From Acidobacteriota bacterium (GTDB taxonomy: Bacteria > Acidobacteriota > Thermoanaerobaculia > UBA5066 > Gp7-AA6), in NCBI GenBank assembly GCA_039931865.1, contig JBDTRB010000005.1, forward strand, positions 137 through 64,136: DNA of 64,000 nucleotides, read 5' to 3'. The notes under the pieces are model-generated. The model ran no database searches and was not told where the DNA came from. It was given only the letters and a program-made list of their open reading frames with translations. The translations under genes were made by a program, and so were the position numbers. Of the stretch, positions 1-64,000 are shown one piece after another. Within the stretch, counting starts at the first letter, position 1. Every line of letters begins with the position of its first letter.

Positions 1-982
1 CTCCTCCCCAGGCGCCCCAACCCGCGGCCATCTTGCCGAGAAACCCGACGACCGTGAGCAGGAGCGCGAGCAGGAGCGAGGCCCTGTTTTCGGCGACGGC
101 GGGGTTCAACAAGGCCACGTTCACCTGCGCTCCGACGAAAACGAAGAACAGCGGGGCGAAGATGTCCACGATCGGCTTCAAGGCGGTGTCGATTTCGTGA
201 CGGCGGTTCGTCCGGGCGAGCACGAGTCCGGCGGCAAACGCTCCGATGATCGGCGCCGAGCCGGCCTTCGCGGCTGCGAAGGCCAGCAGCAGAGCCAGAG
301 CAACCGAGGTTCCCACGAGGATGCCACGCACGGCGGCGCGATCGACGACCCTGACGAGCCGCTTTCCGACCGGAATCCCGAGCAGGAGCGCCGCTGCCAG
401 GAAACCGATGGCAAGCCCGGTCGACCTGGCGACCGTCCAGCTCTCGACGGCTCCTCGGTCCGCGATTTGACTCACGACCGCGAGAACCACGAGCCCGAGG
501 ACGTCGTCAGCCACCGCGGCTCCCAAAATGATCTGGCCCTCCCGGGTCGCCAGTACCTTCAACTCCCCGAGAATCCTGGCGGTGATGCCAATCGACGTGG
601 CCATCAGGGCCGCGCCGACGAACACCGCCGCAAGCGTCGGGTAGCCGAGCAACCTCATGACCAGAAAGCCTCCTCCGAAAGGGAGCACCATCCCGAGCAG
701 CGCGACGAGCACGGCCGGGCCTCCTACGCGAGCGAGCTCCCCGAGATCGGTCTCGAGCCCCACTTCGAAGAGCAGCAGCATCACGCCGATCTCGGCGAGC
801 AGAAAGATCCCCTCCGAAAGCGGCACGAGACCCAGAACAGAGGGCCCGAGCGCCACGCCCGCCAGGAGCTCTCCCAGAACGGCGGGCTGACCGAACCGCT
901 CGACGATCTCTCCGAAAAGCTTCGCGCCGACGAGCGCCGCAGCGAAGGCGAGCAGAAATCCCGGGTCGAGATGATGCTCCAC
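1..982 (-). CDS. Cation:proton antiporter (CPA2/KefB-like), runs off the window start
   Basis: Not in the ORF track. Manual minus-strand translation from GTG at 982: MEHHLDPGFLLAFAAALVGAKLFGEIVERFGQPAVLGELLAGVALGPS...LLLFEVGLETD...ATSIGITARIL...AAVADDVLGL, typical CPA2 motifs. Confidence 0.88.
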   Translation of the reverse strand, partial: MEHHLDPGFLLAFAAALVGAKLFGEIVERFGQPAVLGELLAGVALGPSVLGLVPLSEGIFLLAEIGVMLLLFEVGLETDLGELARVGGPAVLVALLGMVLPFGGGFLVMRLLGYPTLAAVFVGAALMATSIGITARILGELKVLATREGQIILGAAVADDVLGLVVLAVVSQIADRGAVESWTVARSTGLAIGFLAAALLLGIPVGKRLVRVVDRAAVRGILVGTSVALALLLAFAAAKAGSAPIIGAFAAGLVLARTNRRHEIDTALKPIVDIFAPLFFVFVGAQVNVALLNPAVAENRASLLLALLLTVVGFLGKMAAGWGAWGG

Positions 983-1237
983 GCGGGAATCCTATCCGGA
1001 GGCGACGCGATGGGACGAGAGTCGGGAGAGACTACCTGAGCGACTCAGCGCCGCTTCCAGAGCCGACTGAACCGCGAGGCCCCGGGCGAGTCGCATCGTC
1101 GTGCGAGTCGCATCGTCCTGAGTGTTTACCGGATCCACGAGGCCGAACGGGCGACGGGAGTGACGCCGGGCCGGCGGGCGAACATTTCGCGGGGCTGACC
1201 TTCGCGTTCTCGCGAGATCAGCGCGCGCAAGCGCGAA

Positions 1238-2347
1238 TCACTTCACCGCCCCCGTCGTCATCCCGGAGATGAAGTAGTCGAGCGAGAGCGCGTAGACGAT
1301 CACGACCGGGATCGAGCCCAGCACCGCGGCGGCCATGAGCGGGCCCCAGAAATAGACGTCGCCGCGCACCATGTCCACGGTAATCCCGACCGGCAGCGTG
1401 CGGTTCACGGTTGAGCTGATGAAGGTCAGCCCGTAGACGTACTCCTGGAAAGACAGCGTGAAGGCGAAGATCGCCGCCGTGATGATCCCGGGCAGTACCA
1501 CCGGGATGACGACGAGCCTGAGCATCTGCATCCGCGTCGCGCCGTCTAAAAGAGCCCGCTCCTCGATCTCCTTCGGGACGCTTCGGAAGAAGCCCATGAG
1601 CAGCCACGTGCAGAACGGGACGGTGAACGTCGGGTAGGTCAGGATGAGCGACCAGATCGTGTTGTCGATCTTCAGCGCACCGACGAACTGGGAGAACGGG
1701 ATGAAGAGGATGGTCGGCGGGATCAGGTACGTCAGGAAGATCACGATCCCGAGCATCCGGTTCCCGCGGAAGTCGAGCCGCGCGAGGGCGTATGCGGCGG
1801 GCACCGCGAGAAGCAGCGTGATCAGCATCACGACGAGCCCGGTGATGAGGCTGACCCGCAGCCACCGGTAGAAGGGCGTCGAGACGAGATACCGGTAGTG
1901 CGTGAGACTGGGGCTCGCCACTTCGATGAACCCGATCACCTCGTTCGGATGCGCGATCGATCCGGAGGGCACGCGGATCGCCGCGAGCTTTCCGTCCACC
2001 GGGCTCTCGACTTTCCGGGAGCCGATGAACGCGATCGGCTCCGGGTTCCGCACACTGTCGCTGCGGGTGGTCGCCGCGCCGGACGCCACCTTCCACTGGA
2101 TGACGCCTTCCGGGAACGAAGCCGGAACGATGATGTCCTTGTGGTACGGCCGGTGGGTGTTGCCGTCGACGTTCGAGAACCAGAACGGGTTGCGCTTCAA
2201 GTCGTACAGGTTCGGATCCGCCTTCAGCGAGGTAATGAGCATCCAGTAGAAGGGGAACAGGGCGAAGGCGAGAAACGGCGCGAGGCCCGCGTACGAGATG
2301 AGCGAGGGCCGGATCCGGCGCCAGAAGAGATACCCGCGCGAGCTCAT
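1238..2347 (-). CDS. Carbohydrate-type ABC permease (MalG-like) with an ~85-aa periplasmic insertion
   Basis: ATG at 2347 overlaps the upstream stop (ATGA); FPFYWMLITSLK N-terminus; EAA-like loop EIEERALLDGATRMQ. Confidence 0.9.
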   Translation of the reverse strand: MSSRGYLFWRRIRPSLISYAGLAPFLAFALFPFYWMLITSLKADPNLYDLKRNPFWFSNVDGNTHRPYHKDIIVPASFPEGVIQWKVASGAATTRSDSVRNPEPIAFIGSRKVESPVDGKLAAIRVPSGSIAHPNEVIGFIEVASPSLTHYRYLVSTPFYRWLRVSLITGLVVMLITLLLAVPAAYALARLDFRGNRMLGIVIFLTYLIPPTILFIPFSQFVGALKIDNTIWSLILTYPTFTVPFCTWLLMGFFRSVPKEIEERALLDGATRMQMLRLVVIPVVLPGIITAAIFAFTLSFQEYVYGLTFISSTVNRTLPVGITVDMVRGDVYFWGPLMAAAVLGSIPVVIVYALSLDYFISGMTTGAVK

Positions 2348-3681
2348 GCTTCCCGCCGCAGGAACTGGAGCATGAAGAACACCATGATGGCCATGATGGG
2401 GAACATGAAAAGTGACGTCGCAGCGCCCTTTCCGAGGTAGCCCGCGTTCACGCCGAGCTGGTACGCGTACGTCGCGAGCACCTGCGTCTGGTCGTAGGGG
2501 CCCCCCTTGGTGATGATCCAGATCGTGTTGAAGTCGGTGAACGAGAAAATCACCGAGAACAGCAGGGAGACCATCAGGATCGGCCGCACCATCGGCGAAA
2601 TGATGTGAACGAAGCGCTGAAAGCCGTTTGCTCCTTCGAGCTTCGCGCGCTCCAGGATCTCGTCGGGAATCGCGGTCAGGCCCGCCAGGATGATGATGGT
2701 CGTGAACGGGAAGCCGCGCCAGACGTTCACCGCGATGACGGACAGCATCGCGAAGTCCTTGTCGCCGCGGAAGTTGATGATGTGCTGCGGGGAGAGAAAG
2801 CCCCAGTGCACCAGGCACCAGTTGATGACGCTGTAGGTCGAGTCGAGGATCCATAGCCACGCCTGCGCGCTGATGGCGATGGGGATGACCCACGGGATCA
2901 CGACGAGCCCGCGCAGCAGGCGCCGTCCACCGAACTTGCGGTTCAAGAGGAGGGCGCAGGGCACGCCGATCAGCAGCTTCAGGATCTCGGTCCCGAACGT
3001 GTATTTGAACGTGTTCTTCAGGGCGAGAAGGAAGTTCGGGTCCTGGAGGACTCCGGTGCCGTGGATGTCGACGCGCGTCTTCGCGGGCACGAGCAGCTTT
3101 TTCGCCGCGAGGTCCACGGCGGCGCGGGTCTTGAACGTCCCCAGCGTGATCGAGGACTCCTTCGCGTGGGCGACGACTTCCGCCTGACCGCCCGCGGTAC
3201 GCACGTTCCAGTCCGTGTCCTGGAGGATCGTCGACGCGGCGAACGTGGCGTCGTCCTCCTTGGCCATGTCGAGGAGCGGAATGGATTTTCCGGCGGCCGC
3301 AATCGCTGCGCGCGATCCTCCTCCGGGAGCGGCGGAGGTCTCGATCTTGAAGCCGGCGCGGCCGGCGAGAAATGCGCGGGCAGCGGCTTCGGAGGGGAAT
3401 CTCCCGATCACGAAGTCGTTCGCGAGCAGGTCGTAACTCTGGATCTTCGAGTAATTCGCCGTTCCGATGTAGCTCCACTTCTGGTTGCCGGCCTGGGCGT
3501 CGGAAAGCGACAGGTAGATCGACATGCCGAACGGGTAGGCGATGAAGAGGGCGAGGTACAGGGCGGCGGGCAGCACGAGCGCATACCCGAGCGGCGCCTC
3601 GCGGTCGAAGAGCCGCGCGCGCGGTTTTCGCGGCGGCGCGGGGGCTGCCGCGGTCGGTTCAAGAGGAGGCGCCGCGCTCAG
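2344..3681 (-). CDS. Carbohydrate-type ABC permease (MalF-like) with an ~130-aa periplasmic insertion; start uncertain (probable CTG)
   Basis: YPFGMSIYLSLS, WRGFPF, EAA-like ERAKLEGANGFQRF; CTG at 3681 overlaps the ATPase stop, with GGAGG upstream. Confidence 0.85.
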   Translation of the reverse strand: MSAAPPLEPTAAAPAPPRKPRARLFDREAPLGYALVLPAALYLALFIAYPFGMSIYLSLSDAQAGNQKWSYIGTANYSKIQSYDLLANDFVIGRFPSEAAARAFLAGRAGFKIETSAAPGGGSRAAIAAAGKSIPLLDMAKEDDATFAASTILQDTDWNVRTAGGQAEVVAHAKESSITLGTFKTRAAVDLAAKKLLVPAKTRVDIHGTGVLQDPNFLLALKNTFKYTFGTEILKLLIGVPCALLLNRKFGGRRLLRGLVVIPWVIPIAISAQAWLWILDSTYSVINWCLVHWGFLSPQHIINFRGDKDFAMLSVIAVNVWRGFPFTTIIILAGLTAIPDEILERAKLEGANGFQRFVHIISPMVRPILMVSLLFSVIFSFTDFNTIWIITKGGPYDQTQVLATYAYQLGVNAGYLGKGAATSLFMFPIMAIMVFFMLQFLRREA

Positions 3682-4793
3682 AGAGTCGCCTCCGTCTCGC
3701 CGTCGAAGAGGTACGCGCGGTTCATGTCGAACCACAGATCCACGCGGTCGCCCTGTCGCACACCGGCGTGGATCTCGGTCTCCATCTGGAAGGTGCCCGC
3801 CTCGCCGCGCGCCGTGACCACGACGCGGTGGCCGAGCGGCTCGACGACCTCGATGACCGCGGGGACTTTTGCCGGGCTCGCAACGGCGGCCCACGCGAGA
3901 TCGGAGAGGGCGCGGCCGCTCTGTGCCACGGAAATGTGCTCGGGCCGTATCCCGAACGAGACTTTCCTTCCCACGCGGGACGCGAGCTCTGGCCGTGGGA
4001 GCTCAAGCCGAAGGTCGCCGGGGAGCGCGAGCGCCACTCCGGAACCCTCAGCAATGAGCTCCCCTTCGAAAAAATTCATCGGCGGGCTGCCGATGAATCC
4101 GGCGACGAAACGGCTCGCGGGCCGGTCGTAGACCTCGAGCGGCGTGCCCACCTGGCAGATCACGCCGGCGTTCATGATGACGATCCGGTCTCCCATCGTC
4201 ATCGCTTCGACCTGGTCATGGGTCACGTACACCATCGTGGACTGCACGCTCTGGTGCAGCCTCTTCAATTCCGTGCGCATGTGGACGCGGAGCTTCGCGT
4301 CCAGGTTCGAGAGGGGCTCGTCGAAGAGCAGCACGCCCGCCTGGCGGCAGAGGGCCGCTCCCACGGCGACCCGCTGCCTCTGGCCGCCGGAGAGCTGCCG
4401 CGGCTTGCGGTCGAGATGGTCCGCGAGTCCCAGGATTTCCGCGACCTCGCGGACCCTCTGATTGATCTGGTCGCGCGGCATGCCGCGCAGACGGAGAGAA
4501 AAAGACATGTTCCGCGCGACCGTCATGTGCGGATAAAGCGCGTAGCTCTGGAAGACCATCGCGATGTCGCGATCGCGGGGAGGGAGATGCGTGACCGAGT
4601 GGCCGCTGATCCGGATGTCGCCGCCGGAGACTTCCTCGAGGCCCGCGATCATCCGAAGAGTGGTCGTTTTTCCACACCCGGAGGGGCCGACCAGGATCAC
4701 GAATTCCTTGTCGCGAATGGTCAGGTCGATTCCGGCGACCGCCAGGACGTCACCGAATCGCTTCTCCACCCGCTCGAGGACGACTTCGGCCAT
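3678..4793 (-). CDS. ABC transporter ATP-binding subunit (MalK/UgpC family)
   Basis: Walker A GPSGCGKTT, LSGGQRQR, FDEPLSNLD, YVTHDQ, C-terminal TOBE-like region. Confidence 0.95.
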   Translation of the reverse strand: MAEVVLERVEKRFGDVLAVAGIDLTIRDKEFVILVGPSGCGKTTTLRMIAGLEEVSGGDIRISGHSVTHLPPRDRDIAMVFQSYALYPHMTVARNMSFSLRLRGMPRDQINQRVREVAEILGLADHLDRKPRQLSGGQRQRVAVGAALCRQAGVLLFDEPLSNLDAKLRVHMRTELKRLHQSVQSTMVYVTHDQVEAMTMGDRIVIMNAGVICQVGTPLEVYDRPASRFVAGFIGSPPMNFFEGELIAEGSGVALALPGDLRLELPRPELASRVGRKVSFGIRPEHISVAQSGRALSDLAWAAVASPAKVPAVIEVVEPLGHRVVVTARGEAGTFQMETEIHAGVRQGDRVDLWFDMNRAYLFDGETEATL

Positions 4794-4883
4794 GGGGCAG
4801 ATTTACGAGGAGGGGAGAGGCCAAACGCCGGGAAGGAGGCGAAATACCACCCCCGCCCGGCGCCCGGCGCGCACCTTCAGACG

Positions 4884-6182
4884 CTAAACCGCCCGCAACT
4901 TCTGTTCCGCGTCTTCCATCGCCGCGCGGGGCGACTTGCCCTTGGCGACTTCCGCGAACATTGTCGGCACGATGAACTTGGCGTACATGGTGGTCGCCGT
5001 CTTCGTCATCGGGCCGGGATAGCCGATGAACTTCACGTCGTTCTGAAAATCCTGCAGAAGCTCGAGCTTCGGCTCGTGTCCGAGAACCGGCATCGGCTTA
5101 TTCCAGAACGCCTTCAGCATCGGATGGTTGTAGCCGGTGGAAGCCTCCATGCCCTTCAGGCCCGCGGCATTCATCGCGTAGAGAAATTCCTTGCCGAGAT
5201 CCTGCGCCTTGGAGAAGTTGTAGATGCCGTATGACATCGTGCGGGCGCCGTTGACACGCCCGGCGGGACCGAGGGGCGTCTTGACGACTTCGAGATTCTT
5301 GTAGACGTCCGGGTTGTCTTTGGCGGCCGTGCGATACGCGCTGATGGGATTGCAGACCAGCGAGCCCTTACCCGACGCGATGAAACGGTTGTTGGAGGTG
5401 TCGTCCCACGAGAGAACCTCGTCCGTCATGGTCTCCTTGAAGAACTGTTCGCCGAACTTCAGGACGTCGACGATCTCTTTCTTGCGGAAGTTGACCTTTC
5501 CGTCCTTGTCATAGAGGTACGCCTTGAACGAAAGCATCAGCGGGAGGAGGTTGTCGTTGGCGTCCGGGGTCTGCGAGAAGGGGATGCCGAAGGGATAACC
5601 CGCCTTCTTCAGCTTCGCTCCCGCGGTGATCAGGTCCTGCCAGGTGGTCTTCTCCGTGTAGTCCGCCCCGACCTGGTTGAAATAGGCGCGGTTGATGATG
5701 AACGGATAAGCGATGTACCACGAGGGCACCGCCAGCCATTTTCCGCGCACCATGCCGATGTCCTTCGCCTCGGGAAGCCACCCGCCGAATTCCTTGCCGA
5801 GCCGGTTCGCGACGTCGGACACATCGACCAGGATCTGGTCGTAGAGCCAGGCGCCCGTGCCGTTCAGATGGAACACGTCGTGGCCGCCGCGCCGCGAGAT
5901 GTCGGCGGCGATCGCCGTCGGCAGGTCGGCGGTGGCGACGTAGTCGACCTCGACCCGGCACTTGTTCTTCTCGCCGAACTCCTTCGCGAACACGTCGAAA
6001 TACTTGTCGTAGTCAGGGACGAAATGTTTCCAATGGACGACCTTGAGCACCCGGTCCTGCGCAAAGGCGTTGCGGACGAACACCGTCGGCGCCGCGAGGG
6101 CCGCGCCGGCCGCCAGTGTCGCCTTCAGGAATTCCCGCCGGCCGATCCCGGAACCGCTCTCTTTTTTCGGACGATCCTTCAT
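4884..6182 (-). CDS. ABC substrate-binding protein (SBP_bac_1-type), Tat-exported
   Basis: ATG at 6182 after GGGAG; GRREFLK twin-arginine signal ending AFA-Q; HWKHFVP and WDDTSNNR motifs shared with the 24508-25845 paralog. Confidence 0.9.
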   Translation of the reverse strand: MKDRPKKESGSGIGRREFLKATLAAGAALAAPTVFVRNAFAQDRVLKVVHWKHFVPDYDKYFDVFAKEFGEKNKCRVEVDYVATADLPTAIAADISRRGGHDVFHLNGTGAWLYDQILVDVSDVANRLGKEFGGWLPEAKDIGMVRGKWLAVPSWYIAYPFIINRAYFNQVGADYTEKTTWQDLITAGAKLKKAGYPFGIPFSQTPDANDNLLPLMLSFKAYLYDKDGKVNFRKKEIVDVLKFGEQFFKETMTDEVLSWDDTSNNRFIASGKGSLVCNPISAYRTAAKDNPDVYKNLEVVKTPLGPAGRVNGARTMSYGIYNFSKAQDLGKEFLYAMNAAGLKGMEASTGYNHPMLKAFWNKPMPVLGHEPKLELLQDFQNDVKFIGYPGPMTKTATTMYAKFIVPTMFAEVAKGKSPRAAMEDAEQKLRAV

Positions 6183-6363
6183 GGCGTCTCCCTCTCTGGA
6201 GCCATCGGGCGGATGACCCCGACCTGACACAGGGACTTCTTCGATTGCGCCGAATCGTATGCCACTCACCCTGCATCCCGAAGCCAAAAAGCAAGGCCGG
6301 CGCCGGACCGGCGTGCCGCGCCCGCTGATGTAGTCTCGAAGGGGTTTTGGCGGGGAGGAGACC

Positions 6364-7941
6364 ATGGCGAGCGGAGTTCAGGTCCTCGGAAGATCGCCCG
6401 CATCCGCGAAAACGGTCCTGTCGGACGGCGCTCTGGCCTTCGTCGAGTCCCTGGCGCGGCGGTTCGAGCCGATACGCCAGGACCTTCTGGCGAGGCGGGC
6501 ACAGCGGCAGGCGCGTTTCGACGCCGGGGAGCTGCCGGACTTCCCTTCCGAAACCGAATCGATCCGGCGGGATGACTGGAGGGTCGCGCCGGCGCCTCCG
6601 GACCTCGAGCGCCGCTGGGTCGAGATCACGGGACCGGTCGAGCGCAAGATGATGATCAACGCGTTGAACTCCGGCGCCGACGTATTCATGGCCGACTTCG
6701 AAGACTCGCTTTCGCCCACCTGGGAGAACGTGGTCACGGGGCAGATGAACCTGATCGACGCGGTCCGGGGGGAGATCTCGTGGGACAGCCCCGAGGGCAG
6801 GAGCTACCGCCTCAATCCGCAGGTCGCGACGCTGCTCGTGCGGCCCCGCGGCTGGCACCTCCCCGAGAAACACGTCGAGGTCGACGGGAAGCCGATTTCC
6901 GCGAGCCTGTTCGACTTTGGCCTGTACGTCTTCCACAACGCGCGCGAGCGCATCGCCCGGGGCACGGCGCCGTACTTCTACCTGCCGAAGATGGAGAGCC
7001 CGCTCGAGGCGCGCCTGTGGAACGACGTCTTCCTGCTCGCGCAGGAGAAGCTCGGAATCCCGCGCGGCACCTTCCGCGCGACCGTGCTCGTCGAGACGTT
7101 TCCCGCGGCGTTCGCCATGGAGGAGATCCTCTGGGAGCTGAAGGAGCACGCGAGCGGCCTGAATGCCGGCCGGTGGGACTACCTCTTCTCGACGATCAAG
7201 AGCCTGCGTGAGCGCAAAGACCTCGTGCTGCCCGAGCGCGCTCAGCTGACGATGACGGTCCCTTTCATGCGGGCGTACACCGAGCTTCTGGTTGCGACGT
7301 GCCACCGCCGCGGCGCGCACGCGATGGGAGGCATGGCGCCGTTCATCCCGAGCCGGAAAGACCCAGAGGCCAACGAAGTCGCGCTCGCGAAAGTGCGCCA
7401 GGACAAGCAGCGCGAAGCCTCCGACGGTTTCGACGGAACGTGGGTCGCGCATCCCGGCCTCGTCGGAATCGCGCGAGAGGTCTTCGAGAAGACGCTGGCC
7501 GGCCGGCCGAATCAGAAGGAGCGGCTTCGCGACGACGTGAGAACGACCGCCTCCATGCTCGCCGACACGCGCGTCCCCGGCGGCTCTGTGACAGAAGCCG
7601 GGTTTCGGAACAACGTGAACGTCGCCCTCCAGTACCTGAGCTCCTGGCTGCAGGGCAACGGCGCCGCGGCGATCTTCAACCTCATGGAGGACGTTGCCAC
7701 CGCGGAAATCTCCCGCTCCCAGCTCTGGCAATGGATCCACAACGGCGCATCGCTCTCGGACGGCACCCGCGTGACGCTCGAGCTCTACCGGAAGGTGCGG
7801 TCCGAGGAGATGGCCGCGCTCGGCGGAGACGGTGGTGGAGCCGGGCGGCTCGGAGAGGCCGCGAAGATCTTAGACGAGCTGGTCGAGAGTCCGCGCTTCA
7901 CCGAGTTCCTGACGTTTCCGGCGTATCGCCTCCTGGAGTAG
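6364..7941 (+). CDS. aceB: Malate synthase A
   Basis: [44 protein letters not shown]; GAGGAG RBS. Confidence 0.96.
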
Positions 7942-7963
7942 CGCGCATGGAAGGACTTCGGGC

Positions 7964-9433
7964 ATGAGCGCCTCCTCGTCCGCGGTCCCCGAGCGCGTCC
8001 TGGCAGGCATGGCCGCGATCGTCGGAAAGAGCCACTGCGTCAGCGAGCCCGCGCAGCTGCGGACGTACGAGAGCGACGGTCTGGCCAGCTTTCGCGTCAC
8101 GCCCGGGCTGGTCGTTCTGCCGGCGTCGACCGCAGAGGTCGCCGCCGTCGTGCGTCTCGCGGCGGATGCCGGGCTTCCGATCGTGGCGCGCGGGGCCGGG
8201 ACCGGGTTGTCCGGCGGAGCGCTCCCGGTGACCGGATGCGTCGTCATCGGCCTCGCCCGCATGAAGAAGATCCTCGAGGTCGATTACGAGAACGAGTGGA
8301 TGCGGGTCGAGCCGGGCGTGATCAATTTGGACGTCAGCAAACGAATCTCTTCCGAGGGCTACTACTACGCGCCGGATCCTTCCTCGCAGAGCGTCTGCAC
8401 GATCGGCGGAAACGTCGCGGAGAACTCCGGCGGAGCGCACTGCCTGAAATACGGTTTCACGGTGAATCACGTCCTCGGGGCCCGGATCGTCCTCGGCGAT
8501 GGCTCGGTCCTCGATCTTGGGGGGCCGGTCGGTGACGCTCCCGGATATGACCTGCTCGGCGTCCTCGTCGGAAGCGAAGGGATGCTCGGCATCGTTACCG
8601 AGGTCGTGCTGCGGATCCTCCGGAAGCCCGAAGCGACGCGCACCTTCTTCGCGACGTTTCCTTCGACCGACGAAGCCGGTCACGCCGTGTCGGCGATCAT
8701 CGCGTCCGGGATCGTGCCGGCGGCGATCGAGATGATGGACCGGCTGGCGATCGTGGCCGCGAAGGCCGCGACCGGCCTGGACTGGCCCGACGTCGGCGCC
8801 GCCCTGCTGATGGACGTCGACGGGCCGCTGGCGGAAGTCGAGCACACCTCGGAATCGGCGACGCGCCTCGCCGCCGCCGCCGGCGCGATCGAGATCCGCC
8901 GCCCCCGGGACGAGAACGAGCGGCAGCTGATGTGGAAGGGGCGCAAGAGCGCGTTCGCCGCCGTGGGACGCATCAGCCCGAACTACATCGTGCAGGACGG
9001 CGTCATCCCGCGCTCGTCGATCGCGCCGGTGCTCCGGGAGATCGAGGCGCTCGCGGTCGCCGCGGGGCTGCGGGTCGCGAACGTCTTTCACGCGGGGGAC
9101 GGAAACCTGCATCCCCTCGTCCTCTACGACGCGCGCGTTCCGGGAGAGGAGAAGCGCGCCGAGGAGCTCGGCGGGGAAATCCTCCGCATCTGCATCCGTT
9201 CGGGGGGATCGATCACGGGCGAGCACGGCGTCGGCGCCGACAAGGCGCCCTACATGGCGGAGATGTTCGGCGAGGGAGATCTCGACACGATGGGCCGCGT
9301 GCGCTGCGCGTTCGACCCGGCGAACCGGTTCAATCCCGGGAAGGTGTTCCCGACTCCGCGGCTGTGCGGAGACCGGCCGGGGCCTTATCGTCCGCATCCG
9401 ACGGAGCTTTCGGGGGAGGCGGGACGGGGATGA
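7964..9433 (+). CDS. glcD: Glycolate oxidase FAD-linked subunit
   Basis: RGAGTGLSGGA, PDPSSQ, GGNVAENSGGAHCLKYG, HAGDGNLHP, GEHGVG. Confidence 0.93.
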   Translation: MSASSSAVPERVLAGMAAIVGKSHCVSEPAQLRTYESDGLASFRVTPGLVVLPASTAEVAAVVRLAADAGLPIVARGAGTGLSGGALPVTGCVVIGLARMKKILEVDYENEWMRVEPGVINLDVSKRISSEGYYYAPDPSSQSVCTIGGNVAENSGGAHCLKYGFTVNHVLGARIVLGDGSVLDLGGPVGDAPGYDLLGVLVGSEGMLGIVTEVVLRILRKPEATRTFFATFPSTDEAGHAVSAIIASGIVPAAIEMMDRLAIVAAKAATGLDWPDVGAALLMDVDGPLAEVEHTSESATRLAAAAGAIEIRRPRDENERQLMWKGRKSAFAAVGRISPNYIVQDGVIPRSSIAPVLREIEALAVAAGLRVANVFHAGDGNLHPLVLYDARVPGEEKRAEELGGEILRICIRSGGSITGEHGVGADKAPYMAEMFGEGDLDTMGRVRCAFDPANRFNPGKVFPTPRLCGDRPGPYRPHPTELSGEAGRG

Positions 9434-9530
9434 GAAAAGGGTTGAAGGTTCAGCGTTCCGCGTCTGAAGTCTCGGCGCTCTGGAGCCTCCTCTGAACCTG
9501 ACTGTTCGAGAAGGGCTCGAGAGTGACGCG

Positions 9531-10736
9531 GTGCTCGGCATCCGGCCGAAGCTCGTTTTTTCCCCGGGCGGCGTCGAAGAGGCGGCGGAGGTCATGGCGC
9601 AATGCGCGCGCGACGCGGCCAGGCTTCTCTTCGTCGGGGGCGGCACGGACCTCGACGCGGGCCAGCCCCCCGAGAGCATCGACGCGGTTCTCCGCACGGG
9701 GGGGCTCGGGCGCATTCTCGAGCACGCGCCGTCGGATCAGATCGTCGTCGCCGAGGCGGGGGTCCCGCTCGCTGCCCTGCAGAGGGCGGTCGGCGCGCAC
9801 GGACAGAGACTCGCCCTCGACCCGCCCTGGCCCGAGCGCGCGACGCTCGGCGGCCTGGTCGCGACAAACGCATTCGGTCCTCTGCGCGCGCGGTACGGCT
9901 CGATCCGTGACCTGATCATCGGCGTGTCGATCGTGCGCGCGGACGGCATCCTGTCGCGCGGCGGCGGGAAAGTCGTGAAAAACGTCGCTGGCTTCGACAT
10001 CCCGAAACTCATGGTCGGCTCGCTTGGCACGCTGGGACTCATCTCGACGGTGACCTTTCGGCTCCATCCGCTTCCGGAGACTTCGGCAATGGTCGTGGTC
10101 CCGGGCTGCTCCGCCGCGCTCCTCCGGAAGCTCGTCCGCGAGATGCGCCGCGCGCAGCTCGAGCCCGCGTCCGCCGTCGCGATCCTGTCGGGGCCGGGTG
10201 TCTTCGACCTGGGGGTCCAGTTCGAAGGGTTCGCCGCGGGAGTCGATCAGCAGCGCGAGCGTTTCCTGGCGCTCATGGGACCGGGCACGCGCGCCGAGGT
10301 TGTCGACGCCGGCGGCCGCGCGGCGTTTCAGACGCGCCACGACGCGGTCCGCGGCGCTCACTCGCTGCGGGCAAAGATCACGGCGCCCCGCTCCGAGGTG
10401 GAGGCCGTTTCGTCGGAGGTCGTGGAGAAGGTCCTAGACGCCCTCGAGAGCGGGGGCGCCGTCTGGTATCCGACTTTCGGAATCGGCTTTCTCGGCGGAG
10501 ACGCCCGCCCCGGGAGCAGCGAGCCCCCCGCTTCCGCTTCGGCGCTTCTTTCCGCCCGGTCCGTCCTCGCGCTTCTCGGCGGGTCCCTCACGGTCCAGGC
10601 GGCGCCGGCGCCGATCCGGTCCCGCCTCGACGCGTGGGGAGAGCGGCCCCAATCCTGGCCGTTGCAGCAGGCCATGAAGTCGCGCCTCGACCCGGACGGG
10701 CGCCTCGCTCCCGGCCGCTTCGTCGGAGGGCTGTAG
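9531..10736 (+). CDS. glcE: Glycolate oxidase subunit GlcE; start may be CTG at 9492
   Basis: ATLGGLVATN, GGKVVKNVAGFD, GSLGTLG; lies between glcD and glcF. Confidence 0.88.
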   Translation: MLGIRPKLVFSPGGVEEAAEVMAQCARDAARLLFVGGGTDLDAGQPPESIDAVLRTGGLGRILEHAPSDQIVVAEAGVPLAALQRAVGAHGQRLALDPPWPERATLGGLVATNAFGPLRARYGSIRDLIIGVSIVRADGILSRGGGKVVKNVAGFDIPKLMVGSLGTLGLISTVTFRLHPLPETSAMVVVPGCSAALLRKLVREMRRAQLEPASAVAILSGPGVFDLGVQFEGFAAGVDQQRERFLALMGPGTRAEVVDAGGRAAFQTRHDAVRGAHSLRAKITAPRSEVEAVSSEVVEKVLDALESGGAVWYPTFGIGFLGGDARPGSSEPPASASALLSARSVLALLGGSLTVQAAPAPIRSRLDAWGERPQSWPLQQAMKSRLDPDGRLAPGRFVGGL

Positions 10737-10737
10737 C

Positions 10738-12078
10738 GTGGTCGTCGAGAGCGGACCGCATGGTCTCCAGCCCGTGACGGAAGAGGGCGCGCCCCCCCGA
10801 ACTGGCGGCCGCACGCTGATCGACGATTGCGTCCACTGCGGGTTCTGCCTGCCCGCGTGTCCGACCTACAACTCGTGGAGCGAGGAAATGGACTCGCCGA
10901 GGGGGCGCATCGACCTGATGCGCGGGCTCGCGGAAGGCAAGCTCACGTTCACGGACACGGTCGTGGCGCATTTCGACCGCTGCCTCGGGTGCATGGGCTG
11001 CCTGACGGCGTGCCCCTCCGGAGTGCGGTACGACGTTTTGATCGAGGAGACCCGCGCCGCGATCGAGAAGGACTACCGCCGCCCGATCGGCGATCGCCTC
11101 TACCGTGGGTCCCTCTTCCTTCTTTTCCCGTATCCCGCGCGGCTGAAGGTGGTTCGGAGACTGCTGGCGCTCTACTCGGCCGTCGGGCTGCGCCGGCTTG
11201 TCCACGCGTCCGGCCTGCTCACGATCCTTCCGCGCCGGCTCGCGCAACTCGAGGCGTTGATGCCGCCGGTGCGGAGGGACGCGCCCTCCTCCGACCTGCC
11301 GGAGAAAACCGCCGGCGCCGCTCCCGTCCGAGCCCGCGTCGGACTCGTCGCCGGCTGCGTGCAGCGGATATTCTTTCCCGAGGTGAACCAGGCGACTGTC
11401 CGCGCGCTCTCGGCCGAAGGGTGCGATGTGTCGGTCCCTGAGGGGCAGGGGTGCTGCGGCGCGCTGTCCATGCACGCCGGGCGGGACGGCGAAGCGCTCG
11501 CGTTCGCTCGCGGCCTGATCGCGCACTTCGAGAACCGGAACCTCGACGCGATCATCGTGAACGCGGCGGGCTGCGGCTCGCACCTGAAGGACTACGGGCG
11601 CCTTCTGGCGGTGGATCCCGCGTGGGCGGAGCGCGCGGCGGCGTTTTCCTCGCGCGTGCGCGACGTCTCGGAGTTCCTCGCGGCCCTCGGCCCCGCGGCG
11701 ACGCGTCACCCGCTGCCGCTGCGCGTCGCGTATCACGACGCCTGCCATCTCGCGCATGCGCAGCGCGTCCGCGATCAGCCGCGGGATCTCCTCCGGGCAA
11801 TCCCCGGCCTGGAGATCCTGGAAGTCCCGGAGGGCGACCAGTGCTGCGGAAGCGCCGGGATTTACAACCTGACGGAGCCCGCGAGCGCGGACGAGATCGG
11901 CCGGCGAAAGGCCGCGAACGTGCTTTCCACGGGAGCCGACCTTCTCGCGAGCGCGAACCCCGGATGCACGCTTCAGATCCAGACGATCCTGAGAGAGCAG
12001 GGGAGTGAGATCCGTGCCGCGCACCCGATCGAGATTCTCGACGCCTCCCTCCGGGGCGTCTCATTTCCCGCCCGATGA
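10738..12078 (+). CDS. glcF: Glycolate oxidase iron-sulfur subunit
   Basis: CVHCGFCLPACPTY, CLGCMGCLTACPSGV, two CCG domains (CCGAL, CCGSAG). Confidence 0.94.
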   Translation: MVVESGPHGLQPVTEEGAPPRTGGRTLIDDCVHCGFCLPACPTYNSWSEEMDSPRGRIDLMRGLAEGKLTFTDTVVAHFDRCLGCMGCLTACPSGVRYDVLIEETRAAIEKDYRRPIGDRLYRGSLFLLFPYPARLKVVRRLLALYSAVGLRRLVHASGLLTILPRRLAQLEALMPPVRRDAPSSDLPEKTAGAAPVRARVGLVAGCVQRIFFPEVNQATVRALSAEGCDVSVPEGQGCCGALSMHAGRDGEALAFARGLIAHFENRNLDAIIVNAAGCGSHLKDYGRLLAVDPAWAERAAAFSSRVRDVSEFLAALGPAATRHPLPLRVAYHDACHLAHAQRVRDQPRDLLRAIPGLEILEVPEGDQCCGSAGIYNLTEPASADEIGRRKAANVLSTGADLLASANPGCTLQIQTILREQGSEIRAAHPIEILDASLRGVSFPAR

Positions 12079-13445
12079 CGGAGCGCTCTGCCGGGCCGCC
12101 CAAAGCGCGCGTCCTGCTGGTGGACGCCGACGCCGCACTCCGGGAAAACCTTCAGCGAGTTCTGCAGATCGACGGCTACGAGGCTTCGGAAGCCGCCTCG
12201 TGCGCGGTGGCCCTCGAGTCCTTTCGCGCGTCGCGCCCCGACCTGACCGTCCTCTCCGCGCAGCTTCCGGACGGCTCCGCGGTCGACCTGCTGCGCGAGA
12301 TTCGAAAGATCGACCCTGCGGCTTCGAGCGTCGTCCTCGCCCGATACGAGGACCTGGAGCTCGCGGCTCTCGCCCTGCAGGAAGGCGCCGAGCAGTTTCT
12401 GACCAAGCCCGTCCACCTGGCCGCGTTTCTCCTCGTGGTCGACCGTGTGCTCGAGAACGCACGCAACCGGCGGAGGGCGATGCGGGAGGCGGCCCGGAGC
12501 GCGCGCGAGCGCATCGACCCGTTTCGCGGAAGCGGTGCGGCCATCCGCGTGCTCGCGGACCGCGCACGCCGGGTCGCGGACGCGGGCGCGCCGATCCTGA
12601 TCCACGGGGAGACGGGAACGGGCAAGGGAGTGCTCGCCGCGTGGATCCACCGGAACGGACCGCGCTCCGAAGAATGCTTCCTGGACCTGAACTGCGCGGG
12701 CCTGTCACCCGAGTTTCTGGAAAGCGAGCTCTTCGGCCACGAGAAGGGAGCGTTTACCGGGGCCGCGGCTGCCAAGCCGGGGCTCCTCGACGTCGCCCAC
12801 CGCGGGACGCTTTTCTTAGACGAGATCGGCGACGTTCCTCTCTCCGTCCAGCCGAAGCTCCTCAAGGTGCTCGAAGAGAAAAAGTTCCGCCGGCTCGGAG
12901 ACGTCCGGGAGCGGCAGGTGGACATCCGTCTCGTCGCCGCGTCCCACGAGAACCTGGCGTCGCTGGTCGAGAAAAAGCACTTCCGGCCGGACCTGTACTT
13001 CCGGATCAACACCGTCATCCTCGAGATCCCCCCGCTGCGTGAGAGGCCGGACGACATCGCGGATCTCGCCGCTTCCCTTCTGGACGACATCTCGCGAGAC
13101 CTCGGCCGGGACGCGGTGCGGCTCAAGCCCGCCGCGGTTACCAGCCTCTGCGCTTACGAGTGGCCCGGCAACGTCCGCGAGCTGCGGAACGTCCTCGAGC
13201 GCGCCATGCTCCTCGGCCACGGAACCGAGATCGGACCGGCCGAGCTCGGGCTCGGGGCGCCCCGGCTTCAGGACCCGGCGGGCCGGCGCGACCTGAGCCT
13301 CCTGGAGACCGAGAAGGACCTGATCAGGCGGGCGCTCGAGCTCGAAGGCGGGCGCGTCGAGCGGGCCGCGACTTCGCTCGGAATCTCGCGCAGCTCGCTC
13401 TACCAGAAGATCCGCAGATACGGACTCGCGGTTTCGAAGACCTGA
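12075..13445 (+). CDS. Sigma-54-dependent NtrC-family activator with atypical receiver domain
   Basis: GETGTGK, ESELFGHEKGAFTGA, FLDEIG, WPGNVREL, C-terminal Fis-type HTH. Confidence 0.93.
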   Translation: MTERSAGPPKARVLLVDADAALRENLQRVLQIDGYEASEAASCAVALESFRASRPDLTVLSAQLPDGSAVDLLREIRKIDPAASSVVLARYEDLELAALALQEGAEQFLTKPVHLAAFLLVVDRVLENARNRRRAMREAARSARERIDPFRGSGAAIRVLADRARRVADAGAPILIHGETGTGKGVLAAWIHRNGPRSEECFLDLNCAGLSPEFLESELFGHEKGAFTGAAAAKPGLLDVAHRGTLFLDEIGDVPLSVQPKLLKVLEEKKFRRLGDVRERQVDIRLVAASHENLASLVEKKHFRPDLYFRINTVILEIPPLRERPDDIADLAASLLDDISRDLGRDAVRLKPAAVTSLCAYEWPGNVRELRNVLERAMLLGHGTEIGPAELGLGAPRLQDPAGRRDLSLLETEKDLIRRALELEGGRVERAATSLGISRSSLYQKIRRYGLAVSKT

Positions 13446-13579
13446 TCGCATCGCTCGTCGTCCAGGAACTGGAACGTTGTCGTCCGGAATCCGCACACAA
13501 GCGCGCTCCTTCCGGCACTCTGACGAGCGAATTCACTGAAAACAGAAGGCATCGTTCGAACCGTCCGCCGCGCGCCCCG

Positions 13580-13595
13580 TGGTCATCGGCTTGCT
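13580..13595 (+). promoter_or_regulatory. Candidate sigma-54 (-24/-12) promoter
   Basis: TGGTCATCGGCTTGCT has GG-N10-GC spacing; directly downstream of a sigma-54 activator gene and upstream of an AAGGAGG RBS. Confidence 0.65.
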
Positions 13596-13631
13596 CTCTC
13601 TCCCTGCGTGGGCCAATACAAGGAGGCGGTC

Positions 13632-13874
13632 ATGACGGAGACGAAGCTGCAGGTGGTGAAGAGCCGGAGTCCCTGGAGCGAAGGGTGGATGGGCGTCGCG
13701 ATGGGCATCACGCTGATCGGCTCGGCGCTGCTCACGATGGGAGGAACGTCCTCGAAGGCTCCCGCGACCCGCGAGACGTCTTCCGCGAGCGCCGCCGCCT
13801 CCGCCGACAGCGGTCGGGCCCTTACGGCGGATGCGGATGCGGACCGGGACACCCTGGATCTGCAGCTCGACTGA
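13632..13874 (+). CDS. Small single-TM hypothetical protein (80 aa)
   Basis: AAGGAGG RBS, ATG at 13632, hydrophobic segment WMGVAMGITLIGSALLTM, acidic tail. Confidence 0.65.
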   Translation: MTETKLQVVKSRSPWSEGWMGVAMGITLIGSALLTMGGTSSKAPATRETSSASAAASADSGRALTADADADRDTLDLQLD

Positions 13875-13980
13875 ATCGGCGGCCTTCCCGGGACGAGAGC
13901 ACGCAGGCTCTCGTCCCGGGCGTCCCGGGTGTAGGTTGCCTCCCGGGCCGGAAGACCGGTTTAGACAGGAGGGGTAGCCG

Positions 13981-14388
13981 ATGCCGCTGGTCCGAGTCTC
14001 GATTCGCGAAGGACAGCCTCCCGCCTTCCGCGCCGCCATTGGAGACGGGATCCACCGCGCGATGGTCAGGACGATCGATATCCCGCCGGACGACCGCTTC
14101 CAGATCTTTTCGGAACACCGGGAAGACGAGCTGATCTACGACCCGGGCTATCTCGGGATCGCGAGAGGCGCGGGGTTCCTCGTCATTCAGATCACCTTGA
14201 ACGGCGGGCGAACGCTCGAAAAAAAGCGCGCGCTCTACGCGGCGATTGCCGAGAATCTTGCGGCCGATCCGGGCGTCCGGCCGGAGGACATCCTGGTGAC
14301 GCTCGTCGAAGTGTCGAAGGAGGACTGGTCGTTCGGGAAGGGACTCGCGTCCTACGCGTCGCCTCCGTCGCTTCCGCTCACTCCCTGA
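13981..14388 (+). CDS. Tautomerase-superfamily protein (MSAD/Tautomerase_2-like)
   Basis: N-terminal Pro (MPLVRVS), PPDDRFQI, GRTLEKKRALY, EDWSFGKG; AGGAGG RBS. Confidence 0.88.
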   Translation: MPLVRVSIREGQPPAFRAAIGDGIHRAMVRTIDIPPDDRFQIFSEHREDELIYDPGYLGIARGAGFLVIQITLNGGRTLEKKRALYAAIAENLAADPGVRPEDILVTLVEVSKEDWSFGKGLASYASPPSLPLTP

Positions 14389-14610
14389 CGTGCTTTCGCC
14401 GCGTCGCGGCGAAGGCACCGGCGAGCGGCTCGGCCGGATGCGGCCTTCGACCGCTCGCCTCGTCCCTCCGTTCGCTGCGGCTCCCGCCCCGAGAGGCTCC
14501 TCCCTCCCTCTGGTCGGGAGACTCCTCTCGGGGCGAGCGTAGCCACCATCTCGCCGAAAGCGCAGCTCTGCGCGCTCTCCCCGCAAGCCGGCGAGAGGGT
14601 GGGGCGATGG
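14357..14610 (+). repeat. Structured intergenic repeat, copy 1 of 3
   Basis: Shares core GGCACCGG..GGCTCGGCCGGATGCGGCC..TCCCTCCG..GAGAGGCTCCTCC..GGAGACTCCTCTC..GCGAGCGTA with 32887-33141 and 36533-36771. Confidence 0.9.
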
Positions 14611-14682
14611 GCGGAGGATTCAGCCCGACGGGCCTCGTCTCGAGGTACGGATGAATTCCTGCCCTCAGCGATAATCGAGCCC

Positions 14683-17187
14683 TTGGCGAAATCCTCCGGC
14701 GCCCCGACGGTTCACAAGTTTGGCGGAGCCTCGCTCGCCGACGGGAAAGCGCTCGCGCATGCGTTGTCCCTGGTGGAGTCCGCCTCCCGGCCTGCGGTGG
14801 TGGTCGTCTCGGCCTTTGCCGGGGTCACGGACGCGCTCCTCGCGATCGCGCGTGCGGAGTCGTCCGGTGATTCCTCCGGCAGGGATCGCGCCCGGGCGCT
14901 GCGGGATCGTTACCGCGCGGCCGCGAAGCTCGTGGTCCGCGATCAAGCCGCGCGGCGCCGGGTCCTCGGAGAGGTCGACCGTTCCTTCGCGGAGGTCGAA
15001 GCGCTCGTCGGCGCACCGCGATTTCTGAGGGAGCTGTCGTTGTCCGGCGTCGACCACATCCTCGTTCGCGGCGAGCAGCTCGCGGCTCTGGTCTTCGCGG
15101 CAGGTCTCGCCGATCGTGGCATTCGCGCCGAATACGTGGACGCCGTCGGGATGATCGCGACCGACGGACGTCCGGGACAGGCGTTCCCGGATCTTCCCTC
15201 GACCGACCGCAAGGTGCGCGCGCGGCTCCGGCCGCTTCTTCTGGGAGGAACGATTCCGGTCGTTCCGGGCTTTGTCGGCACCGGCTCGGACGGCCGCCCG
15301 GTGACGCTCGGGCGCGGCGGGTCCGACCTGACCGCAACCCTGATAGGACGGGCTCTCGCCGCCCGCGCCGTCCTGCTCTGGAAGGACGTTCCCGGGTTCC
15401 TGACGGCGGATCCGCGGGTTGTATCCGACGCGCGTGTGATCCAGCAATTGAACGTGCGGGAGGCGGCAGAGCTCGCCTATTACGGCGCAAGAGTCCTGCA
15501 GCCCCGCGCCCTGATCCCGCTCGCCGGCCGCAGAGTCCCCGTTTTCGTCCGTCCGTTCGACGAACCTGAACGCGGCGGGACCGAGATTTCCCGGCGCCGC
15601 ACTCTTCCCGGCTATCCCGTGAAAGCGATTTCCGCGATGAGCGCCCAGGCGCTCGTGACGGTCACCGGCAACGGCATGCTGGGAGTCCCCGGTATCGCGG
15701 CGCGGACCTTCGCCTCTCTTCAGCACGAAGGAATCTCCGTTTCGCTCATCTCCCAGGCTTCCTCCGAGCACTCGATCTGTCTGTCGGTGCCCGCGGACCA
15801 CGCGGACGCCGCGCGGCGGAGTCTCGAGTCGGCGTTTTCCGGCGAGCTCGCTCGCGGGGAGCTCGACCGCGTCGACGTCGCGCCCGATCTCGCCACGATC
15901 TCGGTGGTGGGTCTCGGCATGGCGGGAACTCCCGGGATTGCGGCCCGTGTCTTCACGCCGCTCGCGCGCGCCGGGATCAACGTCGTCGCGATCGCCCAGG
16001 GGTCCTCGGAGCTCAACATCTCGTTCGTGGTGTCGTCCGCGCAGGCCGCGGAAGCGCAGAGACGGATCCACGAGGCGTTCCAGCTGTCGAAGATCGGGGG
16101 AGGGGCGGCCGCCGAAGACACCCGGGCGGACGTTGTCCTGCTCGGGTTCGGTCAGGTCGGCCGCACCCTCGCGCGACTTCTCGCCACGCGCGGAAAGCGC
16201 CTTCGCCTGGTCGCGGTGATCGACCGCGGCGGGCTTCGGTTTCAGCCCGGCGGCTTCTCGGCGCCCGCGGTCGCCCGGCTGGTCTCGGCGAAGGCGCGAA
16301 CGGGCTCGGTGGCCGTGGCAGGGGAGCGGCGCCCCCCTCACGCCGCGCTTTCCGCGCTTGCCGCGCTCGCGGAGCACGCGCTGTCCCGCCCGATCCTGGT
16401 GGACGTGACAGCGGAAAATACGGCGGCGCTGCTCGAGGAAGCGGCGCGCGCCGGCTTCGACCTGGTGCTCGCGAACAAGCGGCCGCTCGCAGGCCGCAGC
16501 GAGGAAGCGCGGCGCGTCCACGCGGCGGTCGAGCGGAACGGGCGGAAGATGCGCTTCGAAGCGACCGTCGGAGCGGGACTTCCGGTCCTCGACACGTGGC
16601 GCAAGTTGGTCGAGTCGGGCGACCGCGTTCTGAAGATCGAAGGCTGCCTTTCGGGGACGCTCGGGTTTCTGCTGACGGAGGTCGGCAAGGGCCGCCGGTT
16701 CTCTGAGTCGCTCCTGATGGCGGTCCAGCGCGGGTACGCCGAGCCGGACCCGCGGGAGGACCTGTCGGGCGCCGATGTCGGAAGAAAGGCGCTGATCCTG
16801 GGGCGCCTTCTCGGATACCCGGGAGAGCCGGACTCCGTGCCCGTCGAGAACCTGGTTTCCGAGCGCGCGCGGCGCCTCCCACTCGCCCGGTTCCTCTCTC
16901 AGCTGGCATCCGGCGACGCGGAATGGGAGAGGCGCGTCGCCGCCGCCCGCTCCCACGGAGGGGTGCTTCGGTATGTCGCGTCGGTGACGCGCCGCCGCAT
17001 CCGGGTGGGGCTCGTCGAGGTCGCGCCCGGCGAGCCGTTCGCGAGCCTCTCCGGCACGGACAATCAGGTGGCGTTCACGACCACGCGCTATCGCTCCAAT
17101 CCGCTGATCATCCAGGGGCCGGGCGCCGGCCTGGAGGTCACCGCGGGCGGGATCTTCAACGACGTCGCCATGATTGCCGGCGCATGA
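14683..17187 (+). CDS. thrA: Bifunctional aspartokinase/homoserine dehydrogenase
   Basis: VHKFGGASL, LGRGGSD, DVPGFLTADPR, two ACT domains, GFGQVG, FEATVGAGLP, GPGAG; TTG start at 14683 inferred. Confidence 0.93.
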   Translation: MAKSSGAPTVHKFGGASLADGKALAHALSLVESASRPAVVVVSAFAGVTDALLAIARAESSGDSSGRDRARALRDRYRAAAKLVVRDQAARRRVLGEVDRSFAEVEALVGAPRFLRELSLSGVDHILVRGEQLAALVFAAGLADRGIRAEYVDAVGMIATDGRPGQAFPDLPSTDRKVRARLRPLLLGGTIPVVPGFVGTGSDGRPVTLGRGGSDLTATLIGRALAARAVLLWKDVPGFLTADPRVVSDARVIQQLNVREAAELAYYGARVLQPRALIPLAGRRVPVFVRPFDEPERGGTEISRRRTLPGYPVKAISAMSAQALVTVTGNGMLGVPGIAARTFASLQHEGISVSLISQASSEHSICLSVPADHADAARRSLESAFSGELARGELDRVDVAPDLATISVVGLGMAGTPGIAARVFTPLARAGINVVAIAQGSSELNISFVVSSAQAAEAQRRIHEAFQLSKIGGGAAAEDTRADVVLLGFGQVGRTLARLLATRGKRLRLVAVIDRGGLRFQPGGFSAPAVARLVSAKARTGSVAVAGERRPPHAALSALAALAEHALSRPILVDVTAENTAALLEEAARAGFDLVLANKRPLAGRSEEARRVHAAVERNGRKMRFEATVGAGLPVLDTWRKLVESGDRVLKIEGCLSGTLGFLLTEVGKGRRFSESLLMAVQRGYAEPDPREDLSGADVGRKALILGRLLGYPGEPDSVPVENLVSERARRLPLARFLSQLASGDAEWERRVAAARSHGGVLRYVASVTRRRIRVGLVEVAPGEPFASLSGTDNQVAFTTTRYRSNPLIIQGPGAGLEVTAGGIFNDVAMIAGA

Positions 17188-18122
17188 GGGGATTCCGTGC
17201 GTTCGCCCCGGCGACGGTCGCGAACATGGGACCGGGGCTCGACATCCTCGGACTGGCGCTTTCCGGAGCGGGCGACGTGGTCACGGCGTTTCCCGCGCCG
17301 GGAGGGGAGCTCGTCCTCCGGAGCTCCGGCCATCCCGAGCTGTCGGTGGACCCGGAGCGCAATACGGCCGGGATCGCCGCCGCGGCCGTGCGCCGGAGAG
17401 CCGGCGCGACCGCGAGCGGGATCGCGCTCGATGTCGTCAAGGGGCTGCCTCTTTCCGGCGGACAGGGCGGCAGCGCCGCCTCCGCCGTCGCCGCCGCGTT
17501 CGCGGTCAACGCGTTTCTGGGATCTCCCCTCTCCCGCGCCGAGCTGCTCGAGCCGTGTCTCGAAGCGGAGGAAGCGGTCTCGGGCCGCCACGCCGACAAT
17601 GTCGCGCCCGCGCTGTTCGGAGGCGTGGTCCTGGTCCGGTCGCTCGATCCGCCCGACGTGGTCGAGCTGCGCTGGCCGCAGGGCCTCCTGGTCGTTCTCG
17701 CCGAGCCCGAGCAGCGGCTTTCTACGGGGGAAGCGAGGTCGCGGCTTCCCGACTACGTGCCCCGCGAGATCGCGATCTCCCAGGCGGCGAACGTCGGCTC
17801 TCTCGTCGCGGCGCTCTCGTCGGGAGACTTCGCGCTGCTGAGGCGCTCGATCGAGGACCGCATCGCCGAGCCTGTGCGGGCCGGGCTTCTCCCGGGATTT
17901 GTCGAAGCCAAAGCCGCCGCCCTCGATGCGGGAGCGTTCGGCTGCTCGATCTCGGGGAGCGGCCCGGCGGCGTTCGCCTTCGCGGACGGGGCGAAGAGCG
18001 CGGAGCGGATCTCCGCCGCGATGCGGGATGCGTACACGGCGCGCGGAATCGTCGCGCGGGTGCGGGTGACGCCGGTCGACGGCGAGGGCGCGAGACTGCT
18101 CACGTCTCCGGAGGTTGCATGA
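17184..18122 (+). CDS. thrB: Homoserine kinase
   Basis: APATVANMGPGLD, KGLPLSGGQGGSAAS (GHMP), HADNVAP, SGSGP; ATGA overlap with thrA. Confidence 0.93.
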   Translation: MRGFRAFAPATVANMGPGLDILGLALSGAGDVVTAFPAPGGELVLRSSGHPELSVDPERNTAGIAAAAVRRRAGATASGIALDVVKGLPLSGGQGGSAASAVAAAFAVNAFLGSPLSRAELLEPCLEAEEAVSGRHADNVAPALFGGVVLVRSLDPPDVVELRWPQGLLVVLAEPEQRLSTGEARSRLPDYVPREIAISQAANVGSLVAALSSGDFALLRRSIEDRIAEPVRAGLLPGFVEAKAAALDAGAFGCSISGSGPAAFAFADGAKSAERISAAMRDAYTARGIVARVRVTPVDGEGARLLTSPEVA

Positions 18123-19414
18123 CCGCCGGCGCAAACCGACCGAGCTGGCAGTTCTGCCCGCGCGAAGGCCGCGACATCGAAATCTCGTACCCGAAACCCC
18201 GCTGTTCCTCGTGCGGCGGGCTTCTCGAGGTCCGGCACGCCCCGCCGGCCGAGCGGGGGGCGGATCTCGCCGGGCTGTTCGCGGCGCGCTCCGCGGCGCG
18301 GCGAGGCCTCGATGCGTCGGGAGTCTGGCGCTATCGCGAGCTCGTGCTTCCCGGAGCGGATGCCGACGTCGTGTCGCACCCGGAAGGGAACACGCCCCTG
18401 CTGCGGAGTGCGGCGATCTGCCGCTGGGCGGGCGTCCCCGAGCTCTCCATCAAGCACGAAGGACACAATCCGACGGGATCCTTCAAGGACCGCGGCATGA
18501 CGGTCGGAATCACGGCCGCGCGGCGCATCGGGGCGAGGGCTGTCGCTTGTGCGTCCACGGGAAATACGTCCGCCTCGCTCGCGGCGTACGCGGCGCTCGC
18601 CGGGATCCCGGCCCTCGTCTTCGTCCCGGCGGGGCAGGTCTCGATCGGCAAGCTCGCGCAGACCCTCGCGTACGGCGCGCGGACACTGGTAGTGCGCGGC
18701 GATTTCGACGCGTGCCTCGCGCTGGCGGTCCAGGCGAGCGAATCTCTCGGCGTCTATCTCGTCAACTCCGTGAATCCGTTCCGCCTCGAAGGGCAGAAGA
18801 CGATCGTGTTCGAAGCTCTCGAGCAGCTTTCCTGGGAGCCGCCGGACTGGATCGTACTTCCCGCCGGCAACCTCGGAAACACCTCCGCTTTCGGCAAGGC
18901 GCTCTCGCAAGCGCGGGATCTCGGGCTGATCTCCCGCGTCCCGCGCCTTGCGGCGGTGCAGGCCGAAGGCGCGAATCCGTTCGCGAGGAGCTTCCGGGAC
19001 GGGTTCGCCGCGACGCATCCCCTGAAGGCCGAGACGGTCGCGACCGCGATCCGCATCGGCGACCCGGCGTCGCACGACCGCGGTGTCGCCGCGATCCGTT
19101 CGACGGGAGGGGTCGTGACGGACGTGACCGACGCGGAAATCCTGGAGGCGAAGGCCGTCGTGGATGCCGCCGGAATCGGGTGCGAGCCCGCGAGCGCGGC
19201 CTCGATCGCCGGAACGCGCAGGCTGGTCGGCGAGGGGGTGATCAAACCGGGAGAGAGCGTCCTCGCGGTTCTCACGGGGCACATCCTGAAGGATCCCGGC
19301 GCGATCCTGACCTACCACCAGGACATGGACCCCGCGCCAGTGGGCGCCAACCGGCCGATCGAGATAGAACCGTCCCTCGGGGAAGTCGAGCGGGTGATGA
19401 AGGCCCCGCGCTAG
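18119..19414 (+). CDS. thrC: Threonine synthase
   Basis: EGNTPL, NPTGSFKDRG (PLP lysine), CASTGNTSAS, NSVNPFRLEGQKT. Confidence 0.94.
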   Translation: MTAGANRPSWQFCPREGRDIEISYPKPRCSSCGGLLEVRHAPPAERGADLAGLFAARSAARRGLDASGVWRYRELVLPGADADVVSHPEGNTPLLRSAAICRWAGVPELSIKHEGHNPTGSFKDRGMTVGITAARRIGARAVACASTGNTSASLAAYAALAGIPALVFVPAGQVSIGKLAQTLAYGARTLVVRGDFDACLALAVQASESLGVYLVNSVNPFRLEGQKTIVFEALEQLSWEPPDWIVLPAGNLGNTSAFGKALSQARDLGLISRVPRLAAVQAEGANPFARSFRDGFAATHPLKAETVATAIRIGDPASHDRGVAAIRSTGGVVTDVTDAEILEAKAVVDAAGIGCEPASAASIAGTRRLVGEGVIKPGESVLAVLTGHILKDPGAILTYHQDMDPAPVGANRPIEIEPSLGEVERVMKAPR

Positions 19415-19457
19415 TTGCTAGTTGTTAGTTGCTAGTTGCTAGTTGCTAGTTGATAGT
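19411..19457. repeat. Heptamer tandem repeat (CTAGTTG)x~6.5
   Basis: ctagttg ctagttg ttagttg ctagttg ctagttg ctagttg atagt, starting at the thrC stop. Confidence 0.92.
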
Positions 19458-19574
19458 CCTCATCCCTCCGATTCCGACGCCCGGCCCCGGCCACCCCGAA
19501 CTCTCCCCCTGGAGCGGGGAGAGGGAGGAGGCGCGCTATCGCCCTCGTGGCGAATGCGACGGTAGTATTCGCTC

Positions 19575-20504
19575 GTGACCACGACTACTGTCCCCGCCAG
19601 GAAACCCTTTCGCATCGCGCTCATCCAGATGGCGTGCGGGACCGAGCCGGACGAGAACCTCGAGCGAGGCGCTCTCAAGGTTGAAGAGGCCGCGCGCCAG
19701 GGCGCCGCCGTCGTCTGCCTTCCGGAGCTCTTCCGCTCGCAGTACTTCTGCCAGAAAGAGGACGCCGCGACCTTTGACCTCGCGGAGGCGCTTCCGGGGC
19801 CGACGACGGCGAGACTCTCCGAGGCGGCGCGGCGCGGCCACGTCGCCATCGTGGCGCCCGTTTTCGAGCGCCGGGCTGCGGGGCTGTACCACAACAGTGC
19901 GGCGGTCATCGCGCCCGACGGCTCGATCGCCGGGGTCTATCGGAAGATGCATATCCCGGACGACCCGGCGTACTACGAGAAGTTCTACTTCACTCCCGGC
20001 GACCTCGGGTTTCCAGCTTTCGACGTCGGGCCCGGCCGCGTCTCGACGCTGATCTGCTGGGACCAGTGGTATCCGGAGGGCGCGCGCCTCGCTGCGCTCC
20101 AGGGAGCTGACGTGCTGTTCTATCCCACGGCCATCGGCTGGCACCCGCACGAGAAGGCCGAACAGGGTGCGGCCCAGCTCGACGCCTGGCGCACGGTCCA
20201 GAGAGGGCACGCGATCGCGAACGGCCTCTATGTCGGAGCCGCCAACCGGGTCGGCCACGAGATCCCGGAGGGCGGTGGCGCCGGAATCGAGTTCTGGGGC
20301 AACTCGTTCATCGCGGACCCTCAGGGCGTGATCGTCGCGCAGGGGTCGGCGGACCGTGAAGAAATCCTGATGGCGGAGGTCGACCCCGCGCGGATCGAAG
20401 ACGTGCGCCGCAACTGGCCGTTTCTGCGTGACCGCCGCATCGACGCGTACGGCGGAATCACGTCGCGCTTCCTCGCGGGCGAATCCTGGGGCGACCGCCG
20501 CTGA
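19575..20504 (+). CDS. aguB: N-carbamoylputrescine amidohydrolase (nitrilase family)
   Basis: LPELF, YRKMHIPDDPAYYEKFYF, ICWDQWYPE catalytic E-K-C triad; next to agmatine deiminase. Confidence 0.9.
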   Translation: MTTTTVPARKPFRIALIQMACGTEPDENLERGALKVEEAARQGAAVVCLPELFRSQYFCQKEDAATFDLAEALPGPTTARLSEAARRGHVAIVAPVFERRAAGLYHNSAAVIAPDGSIAGVYRKMHIPDDPAYYEKFYFTPGDLGFPAFDVGPGRVSTLICWDQWYPEGARLAALQGADVLFYPTAIGWHPHEKAEQGAAQLDAWRTVQRGHAIANGLYVGAANRVGHEIPEGGGAGIEFWGNSFIADPQGVIVAQGSADREEILMAEVDPARIEDVRRNWPFLRDRRIDAYGGITSRFLAGESWGDRR

Positions 20505-20539
20505 GAGCTTCCCGCCGCCGCTCCGCCGCAGGCGCCTTC

Positions 20540-21568
20540 GTGATGCCGGCCGAGTGGGAACCGCACGAGGCGACGTGGATCGGCTGGCCGCACAACACGT
20601 CGGACTGGCCGGGCCGTTTCGGTCCGATTCCGTGGGCCTACGCGGAGATCTCCCGCTGGATCCTCCCCGGGGAAATCCTGCGGGTGCTCGTCGAGTCCTC
20701 CGCGCACGAAGCGCGTGCTCGTCGGGTCCTGCGGCGGTCGGGTCTCGAGCTCTCGAAAGTCGAGTTCTTCCGGATCCCTACGGACAGGGGATGGACCCGG
20801 GACTCGGGCCCCGCGTTCGTGCGCCGCGGCTCGGAGATCGCGATTCGCCGCTTCCGGTTCAACGGATGGGCGAAGTACCCCGACTGGAGGCGTGATGACC
20901 GCGTCCCGGAGAGAGTCGCCCGCGCGCTCGAGATGCCGCTCCTGCCGCCCGTCGCGCGGGAACGCGACGTCGTGCTCGAAGGCGGAGCGATCGACGTGAA
21001 CGGGCGGGGGACCCTGGTGACGACGGAGGAATGCCTCCTCGATCCGGAACTTCAGGTGCGCAACCCGGGTCTCGACCGCGCCGGGTATGAAAGGGTCTTT
21101 CGCGAAACGCTGGGGGCAGGGACCGTCATCTGGCTCGGGCGGGGCATCGCGGGCGACGACACCCACGGGCACGTCGACGACCTGTGCCGCTTCACCGGGC
21201 CCCGCACCGTGGTCGTCTGCCGGGAGGAGAATCCCGCGGACGAAAACCACCGTGTCCTGGAGGAGAACCGGGAACGGCTCGAAGAGGCTCGCCTCGAGGA
21301 CGGCACCCGTCCCGAGGTCGCGTATCTTCCGATGCCCTCCCCGGTCTTCTTCGACGGCCGCCGGCTCCCGGCGTCCTACGCGAACTTCTACATAGGCAAC
21401 GCCGCGGTGCTCGTGCCGACGTTCAACGACCCGAACGACTCGGTCGCGCTCGGGATTCTGGGGGAGCTCTTCGACCGGCCGGTCGTCGGGATCCACGCCC
21501 GGGATCTCGTCTGGGGGCTCGGGACGATCCACTGCCTCACGCGGCAGCAGCCGCGATCCACTGGCTGA
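20540..21568 (+). CDS. aguA: Agmatine deiminase; start may be CTG at 20501
   Basis: MPAEWEPH, WTRDSGP, EGGAID, DDTHGHVD, ASYANFY, GTIHCLT. Confidence 0.92.
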   Translation: MMPAEWEPHEATWIGWPHNTSDWPGRFGPIPWAYAEISRWILPGEILRVLVESSAHEARARRVLRRSGLELSKVEFFRIPTDRGWTRDSGPAFVRRGSEIAIRRFRFNGWAKYPDWRRDDRVPERVARALEMPLLPPVARERDVVLEGGAIDVNGRGTLVTTEECLLDPELQVRNPGLDRAGYERVFRETLGAGTVIWLGRGIAGDDTHGHVDDLCRFTGPRTVVVCREENPADENHRVLEENRERLEEARLEDGTRPEVAYLPMPSPVFFDGRRLPASYANFYIGNAAVLVPTFNDPNDSVALGILGELFDRPVVGIHARDLVWGLGTIHCLTRQQPRSTG

Positions 21569-21657
21569 CGCGGCAGCAGCCGGGTGGGGATCGTCGGAAC
21601 GGATCCGACGGTCTGGTCGGTCCCCGTTGGGACGCTCGAGGCTGAACTTTCGACTTC

Positions 21658-22509
21658 CTACTTCACCGACCCCACGGTGAACCCCGCGATGAAGCGGTCG
21701 AGGAACAGGTTGTACAGAATCCCGACCGGCAGCGCCGAGATCAGGCACGCCGCCATCAACGACCCCCAGTAATACACGTCGCCGCGGACCAGGTAGATCG
21801 GGACGCCGACCCCGACCGTCTGGTGCGAGGCCGAGGAGATGAACGTCAGGGCGTAGACGAACTCCTGCGTCACCAGCGTGAACGTGAAAATCACGACCGT
21901 GAGGATTCCGGAAACGGAGATCGGGATCACGAGCTTGATGAACGCCTGGAAACGTGTCAGCCCGTCCACCATGGCGGCGTCCTCCAGCTCGCGCGGGATC
22001 GACTTGAAGAATCCCATGAGGAGCCAGATCGAGAAAGGGATCGTGAAGCTCGGGTATACGACGATGATCGACCAGAGCGTGTCCTGCAACCCGAGAAGGG
22101 CGACGATCCGGGAAAGAGGGATGAAGAGCAGCGTTGGAGGGACGAGATAGGTCAGGAAGATCGCGATGCCGACGTTGCCGCCCCACCGTCCGGTCAGCCT
22201 CGTCAGCGCATACGCGGCGGGGACCGCGAGGAGAAGGGTGATGACGACCACGCAGATCCCCGCGAAAAGCGTGTTTCCGAACCAGCGGAGAAACAGGGTC
22301 TCCCGGAACAGGAACGTTATGTGCTCGAGCGTCGGCTTCATGTTGAAGATGAACGGGTTGTTCTTCAGGTTGTAGAGGTCCGGGTTCTGCTTGAAGCTCG
22401 TGATCACCATCCAGTAGAACGGGAATCCGAGCGCAACCGAGAAGAACAGCAGCACGAGGACGTGCACGACCCGGCCGAAGCCCCGCCGCGTTTTCAGACC
22501 AATCGCCAT
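21658..22509 (-). CDS. Carbohydrate-type ABC permease (MalG-like)
   Basis: FPFYWMVITSFK, ELEDAAMVDG; paralog of 1238-2347 without the insertion. Confidence 0.93.
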   Translation of the reverse strand: MAIGLKTRRGFGRVVHVLVLLFFSVALGFPFYWMVITSFKQNPDLYNLKNNPFIFNMKPTLEHITFLFRETLFLRWFGNTLFAGICVVVITLLLAVPAAYALTRLTGRWGGNVGIAIFLTYLVPPTLLFIPLSRIVALLGLQDTLWSIIVVYPSFTIPFSIWLLMGFFKSIPRELEDAAMVDGLTRFQAFIKLVIPISVSGILTVVIFTFTLVTQEFVYALTFISSASHQTVGVGVPIYLVRGDVYYWGSLMAACLISALPVGILYNLFLDRFIAGFTVGSVK

Positions 22510-22519
22510 GAATTCCTGC

Positions 22520-23407
22520 CTACGTCACTTCGGCGCGATGCGCCGAGCGCAGCATCAGCCACGCAACGAGCACGAGCAGCGGAACGAGGAAGAGAGAAAT
22601 CGCCGCGCCCTCCGCGAGGTCGCTTCCGAGGATCCCGGTGAAGAACGCCTGCGACGGAAGAACCTGTGTCGTGTCGTAAGGTCCGCCGCGGGTCAGGATG
22701 TAAACCACGGTCATGTCGGTGAACGTGAAGATCACGCCGAAGAGCACGGCGACGTTGATGATCGGCAGCATCATCGGCAGCTCGATCTGGAACAGCTTCC
22801 GGAAGAATTTCGCACCGTCGACCTCGGCCGCCTCGGGGATGTCTTTGGGAATCGCGGTCCACCCGGCCAGGATGATCACGGTCGCGAACGGGAGCATGTG
22901 CCAGGTGTGCACGAGGATGACCGAGATCATCGCGAGCCTCGGTTCGCCAAGGTACATCGGCGGCGAAAACTCGTTGGCGAGGTGCATCCGGATCAGCACC
23001 CAGTTGATGACGCTGTAGAGCGAATCGAGGATCCACTTCCAACCGATGGAGCCGATCGAAACGGGGGCGACCCACGGGAGGAGGATCAGGAATCGGACGA
23101 AGCGCCGACCAGGGAAAACGTTTTTCAACGCCATCGCGAGGATGTTGGCTCCCAGGAGCACGAGCACCTGCGAAGAGATCGTGAAGACGAAGGAGTTTCT
23201 CAGCGAGCGCAGGAAGGTCGGGTTCTGCAGGACGGACTTGAAGTTCGCGAGGCCGACGAAGTGGTAGCCGACGCTGCCGACCTTGACGTCGCCGACGCTG
23301 TAGAGAAAGGCGAGCACGAACGGCACTCCAACGAGCGCCACCACGTAGAGGATGGCCGGGAGGAACATGGCCGGCCCTAGCCAGCGCTGCCGCCCGAGAG
23401 CGCTCAT
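22520..23407 (-). CDS. Carbohydrate-type ABC permease (MalF-like)
   Basis: FVGLANF, EAAEVDGA, TRGGPYDTT. Confidence 0.93.
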   Translation of the reverse strand: MSALGRQRWLGPAMFLPAILYVVALVGVPFVLAFLYSVGDVKVGSVGYHFVGLANFKSVLQNPTFLRSLRNSFVFTISSQVLVLLGANILAMALKNVFPGRRFVRFLILLPWVAPVSIGSIGWKWILDSLYSVINWVLIRMHLANEFSPPMYLGEPRLAMISVILVHTWHMLPFATVIILAGWTAIPKDIPEAAEVDGAKFFRKLFQIELPMMLPIINVAVLFGVIFTFTDMTVVYILTRGGPYDTTQVLPSQAFFTGILGSDLAEGAAISLFLVPLLVLVAWLMLRSAHRAEVT

Positions 23408-24486
23408 GAGAGCGGGACGGGTCCGGTCCGGGTGCCCTTCTCCCGGTGGAAGAACTTGAGATCCGCCTCCCGGACGGCGAACGCGTGCACCGATCCGGTT
23501 TCGTAGACCGCGCCGTGCGTCGACGACATTCGCGACACGGCGGGCTTACCGTCGAACTTCCCGCCCTCGAGCTGGCCGTAGAGGATCCTCTCCGCTCCCA
23601 GGTATTCCTCGTGGCTCAGCCGAAACTTCAGGGGAACGTAGGGGCCCACGCGCGCGTCCGCGCGCATATCGGCAGGCACCGCGGCGTGGCCCGCGAGGTG
23701 GGTCACGGGAAAGAAGTGTTCCGGCCGAAATCCGACAGTCACGTCTCCCAGGTCGATCAGGTTCATCGGCGGCGAGCCCAGGAAGGTGGCGACGAAGGTG
23801 TCCGCGGGCTCGTCGTAGACCTCGGCCGGCGTGCCGATCTGGCGGACCAGTCCCTTGTTCATGACGACGACGCGGTCGCCCATCGCCATGGCTTCGACCT
23901 GGTCGTGCGTCACGTAGATGGTCGTGGTGGCGACGCGTCGCTGGAACTGCTCGAGCTCTGTCCGCGCCGAGGCTCGCAGCTTCGCGTCGAGATTCGAGAG
24001 GGGCTCGTCGAGCAGGAAGAGCGAGGGCTCCCGCACGATCGCCCGCGCGAGGGCGACACGCTGGCGCTCGCCGCCCGACAGCTCGCGCGGCTTTCTATGG
24101 AGGAGCTGCCCGATCCCGAGGAGGCCCGCGGCCCACTCGGCCTTCTTCTGGCGCTCTCCTTTTTCCATGCCCTGCGCCTTCAGAGGGAAGACGATGTTGC
24201 CGAGCACGGTCAGGTGAGGATAGAGCGCGTAGCTCTGGAAGACCATCGCGATCCGGCGCTCGCGCGGCGTCATGTCGTTGACGACGCGGCCGCCGATCAG
24301 GATCTCCCCCGACGTGGGCTCCTCGAGCCCGGCGATCATCCGGAGGAGTGTCGTTTTACCGGACCCGGACGGGCCGAGGAGGACGAGAAACTCGCCCTCC
24401 CGGCTCTCCAGGTCGACGTTGTTGACGGCGCCGAGCTCGCCCTTTTTGAAGACTTTGGTGAGTGCCCGCGTCTGGACTATGGCCAT
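23404..24486 (-). CDS. ABC ATP-binding subunit (MalK family)
   Basis: GPSGSGKTT, LSGGERQR, LDEPLSNLD, YVTHDQ. Confidence 0.95.
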   Translation of the reverse strand: MAIVQTRALTKVFKKGELGAVNNVDLESREGEFLVLLGPSGSGKTTLLRMIAGLEEPTSGEILIGGRVVNDMTPRERRIAMVFQSYALYPHLTVLGNIVFPLKAQGMEKGERQKKAEWAAGLLGIGQLLHRKPRELSGGERQRVALARAIVREPSLFLLDEPLSNLDAKLRASARTELEQFQRRVATTTIYVTHDQVEAMAMGDRVVVMNKGLVRQIGTPAEVYDEPADTFVATFLGSPPMNLIDLGDVTVGFRPEHFFPVTHLAGHAAVPADMRADARVGPYVPLKFRLSHEEYLGAERILYGQLEGGKFDGKPAVSRMSSTHGAVYETGSVHAFAVREADLKFFHREKGTRTGPVPLS

Positions 24487-24507
24487 GGCGCGGGTGAGCT
24501 TACCTTC

Positions 24508-25845
24508 TTACTTCCATTTGGCGAAGATTCGCTTGATCTCCGCTTCGGCGGTCTTCACGGCCTCCTCCGGCGTGACCTCTTCGCGCGCCGCGCGGGCGAA
24601 CATGGTCGGCAGAACGAAGGTGTTGAAGACCTCGTCGATGCCAGCGGTCGCGTAGCCCGGGTAGCCCACGTTGGTCGCCCATTCGAGGACGTTCGAGAGG
24701 ACCTTGTACTTGTCGTTCGGCACGCCCTTGGGATCGTTCGCGAGCTGCGCCTTGATGTCGGGAACCGTGCTCGGGAACGAGGGGAAGTTGTAGAACTCGC
24801 TCGCCTTGAACGCGGCGGCGAAATTGTCGATGTAGTCGATCAGGAACTTCTTGGCGCCTTCCTGGTTCTCGGCGAAGTTCCAGATCGCGTAGCAGTCCAT
24901 GACGTGCTCTGCCGCGATCCGGCGGACTGGACCCTTCAGGGCGGGAGCCACCTGGATGTTCTTCGACATCTCCGGGTTGTCCTTCTCCGCCGTGCGGGTG
25001 ACGGAGATCGCGTTGGCGACGAAGGAGAGCTTGCCGGCGAGGATGCCGCGGTTGTTCGAGGAGGGATCCCAGGTGAAGACCTCGGGCGTCATGCACTCCT
25101 TGAACATGGCGCGCATGTACTTGATGGCTTCGAGGGTCTGTTTGGAGTTGATCGTGACGTTGCCCGCCTCGTCCTGCTCTGCCCCTCCGTAGGACCACAG
25201 GAGCGCGCGGACCGCCATGTTGGTGTCGAGCTCCTGCGAGAGTCCGATCCCGACCGGATTGCCGGCGCTGTCCTTGATCTTCTTGCCGCCGATCCGCAGG
25301 TCTTCCCAGGTGTCCGGCCCGTTTGGAAAACCCACTTTCTCCCAGAGGTCCTTGCGGTAGTTGCCCGGGTCGGGAACATAGGAGTCCGAGAACGCGAAGT
25401 ACTTCTTCGTCTTCGGGTTGTAAGTCGACTTGTGCGCGAGATCGATCTTCTTGCCGTGCTTGCTCTCGACCGTCTGGTAGATCTCGGAGTGGTCGATCAC
25501 CTGCTTTTCGTAGGCGGCAGGAGGGGAGAGGAACATGAAGAGGTCATGCCCCTTTTTCGCGGCCACCTCCGCGGCTGCGCGCGCGTTGATCTCGCCGATC
25601 GCGATGTGGTCGACGACCACGTTCGTGTTGTTCTTCGCGCCCCATTCCTTCGTGTACGTGTTGTCGAACCACTTGTCGTACCCCGGCACGAAGTGGCTCC
25701 ACTGGATGATTCGGAGCGTCTTCTGCTGCGCCGCCGCGCGCGCCGGGAAGAGGAAGTTGGCGCCCACCCCTGCGGCGAGCGCCCCCGTCCCGGTCACCTT
25801 GACGAACTGCCTGCGGGTCAGACCTTCTTTATTTTTTTTAGACAT
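24508..25845 (-). CDS. ABC substrate-binding protein, Tat-exported
   Basis: TRRQFVK signal, QWSHFVPGYD, WDPSSNNR; AAGGAGG RBS. Confidence 0.92.
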   Translation of the reverse strand: MSKKNKEGLTRRQFVKVTGTGALAAGVGANFLFPARAAAQQKTLRIIQWSHFVPGYDKWFDNTYTKEWGAKNNTNVVVDHIAIGEINARAAAEVAAKKGHDLFMFLSPPAAYEKQVIDHSEIYQTVESKHGKKIDLAHKSTYNPKTKKYFAFSDSYVPDPGNYRKDLWEKVGFPNGPDTWEDLRIGGKKIKDSAGNPVGIGLSQELDTNMAVRALLWSYGGAEQDEAGNVTINSKQTLEAIKYMRAMFKECMTPEVFTWDPSSNNRGILAGKLSFVANAISVTRTAEKDNPEMSKNIQVAPALKGPVRRIAAEHVMDCYAIWNFAENQEGAKKFLIDYIDNFAAAFKASEFYNFPSFPSTVPDIKAQLANDPKGVPNDKYKVLSNVLEWATNVGYPGYATAGIDEVFNTFVLPTMFARAAREEVTPEEAVKTAEAEIKRIFAKWK

Positions 25846-25877
25846 TGTGTCCTCCTTCGCCCCCTGGGCCCACCCGG

Positions 25878-27104
25878 TTAGAAGTAATAGAACTGAAGCT
25901 GAACGACGAAGTGGTTCGTGTTCTTGACATTGGCCGTGGCCGCCTGCCTTCCGGGAACGATGCGCTCGTACGCCGCCGTGATCTTCATGTTCTGCTGCGC
26001 GACGTAGTAGTTGAAGCCGCCCATGTACCGGCGGATGTTGCGTCCATGATCGATGGCGTCCTTGAAGTTCTCCGTCTCGAAGCGGATGAACGGCTGGAGC
26101 TCGATCGGCTTGAAGTAGAAGCCGACGTCGGTGAAGAGCTCCTGCTGACGGAGGAGCGTCGGGATCAGGCAGTTCGCCGCGCGGGCGCCCGCCGATGTCA
26201 GCCCGCAGCCGCCGTCGAAGTGGATGTAGTCCATATGGGCTGTAAACGCGCTGCGTCCCGTCTTCGCATCACCCGGCCCGACAGGCAGGTCCACCATGAC
26301 GTCCCCGCCGTAGGCTTCGTAGCCCTTTCCCTCGGGAAGGGTTGCCGTGGCCGGGGTGGTGAAGCCGCCCTGAGAGTCGTAGCCGGCGCCGAAGGCGAGG
26401 ATCTTCTTCTTTCCGAGGTTCGTGCCGACGGGAACGTAGCCCTTCTCGACGTCGAAGACGTTGTAGACGATCCGGCCGGCGAAGCGATAGGGGTTGCGCG
26501 AGCCCGCACCGTTCGCGTTCGCCGGTGCCCGGAATCCCTGGAGCAGGGCCGTCCGGATCTCGAGGTGATCGGCCGCGAGGTAAGTCTTCAACTGGAGTCC
26601 GACGTCACGCCCGGCGTCGTTCTGAAGAGGAGCGCTCTGGAGGAACGTCCAGGTGCCGCCGTCCAGCGCCAGGTGGCTCGATGTGCTCTGAAGTGAGTTG
26701 CGGGTGAAGGGCGTGAGCATCTTGCCGAAGTCCAGGATGAACAGGTCGTTGCTGAAGGGGTGCCACTCGCCGAAGGCGTCCTGCATCACGAGCCCGGTGT
26801 TCAGGGACTTGGTCGCTGTCCCGACGCTGGCGCCGAGGTTTGCGTTGTCCGTCTGCATGAAGAATGTGACGTTCTTGGCGACCTGACCGGCCACGAGCAG
26901 GCGGACGCGGCGAATCTTGAAGTTCTGCTGGTATCCCTCGCTGACGGGGTCTTGAAGCCATTCCGACCAGCCTTGAAGCTGAAATCCCAGGCGGAAGTTG
27001 ACCGTGTCGCTGACCTTCACGACGACCTGGGCCGGCGCGGCGGCGGGCGCAAGCCCGGCGACCGCAATCGCGACCAGGGCGAATCGGAGAAACCGTCGAG
27101 TCAT
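25878..27104 (-). CDS. Outer-membrane porin (OprO/OprP-like beta-barrel)
   Basis: Signal peptide, FKIRRVRL motif, GRDVG, terminal aromatic strand VQLQFYYF. Confidence 0.8.
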   Translation of the reverse strand: MTRRFLRFALVAIAVAGLAPAAAPAQVVVKVSDTVNFRLGFQLQGWSEWLQDPVSEGYQQNFKIRRVRLLVAGQVAKNVTFFMQTDNANLGASVGTATKSLNTGLVMQDAFGEWHPFSNDLFILDFGKMLTPFTRNSLQSTSSHLALDGGTWTFLQSAPLQNDAGRDVGLQLKTYLAADHLEIRTALLQGFRAPANANGAGSRNPYRFAGRIVYNVFDVEKGYVPVGTNLGKKKILAFGAGYDSQGGFTTPATATLPEGKGYEAYGGDVMVDLPVGPGDAKTGRSAFTAHMDYIHFDGGCGLTSAGARAANCLIPTLLRQQELFTDVGFYFKPIELQPFIRFETENFKDAIDHGRNIRRYMGGFNYYVAQQNMKITAAYERIVPGRQAATANVKNTNHFVVQLQFYYF

Positions 27105-27150
27105 GCTCTCCTCCTTAATTCGATTCGTTCCATACGACTTCCGCGCGGAA

Positions 27151-27180
27151 GAAAAAAGAACCGGCGGCTCGCGCCGCCGG
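27151..27180 (-). terminator. Intrinsic terminator after the MFS gene
   Basis: Minus strand CCGGCGGC-GCGA-GCCGCCGG followed by TTCTTTTTT. Confidence 0.7.
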
Positions 27181-27188
27181 AAGTTGAC

Positions 27189-28802
27189 TCAGATCGCCTG
27201 GATGTCCCGGTCCTTGGTCTCGCGGAGGAACAATGCCCCGATGACGAACGTGATGGCCGCCACGATCACCGGGTACCACAGGCCGGCGTAGATGTTTCCG
27301 CGCGACGCCACGAGCGCCGTCGCAAGAAGCGGGAGCATGCCGCCGAACCACCCGTTGCCGATGTGGTAAGGCAGTGACATCGAGGTGTACCGGATGCGGG
27401 TCGGGAAGAGCTCGACTAAGAAGGCCGCGATCGGCCCGTACACCATCGTCACGTAGAGGACCAGAATGACGAGGACCAGGAGCGTCATCGGATAGTTGAT
27501 CCGGGCCTTGTCCGGCGCCGCCGGGTATCCCGAGGCCTTCAGGGCGGCCTTGTATTTGTCTTCGTCATACCCCTTGAGCTCGGTGCTCCCGAGTTTCGTA
27601 ACGACGGTCTCTCCGGGCACTGCCGGGGCGGAGGTAAAGGAAAGTCCCGCCTTGGTGAGGAAGTCCTTCGCCTTGTCGCACGGGGAGAAGACCGTCTTGG
27701 GGGTCGGGAAGATGTGCATCTGGCAATCGTCCGCCGACACCGTGATCGGCGTCGAAGCTGCGTACTGCTCGAGCCCCGGGTTGACGAAATGCGTCAGGGC
27801 CTTGAAAAGGGGAAAGAAGGTGAGAGCGCCGAGCAGGCATCCGACGAGGATGATCCATTTCCGGCCGATCCTGTCGGACAACGATCCGAAGACGACGAAG
27901 AACGGCGTCGCGATGAGGAGCGAGGCGGCGATCAGGATGTAGGCCGTCAGGTAGTCGAGCTTCAGGTAGAGAGTCAGAAAGAACAACGCGTAGAACTGCC
28001 CGGCGTACCAGACGACGCCCTGGCCGGCGGTCGCGCCGAACAGCGCGAGCAGGACGATCTTGGCGTTCGACCAGTTGGCGAAACTCTCCGTCAGAGGAGC
28101 CTTCGAGCCCTTGCCCTCCGCCTTCATGCGCTTGAAGATCGGGGATTCCTGCAGCTTCAGCCGGATGTAGATCGAGAAGATGAGCAGGACGACCGACAGA
28201 AGGAACGGAATTCTCCAGCCCCACGCCTTGAACGTGTCCGGTCCCATTTTCCAGCGGCAGAGGCCGATGATGAGAAGAGAGAGAAAGAGCCCCAGTGTCG
28301 CGGTGGTCTGGATCCACGAGGTGCTGTATCCGCGGCGGCCGGGCCGTGCATGTTCGGCCACGTAGGTCGCGGCGCCGCCGTACTCGCCGCCGAGCGCGAG
28401 CCCCTGCAGGAGCCGCAGGAGGACGAGAAGGATTGGCGCGACGAAACCGATTTTCGCGTAGGTGGGCAGGAGCCCGACGGCAGCCGTCGAGGCGCCCATG
28501 ACGACGATGGTGACGAGGAAGGTGTACTTGCGTCCGACGAGGTCTCCGATGCGCCCGAAAAAGAGGGCGCCGAACGGCCGCACGAGGAAACCCGCCGCGT
28601 ACGTGACGAACGAGGAAAGAAGAGCAGCGGTCGCGTTACCGGGGGGAAAAAAGAGCGCGGCAAAGAAGGGAGCCAGGGTCGCGTAGAGGTAGAAGTCGTA
28701 CCACTCGAAGACCGTCCCGAGCGACGACGCGAAGATGACCCGTCTCTCGTCCGAAGTGAGGGCGCCTGTCGGCGCCTGTCTCTCCATGGTTCCGGTCGCC
28801 AT
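27189..28802 (-). CDS. MFS metabolite:H+ symporter (MHS family)
   Basis: GTVFEWYDF, FGRIGDLVGRK, GGEYGGA, WGWRIPF, ELFPTRIRYT. Confidence 0.92.
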   Translation of the reverse strand: MATGTMERQAPTGALTSDERRVIFASSLGTVFEWYDFYLYATLAPFFAALFFPPGNATAALLSSFVTYAAGFLVRPFGALFFGRIGDLVGRKYTFLVTIVVMGASTAAVGLLPTYAKIGFVAPILLVLLRLLQGLALGGEYGGAATYVAEHARPGRRGYSTSWIQTTATLGLFLSLLIIGLCRWKMGPDTFKAWGWRIPFLLSVVLLIFSIYIRLKLQESPIFKRMKAEGKGSKAPLTESFANWSNAKIVLLALFGATAGQGVVWYAGQFYALFFLTLYLKLDYLTAYILIAASLLIATPFFVVFGSLSDRIGRKWIILVGCLLGALTFFPLFKALTHFVNPGLEQYAASTPITVSADDCQMHIFPTPKTVFSPCDKAKDFLTKAGLSFTSAPAVPGETVVTKLGSTELKGYDEDKYKAALKASGYPAAPDKARINYPMTLLVLVILVLYVTMVYGPIAAFLVELFPTRIRYTSMSLPYHIGNGWFGGMLPLLATALVASRGNIYAGLWYPVIVAAITFVIGALFLRETKDRDIQAI

Positions 28803-29221
28803 GAACCCTCCCTCTCCTAAAAGTTAGAGATGCGCGAAGCCCGAATCGAGCGATACCGGGGACCTCGTACGGGAATCTTATTGCGGAGGTGCGGTCCATG
28901 GGCAGCGGGAAAGCGGCCGGTACGCCAGCGTTCATCGCGGTCCGGTGCCGCAGATCGGCCCGAAGGGGCCCGAGGTCTCGAAGGGGGTGACGCCCGCCAA
29001 CAGGGACGCCCGAACGGTCGGCCCGTACGGTTCTCGCTCTCCGCGAGGGCGGCGTCCGGCGGCAGGCGCCGGCCAGTGTCCAGTCGTGGGCGCAGAGTGT
29101 TTCAGGGCCGAACCGAAGTCAAGGGTTCTTCGGTTTCGGGTCGCAATTTGGGAATAACATTCGCCCTCGAGGTCTCGTCCCTCCCCGGGGGCGGCCGTCC
29201 TCGGAAGGAGAAGAGTCGGCG

Positions 29222-31195
29222 ATGGCGAGAAGACCGGACGAGACGATCGAAGCCCTGCTCCTCGAAAAGCGGCGTTTCAAGCCGCCCAAGGCGTTCGCCG
29301 CCGCCGCCAACGTGTCGAACCCGTCGGTGTACGCGAAGGCGGACCGCGACTTCGAGAAGTTCTGGGAGCGTTTCGCGGGCGAGCTCGAGTGGATGAAGCC
29401 CTGGAAAAAGGTCCTCGACTGGAAGCCGCCGAGGGCGAAATGGTTCGTCGGCGGCAAGCTGAACGCGTCGGTGAACTGCGTGGACCGGCACGCCCGGGGA
29501 CCGCGCGCCAACAAGGCGGCGCTGATCTGGGAGGGGGAGCCCGGCGACACCCGCACGCTCACCTACCGGGAGCTCCTCCGGGAAGTCTCGAGATTTTCGA
29601 ACGTGTTGAAGTCCCTCGGAGTCGGAAAGGGCGACCGCGTCACCCTCTACATGCCGATGATTCCTGAGCTGCCGGTGGCGATGCTCGCGTGCGCCCGGAT
29701 TGGAGCGATCCATTCGGTCGTGTTCGGGGGGTTCTCCGCCGAGTCGCTGCGGGACCGGATCAACGATCAGGGCGCGAAGATCCTGGTGACCGCGGACGGC
29801 GGATGGCGCCGCGGAAACGTCGTTCCGTTGAAGAAGATCTCCGACGAGGCGCTGATGGACACCCCGACCATCGAAAAGATGATCGTCGTCAAGCGGACCG
29901 GAACCGAAGTGAGCTGGCAAGCGGGTCGGGATCTCTGGTGGTCCGAGCTGATGTCAGGCGCCCCGTCGCAGTGCCCCCCCGAGAAGATGGACTCCGAGGA
30001 TCCCCTCTACATCCTCTACACGTCCGGAACGACCGGAAAGCCGAAGGGCATCCTGCACACCACAGCCGGGTACCTCCTCGGGACCTACGCCACGAGCAAG
30101 TGGGTCTTCGACCTGAAGGAAGACGACGTTTACTGGTGCACGGCGGACATCGGATGGGTCACCGGGCATTCTTACGTGGTCTACGGCCCGCTTGCGAACG
30201 GGGCGACGTGCCTCATGTACGAAGGAGCGCCCGATACCCCGACGCGCGGCCGTTTCTGGGAGCTCATCGAGCGCCACGGCGTCACGATCCTGTACACCGC
30301 GCCGACGGCGATTCGCGCGTTCATGAAGTGGGGGACGGAGTGGCCCGAGAAGCACGACCTCTCCTCGCTCCGCCTCTTGGGATCCGTCGGAGAGCCGATC
30401 AACCCCGAAGCGTGGATCTGGTACCAGACGTACATCGGCGGCGGGAAGTGTCCGGTCGTCGACACCTGGTGGCAGACGGAAACCGGAATGATCATGATCA
30501 CGCCGCTGCCGGGCATCACGACGACGCGGCCGGGGTCGGCGACTCAGGCCTTCCCCGGAGTCCGCGCGGAAATCCTGGATCAGGACGGCCGTAAGGTCGG
30601 TGTGGGCGGAGGGTACCTCGCGATCACACGTCCCTGGCCCGCCATGCTGCGGACGATCTGGCGCGACGACGAGCGGTACGTGAAGACCTACTGGTCGAAG
30701 TGGAACGAGGAGACCTATTTTCCGGGTGACGGCGCGAAGCGCGACAAGGACGGGTATTTCTGGTTGCTCGGGCGCGTCGACGACGTCATGAACGTGGCCG
30801 GACACCGCATCGGAACGATGGAGGTCGAATCGGCGCTCGTTGATCATCCTGCGGTGGCGGAGGCCGCGGTCGTGGGCGTGAACGACGAAATCAAGGGCAC
30901 CGCGATTGCCGCGTTCGTCATCCTGAAGGAAAAGTCCCGGACGGGAGCGGCGGCGGCGGGCGGAAGCGGGCTCCGCGCGGAGCTTTTGGCGCACGTCGCG
31001 AAGAAGATCGGCGCGATCGCGAAGCCGGAGCGGCTCTTCTTCACCGCCGACCTGCCGAAGACGAGGTCGGGGAAGATCATGCGACGCCTGCTGCGGGACA
31101 TCGCCGAGGGCCGGGTCCTCGGCGACACGACCACCCTGGCGGATCCGACGGTGGTGTCGTCTCTGAAGAGTCAGTACGAGGACAAAGAGGGATGA
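29222..31195 (+). CDS. acs: Acetyl-CoA synthetase
   Basis: [38 protein letters not shown]. Confidence 0.96.
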
Positions 31196-31303
31196 GGCGG
31201 GAATCGCCTGGCCTATCGATCGGGGAGACGAGTGGCTGACAGCTGAGAACTCGATCCCGACGGCTCCGCCCCGTCCCCCCTCCGTCGCTTACAATTCCAG
31301 GCA

Positions 31304-32494
31304 GTGCTCTCTACCGGCGGGGTTCTCGACGCTCGGACTCTGGGCCGACTCGAGCGCTGGCGGAAAGCGCGTGCGCTGTTTGTCCGGCCGGACGGTCCGG
31401 ATGCAGAGCGCGCGCTTTCCGCCGCGCTCGGAAAGGTCTGGGCGCGCGGGCAGATCTATGGACGATCCCGGCGGATCGCGGTCGAGCGGACGGCCTCGGA
31501 GCTCCTCGCCAGGATGGAGGAGGCCCTGGGGCCGCTCGCCGAGCACGTCCGCGTGGCTCCCGAGGACCCGGCGCAGACGAAATGGGACGCGATCGGGAAT
31601 CTTGCCCCGCTTCCGGCGTCCGCCCGGCAGGTGGGCGCGCTGTGGCTCGTCGACGCCCTCACGGCGGGCGCGCTGTTCGTGGAGTTCCAGCCGATCTTCG
31701 ACCTGCGTACGGGTGAGACCGTCGGGTTCGAAGGACTTCTTCGCGTCCGCACCCCGGAAGGGGCGACTCGCCTCGCCGCCGAGATCTTCCCGGCGGCGCA
31801 GCGCCTCGGGATCGCGCTCGCGTTCGAGCGGATCTCGTGGGTGAACGTCCTCGAGGCGGCATCGCGGCTGCCGGCTGACTCCATGCTGTTCTTGAACGTC
31901 AACCCGCGTCTGCTCGCCGGCGAAGGCGGTTTGTCGGGCCTCGGCGTCGAGGCCGAGCGCGTACAGTTTCCGTACACGCGCCTCGCGCTCGATCTCGTCG
32001 AGGTGGAACGCGTCGAGTCGCTCGAGCGTCTCGGATCAGCGCTCGCGGTGCCGCACGACCTCGGTGTCTCGATCGCTCTCGATGACATCACCTCGAGCTA
32101 CGAAACCATCCGCTACTGCGCGGGGCTCGCGCCGCGATGGATCAAGGTGGACAGCGAAATTACGCGAGGCGTCTCGACCGATCCCCCGCGGAGGGCGGTG
32201 CTCCGCCTCCTGGCGCAGGTTGCCCGCGACGCGTCCGTGGGTCTGATCGCAGAAGGCATCGAAAACCCCGAGGACCTGGACGTCTGTCTGTCTGAAGGCG
32301 TCTTCGCTGCGCAGGGATATTTCCTCGCCCGTCCGTCCGAAGAGCCGGGGACGGCGACCCCCGGGTTTCTGTCGTGGCTCGGCACGCATGCCGGGGCCAC
32401 CGGTCCCGATCCCGAGGCCTCTCGCGGGGAGAGTGACAGCCCGATGCCGGAAATCGCGCCCTCCCGCGAATCGGAGGAGGGCTTCGAGCTCTGA
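31304..32494 (+). CDS. EAL-domain protein with partly degenerate motifs
   Basis: FQPIFDL, FEGLLR, FLNVNP, IALDDITSSY, IKVD, AEGIE, AQGYFL. Confidence 0.85.
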   Translation: MLSTGGVLDARTLGRLERWRKARALFVRPDGPDAERALSAALGKVWARGQIYGRSRRIAVERTASELLARMEEALGPLAEHVRVAPEDPAQTKWDAIGNLAPLPASARQVGALWLVDALTAGALFVEFQPIFDLRTGETVGFEGLLRVRTPEGATRLAAEIFPAAQRLGIALAFERISWVNVLEAASRLPADSMLFLNVNPRLLAGEGGLSGLGVEAERVQFPYTRLALDLVEVERVESLERLGSALAVPHDLGVSIALDDITSSYETIRYCAGLAPRWIKVDSEITRGVSTDPPRRAVLRLLAQVARDASVGLIAEGIENPEDLDVCLSEGVFAAQGYFLARPSEEPGTATPGFLSWLGTHAGATGPDPEASRGESDSPMPEIAPSRESEEGFEL

Positions 32495-32886
32495 GCGCCT
32501 CCGACCCCACGACGACAGTCCGGCTCGACGTCTGGCTCGACGTGGCCTGTATCTACCCGACGCGGTCCCAGGCGAAAGCGGCGATCGAGGGAGGAAAGGT
32601 CGACGTCAACGGAGCGCGCGCGAAACCGCACCGCGAGGTCCGGATCGGGGACCGGCTCACGATCAGCTCATCGCGGGAAGATTCCAGGAGCCTGGTCGTC
32701 AAGGGGATCGCGTCGCGGTCGATCCCGAAGGCGCAGGCGCGGCAGTTGTACGAGGACGCGACCCCGCCGCCGTCGCCCGAAGTGGCGGAAGCGAGGCGGC
32801 TCGACCGGATGCTCGCGCCACGCGAGGACGCGGGCCGCCCCGACCGGCGCGAGCGCCGGGAACGCCGCGAGCGGAAGGGATTCTAA
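32491..32886 (+). CDS. hslR: Ribosome-associated heat-shock protein Hsp15 (S4 domain)
   Basis: VRLDVWL..RSQAKAAIEGGKV..GRPDRRERR; the conserved RLD motif lies upstream of GTG 32542, so the start is placed at CTG 32491. Confidence 0.85.
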   Translation: MSASDPTTTVRLDVWLDVACIYPTRSQAKAAIEGGKVDVNGARAKPHREVRIGDRLTISSSREDSRSLVVKGIASRSIPKAQARQLYEDATPPPSPEVAEARRLDRMLAPREDAGRPDRRERRERRERKGF

Positions 32887-33141
32887 CCGTCGCCTGCCGT
32901 CGCCTCCGCTCACTGCGGGAGCTGCCTTCGCCGTGCGCGTCGAAGGCACCGGCCGGCGGCTCGGCCGGATGCGGCCTCGACCGCCGGCCTGCTCCCTCCG
33001 TTCGCTGCGGCTCCCGCATCGAGAGGCTCCTCCCTCCCTCTGGTCGGGAGACTCCTCTCGATGCGAGCGTATTCGCCACGGCGGGCGTGCGCGCAGCGAC
33101 CTCCCTTTCCCGCCGCTCGGCGAGAGGGTTGGGGTGACGGG
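32887..33141 (+). repeat. Structured intergenic repeat, copy 2 of 3
   Basis: Begins immediately after the hslR stop; core near-identical to copies 1 and 3. Confidence 0.9.
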
Positions 33142-33253
33142 CTCAGGCAGCTGACGCTATTCAGCGCACATGACTACGCGAAATCAGCCGCGGCGCTGAT
33201 CGGGACAGCCTCCGCCGGTCGCTTCCCCTCCATCGCTCCGATACACTGCCGGA

Positions 33254-33541
33254 ATGGATTTCGAGCTTCTCTGCCCCTGCTGCAACGCGCGGTTGAAGAT
33301 CGACCCGGAGCTGAAGGCGGTCATCGCCCACGAGGCGCCGAAGGTTGCCCGCACGTTCCAGTCGGTCGATGACGCCATCGGCGCCCTGAAGACGCACGAC
33401 ATCGAGCGCGAAAAGAAATTCAACGCCTCGGTCGAGGCCGAAAAGTCGAAGAAGGATGTTCTGAACCGGAAGTTCGACGAGCTCTTCGACCGGGCCAAGA
33501 AGGACGACTCGCGCCCGATCCGCGATTTCGACCTGGATTAG
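33254..33541 (+). CDS. Small hypothetical protein with CPCC motif and charged helical C-terminus
   Basis: MDFELLCPCCNARLKIDP...RPIRDFDLD; TACACT box 6 nt upstream; good codon style. Confidence 0.75.
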   Translation: MDFELLCPCCNARLKIDPELKAVIAHEAPKVARTFQSVDDAIGALKTHDIEREKKFNASVEAEKSKKDVLNRKFDELFDRAKKDDSRPIRDFDLD

Positions 33542-33591
33542 AGAGAACGCTGCTTCGCGGCGCACGATCCTTCCCGGCCTGACCCCTGACC

Positions 33592-34566
33592 CTAACCCCT
33601 CACGCCTCCCGGGATCTGATACGCCATCTCTCTCAGGAGCGCGATGCGCCTGGCGATCGGCGGGTGGGTTGCGAAAAGGTCCGAGAACATTCCCGCCCGC
33701 TCGTTGATCGCGCGGCCCCGGGGATCCTCGATGCAGAGATGGGCGACGCCCTGCTTGATGGAGCGAGTCGGCTCGACCGCCGCCGCGATCTTTTCGAGAG
33801 CGGAGGCGAGGGCGAGCGGATTGCGTGTCAGCTCGGCACCCGTCGCATCGGCCAGGTATTCGCGCTCGCGCGAGACCGACATCGCCACGATCTGCGCGAT
33901 GACCGGCGCGAGCACCAGGGAGATCACCCACAGCACGAAGAAGACAACGCCGAGCCCGCCTCCGCCCCCGCTGTCGTCGTCGTCTCTCGACCCGCGGCCT
34001 CCCCACGACAAGCCTCGACTGCCCCAGTCGGAGATCAGCAGCACGGATCCGACCAGGGCTGCGACGACCGTCATCACGCGCACGTCGTAGTTCCTGACGT
34101 GCGACATTTCGTGGGAGACGACGGCCTGGAGCTCCTCGCGGTTCAGGACGTCGAGGAGCCCCGCCGTCACCGCGATCGACGACTTTTCCGGCCCGGAGCC
34201 GGTCGCAAAGGCGTTTGGATCCGGGTCCGGCACGACGTACACCGCGGGCTTCGGGAGTCCCGCCGCGATCGCCATCTCTTCGACCACGTTGTCGAGCAGC
34301 TTCTGGCGGGGGTCCGAACGATCGAGCGGGCGAGCGTGCGTGGATTCCAGGACGGCCCGTTCGCCCCCTTTGAGCGACCAGAGAGCCGAGCCCCCGCCGA
34401 AAAGAAGCGCCCCGATTGTCAGGACGGGCAGACCGGGGCTTCCCCCCGACCCGTAGAGGAAGAGATCGCCGCCCATCCCGAGCACGGTGACGAACGCGAT
34501 GAAGCCCGCCAGAAGGCCGGCGGTGCGTCGGAGGTTGTGGCGCTGTTGGTCGTAGAGGTTCGTCAG
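33592..34566 (-). CDS. htpX: HtpX-like M48 zinc metalloprotease
   Basis: PNAFATG, HEMSH (HExxH), SREREYLADA, THPP; frame extends upstream to CTG 34566 (LTNLYDQQRHNLRRT). Confidence 0.88.
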   Translation of the reverse strand: MTNLYDQQRHNLRRTAGLLAGFIAFVTVLGMGGDLFLYGSGGSPGLPVLTIGALLFGGGSALWSLKGGERAVLESTHARPLDRSDPRQKLLDNVVEEMAIAAGLPKPAVYVVPDPDPNAFATGSGPEKSSIAVTAGLLDVLNREELQAVVSHEMSHVRNYDVRVMTVVAALVGSVLLISDWGSRGLSWGGRGSRDDDDSGGGGGLGVVFFVLWVISLVLAPVIAQIVAMSVSREREYLADATGAELTRNPLALASALEKIAAAVEPTRSIKQGVAHLCIEDPRGRAINERAGMFSDLFATHPPIARRIALLREMAYQIPGGVRG

Positions 34567-34572
34567 GGGTGG

Positions 34573-34727
34573 CTCTCAGCTTTCAGATCTCAGCTCTGGG
34601 GAAAAACCGTTTCGCTAAAGTAACGAGCAGCTCGAGAGGACGATCGAGAGGGCCTCGGGGCTGATAGCTGACAGTTGATAGTTGATACTGCAGCAGCCGA
34701 TAGCCGATAGCCGATAGCCGACAGCTA
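34573..34727. repeat. Opposed heptamer arrays (TCAGCTN-type and CTGATAG/CCGATAG-type)
   Basis: ctctcagctttcagatctcagct ... gctgatagctgacagttgatagttgatac..ccgatag x3 ccgacag. Confidence 0.8.
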
Positions 34728-35306
34728 CTTCGGCTTCAGGCTCAGGTCGACGGCCGGGACGTCACGCTCAGAGGGTTCGGTGATCTCGAAGAGCTCGACG
34801 TGCTGGAAGTTGAAAGCGCGCGCGATGAACTGGTCCGGGAAGACCTCCTGAACCGTGTTGAAGCGGGTGGCGATGTCGTTGTAGAACTGGCGCGCGAACC
34901 CGATCTTGTTCTCCGTCGAGGTGAGCTCCTCCATCAGGGCTTTGACGCTCTCGTTCGCCTTCAGGGTCGGGTAGTTCTCGGCCAGCGCGAACAGCCGGGA
35001 AAGGGTCTGCGTGAGCTGATTCTCCTTTTCCGCCGTGTCGGCGACGCCGCGCGCGGTGACCGCGCTGTTTCGCGCCTGGATGACCTTCTCCAGGGTGTCC
35101 TGCTCGAACTGCATCTCGCCCTTGACCGAGGCAATCAGGTTCGGAATCAGGTCGTGCCGGCGCTTCAACTGGACGTCGATCTGCTTCCAGGCGTTGGCGA
35201 CCTGGTTTTTCAGCGTGACCAGGTTGTTGTAACGCGAGATGGCCCAGATCGCCGCGGCAAACGCCGCCACGACCACGATCAGAAGGCACCCTCCGATGGC
35301 TCCCAT
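34725..35306 (-). CDS. lemA: LemA family protein
   Basis: YNNLV, IDVQLKRRHDLIPNL, AENYPTLKA, TENKIGFARQFYN; adjacent to htpX. Confidence 0.93.
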   Translation of the reverse strand: MGAIGGCLLIVVVAAFAAAIWAISRYNNLVTLKNQVANAWKQIDVQLKRRHDLIPNLIASVKGEMQFEQDTLEKVIQARNSAVTARGVADTAEKENQLTQTLSRLFALAENYPTLKANESVKALMEELTSTENKIGFARQFYNDIATRFNTVQEVFPDQFIARAFNFQHVELFEITEPSERDVPAVDLSLKPK

Positions 35307-35374
35307 GACGGTCCGCTCCTTCTCTGATACTTACGAAAAAGGCGCGGGCAAGTTCCGGCCGCCCGCCGCCCGAG

Positions 35375-36499
35375 TCAGGTATTCAATCCCTGTCGAAGCT
35401 CGCGTGCGAGGATCTCGACGGCCGATCGCGTCCCGCCGGTCATCTTTTCTTTCCAGGCGCCTTCCGTCTCGAAGCGCTTGTCGCCAACGGCCTCGGACCA
35501 GGGCCGCAGCGCCGCGTCCAGCTCTCCCGACGACCACACGTCTCCGGCGCGGCTTCGAATCATCGCGATGACGTAGGGCACGATTCGGATGAACGCGCGA
35601 AGGGAAGTCGCGCTCTTGATCGAATATTTCCGTCCGGCGAACGCCGCCGGGAAAGCGCGCCCCGCGGCCTTGAAGTAGTTGAGAAAAAAGCGGCGGGCAT
35701 TCTCCCGGAACTCCTTCGCCATGCGCCCGCCCGCCGCGTCCATCGCGGCGAAGACGTCGCGGAGCTCGTCCGCGAGCGAGGCCTGCGTCACGGCGCCCTT
35801 TCCGATTCCGAGCACCTTGATCTGACCGCGGAGCGGCGAGTGCTCGTCCTCGTTCAGACTGCGGATGACGTCGTGCGCCGCGGCGAGGTTCTCGTCGCGG
35901 TAAAGACGGCGGCCCGAGAGAGAGATCAGGTGCGACGGGTTCAGCTTCGTGTGTTTGCTGTTGATCGTGACGAAGAGCTCGACGACCTGGTCCGCCGTCA
36001 ATGCGTCGAATACGACGGCCGGGACCTGGAAGTCCTTCAGGTTGTGCTTCTCCGCGAGCTGGTGGAGCGCGAGCAGGCGGTGCTGACCGTCCAGGGCTCG
36101 CAGGATTCCGCCTTCGTCGGGCAGCCTCAGGGTCCCGATGTCGCTGCGCCCGCCCGACGGGGCAAAGTCGAGGCGCTTCTCGGACACCAGCAGCACGCTG
36201 CCCGCGATCGCGGGCAGCGTCCCGGAGTCCGCGCACTGGAGGTAGTAGGCGACCAGCTCCTCTATCTTCTTCTGGATGATCGGCCGTTGAAAAGCCTGCT
36301 CGGAGGAGCCGATCTTCTTCTCCAGGAATTCCCAGTTGACCCGCCCGCCGGCCTTCGCTTTTCCGCGGGTCGTCTGGCTGCCGGCCCCGAAGGACAGCAC
36401 CTCAAAACCAACGAGCGTCTGGAGATCCGCTCCGGAAAGCAGAGCCTCATAGAACCGCACGCCGAACTGGTTCAGTCGGAGTGAGGGAACGGACAGCAT
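35375..36499 (-). CDS. DGQHR-domain (DndB/ParB-like) protein
   Basis: FQRP motif, LRALDGQHRLLAL, LFVTINSKHTKL. Confidence 0.85.
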   Translation of the reverse strand: MLSVPSLRLNQFGVRFYEALLSGADLQTLVGFEVLSFGAGSQTTRGKAKAGGRVNWEFLEKKIGSSEQAFQRPIIQKKIEELVAYYLQCADSGTLPAIAGSVLLVSEKRLDFAPSGGRSDIGTLRLPDEGGILRALDGQHRLLALHQLAEKHNLKDFQVPAVVFDALTADQVVELFVTINSKHTKLNPSHLISLSGRRLYRDENLAAAHDVIRSLNEDEHSPLRGQIKVLGIGKGAVTQASLADELRDVFAAMDAAGGRMAKEFRENARRFFLNYFKAAGRAFPAAFAGRKYSIKSATSLRAFIRIVPYVIAMIRSRAGDVWSSGELDAALRPWSEAVGDKRFETEGAWKEKMTGGTRSAVEILARELRQGLNT

Positions 36500-36532
36500 C
36501 CTGGCCCCCTTATCTTTGGGGGAAGTATAGAA

Positions 36533-36771
36533 CGTCGCTCCGCTCGCTCCGGGAGCTGCCGTTCGCGACCGCGAACGGCACCGGCGGGCGGCTCGGCCGG
36601 ATGCGGCCTCGACCGCCCGCCTGCTCCCTCCGCTCGCTTCGCTCCCGCCCGGAGAGGCTCCTCCTTCCCTTCGGTCAGGAGACTCCTCTCCGGGCGAGCG
36701 TATTCGCCATTGAGGTGAGAGCGCGCCACTTCCCTCTCTCCGCGCTCGGGGAGAGGGTAGGGGTGACGGGG
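36533..36771 (+). repeat. Structured intergenic repeat, copy 3 of 3
   Basis: Same core plus terminal CCCTCTCTCC..GGAGAGGGTAGGGGTGACGGG hairpin. Confidence 0.9.
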
Positions 36772-36879
36772 TCCGAAGGTGGTTGCGCGAATTCCGCGCG
36801 CGCGACGGATCCTGCTGTCCGGGGGAGAGGTACAGAAAGGCGAGTAGCTGAACGCTCGACGCTCGAACTCAGCCTTTCC

Positions 36880-37224
36880 CTACGGCGGTGTCACTCTCCG
36901 CCAGTCGCTGCCGGATTCCATTTCGTCGTGGATCCGGCTGGCGCCGGTCAGGATTCCGACCAATTCGCGCGTCAGGAGTTTTTCCAGGTCCGGGAGGGCG
37001 TCCGGACCGGTGATCGGGACCGAACATTCGACCGTGTCCTGGCCGAGCGAGGCGAAGAACGGGGAGGATCGCCTCGTCCAGTCCGCGTCGTTGCGGCGGT
37101 GCTTGACCATGAGGAAAGCCGCCAGGCGTTGTTCGTCCCACGGCGCAGCCAGGGTCCAGCGGAAGTTTGCCCGCTGAGACTTGTGCTGTATTTCGGGGCC
37201 TTCTACGGCGAGGGCGATGGCCAT
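36880..37224 (-). CDS. Hypothetical protein
   Basis: 114-aa ORF with plausible composition; no motif recognised. Confidence 0.4.
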   Translation of the reverse strand: MAIALAVEGPEIQHKSQRANFRWTLAAPWDEQRLAAFLMVKHRRNDADWTRRSSPFFASLGQDTVECSVPITGPDALPDLEKLLTRELVGILTGASRIHDEMESGSDWRRVTPP

Positions 37225-37474
37225 GAATTCAACGGGAAGATTAACACCTGAGGCGAAAAAGCGGGCGCTGCTGGCTATCGAGACGGATCAGAAATCGATG
37301 ACCGCTTCGGCGAGCGTTCCGATGAGCGGACACTACGGAACCGAGACGACGAAGATGAAAAACGTCACCGAGCCCGAGCTCCGGGTCGGCGATTCCATCC
37401 ACTTCGACTACACGGAAAAGGATGGGGAAATGTGGCTGACGGAGCTGAGCAGGACGCACAAACCCAGGAGCTGA
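37217..37474 (+). CDS. Small hypothetical protein or remnant, CusF/OB-fold-like C-terminus
   Basis: LRVGDSIHFDYTEKDGEMWLTEL resembles small OB-fold ends; start uncertain; hairpin plus T-tract follows at ~37502-37529. Confidence 0.4.
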   Translation: MAMNSTGRLTPEAKKRALLAIETDQKSMTASASVPMSGHYGTETTKMKNVTEPELRVGDSIHFDYTEKDGEMWLTELSRTHKPRS

Positions 37475-37564
37475 CGGTTTCTCCGCTCTGACGGAATCTC
37501 AAGGGGTGCCGGCCGGGCCCCATTTTTATGAGAGCCGGGATAACCTGCCGCTCTTCGCGAAGTC

Positions 37565-39058
37565 ATGGAAAACGAACCCCGACATCCCCCGCATTCGCCC
37601 GGCCCCGCCGCCGTGCTTCCGACGGCAGAGCGGCTCGAGGCAGACCTCCGGTTTTCCGGGCGTGGAATCACGATCGCATTCCTCGATGCCGGGTTCACCG
37701 CGCACCCGGATCTCTTCGAAAGCGGCCGGATCGTGGCCTTTCACGACGTAGAGGACCCGGCCGCCGGGCTGCCGCCCTCGGGCCTCGTTGCGCCCTGGCA
37801 GTGGCACGGAACCCAGACGTCCGTCGTCGCTGCCGGCGACGGCACCCTTTCGGACGGGGCCTACCGGGGACTGGCATCCTCCGCGCGGCTTCTCCTGGTC
37901 AAAGTCGGCCGCGAAGGCTCGATCCACGACGAGGAAATCGCCCGCGCCTTCGAATGGCTTCTCGAAAACTTCCAAAAGTTCGGGGTGCGGATCGTCAACG
38001 TGTCCCTGGGAGGCGACCAGGACCTCGCGCTTCCCGAAAGCCGGGTGAATCAGCTGGCCGAGGAGGCGGTGTCGCGAGGTCTGGTCGTCGTTGCGGCGGC
38101 TGGAAATTCCGGCGGGAAGAGCGAGCATACGGCCCTTCCGCCCGCGTCCGCGCCGTCGGTGATCACCGTGGGCGGGTACCACGACTGGCGCTCGGAGGAC
38201 GGACACTCCTTCGTTCTCTATGCGTCGAGCTTCGGCAGCACTCCCGACGGACTGGCCAAGCCGGAGCTGATCGCCCCCGCGATGGAGGTCGCGGCGCCCA
38301 TCCCTCTCGAGACACCCGAGTACCGCGCCGCGGAGGCTCTCTCGGCGCTGGCCGCGGCGGACGACGAAGAGCTTCCATCGCTCTCCGCGCGGCTGGGCAA
38401 GACGGCGGATCTCCCCGAAGAGCTCCGGAGCGCGGAGCCCGGAGCGATCCGGGAGGCCGTCAAGATGAGGCTGAAGGAGAGAAAAATCGTCGCCGCCCAC
38501 TACCAGCACGTCGACGGCACTTCGTTTGCGGCGCCGATCGTCACGTCCATCGTCGCGCAGATGCTGGAAGCAAACCCGGCGTTGACGCCCGCCGAGGTGA
38601 AGGCGCTGCTCGTCTCGACCGCCGAGCGGATCGAGGGAGCGCCCGCCGAACGGCAGGGGTTCGGCGTCGTGCACGCGGGTCGCGCCGTCGAAGCCGCGGC
38701 GGAACAGGGATTCCGAGAAGCGCCCGGCCCCGCGACCCTGCTTCAGACGCCGCGGATCGAGAACGGTCGCGTCATTTTTCTTTACCGCGACGACCGGGCG
38801 CGGCGCGTATGCCTTGCGGGCGACTTCAACGGGTGGGACGGCCAGAGCGCCCGGTACGAGCGTGAGCCCGACGGCACGTGGAAGGCCTCCATCGAGGCTC
38901 CTGCCGCGGGGCGGTACCGGTACAAGCTCCTCATCGACGGTGTCCACTGGCGGGAAGATCCGGGAAATGCCGCGCGAGACGTCGATCCGTTCGGCGGGTT
39001 CGACTCGATCCTGACGATCCCGATCCCGCTCCCGCTTCCAATCCCGCTCCCGCTCTGA
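37565..39058 (+). CDS. S8 subtilisin-like serine protease with C-terminal CBM48/glycogen-binding-like domain
   Basis: Triad FLDAG / WHGTQT / DGTSFAAP, oxyanion AAAGN; C-terminal VCLAGDFNGW..GRYRYKLLIDGVHWREDP. Confidence 0.9.
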   Translation: MENEPRHPPHSPGPAAVLPTAERLEADLRFSGRGITIAFLDAGFTAHPDLFESGRIVAFHDVEDPAAGLPPSGLVAPWQWHGTQTSVVAAGDGTLSDGAYRGLASSARLLLVKVGREGSIHDEEIARAFEWLLENFQKFGVRIVNVSLGGDQDLALPESRVNQLAEEAVSRGLVVVAAAGNSGGKSEHTALPPASAPSVITVGGYHDWRSEDGHSFVLYASSFGSTPDGLAKPELIAPAMEVAAPIPLETPEYRAAEALSALAAADDEELPSLSARLGKTADLPEELRSAEPGAIREAVKMRLKERKIVAAHYQHVDGTSFAAPIVTSIVAQMLEANPALTPAEVKALLVSTAERIEGAPAERQGFGVVHAGRAVEAAAEQGFREAPGPATLLQTPRIENGRVIFLYRDDRARRVCLAGDFNGWDGQSARYEREPDGTWKASIEAPAAGRYRYKLLIDGVHWREDPGNAARDVDPFGGFDSILTIPIPLPLPIPLPL

Positions 39059-39104
39059 CTCGCCGGACTTCCCGCGGCGCCCCGCGGCCCGAAAAGCGGC
39101 GTTT

Positions 39105-39395
39105 TCAGGTCGCGCGCAGGTTTCGGTTCCAGGTTCCGGAACCGATCCAGACCTTCTGCTGAAAGAGAAGGTCCCCCTCGGCGCTCATCATCTCGAGCGC
39201 GCTCGTCCCGTCGGGCGCCGGTCCCTGAACCGCGCAGCGGACCTCATGGGCCTCGAGCTTTTCCAGAGTCCGAGGGTCCAACCGTTCCGCGGGCAGAACG
39301 AGAACCTCCTGGCCGTCTTCGCGGTGGAACACGATCACGCGGGAGTGTCCCGACTTTTCCAGACGACACTTCAGCTCCCGGGACGTGGCGCTCAT
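39105..39395 (-). CDS. Hypothetical protein, paralog of the upstream regulator's C-terminal domain
   Basis: 96-aa ORF; similarity to the C-terminus of 39478-40200 seen by eye. Confidence 0.7.
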   Translation of the reverse strand: MSATSRELKCRLEKSGHSRVIVFHREDGQEVLVLPAERLDPRTLEKLEAHEVRCAVQGPAPDGTSALEMMSAEGDLLFQQKVWIGSGTWNRNLRAT

Positions 39396-39477
39396 ACCTG
39401 CATATGTGCGAGATCCGCGCCATAACCGCGAGCAAGTTTTCCCGCTCGATCGAGCGCACGATCCCTGGGTTCCCGAA

Positions 39478-40200
39478 TCAGGGATCGCCGTCGACCCGGA
39501 TGTCCTCGAAGCTGCTCATGATCTCCGCGCCGCCCCAGGTCCGGAAGAGAAGCAGCCGCCGCGTCCCCCCGAGCTCCGGAGGCCCGACGCTTCCACGCAC
39601 GAACCCCGATGCGACCTCTCGCAGGATGCGGATGGAGAAGCGGCGGACGGGCAGAGAAAAGAGGGGCAGCTGGTCGTCTTCATCGAGAAGGAACGAGATC
39701 GCGCTCTGATTTCTGGAAAGGCGGCAGACGAGATTCTCGAAGACGCGCGCGCGCCCCACGCCCGCGCGCGGACCCACGAGTCGATTGACGCAGAGCAGAA
39801 GCATTTCGGCGCCGAATGGCTTCGACAGCTGCATCTCAGGGCGTTCACCGGAGACGTCGACGTTGTCATCGACGAACGTCGAGAGGACCAGCAGGGGAAT
39901 CCGGCAGACGCGAGTGTCCGCTTCGAGCCGCGCGCGGAGCTCCCATCCATTCATGACCGGCATCGCGAGGTCGGCGAGGATCACGGACGGGAGCGGCGCG
40001 GCCTTCTCCGCCAGGACCGCCAGCGCTTCGGCGCCGTTGAAAACTCCGACAGGATGGAATCCGTCGCTCGCCAGCAGGAAACAGATCGCTTCGTTTAAGT
40101 CCGGATCGTCCTCGACGACGAGAGCGCGCGCGTCGGTCGCCGCGCCGGGTATCCGCCTTCTTTCCGGGACCGAATCGGACGCGTAGGGCGCCCTCGCCAT
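39478..40200 (-). CDS. Response regulator: receiver plus unknown output domain; start uncertain
   Basis: LVVEDD, ILADLAMPVMNG (Asp intact), LSKPF. Confidence 0.8.
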   Translation of the reverse strand: MARAPYASDSVPERRRIPGAATDARALVVEDDPDLNEAICFLLASDGFHPVGVFNGAEALAVLAEKAAPLPSVILADLAMPVMNGWELRARLEADTRVCRIPLLVLSTFVDDNVDVSGERPEMQLSKPFGAEMLLLCVNRLVGPRAGVGRARVFENLVCRLSRNQSAISFLLDEDDQLPLFSLPVRRFSIRILREVASGFVRGSVGPPELGGTRRLLLFRTWGGAEIMSSFEDIRVDGDP

Positions 40201-40517
40201 CCGCCGTTCCGTCGGGACACTTCTCCGCGGCCAGGGCGCGGGTGCCTCAAATTCGCGATCGGAAGGATCCTGCGGGAGCCGCTCGGAGAGGGTGGAAACG
40301 AGGCGGGAGAGGCCAGCCCTAGCTTTAATGTACGATAGCGTACACCAGGTTGGCGGCCGACAGGGGAAAAACCCTTCAGAGGGGTCCCGGAACACCGTTT
40401 CTCCTCGATTCCGCTCCCGTGCTCCCGTGCTCCGGTGCGTCAACGCTCTCGTTTTAGGCCGCGTCCGTCCCGGGGGGCGTCGGCCCGGCCTAAGCTGCCG
40501 CTCAAGGGAGACATTCC

Positions 40518-40997
40518 ATGAAGCTACGTCTGATCCTCGCGGCCCTCGTCCTGCTCCTCTCGCGGCCCGTTTACGCCACCACGTTCGCGCTCTCCTCCGC
40601 GGTGACCGGTTCGACGAATCCCGCGTCGACGGCGATCGATTTTTTCATCTCCCCGAACCACGTCTTCGAAGTGATGGGCGTCATACCCGTCGTGAGCACG
40701 GTCACCGGAGCGCCCGCTTCCATGGCCGCCAGCGTGAACGTCGGGACGGGAGGCGTCTTCAACAGCTGCGGCAGCGGAACCCCCGTCTGCAACAGCGATC
40801 TCTGGGCCGCCCAGTGGACGGTCGTCTCGGCGCCCACCGGGGTCCAGGCCGTGAATGCCTACCAGGGCGCGACCGTGCGACTCGTCAACACGTCCGGAAA
40901 CTCCGCGCCCGTGACGTTCCGATGTCAGGTGGGACAGATGACCGGCTCCTGCATTTTCGTCATCCGCGTGCAGGCATTCACCGAGCCTCTGTTCTGA
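40518..40997 (+). CDS. Secreted beta-rich hypothetical protein with four Cys
   Basis: GGGAG RBS, signal peptide MKLRLILAALVLLLSRPVYA, Thr/Val/Ser-rich. Confidence 0.75.
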   Translation: MKLRLILAALVLLLSRPVYATTFALSSAVTGSTNPASTAIDFFISPNHVFEVMGVIPVVSTVTGAPASMAASVNVGTGGVFNSCGSGTPVCNSDLWAAQWTVVSAPTGVQAVNAYQGATVRLVNTSGNSAPVTFRCQVGQMTGSCIFVIRVQAFTEPLF

Positions 40998-41265
40998 GGC
41001 CGCGCCGGACGGTCTTCTGACGGCGGGCTCCGGCCCGGCTCGCTTCGTTGAATTTTGCCTCAACATGGAGGTTGTCGCGGCGCGTGAGGTTGAACTGGCT
41101 GACGAGCTCAGCCTACCTGGGACTGCTCTATTCGGCTCGGTAACAAATGAATGGGTTTTGTGGTGACGGAAGCGGCCCCTCAAGGGCACTAACGCGCGGC
41201 CGCATCCGAACTGACGCGACACGAGACACGCTAATTCCGTAGACTGGGAACCGAGGTCGACAAAC

Positions 41266-41796
41266 ATCCACGCAGTCCGCATCGCCGTCAAACTGGCCGC
41301 CGTTCTGTGCGTTCTGCTCGCCGTCGCCTGTGGCGGAAAAGACGGTCCGACCGCCCCTCCCCGGACGACCACTGTGCCCACCGCGACTGTCACCGCCGCC
41401 GTCCCCACCGCGACCCCGCTCCCGGCACCCGACATCGAGGGCCCCTGGTCGGCGTCGTTCACCTCTCCGGATCCGGGTTGCGGCGGCGTTTACGTCTACC
41501 GGTTCGTCTTTCGTCAGAACGGAAATAGCTTCGAGGGCAGTTCAATCATATTGACCGACAGCACGGTCACGACAGACACCTTGGTCGGGAGGGTCGACGG
41601 GAGGACCGTCCGAGGAACTTCGACCCATACGTTCGTCTTCTATTCCGACGGTCAGAAAATCTGGACTGGCGACTTCACGGGCGTCCTGTCATCCCCCAAT
41701 GAAATGGTTCTTTTCATTCCGTTGATGGTGCAGACCGGCGGCGACCCTTCCCCTCTGTCGTGCGAGCACTCGATCACGATCCGGTTGACGAGATGA
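41266..41796 (+). CDS. Putative lipoprotein with Pro/Thr linker; no canonical start upstream of the lipobox
   Basis: In frame upstream of GTG 41374: IHAVRIAVKLAAVLCVLLAVA-CGG lipobox; GAGGT 8 nt before ATC 41266. Confidence 0.6.
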   Translation: MHAVRIAVKLAAVLCVLLAVACGGKDGPTAPPRTTTVPTATVTAAVPTATPLPAPDIEGPWSASFTSPDPGCGGVYVYRFVFRQNGNSFEGSSIILTDSTVTTDTLVGRVDGRTVRGTSTHTFVFYSDGQKIWTGDFTGVLSSPNEMVLFIPLMVQTGGDPSPLSCEHSITIRLTR

Positions 41797-42125
41797 CGAG
41801 ATGGAGCGGGCTGACGGAGAAGGAATTCGTACCTTCCGATGTCGCCGGGGTGAACGCCGGGTCGGGCCGGGGCGGGCCGGTGCCCGGGGCCGGGGTGCTG
41901 AGGCTTTTGGCGACCGCCTGCCGCCGTTTCGCCTTCGGCGTTCCCAGGGAAACAGAAACGCCTCCGCAACCGGACCGCAACCCCGAGACCCGCTCGGGTT
42001 TACCGCTGGAGACCTTGCGTTTCAGAGGCCCGAGGTCGGTAATGGTTCCCAATCAGGAACCATTAACTCCCGGTGCGGCGCGACGGCCGGGCGGCCTTTC
42101 GTAACTTGTTGAGGGGTTGAAAACG

Positions 42126-42201
42126 TGGAGCCGACGCCCGGATTTGAACCGGGGACCTGCGGTTTACGAAACCGCTGCTCTACCAACTGAGCTACGTCGG
42201 C
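42126..42201 (-). tRNA. tRNA-Thr (anticodon CGT)
   Basis: GCCGACGTAGCTCAGTTGGTAGAGCAGCGGTTTCGTAAACCGCAGGTCCCCGGTTCAAATCCGGGCGTCGGCTCCA: 76 nt, cloverleaf, encoded CCA. Confidence 0.97.
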
Positions 42202-42310
42202 GGGATGACCGGACGGCGGATCTTAGCAGGGACGGTTCCGCTTGTCAGCGGCCGGAAAGGGCGCGCGGAGGAGCCTCTCTCTTCGCCCGAAACGGGGCTC
42301 GTCCGCCTCG

Positions 42311-45300
42311 TCAGTCGAACCGAACCGAGACGATCTTCGAGCAGCCGGGCTCCTCCATCGTGACCCCGTACATGACGTCCGCGGTTTCCATCGTCCGTTT
42401 GTTGTGGGTGATCGCGATGAACTGCGTGTCGTCGGTCATGTCGCGCAGGAGCTTCGTGAAGCGGTCGATGTTTGCCTCGTCGAGGGGAGCATCGACCTCG
42501 TCGAGAATGCAGAACGGGGAGGGTTTGTAGCGGAAGATCGCCATTAGCAGGGCGATCGCGGTCAGCGCCTTTTCGCCTCCGGAAAGAAGCTGAATCGACT
42601 GGTTTCGCTTTCCGGGCGGCTGCGCGATGATCTCGACCCCGGACTCGAGAAGGTCGTTGTCGTCCAGAAGGCGCATCTCGGCGGCGCCTCCTTGAAAGAG
42701 ACGCGAGAACATCGCCTTGAAGTTCTCATTGACCGCCTCGAACGCCTGCCGGAAGCGTTCCGAGGACGTCGCGTTGATCTTGCGGATCGAATCCTGGAGC
42801 TCGGCCACCGATTTCAGCAGGTCGTCGCGCTGCGCGGTCAGAAACAGGAGCCGCTCCGAGCTTTCGCGATGTTCCTCGAGCGCGAGGAGGTTGACGGGTC
42901 CGAGTCTCTCGATGGACGCCGCGAGCGTCGCGACCTCTTCCTCGAGGGCCGTGAGCGCCTCGGGAGAGCGATCTTCCGGAGCGTCCAGGGAGCCCGGCGG
43001 GACACCGAATTCCTCCTGTGCCTGGGCTGTCGCGTGGTCGAAGTCGGATCGGATCCGCGTCTCGCCGACCTCCGCTTCGAATCGCGCTTCGCGGGCCGCG
43101 TCGAGCGTGGCGCGCTCGCCTTTCGTATTCTCCTCGGCGGCGAGCACGCGGGCTCCCGCTTCCGTCGCCGTCGCGGACGCGGCCTCGAGCTCTTCCGACG
43201 CGGTCTCCCGCGCTCTGATGTTCCCCGCTTGCCGCGCTCGGGCTTCCGCCTCCTCGCGCGCGAGCTCCTCCGCGCGTTCCGTCAGACGCCGCCCCTCTTC
43301 GAACGCGTCTCCCATCCGCCGCTCCAGCATTCCCCGCGCTTCGACGAGCTTTTCTCGCGCGGCTTCGAGCGAACGCCGCCTCTCGGCCGCGACCTCCGCC
43401 TCCGTTCGCCGGTGGGCGAGCTCATCGGCCGCCGCGGCCGCAAAGGAGCGCGCCTCGGGCAGCGTGCTGGCGAGTTTTTCCGCGCGCTCGCGAATCGACG
43501 CCTCCCGGGTGCCGTGAGCCCGTTCGTCGGCCTCGAGCGCGGAGCGGGCGCCCGCCAGGCGTTCGGACTCCTGGCGGAGAGCGACGGCCTCCGTTTCCAG
43601 CGTCTCTCGCTCTCGCGCCAGTCGGTCCCGTTCGGCGCGCCGCTCTTCGAAACGGGCCACGAACCCGGAAAGCCGACCGTTCGCCTCGCGCTCCCGGTCG
43701 CGCCTGGCCGGCATGGCCGCCTCGCATTCGTGCCGCGCGCGGCGAAGGTCTTCGATCGACCGGTCGAGCGCCGCAACGCTTTCGCGGGATCGGGCGGTTT
43801 CGAGCCCTAGGCGGTCGATGTCGCGGCGGAGGGCGAACAGGCCGGACGCCTCGGGAGGCGTGTGGACGACGCGAACGAGCGAGCCGCGGACGAGCTCTCG
43901 CCGGCGCGTCACGAAAGTGGTCTCCGGGTGGATGAGGGAGAGCTCGAGGGCCGCAGCCAGCGTCGAGACGAGGGCAACCGGGGGAAGCGCCGCGCGCTCC
44001 GCGGGGGAGAGGCTGGTGAAGTTCTGAAGCGCGATCTCCCAGCCGCCCTCGGTTCCCGGGACCCGCGAGCCGCCGCGCTCGTCGGTCCAGGCGCTTCGCA
44101 CGAATGTCGCCGAGGCGAGTCCCCGCGACGCCTCGACCGCGGCCTCGGGATCGCCGCCGCAGACGATCGCTTCGAGGTCGTCTCCCAGAAGAAGGTCGAC
44201 CGCCTCCTCCCATCCGGCCGCGGGCGTCAGCCGGTCGGCCAGCGCTCCCGCTTCCGCGATGCCCGCGGCGGCCAGCGCGCCCCGGACCGCGTGGAGATTG
44301 CCCTGCCGGCTCTTCCAGATCTCGTTCAACGCTCCCAGGCGGTGCTCCGAGTTGGAGAGGCCCTCGCGCGCCGTCTCGCGCGCGACCTCGGATTCCGCGA
44401 GCGCGGCGGCGAGGCGGGAGAGCTCCGCCTCCCAGGCCTCGGTTTGAGCCCGCGCGTCCGCCGCCTCCCGGCTCAGGCGCCGCTCCTCTTCGAGAGCGGC
44501 CTCGACTTCCTTTTCCCGCAGCGTGAGCTCCGAGACCGCCCGCGCGTGCGCTTCCTCGAGCCGGGCCAGCGAAGCGGTGGCGCGAGAGGCTTCGAGGTCC
44601 ACCTCGTGACGCGCGTTGCGGGCGGTGACTCTTTCGCCGGCGGCGAGAAGCGCGTCCTCTCGCGCCCGGTCGAGCTCGCGCTCGAGCTCCGCGAAAGCGG
44701 AGGCGGCCGCTGCGGCCCGGCTGTCCGCGTCTTCGCGGGCCAGGGAGCGGGAGCGGGCCTCGACGACCGCGCGCTCGAGCCGCTCCTCGAGCTCCGTGAG
44801 CTCCGCGGCGGACCTGGTCTGCTCGGCTGAGACGTCGCGGCCTTCTCGCTCGAGCGAGGCGCGGCGGTCGGCGAGATCCGCCGCGGCGCGACGGTTGCCC
44901 TCGAGCAGCGCGTCATCGCGCTGAATCGCGTTTTCGAGGGCAGCGACCGCGTCCCGGAGACGGTCGCGTTCGGCCTGCAGATCCGCGGCCGCGAGCCGTG
45001 CCGACGCGAGCTCCGATTCCGCGCGGCCAAGCGCGGCCGCGGCCGCGGCTTCGACGTCGCGCCGCGCGTCGCGCGCCTGCTCCGCTTCGGCGACCGCCGC
45101 CTGGAGCACGTCGTGCCGCGTTCTCGCGAGGGCCGCTTTCTTCCCGCGAAGCACGTCGGATTGCTCGCGGTACTTCGCCGCGCGAGACGCCTGCCGCTTC
45201 AGGGACGCGACGTTCTTCTCGATCTCCGACACGATGTCCGAGATCCTCAGAAGGTTGCCGCGCGTCTCTTCGAGCTTGCCTTCCGCGAGCCGCTTCTTGA

Positions 45301-45928
45301 GCTTGTATCGCGTGATGCCCGACGCCTCTTCGATGAGCCGCCTCCGGTCCTGCGGCTTGGTCGAGAGCACCTGATCGATGCGTCCCTGCTCGATGACGGA
45401 ATAGGCGCGCACGCCGAGCCCGGTGCCGAGCAGCTTGTCCTGAATGTCCTTCAGCCGGACCTGCTTGTCGTTTAAGAAGTATTCGCCGGTGCCTTCGCGG
45501 TAGACCCGACGCCCGATCCGCAGCAGGTCGCCCTCGGTCTCGCTTCCCCCGTTCCCGTTCCCGGCGCCGTGGCCGTTTTCGCCGCCGCCGCCGCCGCCGC
45601 CGCCGCCGTCCGCCCCGTCCCCGTCGCCGTTGCTCTTCCCGTCCTGACGCGCGCTCACCCGGGCGCGGGTCGAGAGCGTCAGGATCACCTCGCACATTCC
45701 GAGCGGGCGCCGTTTGGCGGAACCGTTGAAGATGACGTCGTCCATGCGCTCGCCGCGGAGCGTCTTGGCGCTCTGCTCGCCGAGCGCCCACGAAACCGCG
45801 TCGCTGATGTTCGATTTCCCGCACCCGTTCGGCCCCACAACCGCCGTGACGCTGCCCGGAAATGCGAGATCGACCTTCTCGTAGAAGGACTTGAAGCCCG
45901 AGATCTGCACCCGCTCGAGTTTGAACAT
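42311..45928 (-). CDS. smc: Chromosome segregation protein SMC
   Basis: GFKSF, GPNGCGKSN, long coiled coils, LSGGEKAL, LDEVDAPLD, ITHNK. Confidence 0.96.
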   Translation of the reverse strand: MFKLERVQISGFKSFYEKVDLAFPGSVTAVVGPNGCGKSNISDAVSWALGEQSAKTLRGERMDDVIFNGSAKRRPLGMCEVILTLSTRARVSARQDGKSNGDGDGADGGGGGGGGGENGHGAGNGNGGSETEGDLLRIGRRVYREGTGEYFLNDKQVRLKDIQDKLLGTGLGVRAYSVIEQGRIDQVLSTKPQDRRRLIEEASGITRYKLKKRLAEGKLEETRGNLLRISDIVSEIEKNVASLKRQASRAAKYREQSDVLRGKKAALARTRHDVLQAAVAEAEQARDARRDVEAAAAAALGRAESELASARLAAADLQAERDRLRDAVAALENAIQRDDALLEGNRRAAADLADRRASLEREGRDVSAEQTRSAAELTELEERLERAVVEARSRSLAREDADSRAAAAASAFAELERELDRAREDALLAAGERVTARNARHEVDLEASRATASLARLEEAHARAVSELTLREKEVEAALEEERRLSREAADARAQTEAWEAELSRLAAALAESEVARETAREGLSNSEHRLGALNEIWKSRQGNLHAVRGALAAAGIAEAGALADRLTPAAGWEEAVDLLLGDDLEAIVCGGDPEAAVEASRGLASATFVRSAWTDERGGSRVPGTEGGWEIALQNFTSLSPAERAALPPVALVSTLAAALELSLIHPETTFVTRRRELVRGSLVRVVHTPPEASGLFALRRDIDRLGLETARSRESVAALDRSIEDLRRARHECEAAMPARRDREREANGRLSGFVARFEERRAERDRLARERETLETEAVALRQESERLAGARSALEADERAHGTREASIRERAEKLASTLPEARSFAAAAADELAHRRTEAEVAAERRRSLEAAREKLVEARGMLERRMGDAFEEGRRLTERAEELAREEAEARARQAGNIRARETASEELEAASATATEAGARVLAAEENTKGERATLDAAREARFEAEVGETRIRSDFDHATAQAQEEFGVPPGSLDAPEDRSPEALTALEEEVATLAASIERLGPVNLLALEEHRESSERLLFLTAQRDDLLKSVAELQDSIRKINATSSERFRQAFEAVNENFKAMFSRLFQGGAAEMRLLDDNDLLESGVEIIAQPPGKRNQSIQLLSGGEKALTAIALLMAIFRYKPSPFCILDEVDAPLDEANIDRFTKLLRDMTDDTQFIAITHNKRTMETADVMYGVTMEEPGCSKIVSVRFD

Positions 45929-46095
45929 CGTGTTCACGAATCTAGCAAAAGCCCCGGGAGGGGTCCACAACTTATTGTGGCCGCGGCAGGAGGGGATACC
46001 AGATGGGGTGCGTCCAGCCCTGGCGCTGGTCCCGTGCGGGCTGTACGGTGGCGTGCAGATTTTTGTTCAGATCCCGGCAGGTTTGATGTACGTTA

Positions 46096-47172
46096 TTGGC
46101 GGACAAGAAGACAAAAATGCTGAACTTGGAAGTCCGCAAACGCGCGGGAGGGGCGGAATTGCATCGCGTGCTCGGCACGGCGATTACCGTCGGCGCCTCT
46201 TCCGGCAACGAAGTCGTCGTTCGCGCGCGGGGGGTTGCGGGCCGCCACATCCGTTTCGTCGAGAAGGACGGCCGCTACCAGCTCGACCTCTATAAGGGTG
46301 TCGACGCCATCACCGTGAACGGCCGCGAATTTTCGGGCGGACCGATCGCGGCGGGCGATCGCATCACGATCGGAGAGGCGACCATCACGGTTGTCCAGGT
46401 CGGCAGCAACCCCGGGCGGCCCGCGCCGGTCCACGAGATTCCCATCAACGACGCGTCATCGTCCTCCCCTGAGGCGTCTGCCGCGCCAGCGACGGAAGTC
46501 GAATATCGCGCCCTGCGGCTTTCCGCCTACCGCCTGTGCCGGCAGCACGACAGCCCGGAGGAAGTCGCGATCGCTCTGACGGACTTTCTGGATCAGGAAT
46601 TTGCCCCTAGCGAGTGGGCGGTCGGCCACGTGACGGCGGCAAACGGGTTCCGGTTTCTCGCATCGACGTTCGTGGACCAGCCGGCGCTTCCTCCGAGCCT
46701 TCTCGAGGAGGTCCGCGGGGGCGAGCGTGTGGTCCGCTCCGAGAGCGTCGCCGGAGTGCTCACTCTGGTCGTCGAGAACGCGGCTTCGGACGGCGCCTTC
46801 GCCATCCTCGTGCGCGAGAGCCCGAGGCTTCCCGCGAGAACCATCCTCTTCCTCGAAGAGGCCGCCCAGCTGGCGGGAATCGCGGGTCGCCGCTCCGAGC
46901 GGGGGCCCGCCGCGGCGCCCGCGCCGGTCGTCGTCGAGCCTCCGAACGAGGATGAGATCGACGCGGTCCTTCGCCAGACCGATGACCTGAAGAAGATCGT
47001 CGAGACCGTCGAGCGCGAGGTCATCGACCGCGCGATGCGGCGCGTTCAGGGAAATCAGAGCCGGGGCGCCGAAGTCCTGAACATCTCGCGCGGCTCGCTG
47101 ATCGCGAAGCTGAAGGAGTACCAGGTCCCCGACTATCGCTACCTGCGCCGCGACCGCAACAAGCGCACCTAG
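46096..47172 (+). CDS. FHA-like domain plus central domain plus Fis-type HTH protein, no AAA+ core
   Basis: ITVGASSGNEVV..VAGRH..ITVNG..GDRITIG (FHA-like); VEREVIDRAMRRVQGNQSRGAEVLNISRGSLIAKLKEY (HTH_8). Confidence 0.75.
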   Translation: MADKKTKMLNLEVRKRAGGAELHRVLGTAITVGASSGNEVVVRARGVAGRHIRFVEKDGRYQLDLYKGVDAITVNGREFSGGPIAAGDRITIGEATITVVQVGSNPGRPAPVHEIPINDASSSSPEASAAPATEVEYRALRLSAYRLCRQHDSPEEVAIALTDFLDQEFAPSEWAVGHVTAANGFRFLASTFVDQPALPPSLLEEVRGGERVVRSESVAGVLTLVVENAASDGAFAILVRESPRLPARTILFLEEAAQLAGIAGRRSERGPAAAPAPVVVEPPNEDEIDAVLRQTDDLKKIVETVEREVIDRAMRRVQGNQSRGAEVLNISRGSLIAKLKEYQVPDYRYLRRDRNKRT

Positions 47173-47205
47173 CCGCGTTTCCCGGTTTGCCCGGGATCTC
47201 CCCTC

Positions 47206-47790
47206 TCAGCGCCTGGCCTTTTTTTCCCGCCTCGCCGGACCCTTTCTGACTTCCGGATCGGTCGGCTCCCGCCAGGCGAGCGGCCACCAGATCGCAAACG
47301 GTGCCGCGAATCGGCCGGCGATCTGGTACACGTGGAACGCGGCGGCCCACGCGTTGCGCGCGAAAGCGCCGTAGTTCGCCTCGCTCCAGGCGCCGAGCCG
47401 CGTGGCGTAGAGCGATTCCACCTGGCAGCAAAGCGCGGCGACGTGGACGACGTACAGCAGCGCGAACGCGAGCAGCACGCGTGAGCCTCTGGCCGGCGGA
47501 AGCGCGGCGAGCAGCGCGGCGAGGATCACCAGGTTGAAGTGGAGATCCGCGGCGGGGAGACCGGGGCGCGGGGCGGCCGGAGGAAAATCGCTCCTGTCGA
47601 TCACGAACTCGCCGCCGCGGGGGGTCAGCCGCGTGACCGCGGGATGCTCACCCAGCCGGAGCAGCGATTCCGCGGCGAAGGCGACCGCCCGCTCGTAGGG
47701 CGCGGAAAGGGCGAGCCAGAGCGCCAGACCCACGGCGAACCCGGCGGCTCCGCGCAGGAGCGCGCGTCGCGCCGCGCGTGAGACCGTCAC
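47206..47790 (-). CDS. Exosortase-associated integral membrane protein
   Basis: GTG 47790 overlaps the exosortase stop; ~4 hydrophobic segments and a basic tail. Confidence 0.7.
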   Translation of the reverse strand: MTVSRAARRALLRGAAGFAVGLALWLALSAPYERAVAFAAESLLRLGEHPAVTRLTPRGGEFVIDRSDFPPAAPRPGLPAADLHFNLVILAALLAALPPARGSRVLLAFALLYVVHVAALCCQVESLYATRLGAWSEANYGAFARNAWAAAFHVYQIAGRFAAPFAIWWPLAWREPTDPEVRKGPARREKKARR

Positions 47791-48341
47791 GCGTTTTCGG
47801 GAGAGGCCCCGCTCTTCTGTCGGGAGGCCCACAGGAGGAACAGCAGGACGCCGGCGAGCACGACAGCTGACTGCCAGATGACCGTGTGAGCGCTCGAGAA
47901 AAGAGCGGGGTGGTGGCGGCCGATCCAGAAGAGCGAGACCACCCGGACGAGGTTGATGCACTGGATCGCCACGAAGCCGAGCAGAAGACCGACGCCCCGC
48001 GCCTTCCAGGAGGCAGGGAAGGCGAGCACCGCCGCACAGAACAGCAGCGCGGTCTCGACGCCGTTGCAGCCGTTCTCGATGTCCACACCGAAGCCCGACG
48101 CGCGGATCTCCGTCCCGACGACGGTGACGCGTTCCTGGAGCACGTTTAAGACCGCAGCCGATGCATGCGCGACGCCCGCGGTGAAGGGTACGATGACGTG
48201 ATCGTTCACCGGCGTCCACGAGACGAGAAGCGCGAAGCCGATCAACAGGCCGAGGAAGCGGGCCAGAAAGAACCACGAGCGCCGCCGTCGCGCGGCCGCG
48301 TCAGCCCCGTTGTCCGCGGGGCCCGAAGAAGCTACCTTCAC
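47787..48341 (-). CDS. xrtH: Exosortase/archaeosortase-family transpeptidase, XrtH-like
   Basis: VDIENGCNGVE (catalytic Cys), INLVRVVSLF (Arg), AHTVIWQ (His); short multi-TM protein. Confidence 0.8.
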   Translation of the reverse strand: MKVASSGPADNGADAAARRRRSWFFLARFLGLLIGFALLVSWTPVNDHVIVPFTAGVAHASAAVLNVLQERVTVVGTEIRASGFGVDIENGCNGVETALLFCAAVLAFPASWKARGVGLLLGFVAIQCINLVRVVSLFWIGRHHPALFSSAHTVIWQSAVVLAGVLLFLLWASRQKSGASPENA

Positions 48342-48808
48342 GCGGTCCCCTTTCTATCCTGATCTTCCTGGTAGGCAACCATCTCCGACACAAGCGTTCG
48401 CAGGTCGCGCGGAAGCGCGAGGAGGAGCTCTCCCGACGCGTTCAAGACGACCTGTTCCGTCACGGCGCTCGCGAGGAGCTCGCCTCCCGCGTCGCGGATC
48501 TCGTAGTCGATCTCGAGCCGCGCGACCGTGGGGGGTCGAAGACGGGCGCAGACGCGGATGTCCGTGTCGGCGAGAGCCGGGCGGCGGTACCGGATGTCCA
48601 TCCGGGTGATGGGCACGCGGTATCCGATCGACAACGCCTTCGTGGCCGTAAACCCGAAACGCCGTGTGAAGGCTTCCCGCACCTGCTCGAGGTACAGAGC
48701 GTAATGCCCGTGCCACACGACCGCGTAGGAATCGCACTCCGCAAATCGCACGGGAATCGTGATCTCGAAGCCTTTCAGCGGAGCGGCGCCCGATCGAACC
48801 GCGCTCAC
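48338..48808 (-). CDS. Hotdog-fold acyl-CoA/ACP thioesterase (4HBT/YbgC-like)
   Basis: VRFAECDSYAVVWHGHYALYLEQVRE; GTG 48808 overlaps the upstream stop. Confidence 0.88.
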   Translation of the reverse strand: MSAVRSGAAPLKGFEITIPVRFAECDSYAVVWHGHYALYLEQVREAFTRRFGFTATKALSIGYRVPITRMDIRYRRPALADTDIRVCARLRPPTVARLEIDYEIRDAGGELLASAVTEQVVLNASGELLLALPRDLRTLVSEMVAYQEDQDRKGTA

Positions 48809-49947
48809 GCGGCCGCCGCCGGCGATTCCAGGACGGCCGCGAGAAAGTTTCCCCCGGCGCCGAACGAGTTGACGAGGGCCCGCCTCCGCCGTCCGTCCTC
48901 GGGGAAGGGCCCGTCCGGGTCCGCGATCGCTCGCGTCGCCGCCACGAGCTGCCCGCCTCCGGACGCGGCGGCTTCGCCCATCGCGTGCTTGACGGCGAGC
49001 GCGCGCGGCGGCGCTCCGAAAATCTCCCGCATCACGTCGGCCTCGGCGCGGTCCATCTCGACGACGCCGTTCGCGGAGGGGAGCCACAGCCCGACCTCTG
49101 AGGGCGCGACGCGGGCGTCTTCGAGCGCGCCCTGGATCGTCCGGCGGATCGCGGCAGGATCCGGAGCGAAGCGGTACGGGTCCGTGGGGACCCCCGCGAA
49201 CCCGATTCCCGCGAGGCTCGCCAGAGGCCGGACGCCCCGGAGGCGCGCGGCAGCTTCGGTCTCGACGAGCATCGCAAAGCCGCCTTCACCCTGCACGATG
49301 CCCGAGCGCCGCCTGTCGCCGCGCAGCGCGCCGACCCGGTCGAATCCGAGGGCGTAGATGGCGTTCCATTCGTCGACCGCGCCGGCCAGCATCGCGCGCG
49401 CCCGCCCGGATTCGAGCGCCAGGACCGCGTACAGAAGCGCGTTTAAGGCAGAAGGGTCCTTCTGGGTGATCGTGACGTTCGGCCCGAACAGCTTCAGCTC
49501 GATCGAGACCTGCGAGGCGGGGGCGTTCGCGACCGTGTTGGGAAAATGAAACGGCGGCGCGGCTTCCGGCGATTCCAGGAACAGCACCCGCAGAAACTCG
49601 GTCAGCGCGCCCGCCCCGGCGGACCCGGTTCCCATCGCGATTCCAATCTCCTCGGGAGCGGCGGCGACGTCGAAGCCGGCCTCGCGAACCGCCTCGAGAC
49701 ACGAGACGATCGCGAACTGGCTTCCGCGGTCGAAGCGGCGTGCCTTCATGGGGGGGATCTCCGGCTGCGGCGAAAAACCGTCGCAGCGCGCCACTTCGAT
49801 CGCCTGCAGCCCGGCGCGTTCCTCCGCCGTCATCGGACGCACGGCCGTCTCGCCGGCGAGAAGGCGCCGATAGAACTCCTGCGAGCCGCGCCCCAGGGGC
49901 GAGACGGCGCCCGTCCCCGTGATCCACCCTCTCGACGCCAAGCTCAG
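48805..49947 (-). CDS. Catalytically inactive ketosynthase (chain-length-factor-like)
   Basis: KS fold (ITGTGAVSPLG, FPNTVANAPAS, GEGG), but active-site TTACSSS becomes TQKDPSA, NAHGT becomes PSANG and KSMIGH becomes KHAMGE; CTG start inferred. Confidence 0.82.
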   Translation of the reverse strand: MSLASRGWITGTGAVSPLGRGSQEFYRRLLAGETAVRPMTAEERAGLQAIEVARCDGFSPQPEIPPMKARRFDRGSQFAIVSCLEAVREAGFDVAAAPEEIGIAMGTGSAGAGALTEFLRVLFLESPEAAPPFHFPNTVANAPASQVSIELKLFGPNVTITQKDPSALNALLYAVLALESGRARAMLAGAVDEWNAIYALGFDRVGALRGDRRRSGIVQGEGGFAMLVETEAAARLRGVRPLASLAGIGFAGVPTDPYRFAPDPAAIRRTIQGALEDARVAPSEVGLWLPSANGVVEMDRAEADVMREIFGAPPRALAVKHAMGEAAASGGGQLVAATRAIADPDGPFPEDGRRRRALVNSFGAGGNFLAAVLESPAAAA

Positions 49948-51167
49948 TAAACGCCGGCTTCCCGCGCGAAGACCACGACGGAGCTGTTGCCGCCGAACGC
50001 GAACGAATCGGAGAGAGCGACCTCGATGTTGCCTTCCCGCGCGTTGTTCGGAACGTAGTCGAGATCGCAGGCGGGATCGGGGTTGTCGTAGTGAATTGTC
50101 GGCGGGATCTTCCCGTCCCGCACGGTGAGCACGGTCGCGACCGCTTCGATCGCCCCCGAGGCGCAGAGGCAGTGCCCGATCATCGACTTGATCGAGGAGA
50201 TCGGAATCTCGCGCGCCCGGCCCCCCAATCCCATCTTCAACGCCGCCGTCTCCGCGGAGTCGTTCTGCGGCGTCGCGGTTCCATGGGCGTTGACGTAGTC
50301 GACGTCCTCTGCGTTGATCCCGGCAGCCGCGAGCGCGGAGCGGACGGTGCGCCCTCCGGCGGCCCCGCTCGGGTCGGGCGCGGTCATGTGGTGCGCATCC
50401 GAGGTGACGCCGTAGCCCAGGAACTCCGCCAGAATGGGGGCGCCGCGACGCTTCGCCCGCTCCCACTCTTCGAACACGAGGATGCCGGCCGCCTCGCCGA
50501 TCGAAAGCCCGCGGCGCTCCCGGTCAAACGGGCGGCACGGCTCGGGATCGACCGAACGCAGCGAATTGAACCCGCCGTAGGTGAGCCGCGCGAGGACGTC
50601 GGATCCGCCGGTGATGATGACGTCCGCGAGCCCCGCCGCGATCGCGTCGTGCGCGAACCCCATCGCGTTTGCGGACGAAGAGCAGGCCGTCGTAATCGTC
50701 GACTTGATGCCCTCGACGCGAAACCGCTGCGCCACGCGATCCGTGATGGCGTCGGGCAGGTGGTTCAGGACGTGCGAAGGCCGGCCCTTCTTTCCGTGGA
50801 GGTGTTGCTCGTAATACGCCTCAGAATCGAGGAGGCCCGACGTCCCGCCTCCCAGGATCACGCCGACGCGTGCAGGATTTTCCCGCGAGAGATCGAGGCC
50901 CGACTGCGCGATGGCCTCGCGCGCCGCGGCGAGCCCCATCCGATCGGCGCGGGACGTGCGCTTTCTTTCCGAAGCTGAGAGAAACCCGTCCGGAATCTCC
51001 AGAACCTGCGCCGCGGTCTGCGTGCGATAACCGGAGGGATCGAACAGGGAAAATGGCCGGATGCCGCACGTCCCCTCGAGGAGCGCTTTCCAGAAATCCG
51101 TCACGTTCGTGCCGATCGACGTCACGGCTCCCAGACCGGTGACAACGACGCGCCGGGGTTTGTCCAT
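49944..51167 (-). CDS. Beta-ketoacyl-ACP synthase (FabF/KAS II-like, Cys-His-His intact)
   Basis: VVTGLGAV, TTACSSSAN, YVNAHGTAT, KSMIGHCL, SFAFGG. Confidence 0.93.
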   Translation of the reverse strand: MDKPRRVVVTGLGAVTSIGTNVTDFWKALLEGTCGIRPFSLFDPSGYRTQTAAQVLEIPDGFLSASERKRTSRADRMGLAAAREAIAQSGLDLSRENPARVGVILGGGTSGLLDSEAYYEQHLHGKKGRPSHVLNHLPDAITDRVAQRFRVEGIKSTITTACSSSANAMGFAHDAIAAGLADVIITGGSDVLARLTYGGFNSLRSVDPEPCRPFDRERRGLSIGEAAGILVFEEWERAKRRGAPILAEFLGYGVTSDAHHMTAPDPSGAAGGRTVRSALAAAGINAEDVDYVNAHGTATPQNDSAETAALKMGLGGRAREIPISSIKSMIGHCLCASGAIEAVATVLTVRDGKIPPTIHYDNPDPACDLDYVPNNAREGNIEVALSDSFAFGGNSSVVVFAREAGVY

Positions 51168-51420
51168 GAGACCGGCAATTCTACAGCGGGAGGAGAGTGA
51201 AAACGTCAGCTGTCAGGTGTCAGCTGCCAGCTCTCAGCCTTCGGCCGTCCTTCGCTTGCCGCGAGCGGGTGGCGGGCGGTCGGCCTCACAGCGCGAAGAC
51301 GATCGGGAGGGTCGTGAACAAACGCCGACAGCCTTCTGAGGCGTCGCCTTCAGGGTTGATCCCGGCGCGTTCCACGGCGGAGGTACGATCGATGGTCTGG
51401 GTGGGAATAGGAGACTTCAG

Positions 51421-51630
51421 ATGAAAACGATGACATGCATAGAGCTCGGCGGGAAGTGTGACGAGAAATTGTCGGCTGGATCCTGGGACGAGATGGTGAA
51501 GGTCATGACGAAGCACGTCATGGAGAAGCACCCGGACGTCGCGAAGGAAATGGAAAAGATGCACAACCAGGATCCGAAAAAGTGGGGCAGCGAAATGAAA
51601 CCGAAATGGGATTCGGCCCGTGAAGTCTAG
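51421..51630 (+). CDS. Small metal-binding protein (DUF1059-like)
   Basis: MKTMTCIELGGKCD..KHVMEKH C-x6-C and H-x4-H pattern; AGGAG RBS. Confidence 0.8.
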   Translation: MKTMTCIELGGKCDEKLSAGSWDEMVKVMTKHVMEKHPDVAKEMEKMHNQDPKKWGSEMKPKWDSAREV

Positions 51631-51674
51631 TCCGCGTCACGCGCTGCGGTCCCGTCTCGCGAGATAATCCGAGC

Positions 51675-52127
51675 ATGAACGAACGCGTCGGCTGGCATAC
51701 GTACTTCATGAACATCGCGCGGCAGGTGGCCACGCGCGCGACGTGCGAGCGCAAGCACGTGGGCGCCGTCATCGTGCGGGATCGCACGATCCTTTCGACC
51801 GGCTACAACGGCTCGATCCGCGGGCTTCCGCACTGCGAGGACGTCGGCTGCGTCATCGAGGACGGCCACTGCGTCTCGACGGTGCACGCTGAGGCGAATG
51901 CGCTCCTTCAGGCCGCGCGCAATGGCGTGGCGATCCGCGACGCGGAGCTGTACACGACCGCCAGCCCGTGCTGGCCGTGCTTCAAGCTGATCGCGAACTC
52001 CGGGATCGCGCGGGTTTACTACGGGGAGTTCTATCGGGACGAGAGGTCTCTGCAGGTCGCCCGGGAAGCAGGCATCGAGCTGATAGACCTGGGGCAGGGA
52101 ACGGGGCCGGGGGAAAGGATCGTCTGA
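51675..52127 (+). CDS. dCMP deaminase / ComEB-like zinc deaminase
   Basis: RATC..VGAVIV, TGYNG, HAEANA, PCWPC. Confidence 0.9.
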   Translation: MNERVGWHTYFMNIARQVATRATCERKHVGAVIVRDRTILSTGYNGSIRGLPHCEDVGCVIEDGHCVSTVHAEANALLQAARNGVAIRDAELYTTASPCWPCFKLIANSGIARVYYGEFYRDERSLQVAREAGIELIDLGQGTGPGERIV

Positions 52128-52158
52128 CCGGCGGGCGATTCCGTCGGCGGAAGACCCG

Positions 52159-52851
52159 CTAGCGCTTTCCCGCCGGCACCGGCGCCTCCAGCAGCCGCAG
52201 GCACTCCTCGAGGTGCGCCCGCGACCCCGCGGTCAGCCGGAAGAAACGGCAGCCGAGGCCTCGGTCCGATTCCTGTCCGACGCGCACGACGATCGCCTCC
52301 GCGACGACCGTCCGGCCTTTCTGTCCGGGCAGCTCGAACGAGATCTCGAGCCTCGCTCCGACTGGCTGGCGCACCGGAGTTCGGATGAAGAATCCGCCGC
52401 GCGAGAGGTCGCGGAGAGTGCCTTCGTGCTGCGCGCCGTCGCGCCAGAACGTGACCGACCACTCGACCGCCGCCCGCGCCGCGTCGCGAGGCGAGAGCTG
52501 AAGGTACCTCCGCATCGTGTCGAAGACGACCGGGGTGTCGAAGGGCTTGTCGATGCACTCGTCCGCGCCGGCGCGGCGGGCCGCGTCCGCCGAGACCGGC
52601 GTCGCCGCCGCGACCACGACCGGACGGTGCCCGAGGTGAGAGTCCGCCTTCAGCACCCGGCACACGTCGATCCCCGTCATCCCCGTCATTTCGGCATCCA
52701 GGAAGATCAGGTCCGGCTTCTCGCGCCGCGCGGTCGCGAGCGCCTCCGTCCCGTTCCTGGCTCGCAGCGGGAGGCAGTGGGTCCGGCGTGCGATGTCGTC
52801 GGCGACGGCGTCGAAGAGGCCGGTGTCGTCGACCAGAAGAACGGAGCTCAT
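52159..52851 (-). CDS. Receiver plus PilZ domain protein
   Basis: LLVDD, IFLDAEM, DKPF; PilZ RDAAR and DLSRGG motifs. Confidence 0.88.
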   Translation of the reverse strand: MSSVLLVDDTGLFDAVADDIARRTHCLPLRARNGTEALATARREKPDLIFLDAEMTGMTGIDVCRVLKADSHLGHRPVVVAAATPVSADAARRAGADECIDKPFDTPVVFDTMRRYLQLSPRDAARAAVEWSVTFWRDGAQHEGTLRDLSRGGFFIRTPVRQPVGARLEISFELPGQKGRTVVAEAIVVRVGQESDRGLGCRFFRLTAGSRAHLEECLRLLEAPVPAGKR

Positions 52852-52965
52852 GCGTCGATTATAGGGGCGGCCCTCAGCCGGGCGGGCCGAGCGGGGCGCC
52901 TCCCGGGGCTGCGCCGCGCATCGCGTGAGCCGAGCATCGGCAGCGCGATCGACTCGGCGGGACGA

Positions 52966-53300
52966 CTGGCAGGCTGCTGAAAAAAGCCTGCGGGTGTCGT
53001 GTCCAGGCTTTTGCATTCGCCGTCGATTTCTTCTTCGCATCGACCCACCGTGTCGGCGCTCCAGGATCGCTTTCTTATGGCACGAGCAAAAGCCTGTCCA
53101 CCCTGCGGGTTGCGGCGGCGCGGAGCCGTCTGCATCGTTGCCCTCCTCCCCGATGCGAACTGCATCGCCTTCGTCGCGGCGCCTTGCATCCGACCCCGCG
53201 GCGCTCGCCACTCGTCCACCAAAGGCATACCCCCGGCAGTAGAGAACGCCGGCTACTGCCGGCGGTCACCCATCCCACACCCTTTTTAGCAGCCTGCTAG
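52966..53300. mobile_element. MITE-like non-autonomous element with terminal inverted repeats
   Basis: Left end CTGGCAGGCTGCTGAAAAA versus reverse complement of right end CTAGCAGGCTGCTAAAAAG; no transposase ORF; internal hairpins. Confidence 0.75.
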
Positions 53301-54031
53301 GTGGGAACGACCCTCGGCCGCAGCACGACTTCGCCATGCATCACGTGCGGCGGCGACGTCAGGATTCCGAGGAGCGCGGTCAAGACATCTTCCGGCCGCA
53401 GACGCTGACTCTTCTCCGTCGTCGGACGGAAACGGTCGAAGAATTCGGTGTCGACCGATCCGGAGCAGAGCGCCGTCACGCGCACGCCCTGCGGCTTCAA
53501 TTCCTGCGCGAGCGCGCGGCTAAAGCCCACGAGCCCGTGTTTCGCGGCGCAGTAGACCGAGCCCTCCGCGAACCCTTCGAGCCCCGCGATCGAGGCCACG
53601 TTCACGATGTCCGCCGGGGCGCCCTTGATCAATGACGGCAGAGCCGCCGACGTCAGGTAGATCGCCCCGGCGAGATCGGTCGCGAGCATTTCTTCGATCT
53701 GCGACCGTTTGAGCTCGGTCAACGGAGCGCGGTAGCCGATGCCGGCGGCGTTGATCAGGATGTCGATGCGGCGATAGCGGGCGAGCACGACGTCCACGAG
53801 GTCGAAAACGGCTGGAATGGAGCGAACGTCGACGACGTGGTATGCGGCCTCGCCGCCCGAGTCGCAGATTCCGGTGACGAGCGACCGGAGCAGCTCTTCG
53901 CGCCGCGCGACCGCGAAGACCCGGGCGCCGGCCCGCGCGAGGCCCTCCGCGAACACGCGGCCCTGACCGGACGAGGCGCCCGTGACGAGCGCCACGCGAT
54001 CACGGAGCTTCTGCTCGGACTGCGCGGCCAA
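53297..54031 (-). CDS. Short-chain dehydrogenase/reductase
   Basis: TGASSGQG, INAAG, NVASIAG, YCAAK. Confidence 0.92.
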   Translation of the reverse strand: MAAQSEQKLRDRVALVTGASSGQGRVFAEGLARAGARVFAVARREELLRSLVTGICDSGGEAAYHVVDVRSIPAVFDLVDVVLARYRRIDILINAAGIGYRAPLTELKRSQIEEMLATDLAGAIYLTSAALPSLIKGAPADIVNVASIAGLEGFAEGSVYCAAKHGLVGFSRALAQELKPQGVRVTALCSGSVDTEFFDRFRPTTEKSQRLRPEDVLTALLGILTSPPHVMHGEVVLRPRVVPT

Positions 54032-54059
54032 AACGGCGCGAGATTATCATCCGCCGCGC

Positions 54060-55118
54060 ATGGATACGCCGAGCCACGGCCTCGCGGGAGCGATGCTCAC
54101 GCGGTCGATGACATCCCGCCCAGGGGCGCGAGCCGCGCTATGGATCGGCTTTCTCGCCGCGATGCTGCCGGACGCGGACACGTTTTTCCTGACCGGGCAG
54201 GTCGATTACCTGCGGAATCACAGAGGATGGAGCCACTCGTTCGTCTATCTTCCGCTGTTCGCGTTCGGCGCCGCGGCGGTCGCGCGGCTCTTTTTCCGAA
54301 AGGCGAAATTCCTGGATCTGTGGATCTTCGCCGCGGCCGGGATCGCGTCGCACATCCTCTTCGACTGGATCACGTCGTTCGGAACGATGTTCTTCACGCC
54401 GATCAGCAGGACCCGCTACTCGCTCGATCTCCTCTTCATTATCGACCTGTTCTTTTCCGGGATCGGACTCGTGACGCTTCTGCTGACGCTGGTGCGACCC
54501 GCGAGCAGCCGGAAGATCGCGGCGTGGGGCTGCGCCGCGCTCGCCTTCTACATCGCCTTCTGCGCCGTCCTGCACTCGCGGGCGCTCGAAGTCTGGCGCC
54601 GCATCGACCATCCTCCGCCCGGCGCCGTGGTGGCCGTCATGCCGCAGCTCCTTTCTCCGTTTCGCTGGCTCGCGCTCTCGGAGCACGCGGGATCCGTCCA
54701 TGCCTGCTTCTTCGACATCGGCCCGTTCGCCCGGACGGTGCCCACGCCGCGCTTGCCGGACAAGATGTCCGAGGCGCTTCGCCGCCTCCCCGATTTCTAT
54801 CCGCCGCCCGAGAGAGCGCGGATCCGCAGCTTCGACCGGCCTCCGGACTCCGTCCCGCTTCGCCGGGCGCGAGCGCTGCCCGACGTGCAGATGTACCTGG
54901 CTTTCGCGCGCTTTCCTCTCGAGACGGTGACGGCCTCCACCGACGGCGGGGCCGTGGTGACGTTCGAAGACCTGCGGTTCCTGCCGTTTTTCACGGGTCC
55001 GTGGTCGCGTGGAAAAAATGGCGAATACACCCGCCAGCCCTTCGTTTTCCGCGTGCGGCTAGACGGCGCCGGCCGGGTTCTCGAGAGCGGCTTCGTCGTT
55101 GCCGGCCGGGCGCGGTGA
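54060..55118 (+). CDS. Membrane-bound metal-dependent hydrolase (YdjM-like)
   Basis: MDTPSHG, LPDAD, HRGWSHS, SHILFD, IIDL motifs. Confidence 0.85.
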   Translation: MDTPSHGLAGAMLTRSMTSRPGARAALWIGFLAAMLPDADTFFLTGQVDYLRNHRGWSHSFVYLPLFAFGAAAVARLFFRKAKFLDLWIFAAAGIASHILFDWITSFGTMFFTPISRTRYSLDLLFIIDLFFSGIGLVTLLLTLVRPASSRKIAAWGCAALAFYIAFCAVLHSRALEVWRRIDHPPPGAVVAVMPQLLSPFRWLALSEHAGSVHACFFDIGPFARTVPTPRLPDKMSEALRRLPDFYPPPERARIRSFDRPPDSVPLRRARALPDVQMYLAFARFPLETVTASTDGGAVVTFEDLRFLPFFTGPWSRGKNGEYTRQPFVFRVRLDGAGRVLESGFVVAGRAR

Positions 55119-56108
55119 CGGGGGAGGCGGCGGCGCCGCGACGTACGAGTACTCGGGGGACGGGGTGCGCGTCAGCGCCTCCGAGATCCCTGCGTAGTAC
55201 CCGACTTTGATCAGCAGCCGGAGAAAAACGAAAACCTGCTGCGTCAGGATCAACGGCACGAGCGCGAATCTTGCTTCTCCCCCCGCCGAAGGATCGGCGA
55301 TGATCCAGATCGCGTAGAGCCCGAGGATGGCGATGATCGCCGAGAGGAGAACGCCGAAGAGCCGCAGCGGCCGCGACAGCGCTCCGGCGATTCCGGCGAA
55401 AAACCGAGAGACCGGCGGAAGGTCCGGCCGCGCGACCCAGACCGTGCGCACGGAGTCGGCTACGAGCTTGATCGTCGCGAGGACGAGAGCGAGGAGGAGA
55501 AGCCGAGCCAGCGTAATCGCGAGCGCCTGTCGCTCGCTCTGCAGGTCCCGCATACGGTCGTGCAGCGCTACGCCGCTCTCGATCCACACCCACCGATAGG
55601 CGAACAGCGCGGCCGCAAACGCCGCGAGCGTGAACGCCAGGAACGCCGGAAAGCGCCGCATGCCCTCCCGGCCGAACGTCACGAGAGATCCATGCGGCTC
55701 GCGGAGCGTCCCCAGAATGCCTCCAAGCGCGAACGCGTGCAGCACGATCGCGAGGAGCCCCAGGGAGACGGCGGTCGCGCCTATGCCGTGCAACCCGCCG
55801 AGCTTCGAGGCCGTGACGCCCTCGGGGGTCAGCAGCCCGGTGAGCAAGTCCGGAAACGTGCCGAGGAGATCGGGATGCGTCCGCAGGAGCGTTTCCCACC
55901 ATCCCAGATCCGGGTTCGCCACCATCCGGCTGGCCGCCGGGGAGTCGTCGAGCAGGTCGTGCAGCGTGTTCGAGACCGGCAGGATCAGCACCGACGCGAG
56001 GAGGAGCTGGATGAGCCACAGGGAAACGGCGAGATAGGGCTTTGAAAGCGAGAGCCTCAGTCCTCTGCCGAAGCAGGCGAGCGCGCCGGAGCTGCGGGCC
56101 GGGCTCAC
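55059..56108 (-). CDS. Multi-pass membrane protein, unknown function
   Basis: About 7 hydrophobic segments; GGAG-like RBS; follows the M1 peptidase by 13 nt. Confidence 0.75.
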   Translation of the reverse strand: MSPARSSGALACFGRGLRLSLSKPYLAVSLWLIQLLLASVLILPVSNTLHDLLDDSPAASRMVANPDLGWWETLLRTHPDLLGTFPDLLTGLLTPEGVTASKLGGLHGIGATAVSLGLLAIVLHAFALGGILGTLREPHGSLVTFGREGMRRFPAFLAFTLAAFAAALFAYRWVWIESGVALHDRMRDLQSERQALAITLARLLLLALVLATIKLVADSVRTVWVARPDLPPVSRFFAGIAGALSRPLRLFGVLLSAIIAILGLYAIWIIADPSAGGEARFALVPLILTQQVFVFLRLLIKVGYYAGISEALTRTPSPEYSYVAAPPPPPSPRPAGNDEAALENPAGAV

Positions 56109-56121
56109 CAGGCGACCGTCC

Positions 56122-60195
<4,074 letters not shown>

Positions 60196-60237
60196 GGGCA
60201 GCCGAAACCCTCCGCAACCTGGAGAGGGAGAGACCGC

Positions 60238-60459
60238 TTGGAGCTACCAGCCAAAGTCGTGATTTTCTGTCCGACGCTGGAGCTGAAGAACAAGCCCGGC
60301 CGACTGATGGCCATCTCGGGGAACGGCTTCTACGAGATCTGGCTCGACTTCGCCGAGCGCAACCACACCGTCCTCCTGCCGGTCCAGGGAACCGCCCTCG
60401 TGTTCTCGGAGCCCAACTCGACGGGGGAGCCCGTGGCCGGAATCGAACGAAACTCCTGA
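60238..60459 (+). CDS. Small hypothetical beta-rich protein (73 aa)
   Basis: TTG start after GGGAG; coherent codon usage. Confidence 0.65.
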   Translation: MELPAKVVIFCPTLELKNKPGRLMAISGNGFYEIWLDFAERNHTVLLPVQGTALVFSEPNSTGEPVAGIERNS

Positions 60460-60575
60460 CCAGGGGTCGTGAGGGGTCAGGGGTAAGGCGTCAGGGCGGG
60501 ACGGGGTCGGGGGAGGCGTCAAGAGAATCCGACCCGAATCGGAACCCGACGGTTTAGACCGTTTCCCCCTAACCC

Positions 60576-61265
60576 CTAACCCACCCTTCCAAACTTCGCC
60601 AGCAGCTCGGGCAACGTTCGCACCCTTTCCACCGGCTCTTCGGCAGCTCCCGTTCCGATCAGGATCGCGCGCATTCCGGCCCTGCGCGCTCCGAGGACGT
60701 CGATCGAGTAGATGTCGCCGACGTATACGCACTCCGCCGAAGTCACCCCCAGGCGGTCCGTGGCCGCCTGGAAGATTCGCGGGTCCGGCTTTTCGAACCC
60801 GACCTCGAACGAGTCGACGACCACTTCTAAAAACGGCGACAGCCCCGCGATCTCGAGGAGCGCGCGGACACGGCCGTCCGCGTTCGACACGACGCCGATC
60901 CGGTAGCCGCGCTCCTTGAGAGTCGAGAGCGTCTCGATCGCGCCCTCGGCGGCGCGCGACCAGAGGTTGGAGCGCGCGTGCTCCGCACCGACGGCCGCGG
61001 CCGCGGCGCGCCTCGCTTCCTCGTCCTCGATGCCGAGTCCCCGGAGAATCTCGTTCAAAAAGTACGGGACGCGCTCAGCGTCGGTCGAAGCGGGATTCTG
61101 TGCGATCCAGGCTCCGAGGGCCGCCGCCCCGGCCGCCGCGGCGCGGTCGAATCCGCTCGCGGCGTGCGGCACGCCGGCGGCCCGGGCAATCCGGTCGCCA
61201 TCCAGGTGGATGAGCGTCCCGCCGGCGTCGAAGAGGATGGCTTTCGGCGGGGGTCGTTCGCTCAA
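60576..61265 (-). CDS. HAD-superfamily hydrolase
   Basis: LFDAGGTL, VVSNAD, EKPDPRIF, YVGD..D. Confidence 0.9.
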   Translation of the reverse strand: MSERPPPKAILFDAGGTLIHLDGDRIARAAGVPHAASGFDRAAAAGAAALGAWIAQNPASTDAERVPYFLNEILRGLGIEDEEARRAAAAAVGAEHARSNLWSRAAEGAIETLSTLKERGYRIGVVSNADGRVRALLEIAGLSPFLEVVVDSFEVGFEKPDPRIFQAATDRLGVTSAECVYVGDIYSIDVLGARRAGMRAILIGTGAAEEPVERVRTLPELLAKFGRVG

Positions 61266-61296
61266 GTTGGATGGAGGCAGCAGCGAGCCCAGGAGC

Positions 61297-62619
61297 TCAG
61301 GTCAACTCGGCGCGGACGGCCGCTTCGAGCTCGCCCGCGATCTGAAAGACCTCGCCGGCGTCGGGCCCTTCCACCAGGATGCGCAGAAGCGGCTCGGTTC
61401 CGGAGTAGCGCAGGAAAATCCGGCCGCGACCGTCGAACTGCCGCCGCGCCCGGGCGACGGCGAGGGTGACGGAGGGAAGGTCGTCGATCTCCACGCGCCT
61501 CGCCACGCGCACGTTGCGCAGCGCCTGCGGGGTCTTCTCCAGGGTCGCCAGTTTCGAAAGCGGCTGCCCGCTCTCGACCAGGATGGAGGCCAGAAGGAGC
61601 GTCGTCAGAATCCCGTCCCCCGCGGGAGAGAAAGGGAGAAGGACATGGCCGGACGTCTCGCCGCCGAGAGTCGCTCCGGTCTCCTCCATCAGGCGCGCGA
61701 CGTTGCGGTCGCCCACCGCGGAGCGGTAGAACCGAATCTCCTCGCGCGCAAACGCGGCTTCGAGCGCGAAATTCGACATCACGGTCCCGACGACGCCCCC
61801 GGGATTCAGGATGCCTTTGCGCTTCCAGTCGCTCGCAATGATCCAGAGCACGTCGTCGCCGTCGAGGATCCTGCCCATCTCGTCGGAAAAGATCGAGCGG
61901 TCGGCGTCGCCGTCGTACGCCACGCCGAGCGCAGCGCCCTTTTCGCGAAGTGCCCCGAGCATGTTCTCGGGATGGAGCGCGCCGCACCCTTCGTTGATAT
62001 TGCGTCCGTCCGGGGCGTCGCAGATCGCGTCGACGTGCGCGCCCGCCCGGCGCAGCGCCGTGGGACCCAGGCGGAACGCGGCTCCGTTGCCCGCATCGAC
62101 CAGGATCCGCGCGCCCTCGAGCCGCACCGGGACGCTTTTCGCCATCCGGGCGAGGTAGAGCTCCGAGAGCGCCGGGTTCGCTTCGAGAGCAGCCGCGGGC
62201 TCCGCGCTGCGGTCCTTCTTTCCCGCGAGGAGCTTCATCTCCAGCGCTTCCTCCTCCGCGTCCGGCCACTTCCGCGCGTCCGGGCCGAAGATCTTGATCC
62301 CGTTGTCCTGCCAGGGATTGTGGGAGGCGGAGACAGAGACGCCCGCTCCCGCGCCGAGCCCCAGGACGACCTCCGCGACACCCGGCGTCGGGATCACTCC
62401 CGCCGAGGCGACTTCGCCTCCGGCCTCAATGATGCCGGCGGAGATCTGCGCCACGATTCGCGGCGTCGATTCCCGCGTGTCGCCTCCGACGACCGCGGTC
62501 GGATTTCCTGAGGCCTTCAGCCGCCGTCCGAGCTCCCGCCCGATGTCCCGAACGGTTGCGTCGTCGAGCGGAAATTCGCCAGCGTGCCCGCGGAGACCGT
62601 CGGTGCCGAAGAGCTTCAT
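61297..62619 (-). CDS. glmM: Phosphoglucosamine mutase
   Basis: FGTDGLRG, SASHNP, DGDADR, GGETSGH, RYSGTEP. Confidence 0.94.
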   Translation of the reverse strand: MKLFGTDGLRGHAGEFPLDDATVRDIGRELGRRLKASGNPTAVVGGDTRESTPRIVAQISAGIIEAGGEVASAGVIPTPGVAEVVLGLGAGAGVSVSASHNPWQDNGIKIFGPDARKWPDAEEEALEMKLLAGKKDRSAEPAAALEANPALSELYLARMAKSVPVRLEGARILVDAGNGAAFRLGPTALRRAGAHVDAICDAPDGRNINEGCGALHPENMLGALREKGAALGVAYDGDADRSIFSDEMGRILDGDDVLWIIASDWKRKGILNPGGVVGTVMSNFALEAAFAREEIRFYRSAVGDRNVARLMEETGATLGGETSGHVLLPFSPAGDGILTTLLLASILVESGQPLSKLATLEKTPQALRNVRVARRVEIDDLPSVTLAVARARRQFDGRGRIFLRYSGTEPLLRILVEGPDAGEVFQIAGELEAAVRAELT

Positions 62620-63323
62620 TTTTTTCGCGGCCTGGGAGCCGGCGTGATCATTGGCTCAACTCCCACAACCGGGTGGAGGTGCACCGTCACCGTGACGATC
62701 TGCCCCTCGCGCACGCGCACGCCCGGGGCGTCCGCGACCACCGTGGCCGGGGTGCTGAAGGTCGCCGAGCGTTCGGAAAGCGAGACCGGATCGGTCGAGA
62801 CCGAGGTCATCTTGCCCAGCACCGCCGAAGGGCCCGCGATCCGGGCCGAACGCGGCTCGATCGACACGTCGCCCACCTCCCACCCCGGCGCGGGCGTCCC
62901 GGTGAGGTTCGGAGCGATTGAAAGCACCTTCTCCGTGACGGCGTCGAGGACGATCCGCACGTCCGCGGGGGAGATGGCGATGACCTCGATCTCCGGCGCG
63001 ACGTTGATGTCTTCCGGGGCGAGGCGGTAGAGCCGTTCGCCCCGGGTCGCACCCTGAAGGTCGATCACTGCTTCGATTTTATCCGGGTCCACCTGCCGAA
63101 GAGCGGTGAACGGGCCCCGCACCCGGACGTCGACGGTCGGCGGCACGGCCGACGCGATGATCGTGCGCTCCGGAATGTTCACGACGGAGAGGGCGATGCG
63201 ATAGCTGCGTTCGGAAATGCGCTCACGTCTCTGCGCGGAAAGCACGAACCAGACCAGAAGCGCGATCCCGAGCGCGAGGACCTTGAGACCCAGGTTCCGC
63301 AGGAGTGCGGGCCGGGTTGCCAT
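62616..63323 (-). CDS. cdaR: YbbR/CdaR-domain regulator of diadenylate cyclase
   Basis: N-terminal TM, two YbbR-like repeats (PPTVDVRVRGP, PRSARIAGP); between cdaA and glmM. Confidence 0.85.
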   Translation of the reverse strand: MATRPALLRNLGLKVLALGIALLVWFVLSAQRRERISERSYRIALSVVNIPERTIIASAVPPTVDVRVRGPFTALRQVDPDKIEAVIDLQGATRGERLYRLAPEDINVAPEIEVIAISPADVRIVLDAVTEKVLSIAPNLTGTPAPGWEVGDVSIEPRSARIAGPSAVLGKMTSVSTDPVSLSERSATFSTPATVVADAPGVRVREGQIVTVTVHLHPVVGVEPMITPAPRPRKK

Positions 63324-64000
63324 CAGGCCGCCACCGCGAATTCCCGAAGCAGAAGATCCCGCAGCCCCTTTCCGTCCAGGTCTTCGATCAACTGTCCGTC
63401 CCTTGCCACGGAGATCGTGCCGCGCTCCTCGGACACAACGACCGCGAGCGCGTCTGTTTCCTCCGTGATGCCGATCGCCGCGCGGTGCCGTGTCCCGAAC
63501 CGCTTCGAGAGACTCTCGTTGATCGAGAGGGGGAGGAAGCAGGCCGCGGCGGCGACGCGCTCGCCCGAGAGGATCACGGCCCCGTCGTGGAGCGGGGTGC
63601 CGGGCGCAAATAGGGTGACGAGAAGGTCGTAAGAGACGGCGGAATCCAGGGGGACCCCGTTTTCGATGTAGTTCTTGAGCCCCTCGCGCCTCTCGAGCAC
63701 GATCAGGGCGCCCGTCTTGCGCGCCGACAAAGACGTGACCGCGAGCACGATGTCCGAAATCGTCTCCTCGGCGTGGTACCCGGAAAACCAGGAGAAGAAA
63801 GGCGTTCGCCCAAAGGTGGCGAGGGCGCGGCGGAGCTCCGACGCGAAGAGCACGATGATCGCGAATGGAACGTAGAAGAAGAGGGCCTGGAGAATCGTCC
63901 GGAGCGCGGCGAGCTTCAGGACGACCGCGAGCTCGTACAGAAGAAACACGGCCACGATCCCGAACACCATCTGGACCGCGCGCGTCCCCCGGATCAGCCG
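63323..64000 (-). CDS. cdaA: Diadenylate cyclase CdaA/DacA, N-terminus beyond the window end
   Basis: TM helices, GALIV, PLHDGA, GTRHRAA, VVVSEE. Confidence 0.93.
   Translation of the reverse strand, partial: RLIRGTRAVQMVFGIVAVFLLYELAVVLKLAALRTILQALFFYVPFAIIVLFASELRRALATFGRTPFFSWFSGYHAEETISDIVLAVTSLSARKTGALIVLERREGLKNYIENGVPLDSAVSYDLLVTLFAPGTPLHDGAVILSGERVAAAACFLPLSINESLSKRFGTRHRAAIGITEETDALAVVVSEERGTISVARDGQLIEDLDGKGLRDLLLREFAVAA

Follow-up and report, generated by a model that had tools for sequence, protein, structure and literature searches.

A ketosynthase–thioesterase trio and an exosortase H cassette form one tight operon in a family of soil Acidobacteria and occur apart in other genomes

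An acidobacterial genome carries, on one strand, a ketosynthase pair and a thioesterase directly before an exosortase, which raises the question of whether the two parts share a task. The original prediction for this locus was that the first part makes a dedicated acyl or polyene chain with which the exosortase anchors surface proteins. The window, the whole stretch of DNA analysed here, comprises 64,000 nucleotides of contig JBDTRB010000005.1 (assembly GCA_039931865.1). The five minus-strand open reading frames first described in it are real and their coordinates hold, and family searches agree with the identities given to all five products. The locus contains the following features.

49944..51167, minus strand: KS, active FabF-like beta-ketoacyl synthase (407 aa, Cys-His-His intact)
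48805..49947, minus strand: CLF-like dead KS paralogue (Cys to Asp, His to Ser, His to Glu; likely start TTG at 49941)
48338..48808, minus strand: TE, hotdog thioesterase (4HBT_2, YbgC/FadM-like, 156 aa)
47787..48341, minus strand: exosortase H (XrtH), a short exosortase (184 aa, triad Cys92/Arg133/His152)
47206..47790, minus strand: XrtH-associated membrane protein (194 aa), assigned by homology and position 3′ of XrtH
51178..51183, minus strand: –10-like box TAGAAT, assigned by sequence and conserved position, 10 nt before the KS start codon
46096..47172, plus strand: FHA plus Fis-type HTH regulator (context), between the operon and SMC on the opposite strand
42311..45970, minus strand: SMC chromosome-partition ATPase (context), beyond the FHA–Fis gene

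Architecture of the operon

Uncultured soil Acidobacteria of one family combine the KS–CLF–TE trio and the cassette of XrtH and its membrane partner in a single tight operon. Three of its junctions in the window are true GTGA overlaps of 4 nt (CLF/TE at 48805–48808, TE/XrtH at 48338–48341 and XrtH/partner at 47787–47790). A fourth such overlap, claimed for KS/CLF at 49944–49947, would require a CTG start; the first standard CLF start is a TTG at 49941, 2 bases past the KS stop (49944–49946), so that this junction is an abutment. The TTG start agrees with the N-termini of orthologues. TE and XrtH are no more than 42 nt apart wherever the spacing is measurable among 48 linked loci, and the FHA–Fis regulator is held at the same place in 45 of these 48 and adjoins KS–CLF–TE in unlinked genomes too. 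The trio of the window is embedded in a block of housekeeping genes, and no acyl carrier protein (ACP), ketoreductase (KR) or dehydratase (DH) gene was found in or beside the operon.

The TAGAAT box lies 10 nt before the KS ATG, a position that would imply a near-leaderless transcript. Of 44 related loci, 40 carry a [TC]A[ACG]AAT box in the 40 nt that precede the inferred start of KS; none of the 44 control windows, taken 80–120 nt upstream, contains one. The presence and conserved position of the box thus hold up as parts of the promoter reading; enrichment and a full promoter match do not, the hexamer being no more frequent in the window than chance allows (2 observed, 3.6 expected) and a search for the full sigma-70 pattern having found none.

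An active ketosynthase, a dead partner and a thioesterase

The KS (P0001) belongs to the beta-ketoacyl-ACP synthase II subfamily NF005589 (413.2 bits, cut-off 387). It was rejected as the housekeeping FabF, scoring 416.5 bits against the TIGR03150 equivalog cut-off of 493.75 and lying outside the fab cluster. Alignment confirmed that it keeps Cys162, His and His in the motifs TACSSS, HGTAT and GHC, and that the second KS has lost all three residues, with Asp, Ser and Glu at the catalytic columns; its orthologues share Asp or Glu. This dead KS (P0002) matches the N- and C-terminal ketoacyl-synt domains only, and its best NCBIfam score, 133 bits, is far under every cut-off. Gln in place of the active-site Cys is the hallmark of the aromatic type II polyketide synthase (PKS) chain-length factor; that column holds Asp both here and in orthologues from the order and is Glu in G047, and an aromatic KS-beta identity was rejected. 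CLF orthologues of 45–97% identity each lie directly downstream of a KS in 37 of 41 relatives, and among solved structures the dead partner is matched best by chain C of 9s5h, an entry with two different KS chains. To judge from their sequences, the two proteins most likely form a KS/CLF-type heterodimer. The TE (P0003) passes the cut-offs of the broad Pfam families only, 4HBT_2 (49.1 bits, cut-off 25.5) and 4HBT, and falls below that of the YbgC/FadM subfamily TIGR00051 (40.2 bits, cut-off 68.7).

The anammox proteins amxFabF2 and amxFabFmut, a FabF and a dead FabF, form a working KS/CLF-like heterodimer on a dedicated ACP, according to a preprint (10.64898/2026.05.19.726425). There, as here, one of two adjacent FabF-type genes has lost Cys-His-His. 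The gene order is reversed, with the dead copy downstream in the window; the substitutions given for it are Val or Thr and Asn/Glu/Cys, compared with Asp/Ser/Glu here; and the radical-SAM genes of the anammox system are absent here, where the heterodimer is predicted from the genes.

Exosortase H, its membrane partner and its cargo

Family typing bore out the exosortase class first suggested. P0004 scores 117 bits against TIGR04177 (cut-off 86) and stays below the cut-offs of other types (XrtM, 71 and 125; XrtX, 60.7 and 170), and it is the sole XrtH copy in the source genome. Across 20 diverse sequences C92 and R133 never vary and H152 hardly does; a set of 32 sequences shows no variation at any of the three. 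In all 29 loci of relatives and in 71 of 76 GTDB loci, XrtH is followed immediately, and on its own strand, by a homologue of the membrane partner; in more distant classes such a homologue adjoins XrtH in 10 of 20 loci, a count limited by BLAST sensitivity. The partner in the window (P0005) scores 26.7 bits against NF041730, below the cut-off of 35, and 11 of 26 aligned homologues, most of which are fragments, match this model (E ≤ 0.01).

Sorting-signal substrates had been predicted to act in trans. The source genome holds 12 open reading frames with a C-terminal [IV]PTL[SDN] motif, a hydrophobic helix and RR, all away from the operon; 6 of the 12 exceed the TIGR04174 cut-off, and Pfam IPTL-CTERM matches 3 of 11 candidates scanned. 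A literature search for experimental work on XrtH found none. The S-layer protein of Methylomirabilis is an IPTL-CTERM protein, as described in PMC8671808, which makes surface anchoring of such cargo real biology. The window resembles the XrtH/IPTL-CTERM system (TIGR04177, TIGR04174, NF041730) in its above-cut-off XrtH, triad, 3′ partner and cargo tails, and departs from it in the sub-cut-off score of the partner and in that the pair forms the tail of a five-gene operon starting with KS–CLF–TE.

A probable other half of the pathway at a second locus

ACP and KR, likewise expected in trans, are encoded on contig C34 of the source genome within a collinear deacetylase–AT–KR–ACP–DH set (AT, acyltransferase), separate from the housekeeping fabD–fabG–acpP–fabF cluster on contig C1. 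The C34 ACP is of the PRK09184 type (NF006617, 70.7 bits, cut-off 70) and was matched in each of the 6 genomes that represent the order in a sample of 301 Acidobacteriota; the deacetylase resembles the polysaccharide deacetylase of XrtA systems, below the family cut-off (TIGR03006, 171 bits, cut-off 276). The set occurs also in G023 and G027. In G047, which belongs to family f19 of another class, the genes form a contiguous deacetylase–AT–ACP–DH–KS–CLF–TE–MT–GT cluster (MT, methyltransferase; GT, glycosyltransferase) without XrtH, and G081 of the same family has the same trio and ORF order. Identities between the C34 set and the G047 cluster are 71% for ACP, 35% for AT, 28% for DH and 38% for the deacetylase. 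From this collinear, contiguous cluster we infer that the C34 ACP serves the operon KS.

In aryl-polyene type II PKS systems, ApeO–ApeC is reportedly the KS/CLF pair and ApeK the thioesterase. The genes described here are alike in combining a KS, an inactive partner and a 4HBT thioesterase with a PRK09184-type ACP, DH and KR, to which MT and GT are added in f19. They differ in being divided between two loci, both of which lack aryl-starter enzymes, an MMPL exporter and a LolA-like protein, and P0001 is below the cut-offs of the E. coli-type aryl-polyene KS families (NF005490, 230 and 445; NF006587, 247 and 470; NF006618, 304 and 407), with P0002 scoring far lower than P0001. The Nod-factor inventory comprises the NodF ACP, NodE KS, NodB deacetylase, NodS methyltransferase and NodC glycosyltransferase. 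The f19 cluster would follow the same logic, pairing a distinctive acyl chain, carried by an ACP of its own, with a sugar deacetylase, MT and GT; its deacetylase matches the NodB model weakly (1.5e-09), all scores are far under the family cut-offs and no NodA-type acyl transferase was identified, so that the likeness is an analogy only.

Linkage of the two parts among relatives

Half of the 30 XrtH loci in relatives (15) are linked to the trio and the other 15 are unlinked; in other families and classes, KS–CLF–TE accompanies none of the 20 XrtH loci. Outside one family, the KS and TE genes and xrtH are unlinked in most relatives, counter to the original prediction. Of the 80 species whose XrtH is closest, 48 have the linkage. 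Its state changes only two to three times on the trees, so that linkage was not often lost; family f1 seems to have had the linked arrangement ancestrally. In G031, from a second family (f2), 1.6 kb separates TE from XrtH and its partner, and the entire order may thus descend from a linked ancestor.

Across two sister families and several genera, the trio keeps an unchanged chromosomal place without XrtH. In G021, G017, G028, G036, G035 and G037 it lies between a cytidine-deaminase gene and FHA–Fis/SMC with no XrtH there, and XrtH and its partner are found elsewhere, adjoining UvrA, DnaE or an S41 peptidase. Viewed from the CLF side, 33 loci comprise 14 that run into XrtH, 1 that is loosely linked (G031), 5 that run straight into FHA–Fis, 9 with neither within the locus, 1 without TE (G040) and 3 cut by a contig end. 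XrtH and its partner stand immediately before SMC in 8 of 32 unlinked GTDB loci, and likewise in G312, G213 and G045 of other families, so that the tight gene order of XrtH extends to an obviously unrelated gene. Searches of G040 and G032, two metagenome-assembled genomes (both 96% complete) that keep KS–CLF and TE, gave no XrtH and no partner; in family f19, XrtH is present in 0 of 3 genomes (G047, G065 and G081), and no partner was found in the two searched (G047 and G081). XrtH and its partner are a constant pair and KS–CLF–TE is a separate constant trio, each occurring without the other.

In the 301 Acidobacteriota, XrtH above cut-off was counted against the dedicated ACP type. The ACP type is missing from 10 of the 32 genomes with such an XrtH and present in 55 of the 269 without. 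Within the class the two mostly co-occur, a pattern confounded by relatedness because only about three lineages differ.

Probably two separable modules

Because related genomes hold the two parts apart, adjacency alone is no proof of joint function. We consider it probable that the operon combines two separable modules, whose co-transcription here would reflect inherited gene order, with neither needing the other and no chemical link between them. Module 1 (KS, dead partner and TE) would carry out condensation and release in a dedicated type II fatty-acid/polyketide-like pathway, and C34 would supply its other half: a polysaccharide-deacetylase-like protein, a malonyl-type acyltransferase, a FabG-type ketoreductase, the ACP and a FabZ-like dehydratase. 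The KS/CLF heterodimer would set the length of the acyl chain built on the C34 ACP, and TE would free or proof-read it; the deacetylase, MT and GT of the contiguous cluster point to a product that probably forms the lipid moiety of either a glycolipid or an acylated polysaccharide. The second module, XrtH with its membrane partner, is the known IPTL-CTERM sorting cassette, in which XrtH would act as a Cys/Arg/His transpeptidase that cuts the [IV]PTLS–helix–RR tails of about a dozen secreted proteins encoded elsewhere (beta-propeller, beta-helix and DUF11 proteins), to be fixed at the cell surface after cleavage.

It is improbable that KS–CLF–TE instead serves the housekeeping synthase (AcpP, FabG, FabZ and FabI), tuning bulk membrane fatty acids, for example by chain length or by release of free or 3-keto acids, with XrtH an unrelated neighbour. 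An operon devoid of ACP, KR and DH, set among housekeeping genes and encoding two KS proteins whose nearest kin are FabF-type enzymes and not polyketide KS/CLF families, would suit such a role, but the homologous f19 trio is contiguous with a dedicated AT–ACP–DH, and the source genome has a collinear set with a closely similar ACP, which recurs across the order. The two-module reading has its own counterweights: the tight linkage, its retention in the closest species, the few changes of state, G031, the co-occurrence of ACP type and XrtH, the XrtA-like deacetylase, the ArtA precedent and the resting of XrtH absence on metagenome-assembled genomes. A joint system would explain the operon fusion by a shared job: the split type II pathway would make the lipid part of the molecule that resolves the XrtH acyl-enzyme, through an amine or hydroxyl, for example on a deacetylated amino sugar, leaving the cargo covalently lipid-anchored. 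The tightness, persistence and apparent age of the linkage, the kinship of the trans-encoded deacetylase to those of XrtA loci, the ArtA case and the surface location of IPTL-CTERM cargo all favour it, and anchoring by the KS–CLF–TE product is possible on these grounds, the clustering of ArtA/PssA/PssD being confined to one lineage too. The linkage counts and the separability of the modules nevertheless lend the original idea no support, and we regard it as unlikely: XrtH occurs in genomes without the dedicated ACP type, f19 has the full cluster without XrtH, G040 and G032 keep the trio, and XrtH and its partner sit equally tightly against SMC in other families. TE would moreover yield a free acid, which offers no nucleophile for transpeptidation, so further enzymes would be required.

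According to PMC7157517, lipid anchoring by ArtA requires PssA and PssD; the pssA/pssD genes cluster with that of ArtA only in Methanosarcina, yet are functionally linked to it, a link found through this one-lineage synteny and shown by knock-outs, so that patchy synteny can still be functional. Both cases place an exosortase/archaeosortase-superfamily transpeptidase beside lipid-synthesis genes in one lineage only. The neighbours of ArtA make an amine-bearing phospholipid head group, whereas those in the window, as read from the genes, would build an acyl chain. A PssA-like gene lies beside XrtH in 1 of 134 loci examined (G109).

Genes of the operon

The five-gene operon joins a ketosynthase (KS), a chain-length-factor-like protein (CLF-like; a dead KS) and a thioesterase (TE) to exosortase H (XrtH) and its associated membrane protein (the partner). 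Family scans bore out the original prediction of five minus-strand genes whose exosortase is XrtH, with the partner falling below its cut-off.

Genes of the operon (window coordinates, strand, assignment)
49944-51167, minus: KS, FabF-like; NF005589 at 413 bits (cut-off 387); fabF equivalog at 416 bits, below 494
48805-49947, minus: CLF-like; two ketoacyl-synthase domains only, below every NCBIfam cut-off
48338-48808, minus: TE, 4HBT_2 hotdog thioesterase
47787-48341, minus: XrtH, TIGR04177 at 117 bits (cut-off 86)
47206-47790, minus: partner, XrtH-associated membrane protein; NF041730 at 26.7 bits, below the cut-off of 35

The KS alignment (A1) agrees with the prediction that the first KS keeps Cys-His-His and the second lacks all three: the residues are intact in KS, and Asp, Ser and Glu replace them in the CLF-like protein and its orthologues. 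XrtH keeps its Cys/Arg/His triad. The best solved-structure match of the CLF-like protein is PDB 9s5h, which contains two distinct KS chains, with the ishigamide and actinorhodin KS/CLF pairs ranking lower; no relevant paper that mentions 9s5h or 9s5i came up in a literature search. The partner was rejected as a degenerate XrtH paralogue, since an hhalign probability of only 4% leaves no detectable homology between the two. The same comparison, of the partner (A4) and XrtH (A5) alignments, places them collinearly, with VDRSDFP of the partner opposite VDIENGCNG of XrtH.

Junctions, promoter and flanks

Of the four 4-nt overlaps originally described, three are present as GTGA overlaps; at the KS/CLF junction an overlap requires a CTG start, and a TTG start two bases past the KS stop is a better fit to the CLF orthologues. 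The three overlapping junctions share an identical stretch of seven bases, CGCGTGA, at each stop/start (48805-48811, 48338-48344 and 47787-47793, minus strand).

The TAGAAT box, -10-like, lies 10 nt upstream of the KS start. It was rejected as a stand-alone statistical signal, the count of the single hexamer showing no excess over chance and the operon having no full sigma-70 pattern, and only its conservation counts: a [TC]A[ACG]AAT box is present here in 40 of 44 related loci, against 0 of 44 control windows, so that a promoter giving KS a very short leader is plausible. We infer that the five genes are co-transcribed.

Housekeeping genes flank the operon, with an opposite-strand FHA-Fis regulator followed by SMC downstream, and a cytidine deaminase, a PilZ-domain response regulator and an SDR upstream. 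A small plus-strand ORF (51420-51630) with an AGGAG-like ribosome-binding site lies between the promoter region and the deaminase gene. Elsewhere in the window, and unrelated to the operon, an S8 subtilase with a C-terminal CBM48-like domain is encoded at 37565-39058 (plus strand).

Acyl genes and cargo elsewhere in the genome

The window belongs to a 4.0-Mb metagenome-assembled genome (234 contigs, 89% complete) that contains a single XrtH; the named homologues are from Thermoanaerobaculia, phylum Acidobacteriota. The expectation that an orphan ACP, a ketoreductase and cargo would act in trans was confirmed, because an acyl gene set on contig C34 and proteins of the IPTL-CTERM type are present elsewhere in the genome.

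Acyl gene set in trans
Contig C34, 27073-31190 (locus L189:5074-9194): deacetylase-like protein, AT, KR, ACP and DH, then two small ORFs

The deacetylase-like protein scores 171 bits against TIGR03006, below 276, and the ACP scores 70.7 bits against NF006617 (cut-off 70); AT is FabD-like, KR FabG-type and DH FabZ-like, and the two small ORFs (92 and 119 aa) match no family. A set of this type was also found in two other genomes (G023 and G027). The genome has a housekeeping fabD-fabG-acpP-fabF cluster on contig C1. A third KS, on contig C11 (5066-8931; L190), adjoins a methyltransferase and a LolA-like protein, possibly as another scattered component of an aryl-polyene-like gene inventory.

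In twelve ORFs of the genome, all outside the window, the C-terminal tail runs from a linker rich in Pro and Thr through [IV]PTL[SDN] and a hydrophobic helix to RR, and six matches exceed the IPTL-CTERM cut-off. The bodies of these proteins comprise NHL or Vgb-lyase-like beta-propellers, beta-helix, DUF11 and an ice-binding-like domain. Three of the genes stand in tandem on contig C60 (17143-22227; L200, L195 and L201), two of them encoding virginiamycin-B-lyase-like beta-propellers.

The live KS and its dead counterpart probably pair into a heterodimer, with chain length set by the tunnel that they share. The analogy is an anammox FabF pair, described in a preprint (10.64898/2026.05.19.726425) as a heterodimer of this kind that initiates synthesis through decarboxylation of malonyl-ACP. 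The chain would be assembled on the C34 ACP with the C34 AT, KR and DH, and the hotdog thioesterase would release or edit it. The deacetylase, together with the methyltransferase and glycosyltransferase found in family f19 (see below), suggests that the product may be a glycolipid or an acylated polysaccharide. The twelve cargo proteins presumably have their IPTL-CTERM tails cleaved by XrtH together with its partner; the Methylomirabilis S-layer protein is an IPTL-CTERM protein (PMC8671808).

Linkage within the order

Genes in fetched loci were called with an ORF and GC3 heuristic of our own and with tblastn, and absences mean not found in metagenome-assembled genomes. XrtH is present in 34 of 41 genomes of the same order (above cut-off in 33), and 37 of 41 have a dead KS clearly orthologous to that of the window, always with KS just upstream. 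The partner directly follows XrtH in all of 30 same-order XrtH loci, and TE/CLF precedes XrtH in 15 of these. The linked genomes, in which KS-CLF-TE directly precedes XrtH and its partner, fall into five genera of family f1, and those without the linkage into three other f1 genera and into families f2 and f3. In the unlinked genomes KS-CLF-TE still lies between the deaminase gene and FHA-Fis/SMC, and XrtH and its partner adjoin UvrA, DnaE or an S41 peptidase.

Arrangements at CLF-side loci (n=33), with number of loci
TE, then XrtH directly: 14
Loosely linked, in genome G031 (XrtH 1.6 kb from TE; KS-CLF 7 kb beyond): 1
TE, then FHA-Fis, without XrtH: 5
TE, with neither XrtH nor FHA-Fis within the locus: 9
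Without TE after CLF, in genome G040: 1
Locus cut by a contig end: 3

At the G031 locus (L075:1595-13757), where TE is ~7 kb from KS-CLF yet 1.6 kb from XrtH, the TE match is the end of a 1172-aa open frame that may represent a fused gene or an error in frame calling.

A GTDB scan with XrtH alignment A3 gave 48 linked, 29 unlinked and 3 too-short loci among the best 80 of at least 533 XrtH relatives, a sample that is biased to close relatives and is entirely Thermoanaerobaculia-like. Linkage changes at least three times on the KS+CLF tree (25 genomes) and at least twice on the XrtH tree (130 loci; poorly resolved, with some species present twice), and the linked state looks basal in family f1. 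Spacing within linked operons, roughly estimated from alignment ends, is tight throughout.

Five of the genomes (G003, G013, G024, G030 and G088) are unpublished, and no conclusion rests on any one alone. G013 is counted as a linked genome in the XrtH/CLF counts, the KS+CLF tree and the 301-genome XrtH, CLF-like (P0002) and ACP scans; G030 as an unlinked f3 genome in the XrtH/CLF counts and the KS+CLF tree; G024 in the dead-KS, CLF-side, TE and IPTL-CTERM counts; G003 in the dead-KS count; and G088 in the 301-genome XrtH count.

Neighbours of XrtH beyond the order

XrtH exceeds its cut-off in 32 of 301 sampled Acidobacteriota. Conservation of KS-CLF-TE-xrtH synteny, seen at half of the same-order loci and in most of the best 80 GTDB relatives, did not extend beyond the order: KS-CLF-TE stands beside XrtH in 0 of 20 fetched loci from other families and classes, where the neighbours of XrtH are varied housekeeping genes. 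XrtH and its partner immediately precede SMC in three genomes (G312, G213 and G045) and in 8 of 32 unlinked GTDB loci. Because the pair directly precedes SMC in other families, XrtH is as tightly placed beside SMC as beside TE, and a functional XrtH-SMC link is implausible.

The simplest history has three steps: XrtH-partner-SMC would be the old arrangement, KS-CLF-TE would have been placed upstream of XrtH in the ancestor of either the whole order or family f1, and the XrtH pair would have relocated two or three times later.

In two genomes of family f11 a different 4HBT thioesterase (L083:9054-9479 and L085:6844-7164), 26-28% identical to the window TE, is convergent to the partner gene; both genomes carry KS-CLF elsewhere, without TE.

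Each module without the other

Neither XrtH nor the partner was found in G040 and G032 (both 96% complete), genomes that retain KS-CLF and a TE orthologue (49-50% identity). The count of IPTL-CTERM cargo, 0 in both, was dropped as proof that the XrtH system had been lost, as it lacks sensitivity, being also 0 in the XrtH-positive G026, G015 and G023. In family f19, which belongs to another class, XrtH was found in 0 of 3 genomes and the partner in 0 of 2 (G047 and G081). G047 carries the homologous genes as a contiguous cluster of deacetylase, AT, ACP, DH, KS (52% identity), CLF (36%), TE (35-38%), methyltransferase and glycosyltransferase, and G081 has the trio and the same ORF order. The C34 set is collinear with the first half of the G047 cluster (L101), with identities of 71% for ACP, 35% for AT, 28% for DH and 38% for the deacetylase. 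Given this contiguous cluster, the collinear C34 set and the XrtH-less genomes with the trio, KS-CLF-TE makes up half of a split pathway, one that works in other genomes with no exosortase.

A marker for the dedicated ACP (E <= 1e-15) was positive in 77 of 301 genomes, a figure that lumps several kinds of type II cluster, such as the MMPL/LolA-type cluster of G125 and G275. The ACP type occurs in 22 of the 32 XrtH genomes, leaving 10 without it, and in 55 of the 269 others, relatives in this cross-count not being independent. The CLF-like protein at E <= 1e-32 (24 of 301) was rejected as a phylum-wide marker of the trio: it undercounts, missing divergent ACP-KS-CLF sets such as those of the XrtH-positive G213, G302 and G145 (CLF 31-33% identity), and for this reason absence of the KS/CLF pair is not claimed in those families.

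Implications for XrtH anchoring

The original prediction held that the operon may make an acyl or polyene chain which XrtH uses to anchor surface proteins. This was not supported, each module being found without the other and the XrtH pair adjoining SMC equally closely, and we consider a real chemical link, in which the KS-CLF-TE/C34 product serves XrtH anchoring, unlikely. In its favour, one family has long kept the five-gene operon in tight form, the C34 deacetylase is related to those of XrtA loci, and lipid anchoring has a precedent in the archaeosortase ArtA, which in Haloferax requires both PssA and PssD (PMC7157517). Because of that case, patchy synteny is weak evidence against function. 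A more specific form, less probable still, is that in family f1 XrtH attaches IPTL-CTERM proteins to a dedicated glycolipid whose acyl chain comes from KS-CLF-TE and the C34 set, the sugar amine freed by the deacetylase being a possible acceptor; if true, this would identify the anchor molecule of a bacterial exosortase for the first time.

We know of no acceptor molecule of any bacterial exosortase that has been established by experiment. The literature searches brought up no experimental study of XrtH function, and none of the papers listed links an exosortase with a ketosynthase or chain length factor. Should the operon fusion reflect shared chemistry, it would point to the exosortase acceptor and make the question testable. 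Because the evidence shows two independent, already catalogued modules, the value of the locus lies in a caution against inferring function from the adjacency of KS-CLF-TE and XrtH, in a cleaner description of KS-CLF-TE as part of a split type II acyl pathway widespread in Thermoanaerobaculia, and in a defined list of XrtH cargo as a resource for anchoring tests.

PssA/Psd-like genes beside XrtH, as in archaea, were considered as a recurrent feature and rejected, occurring at 1 of 134 XrtH loci. This locus, in G109 (L087:6101-8433), encodes XrtH and a partner homologue on the same strand as a small PGPGW membrane protein and a PssA-like CDP-alcohol phosphatidyltransferase, and resembles artA-pssA of Methanosarcina.
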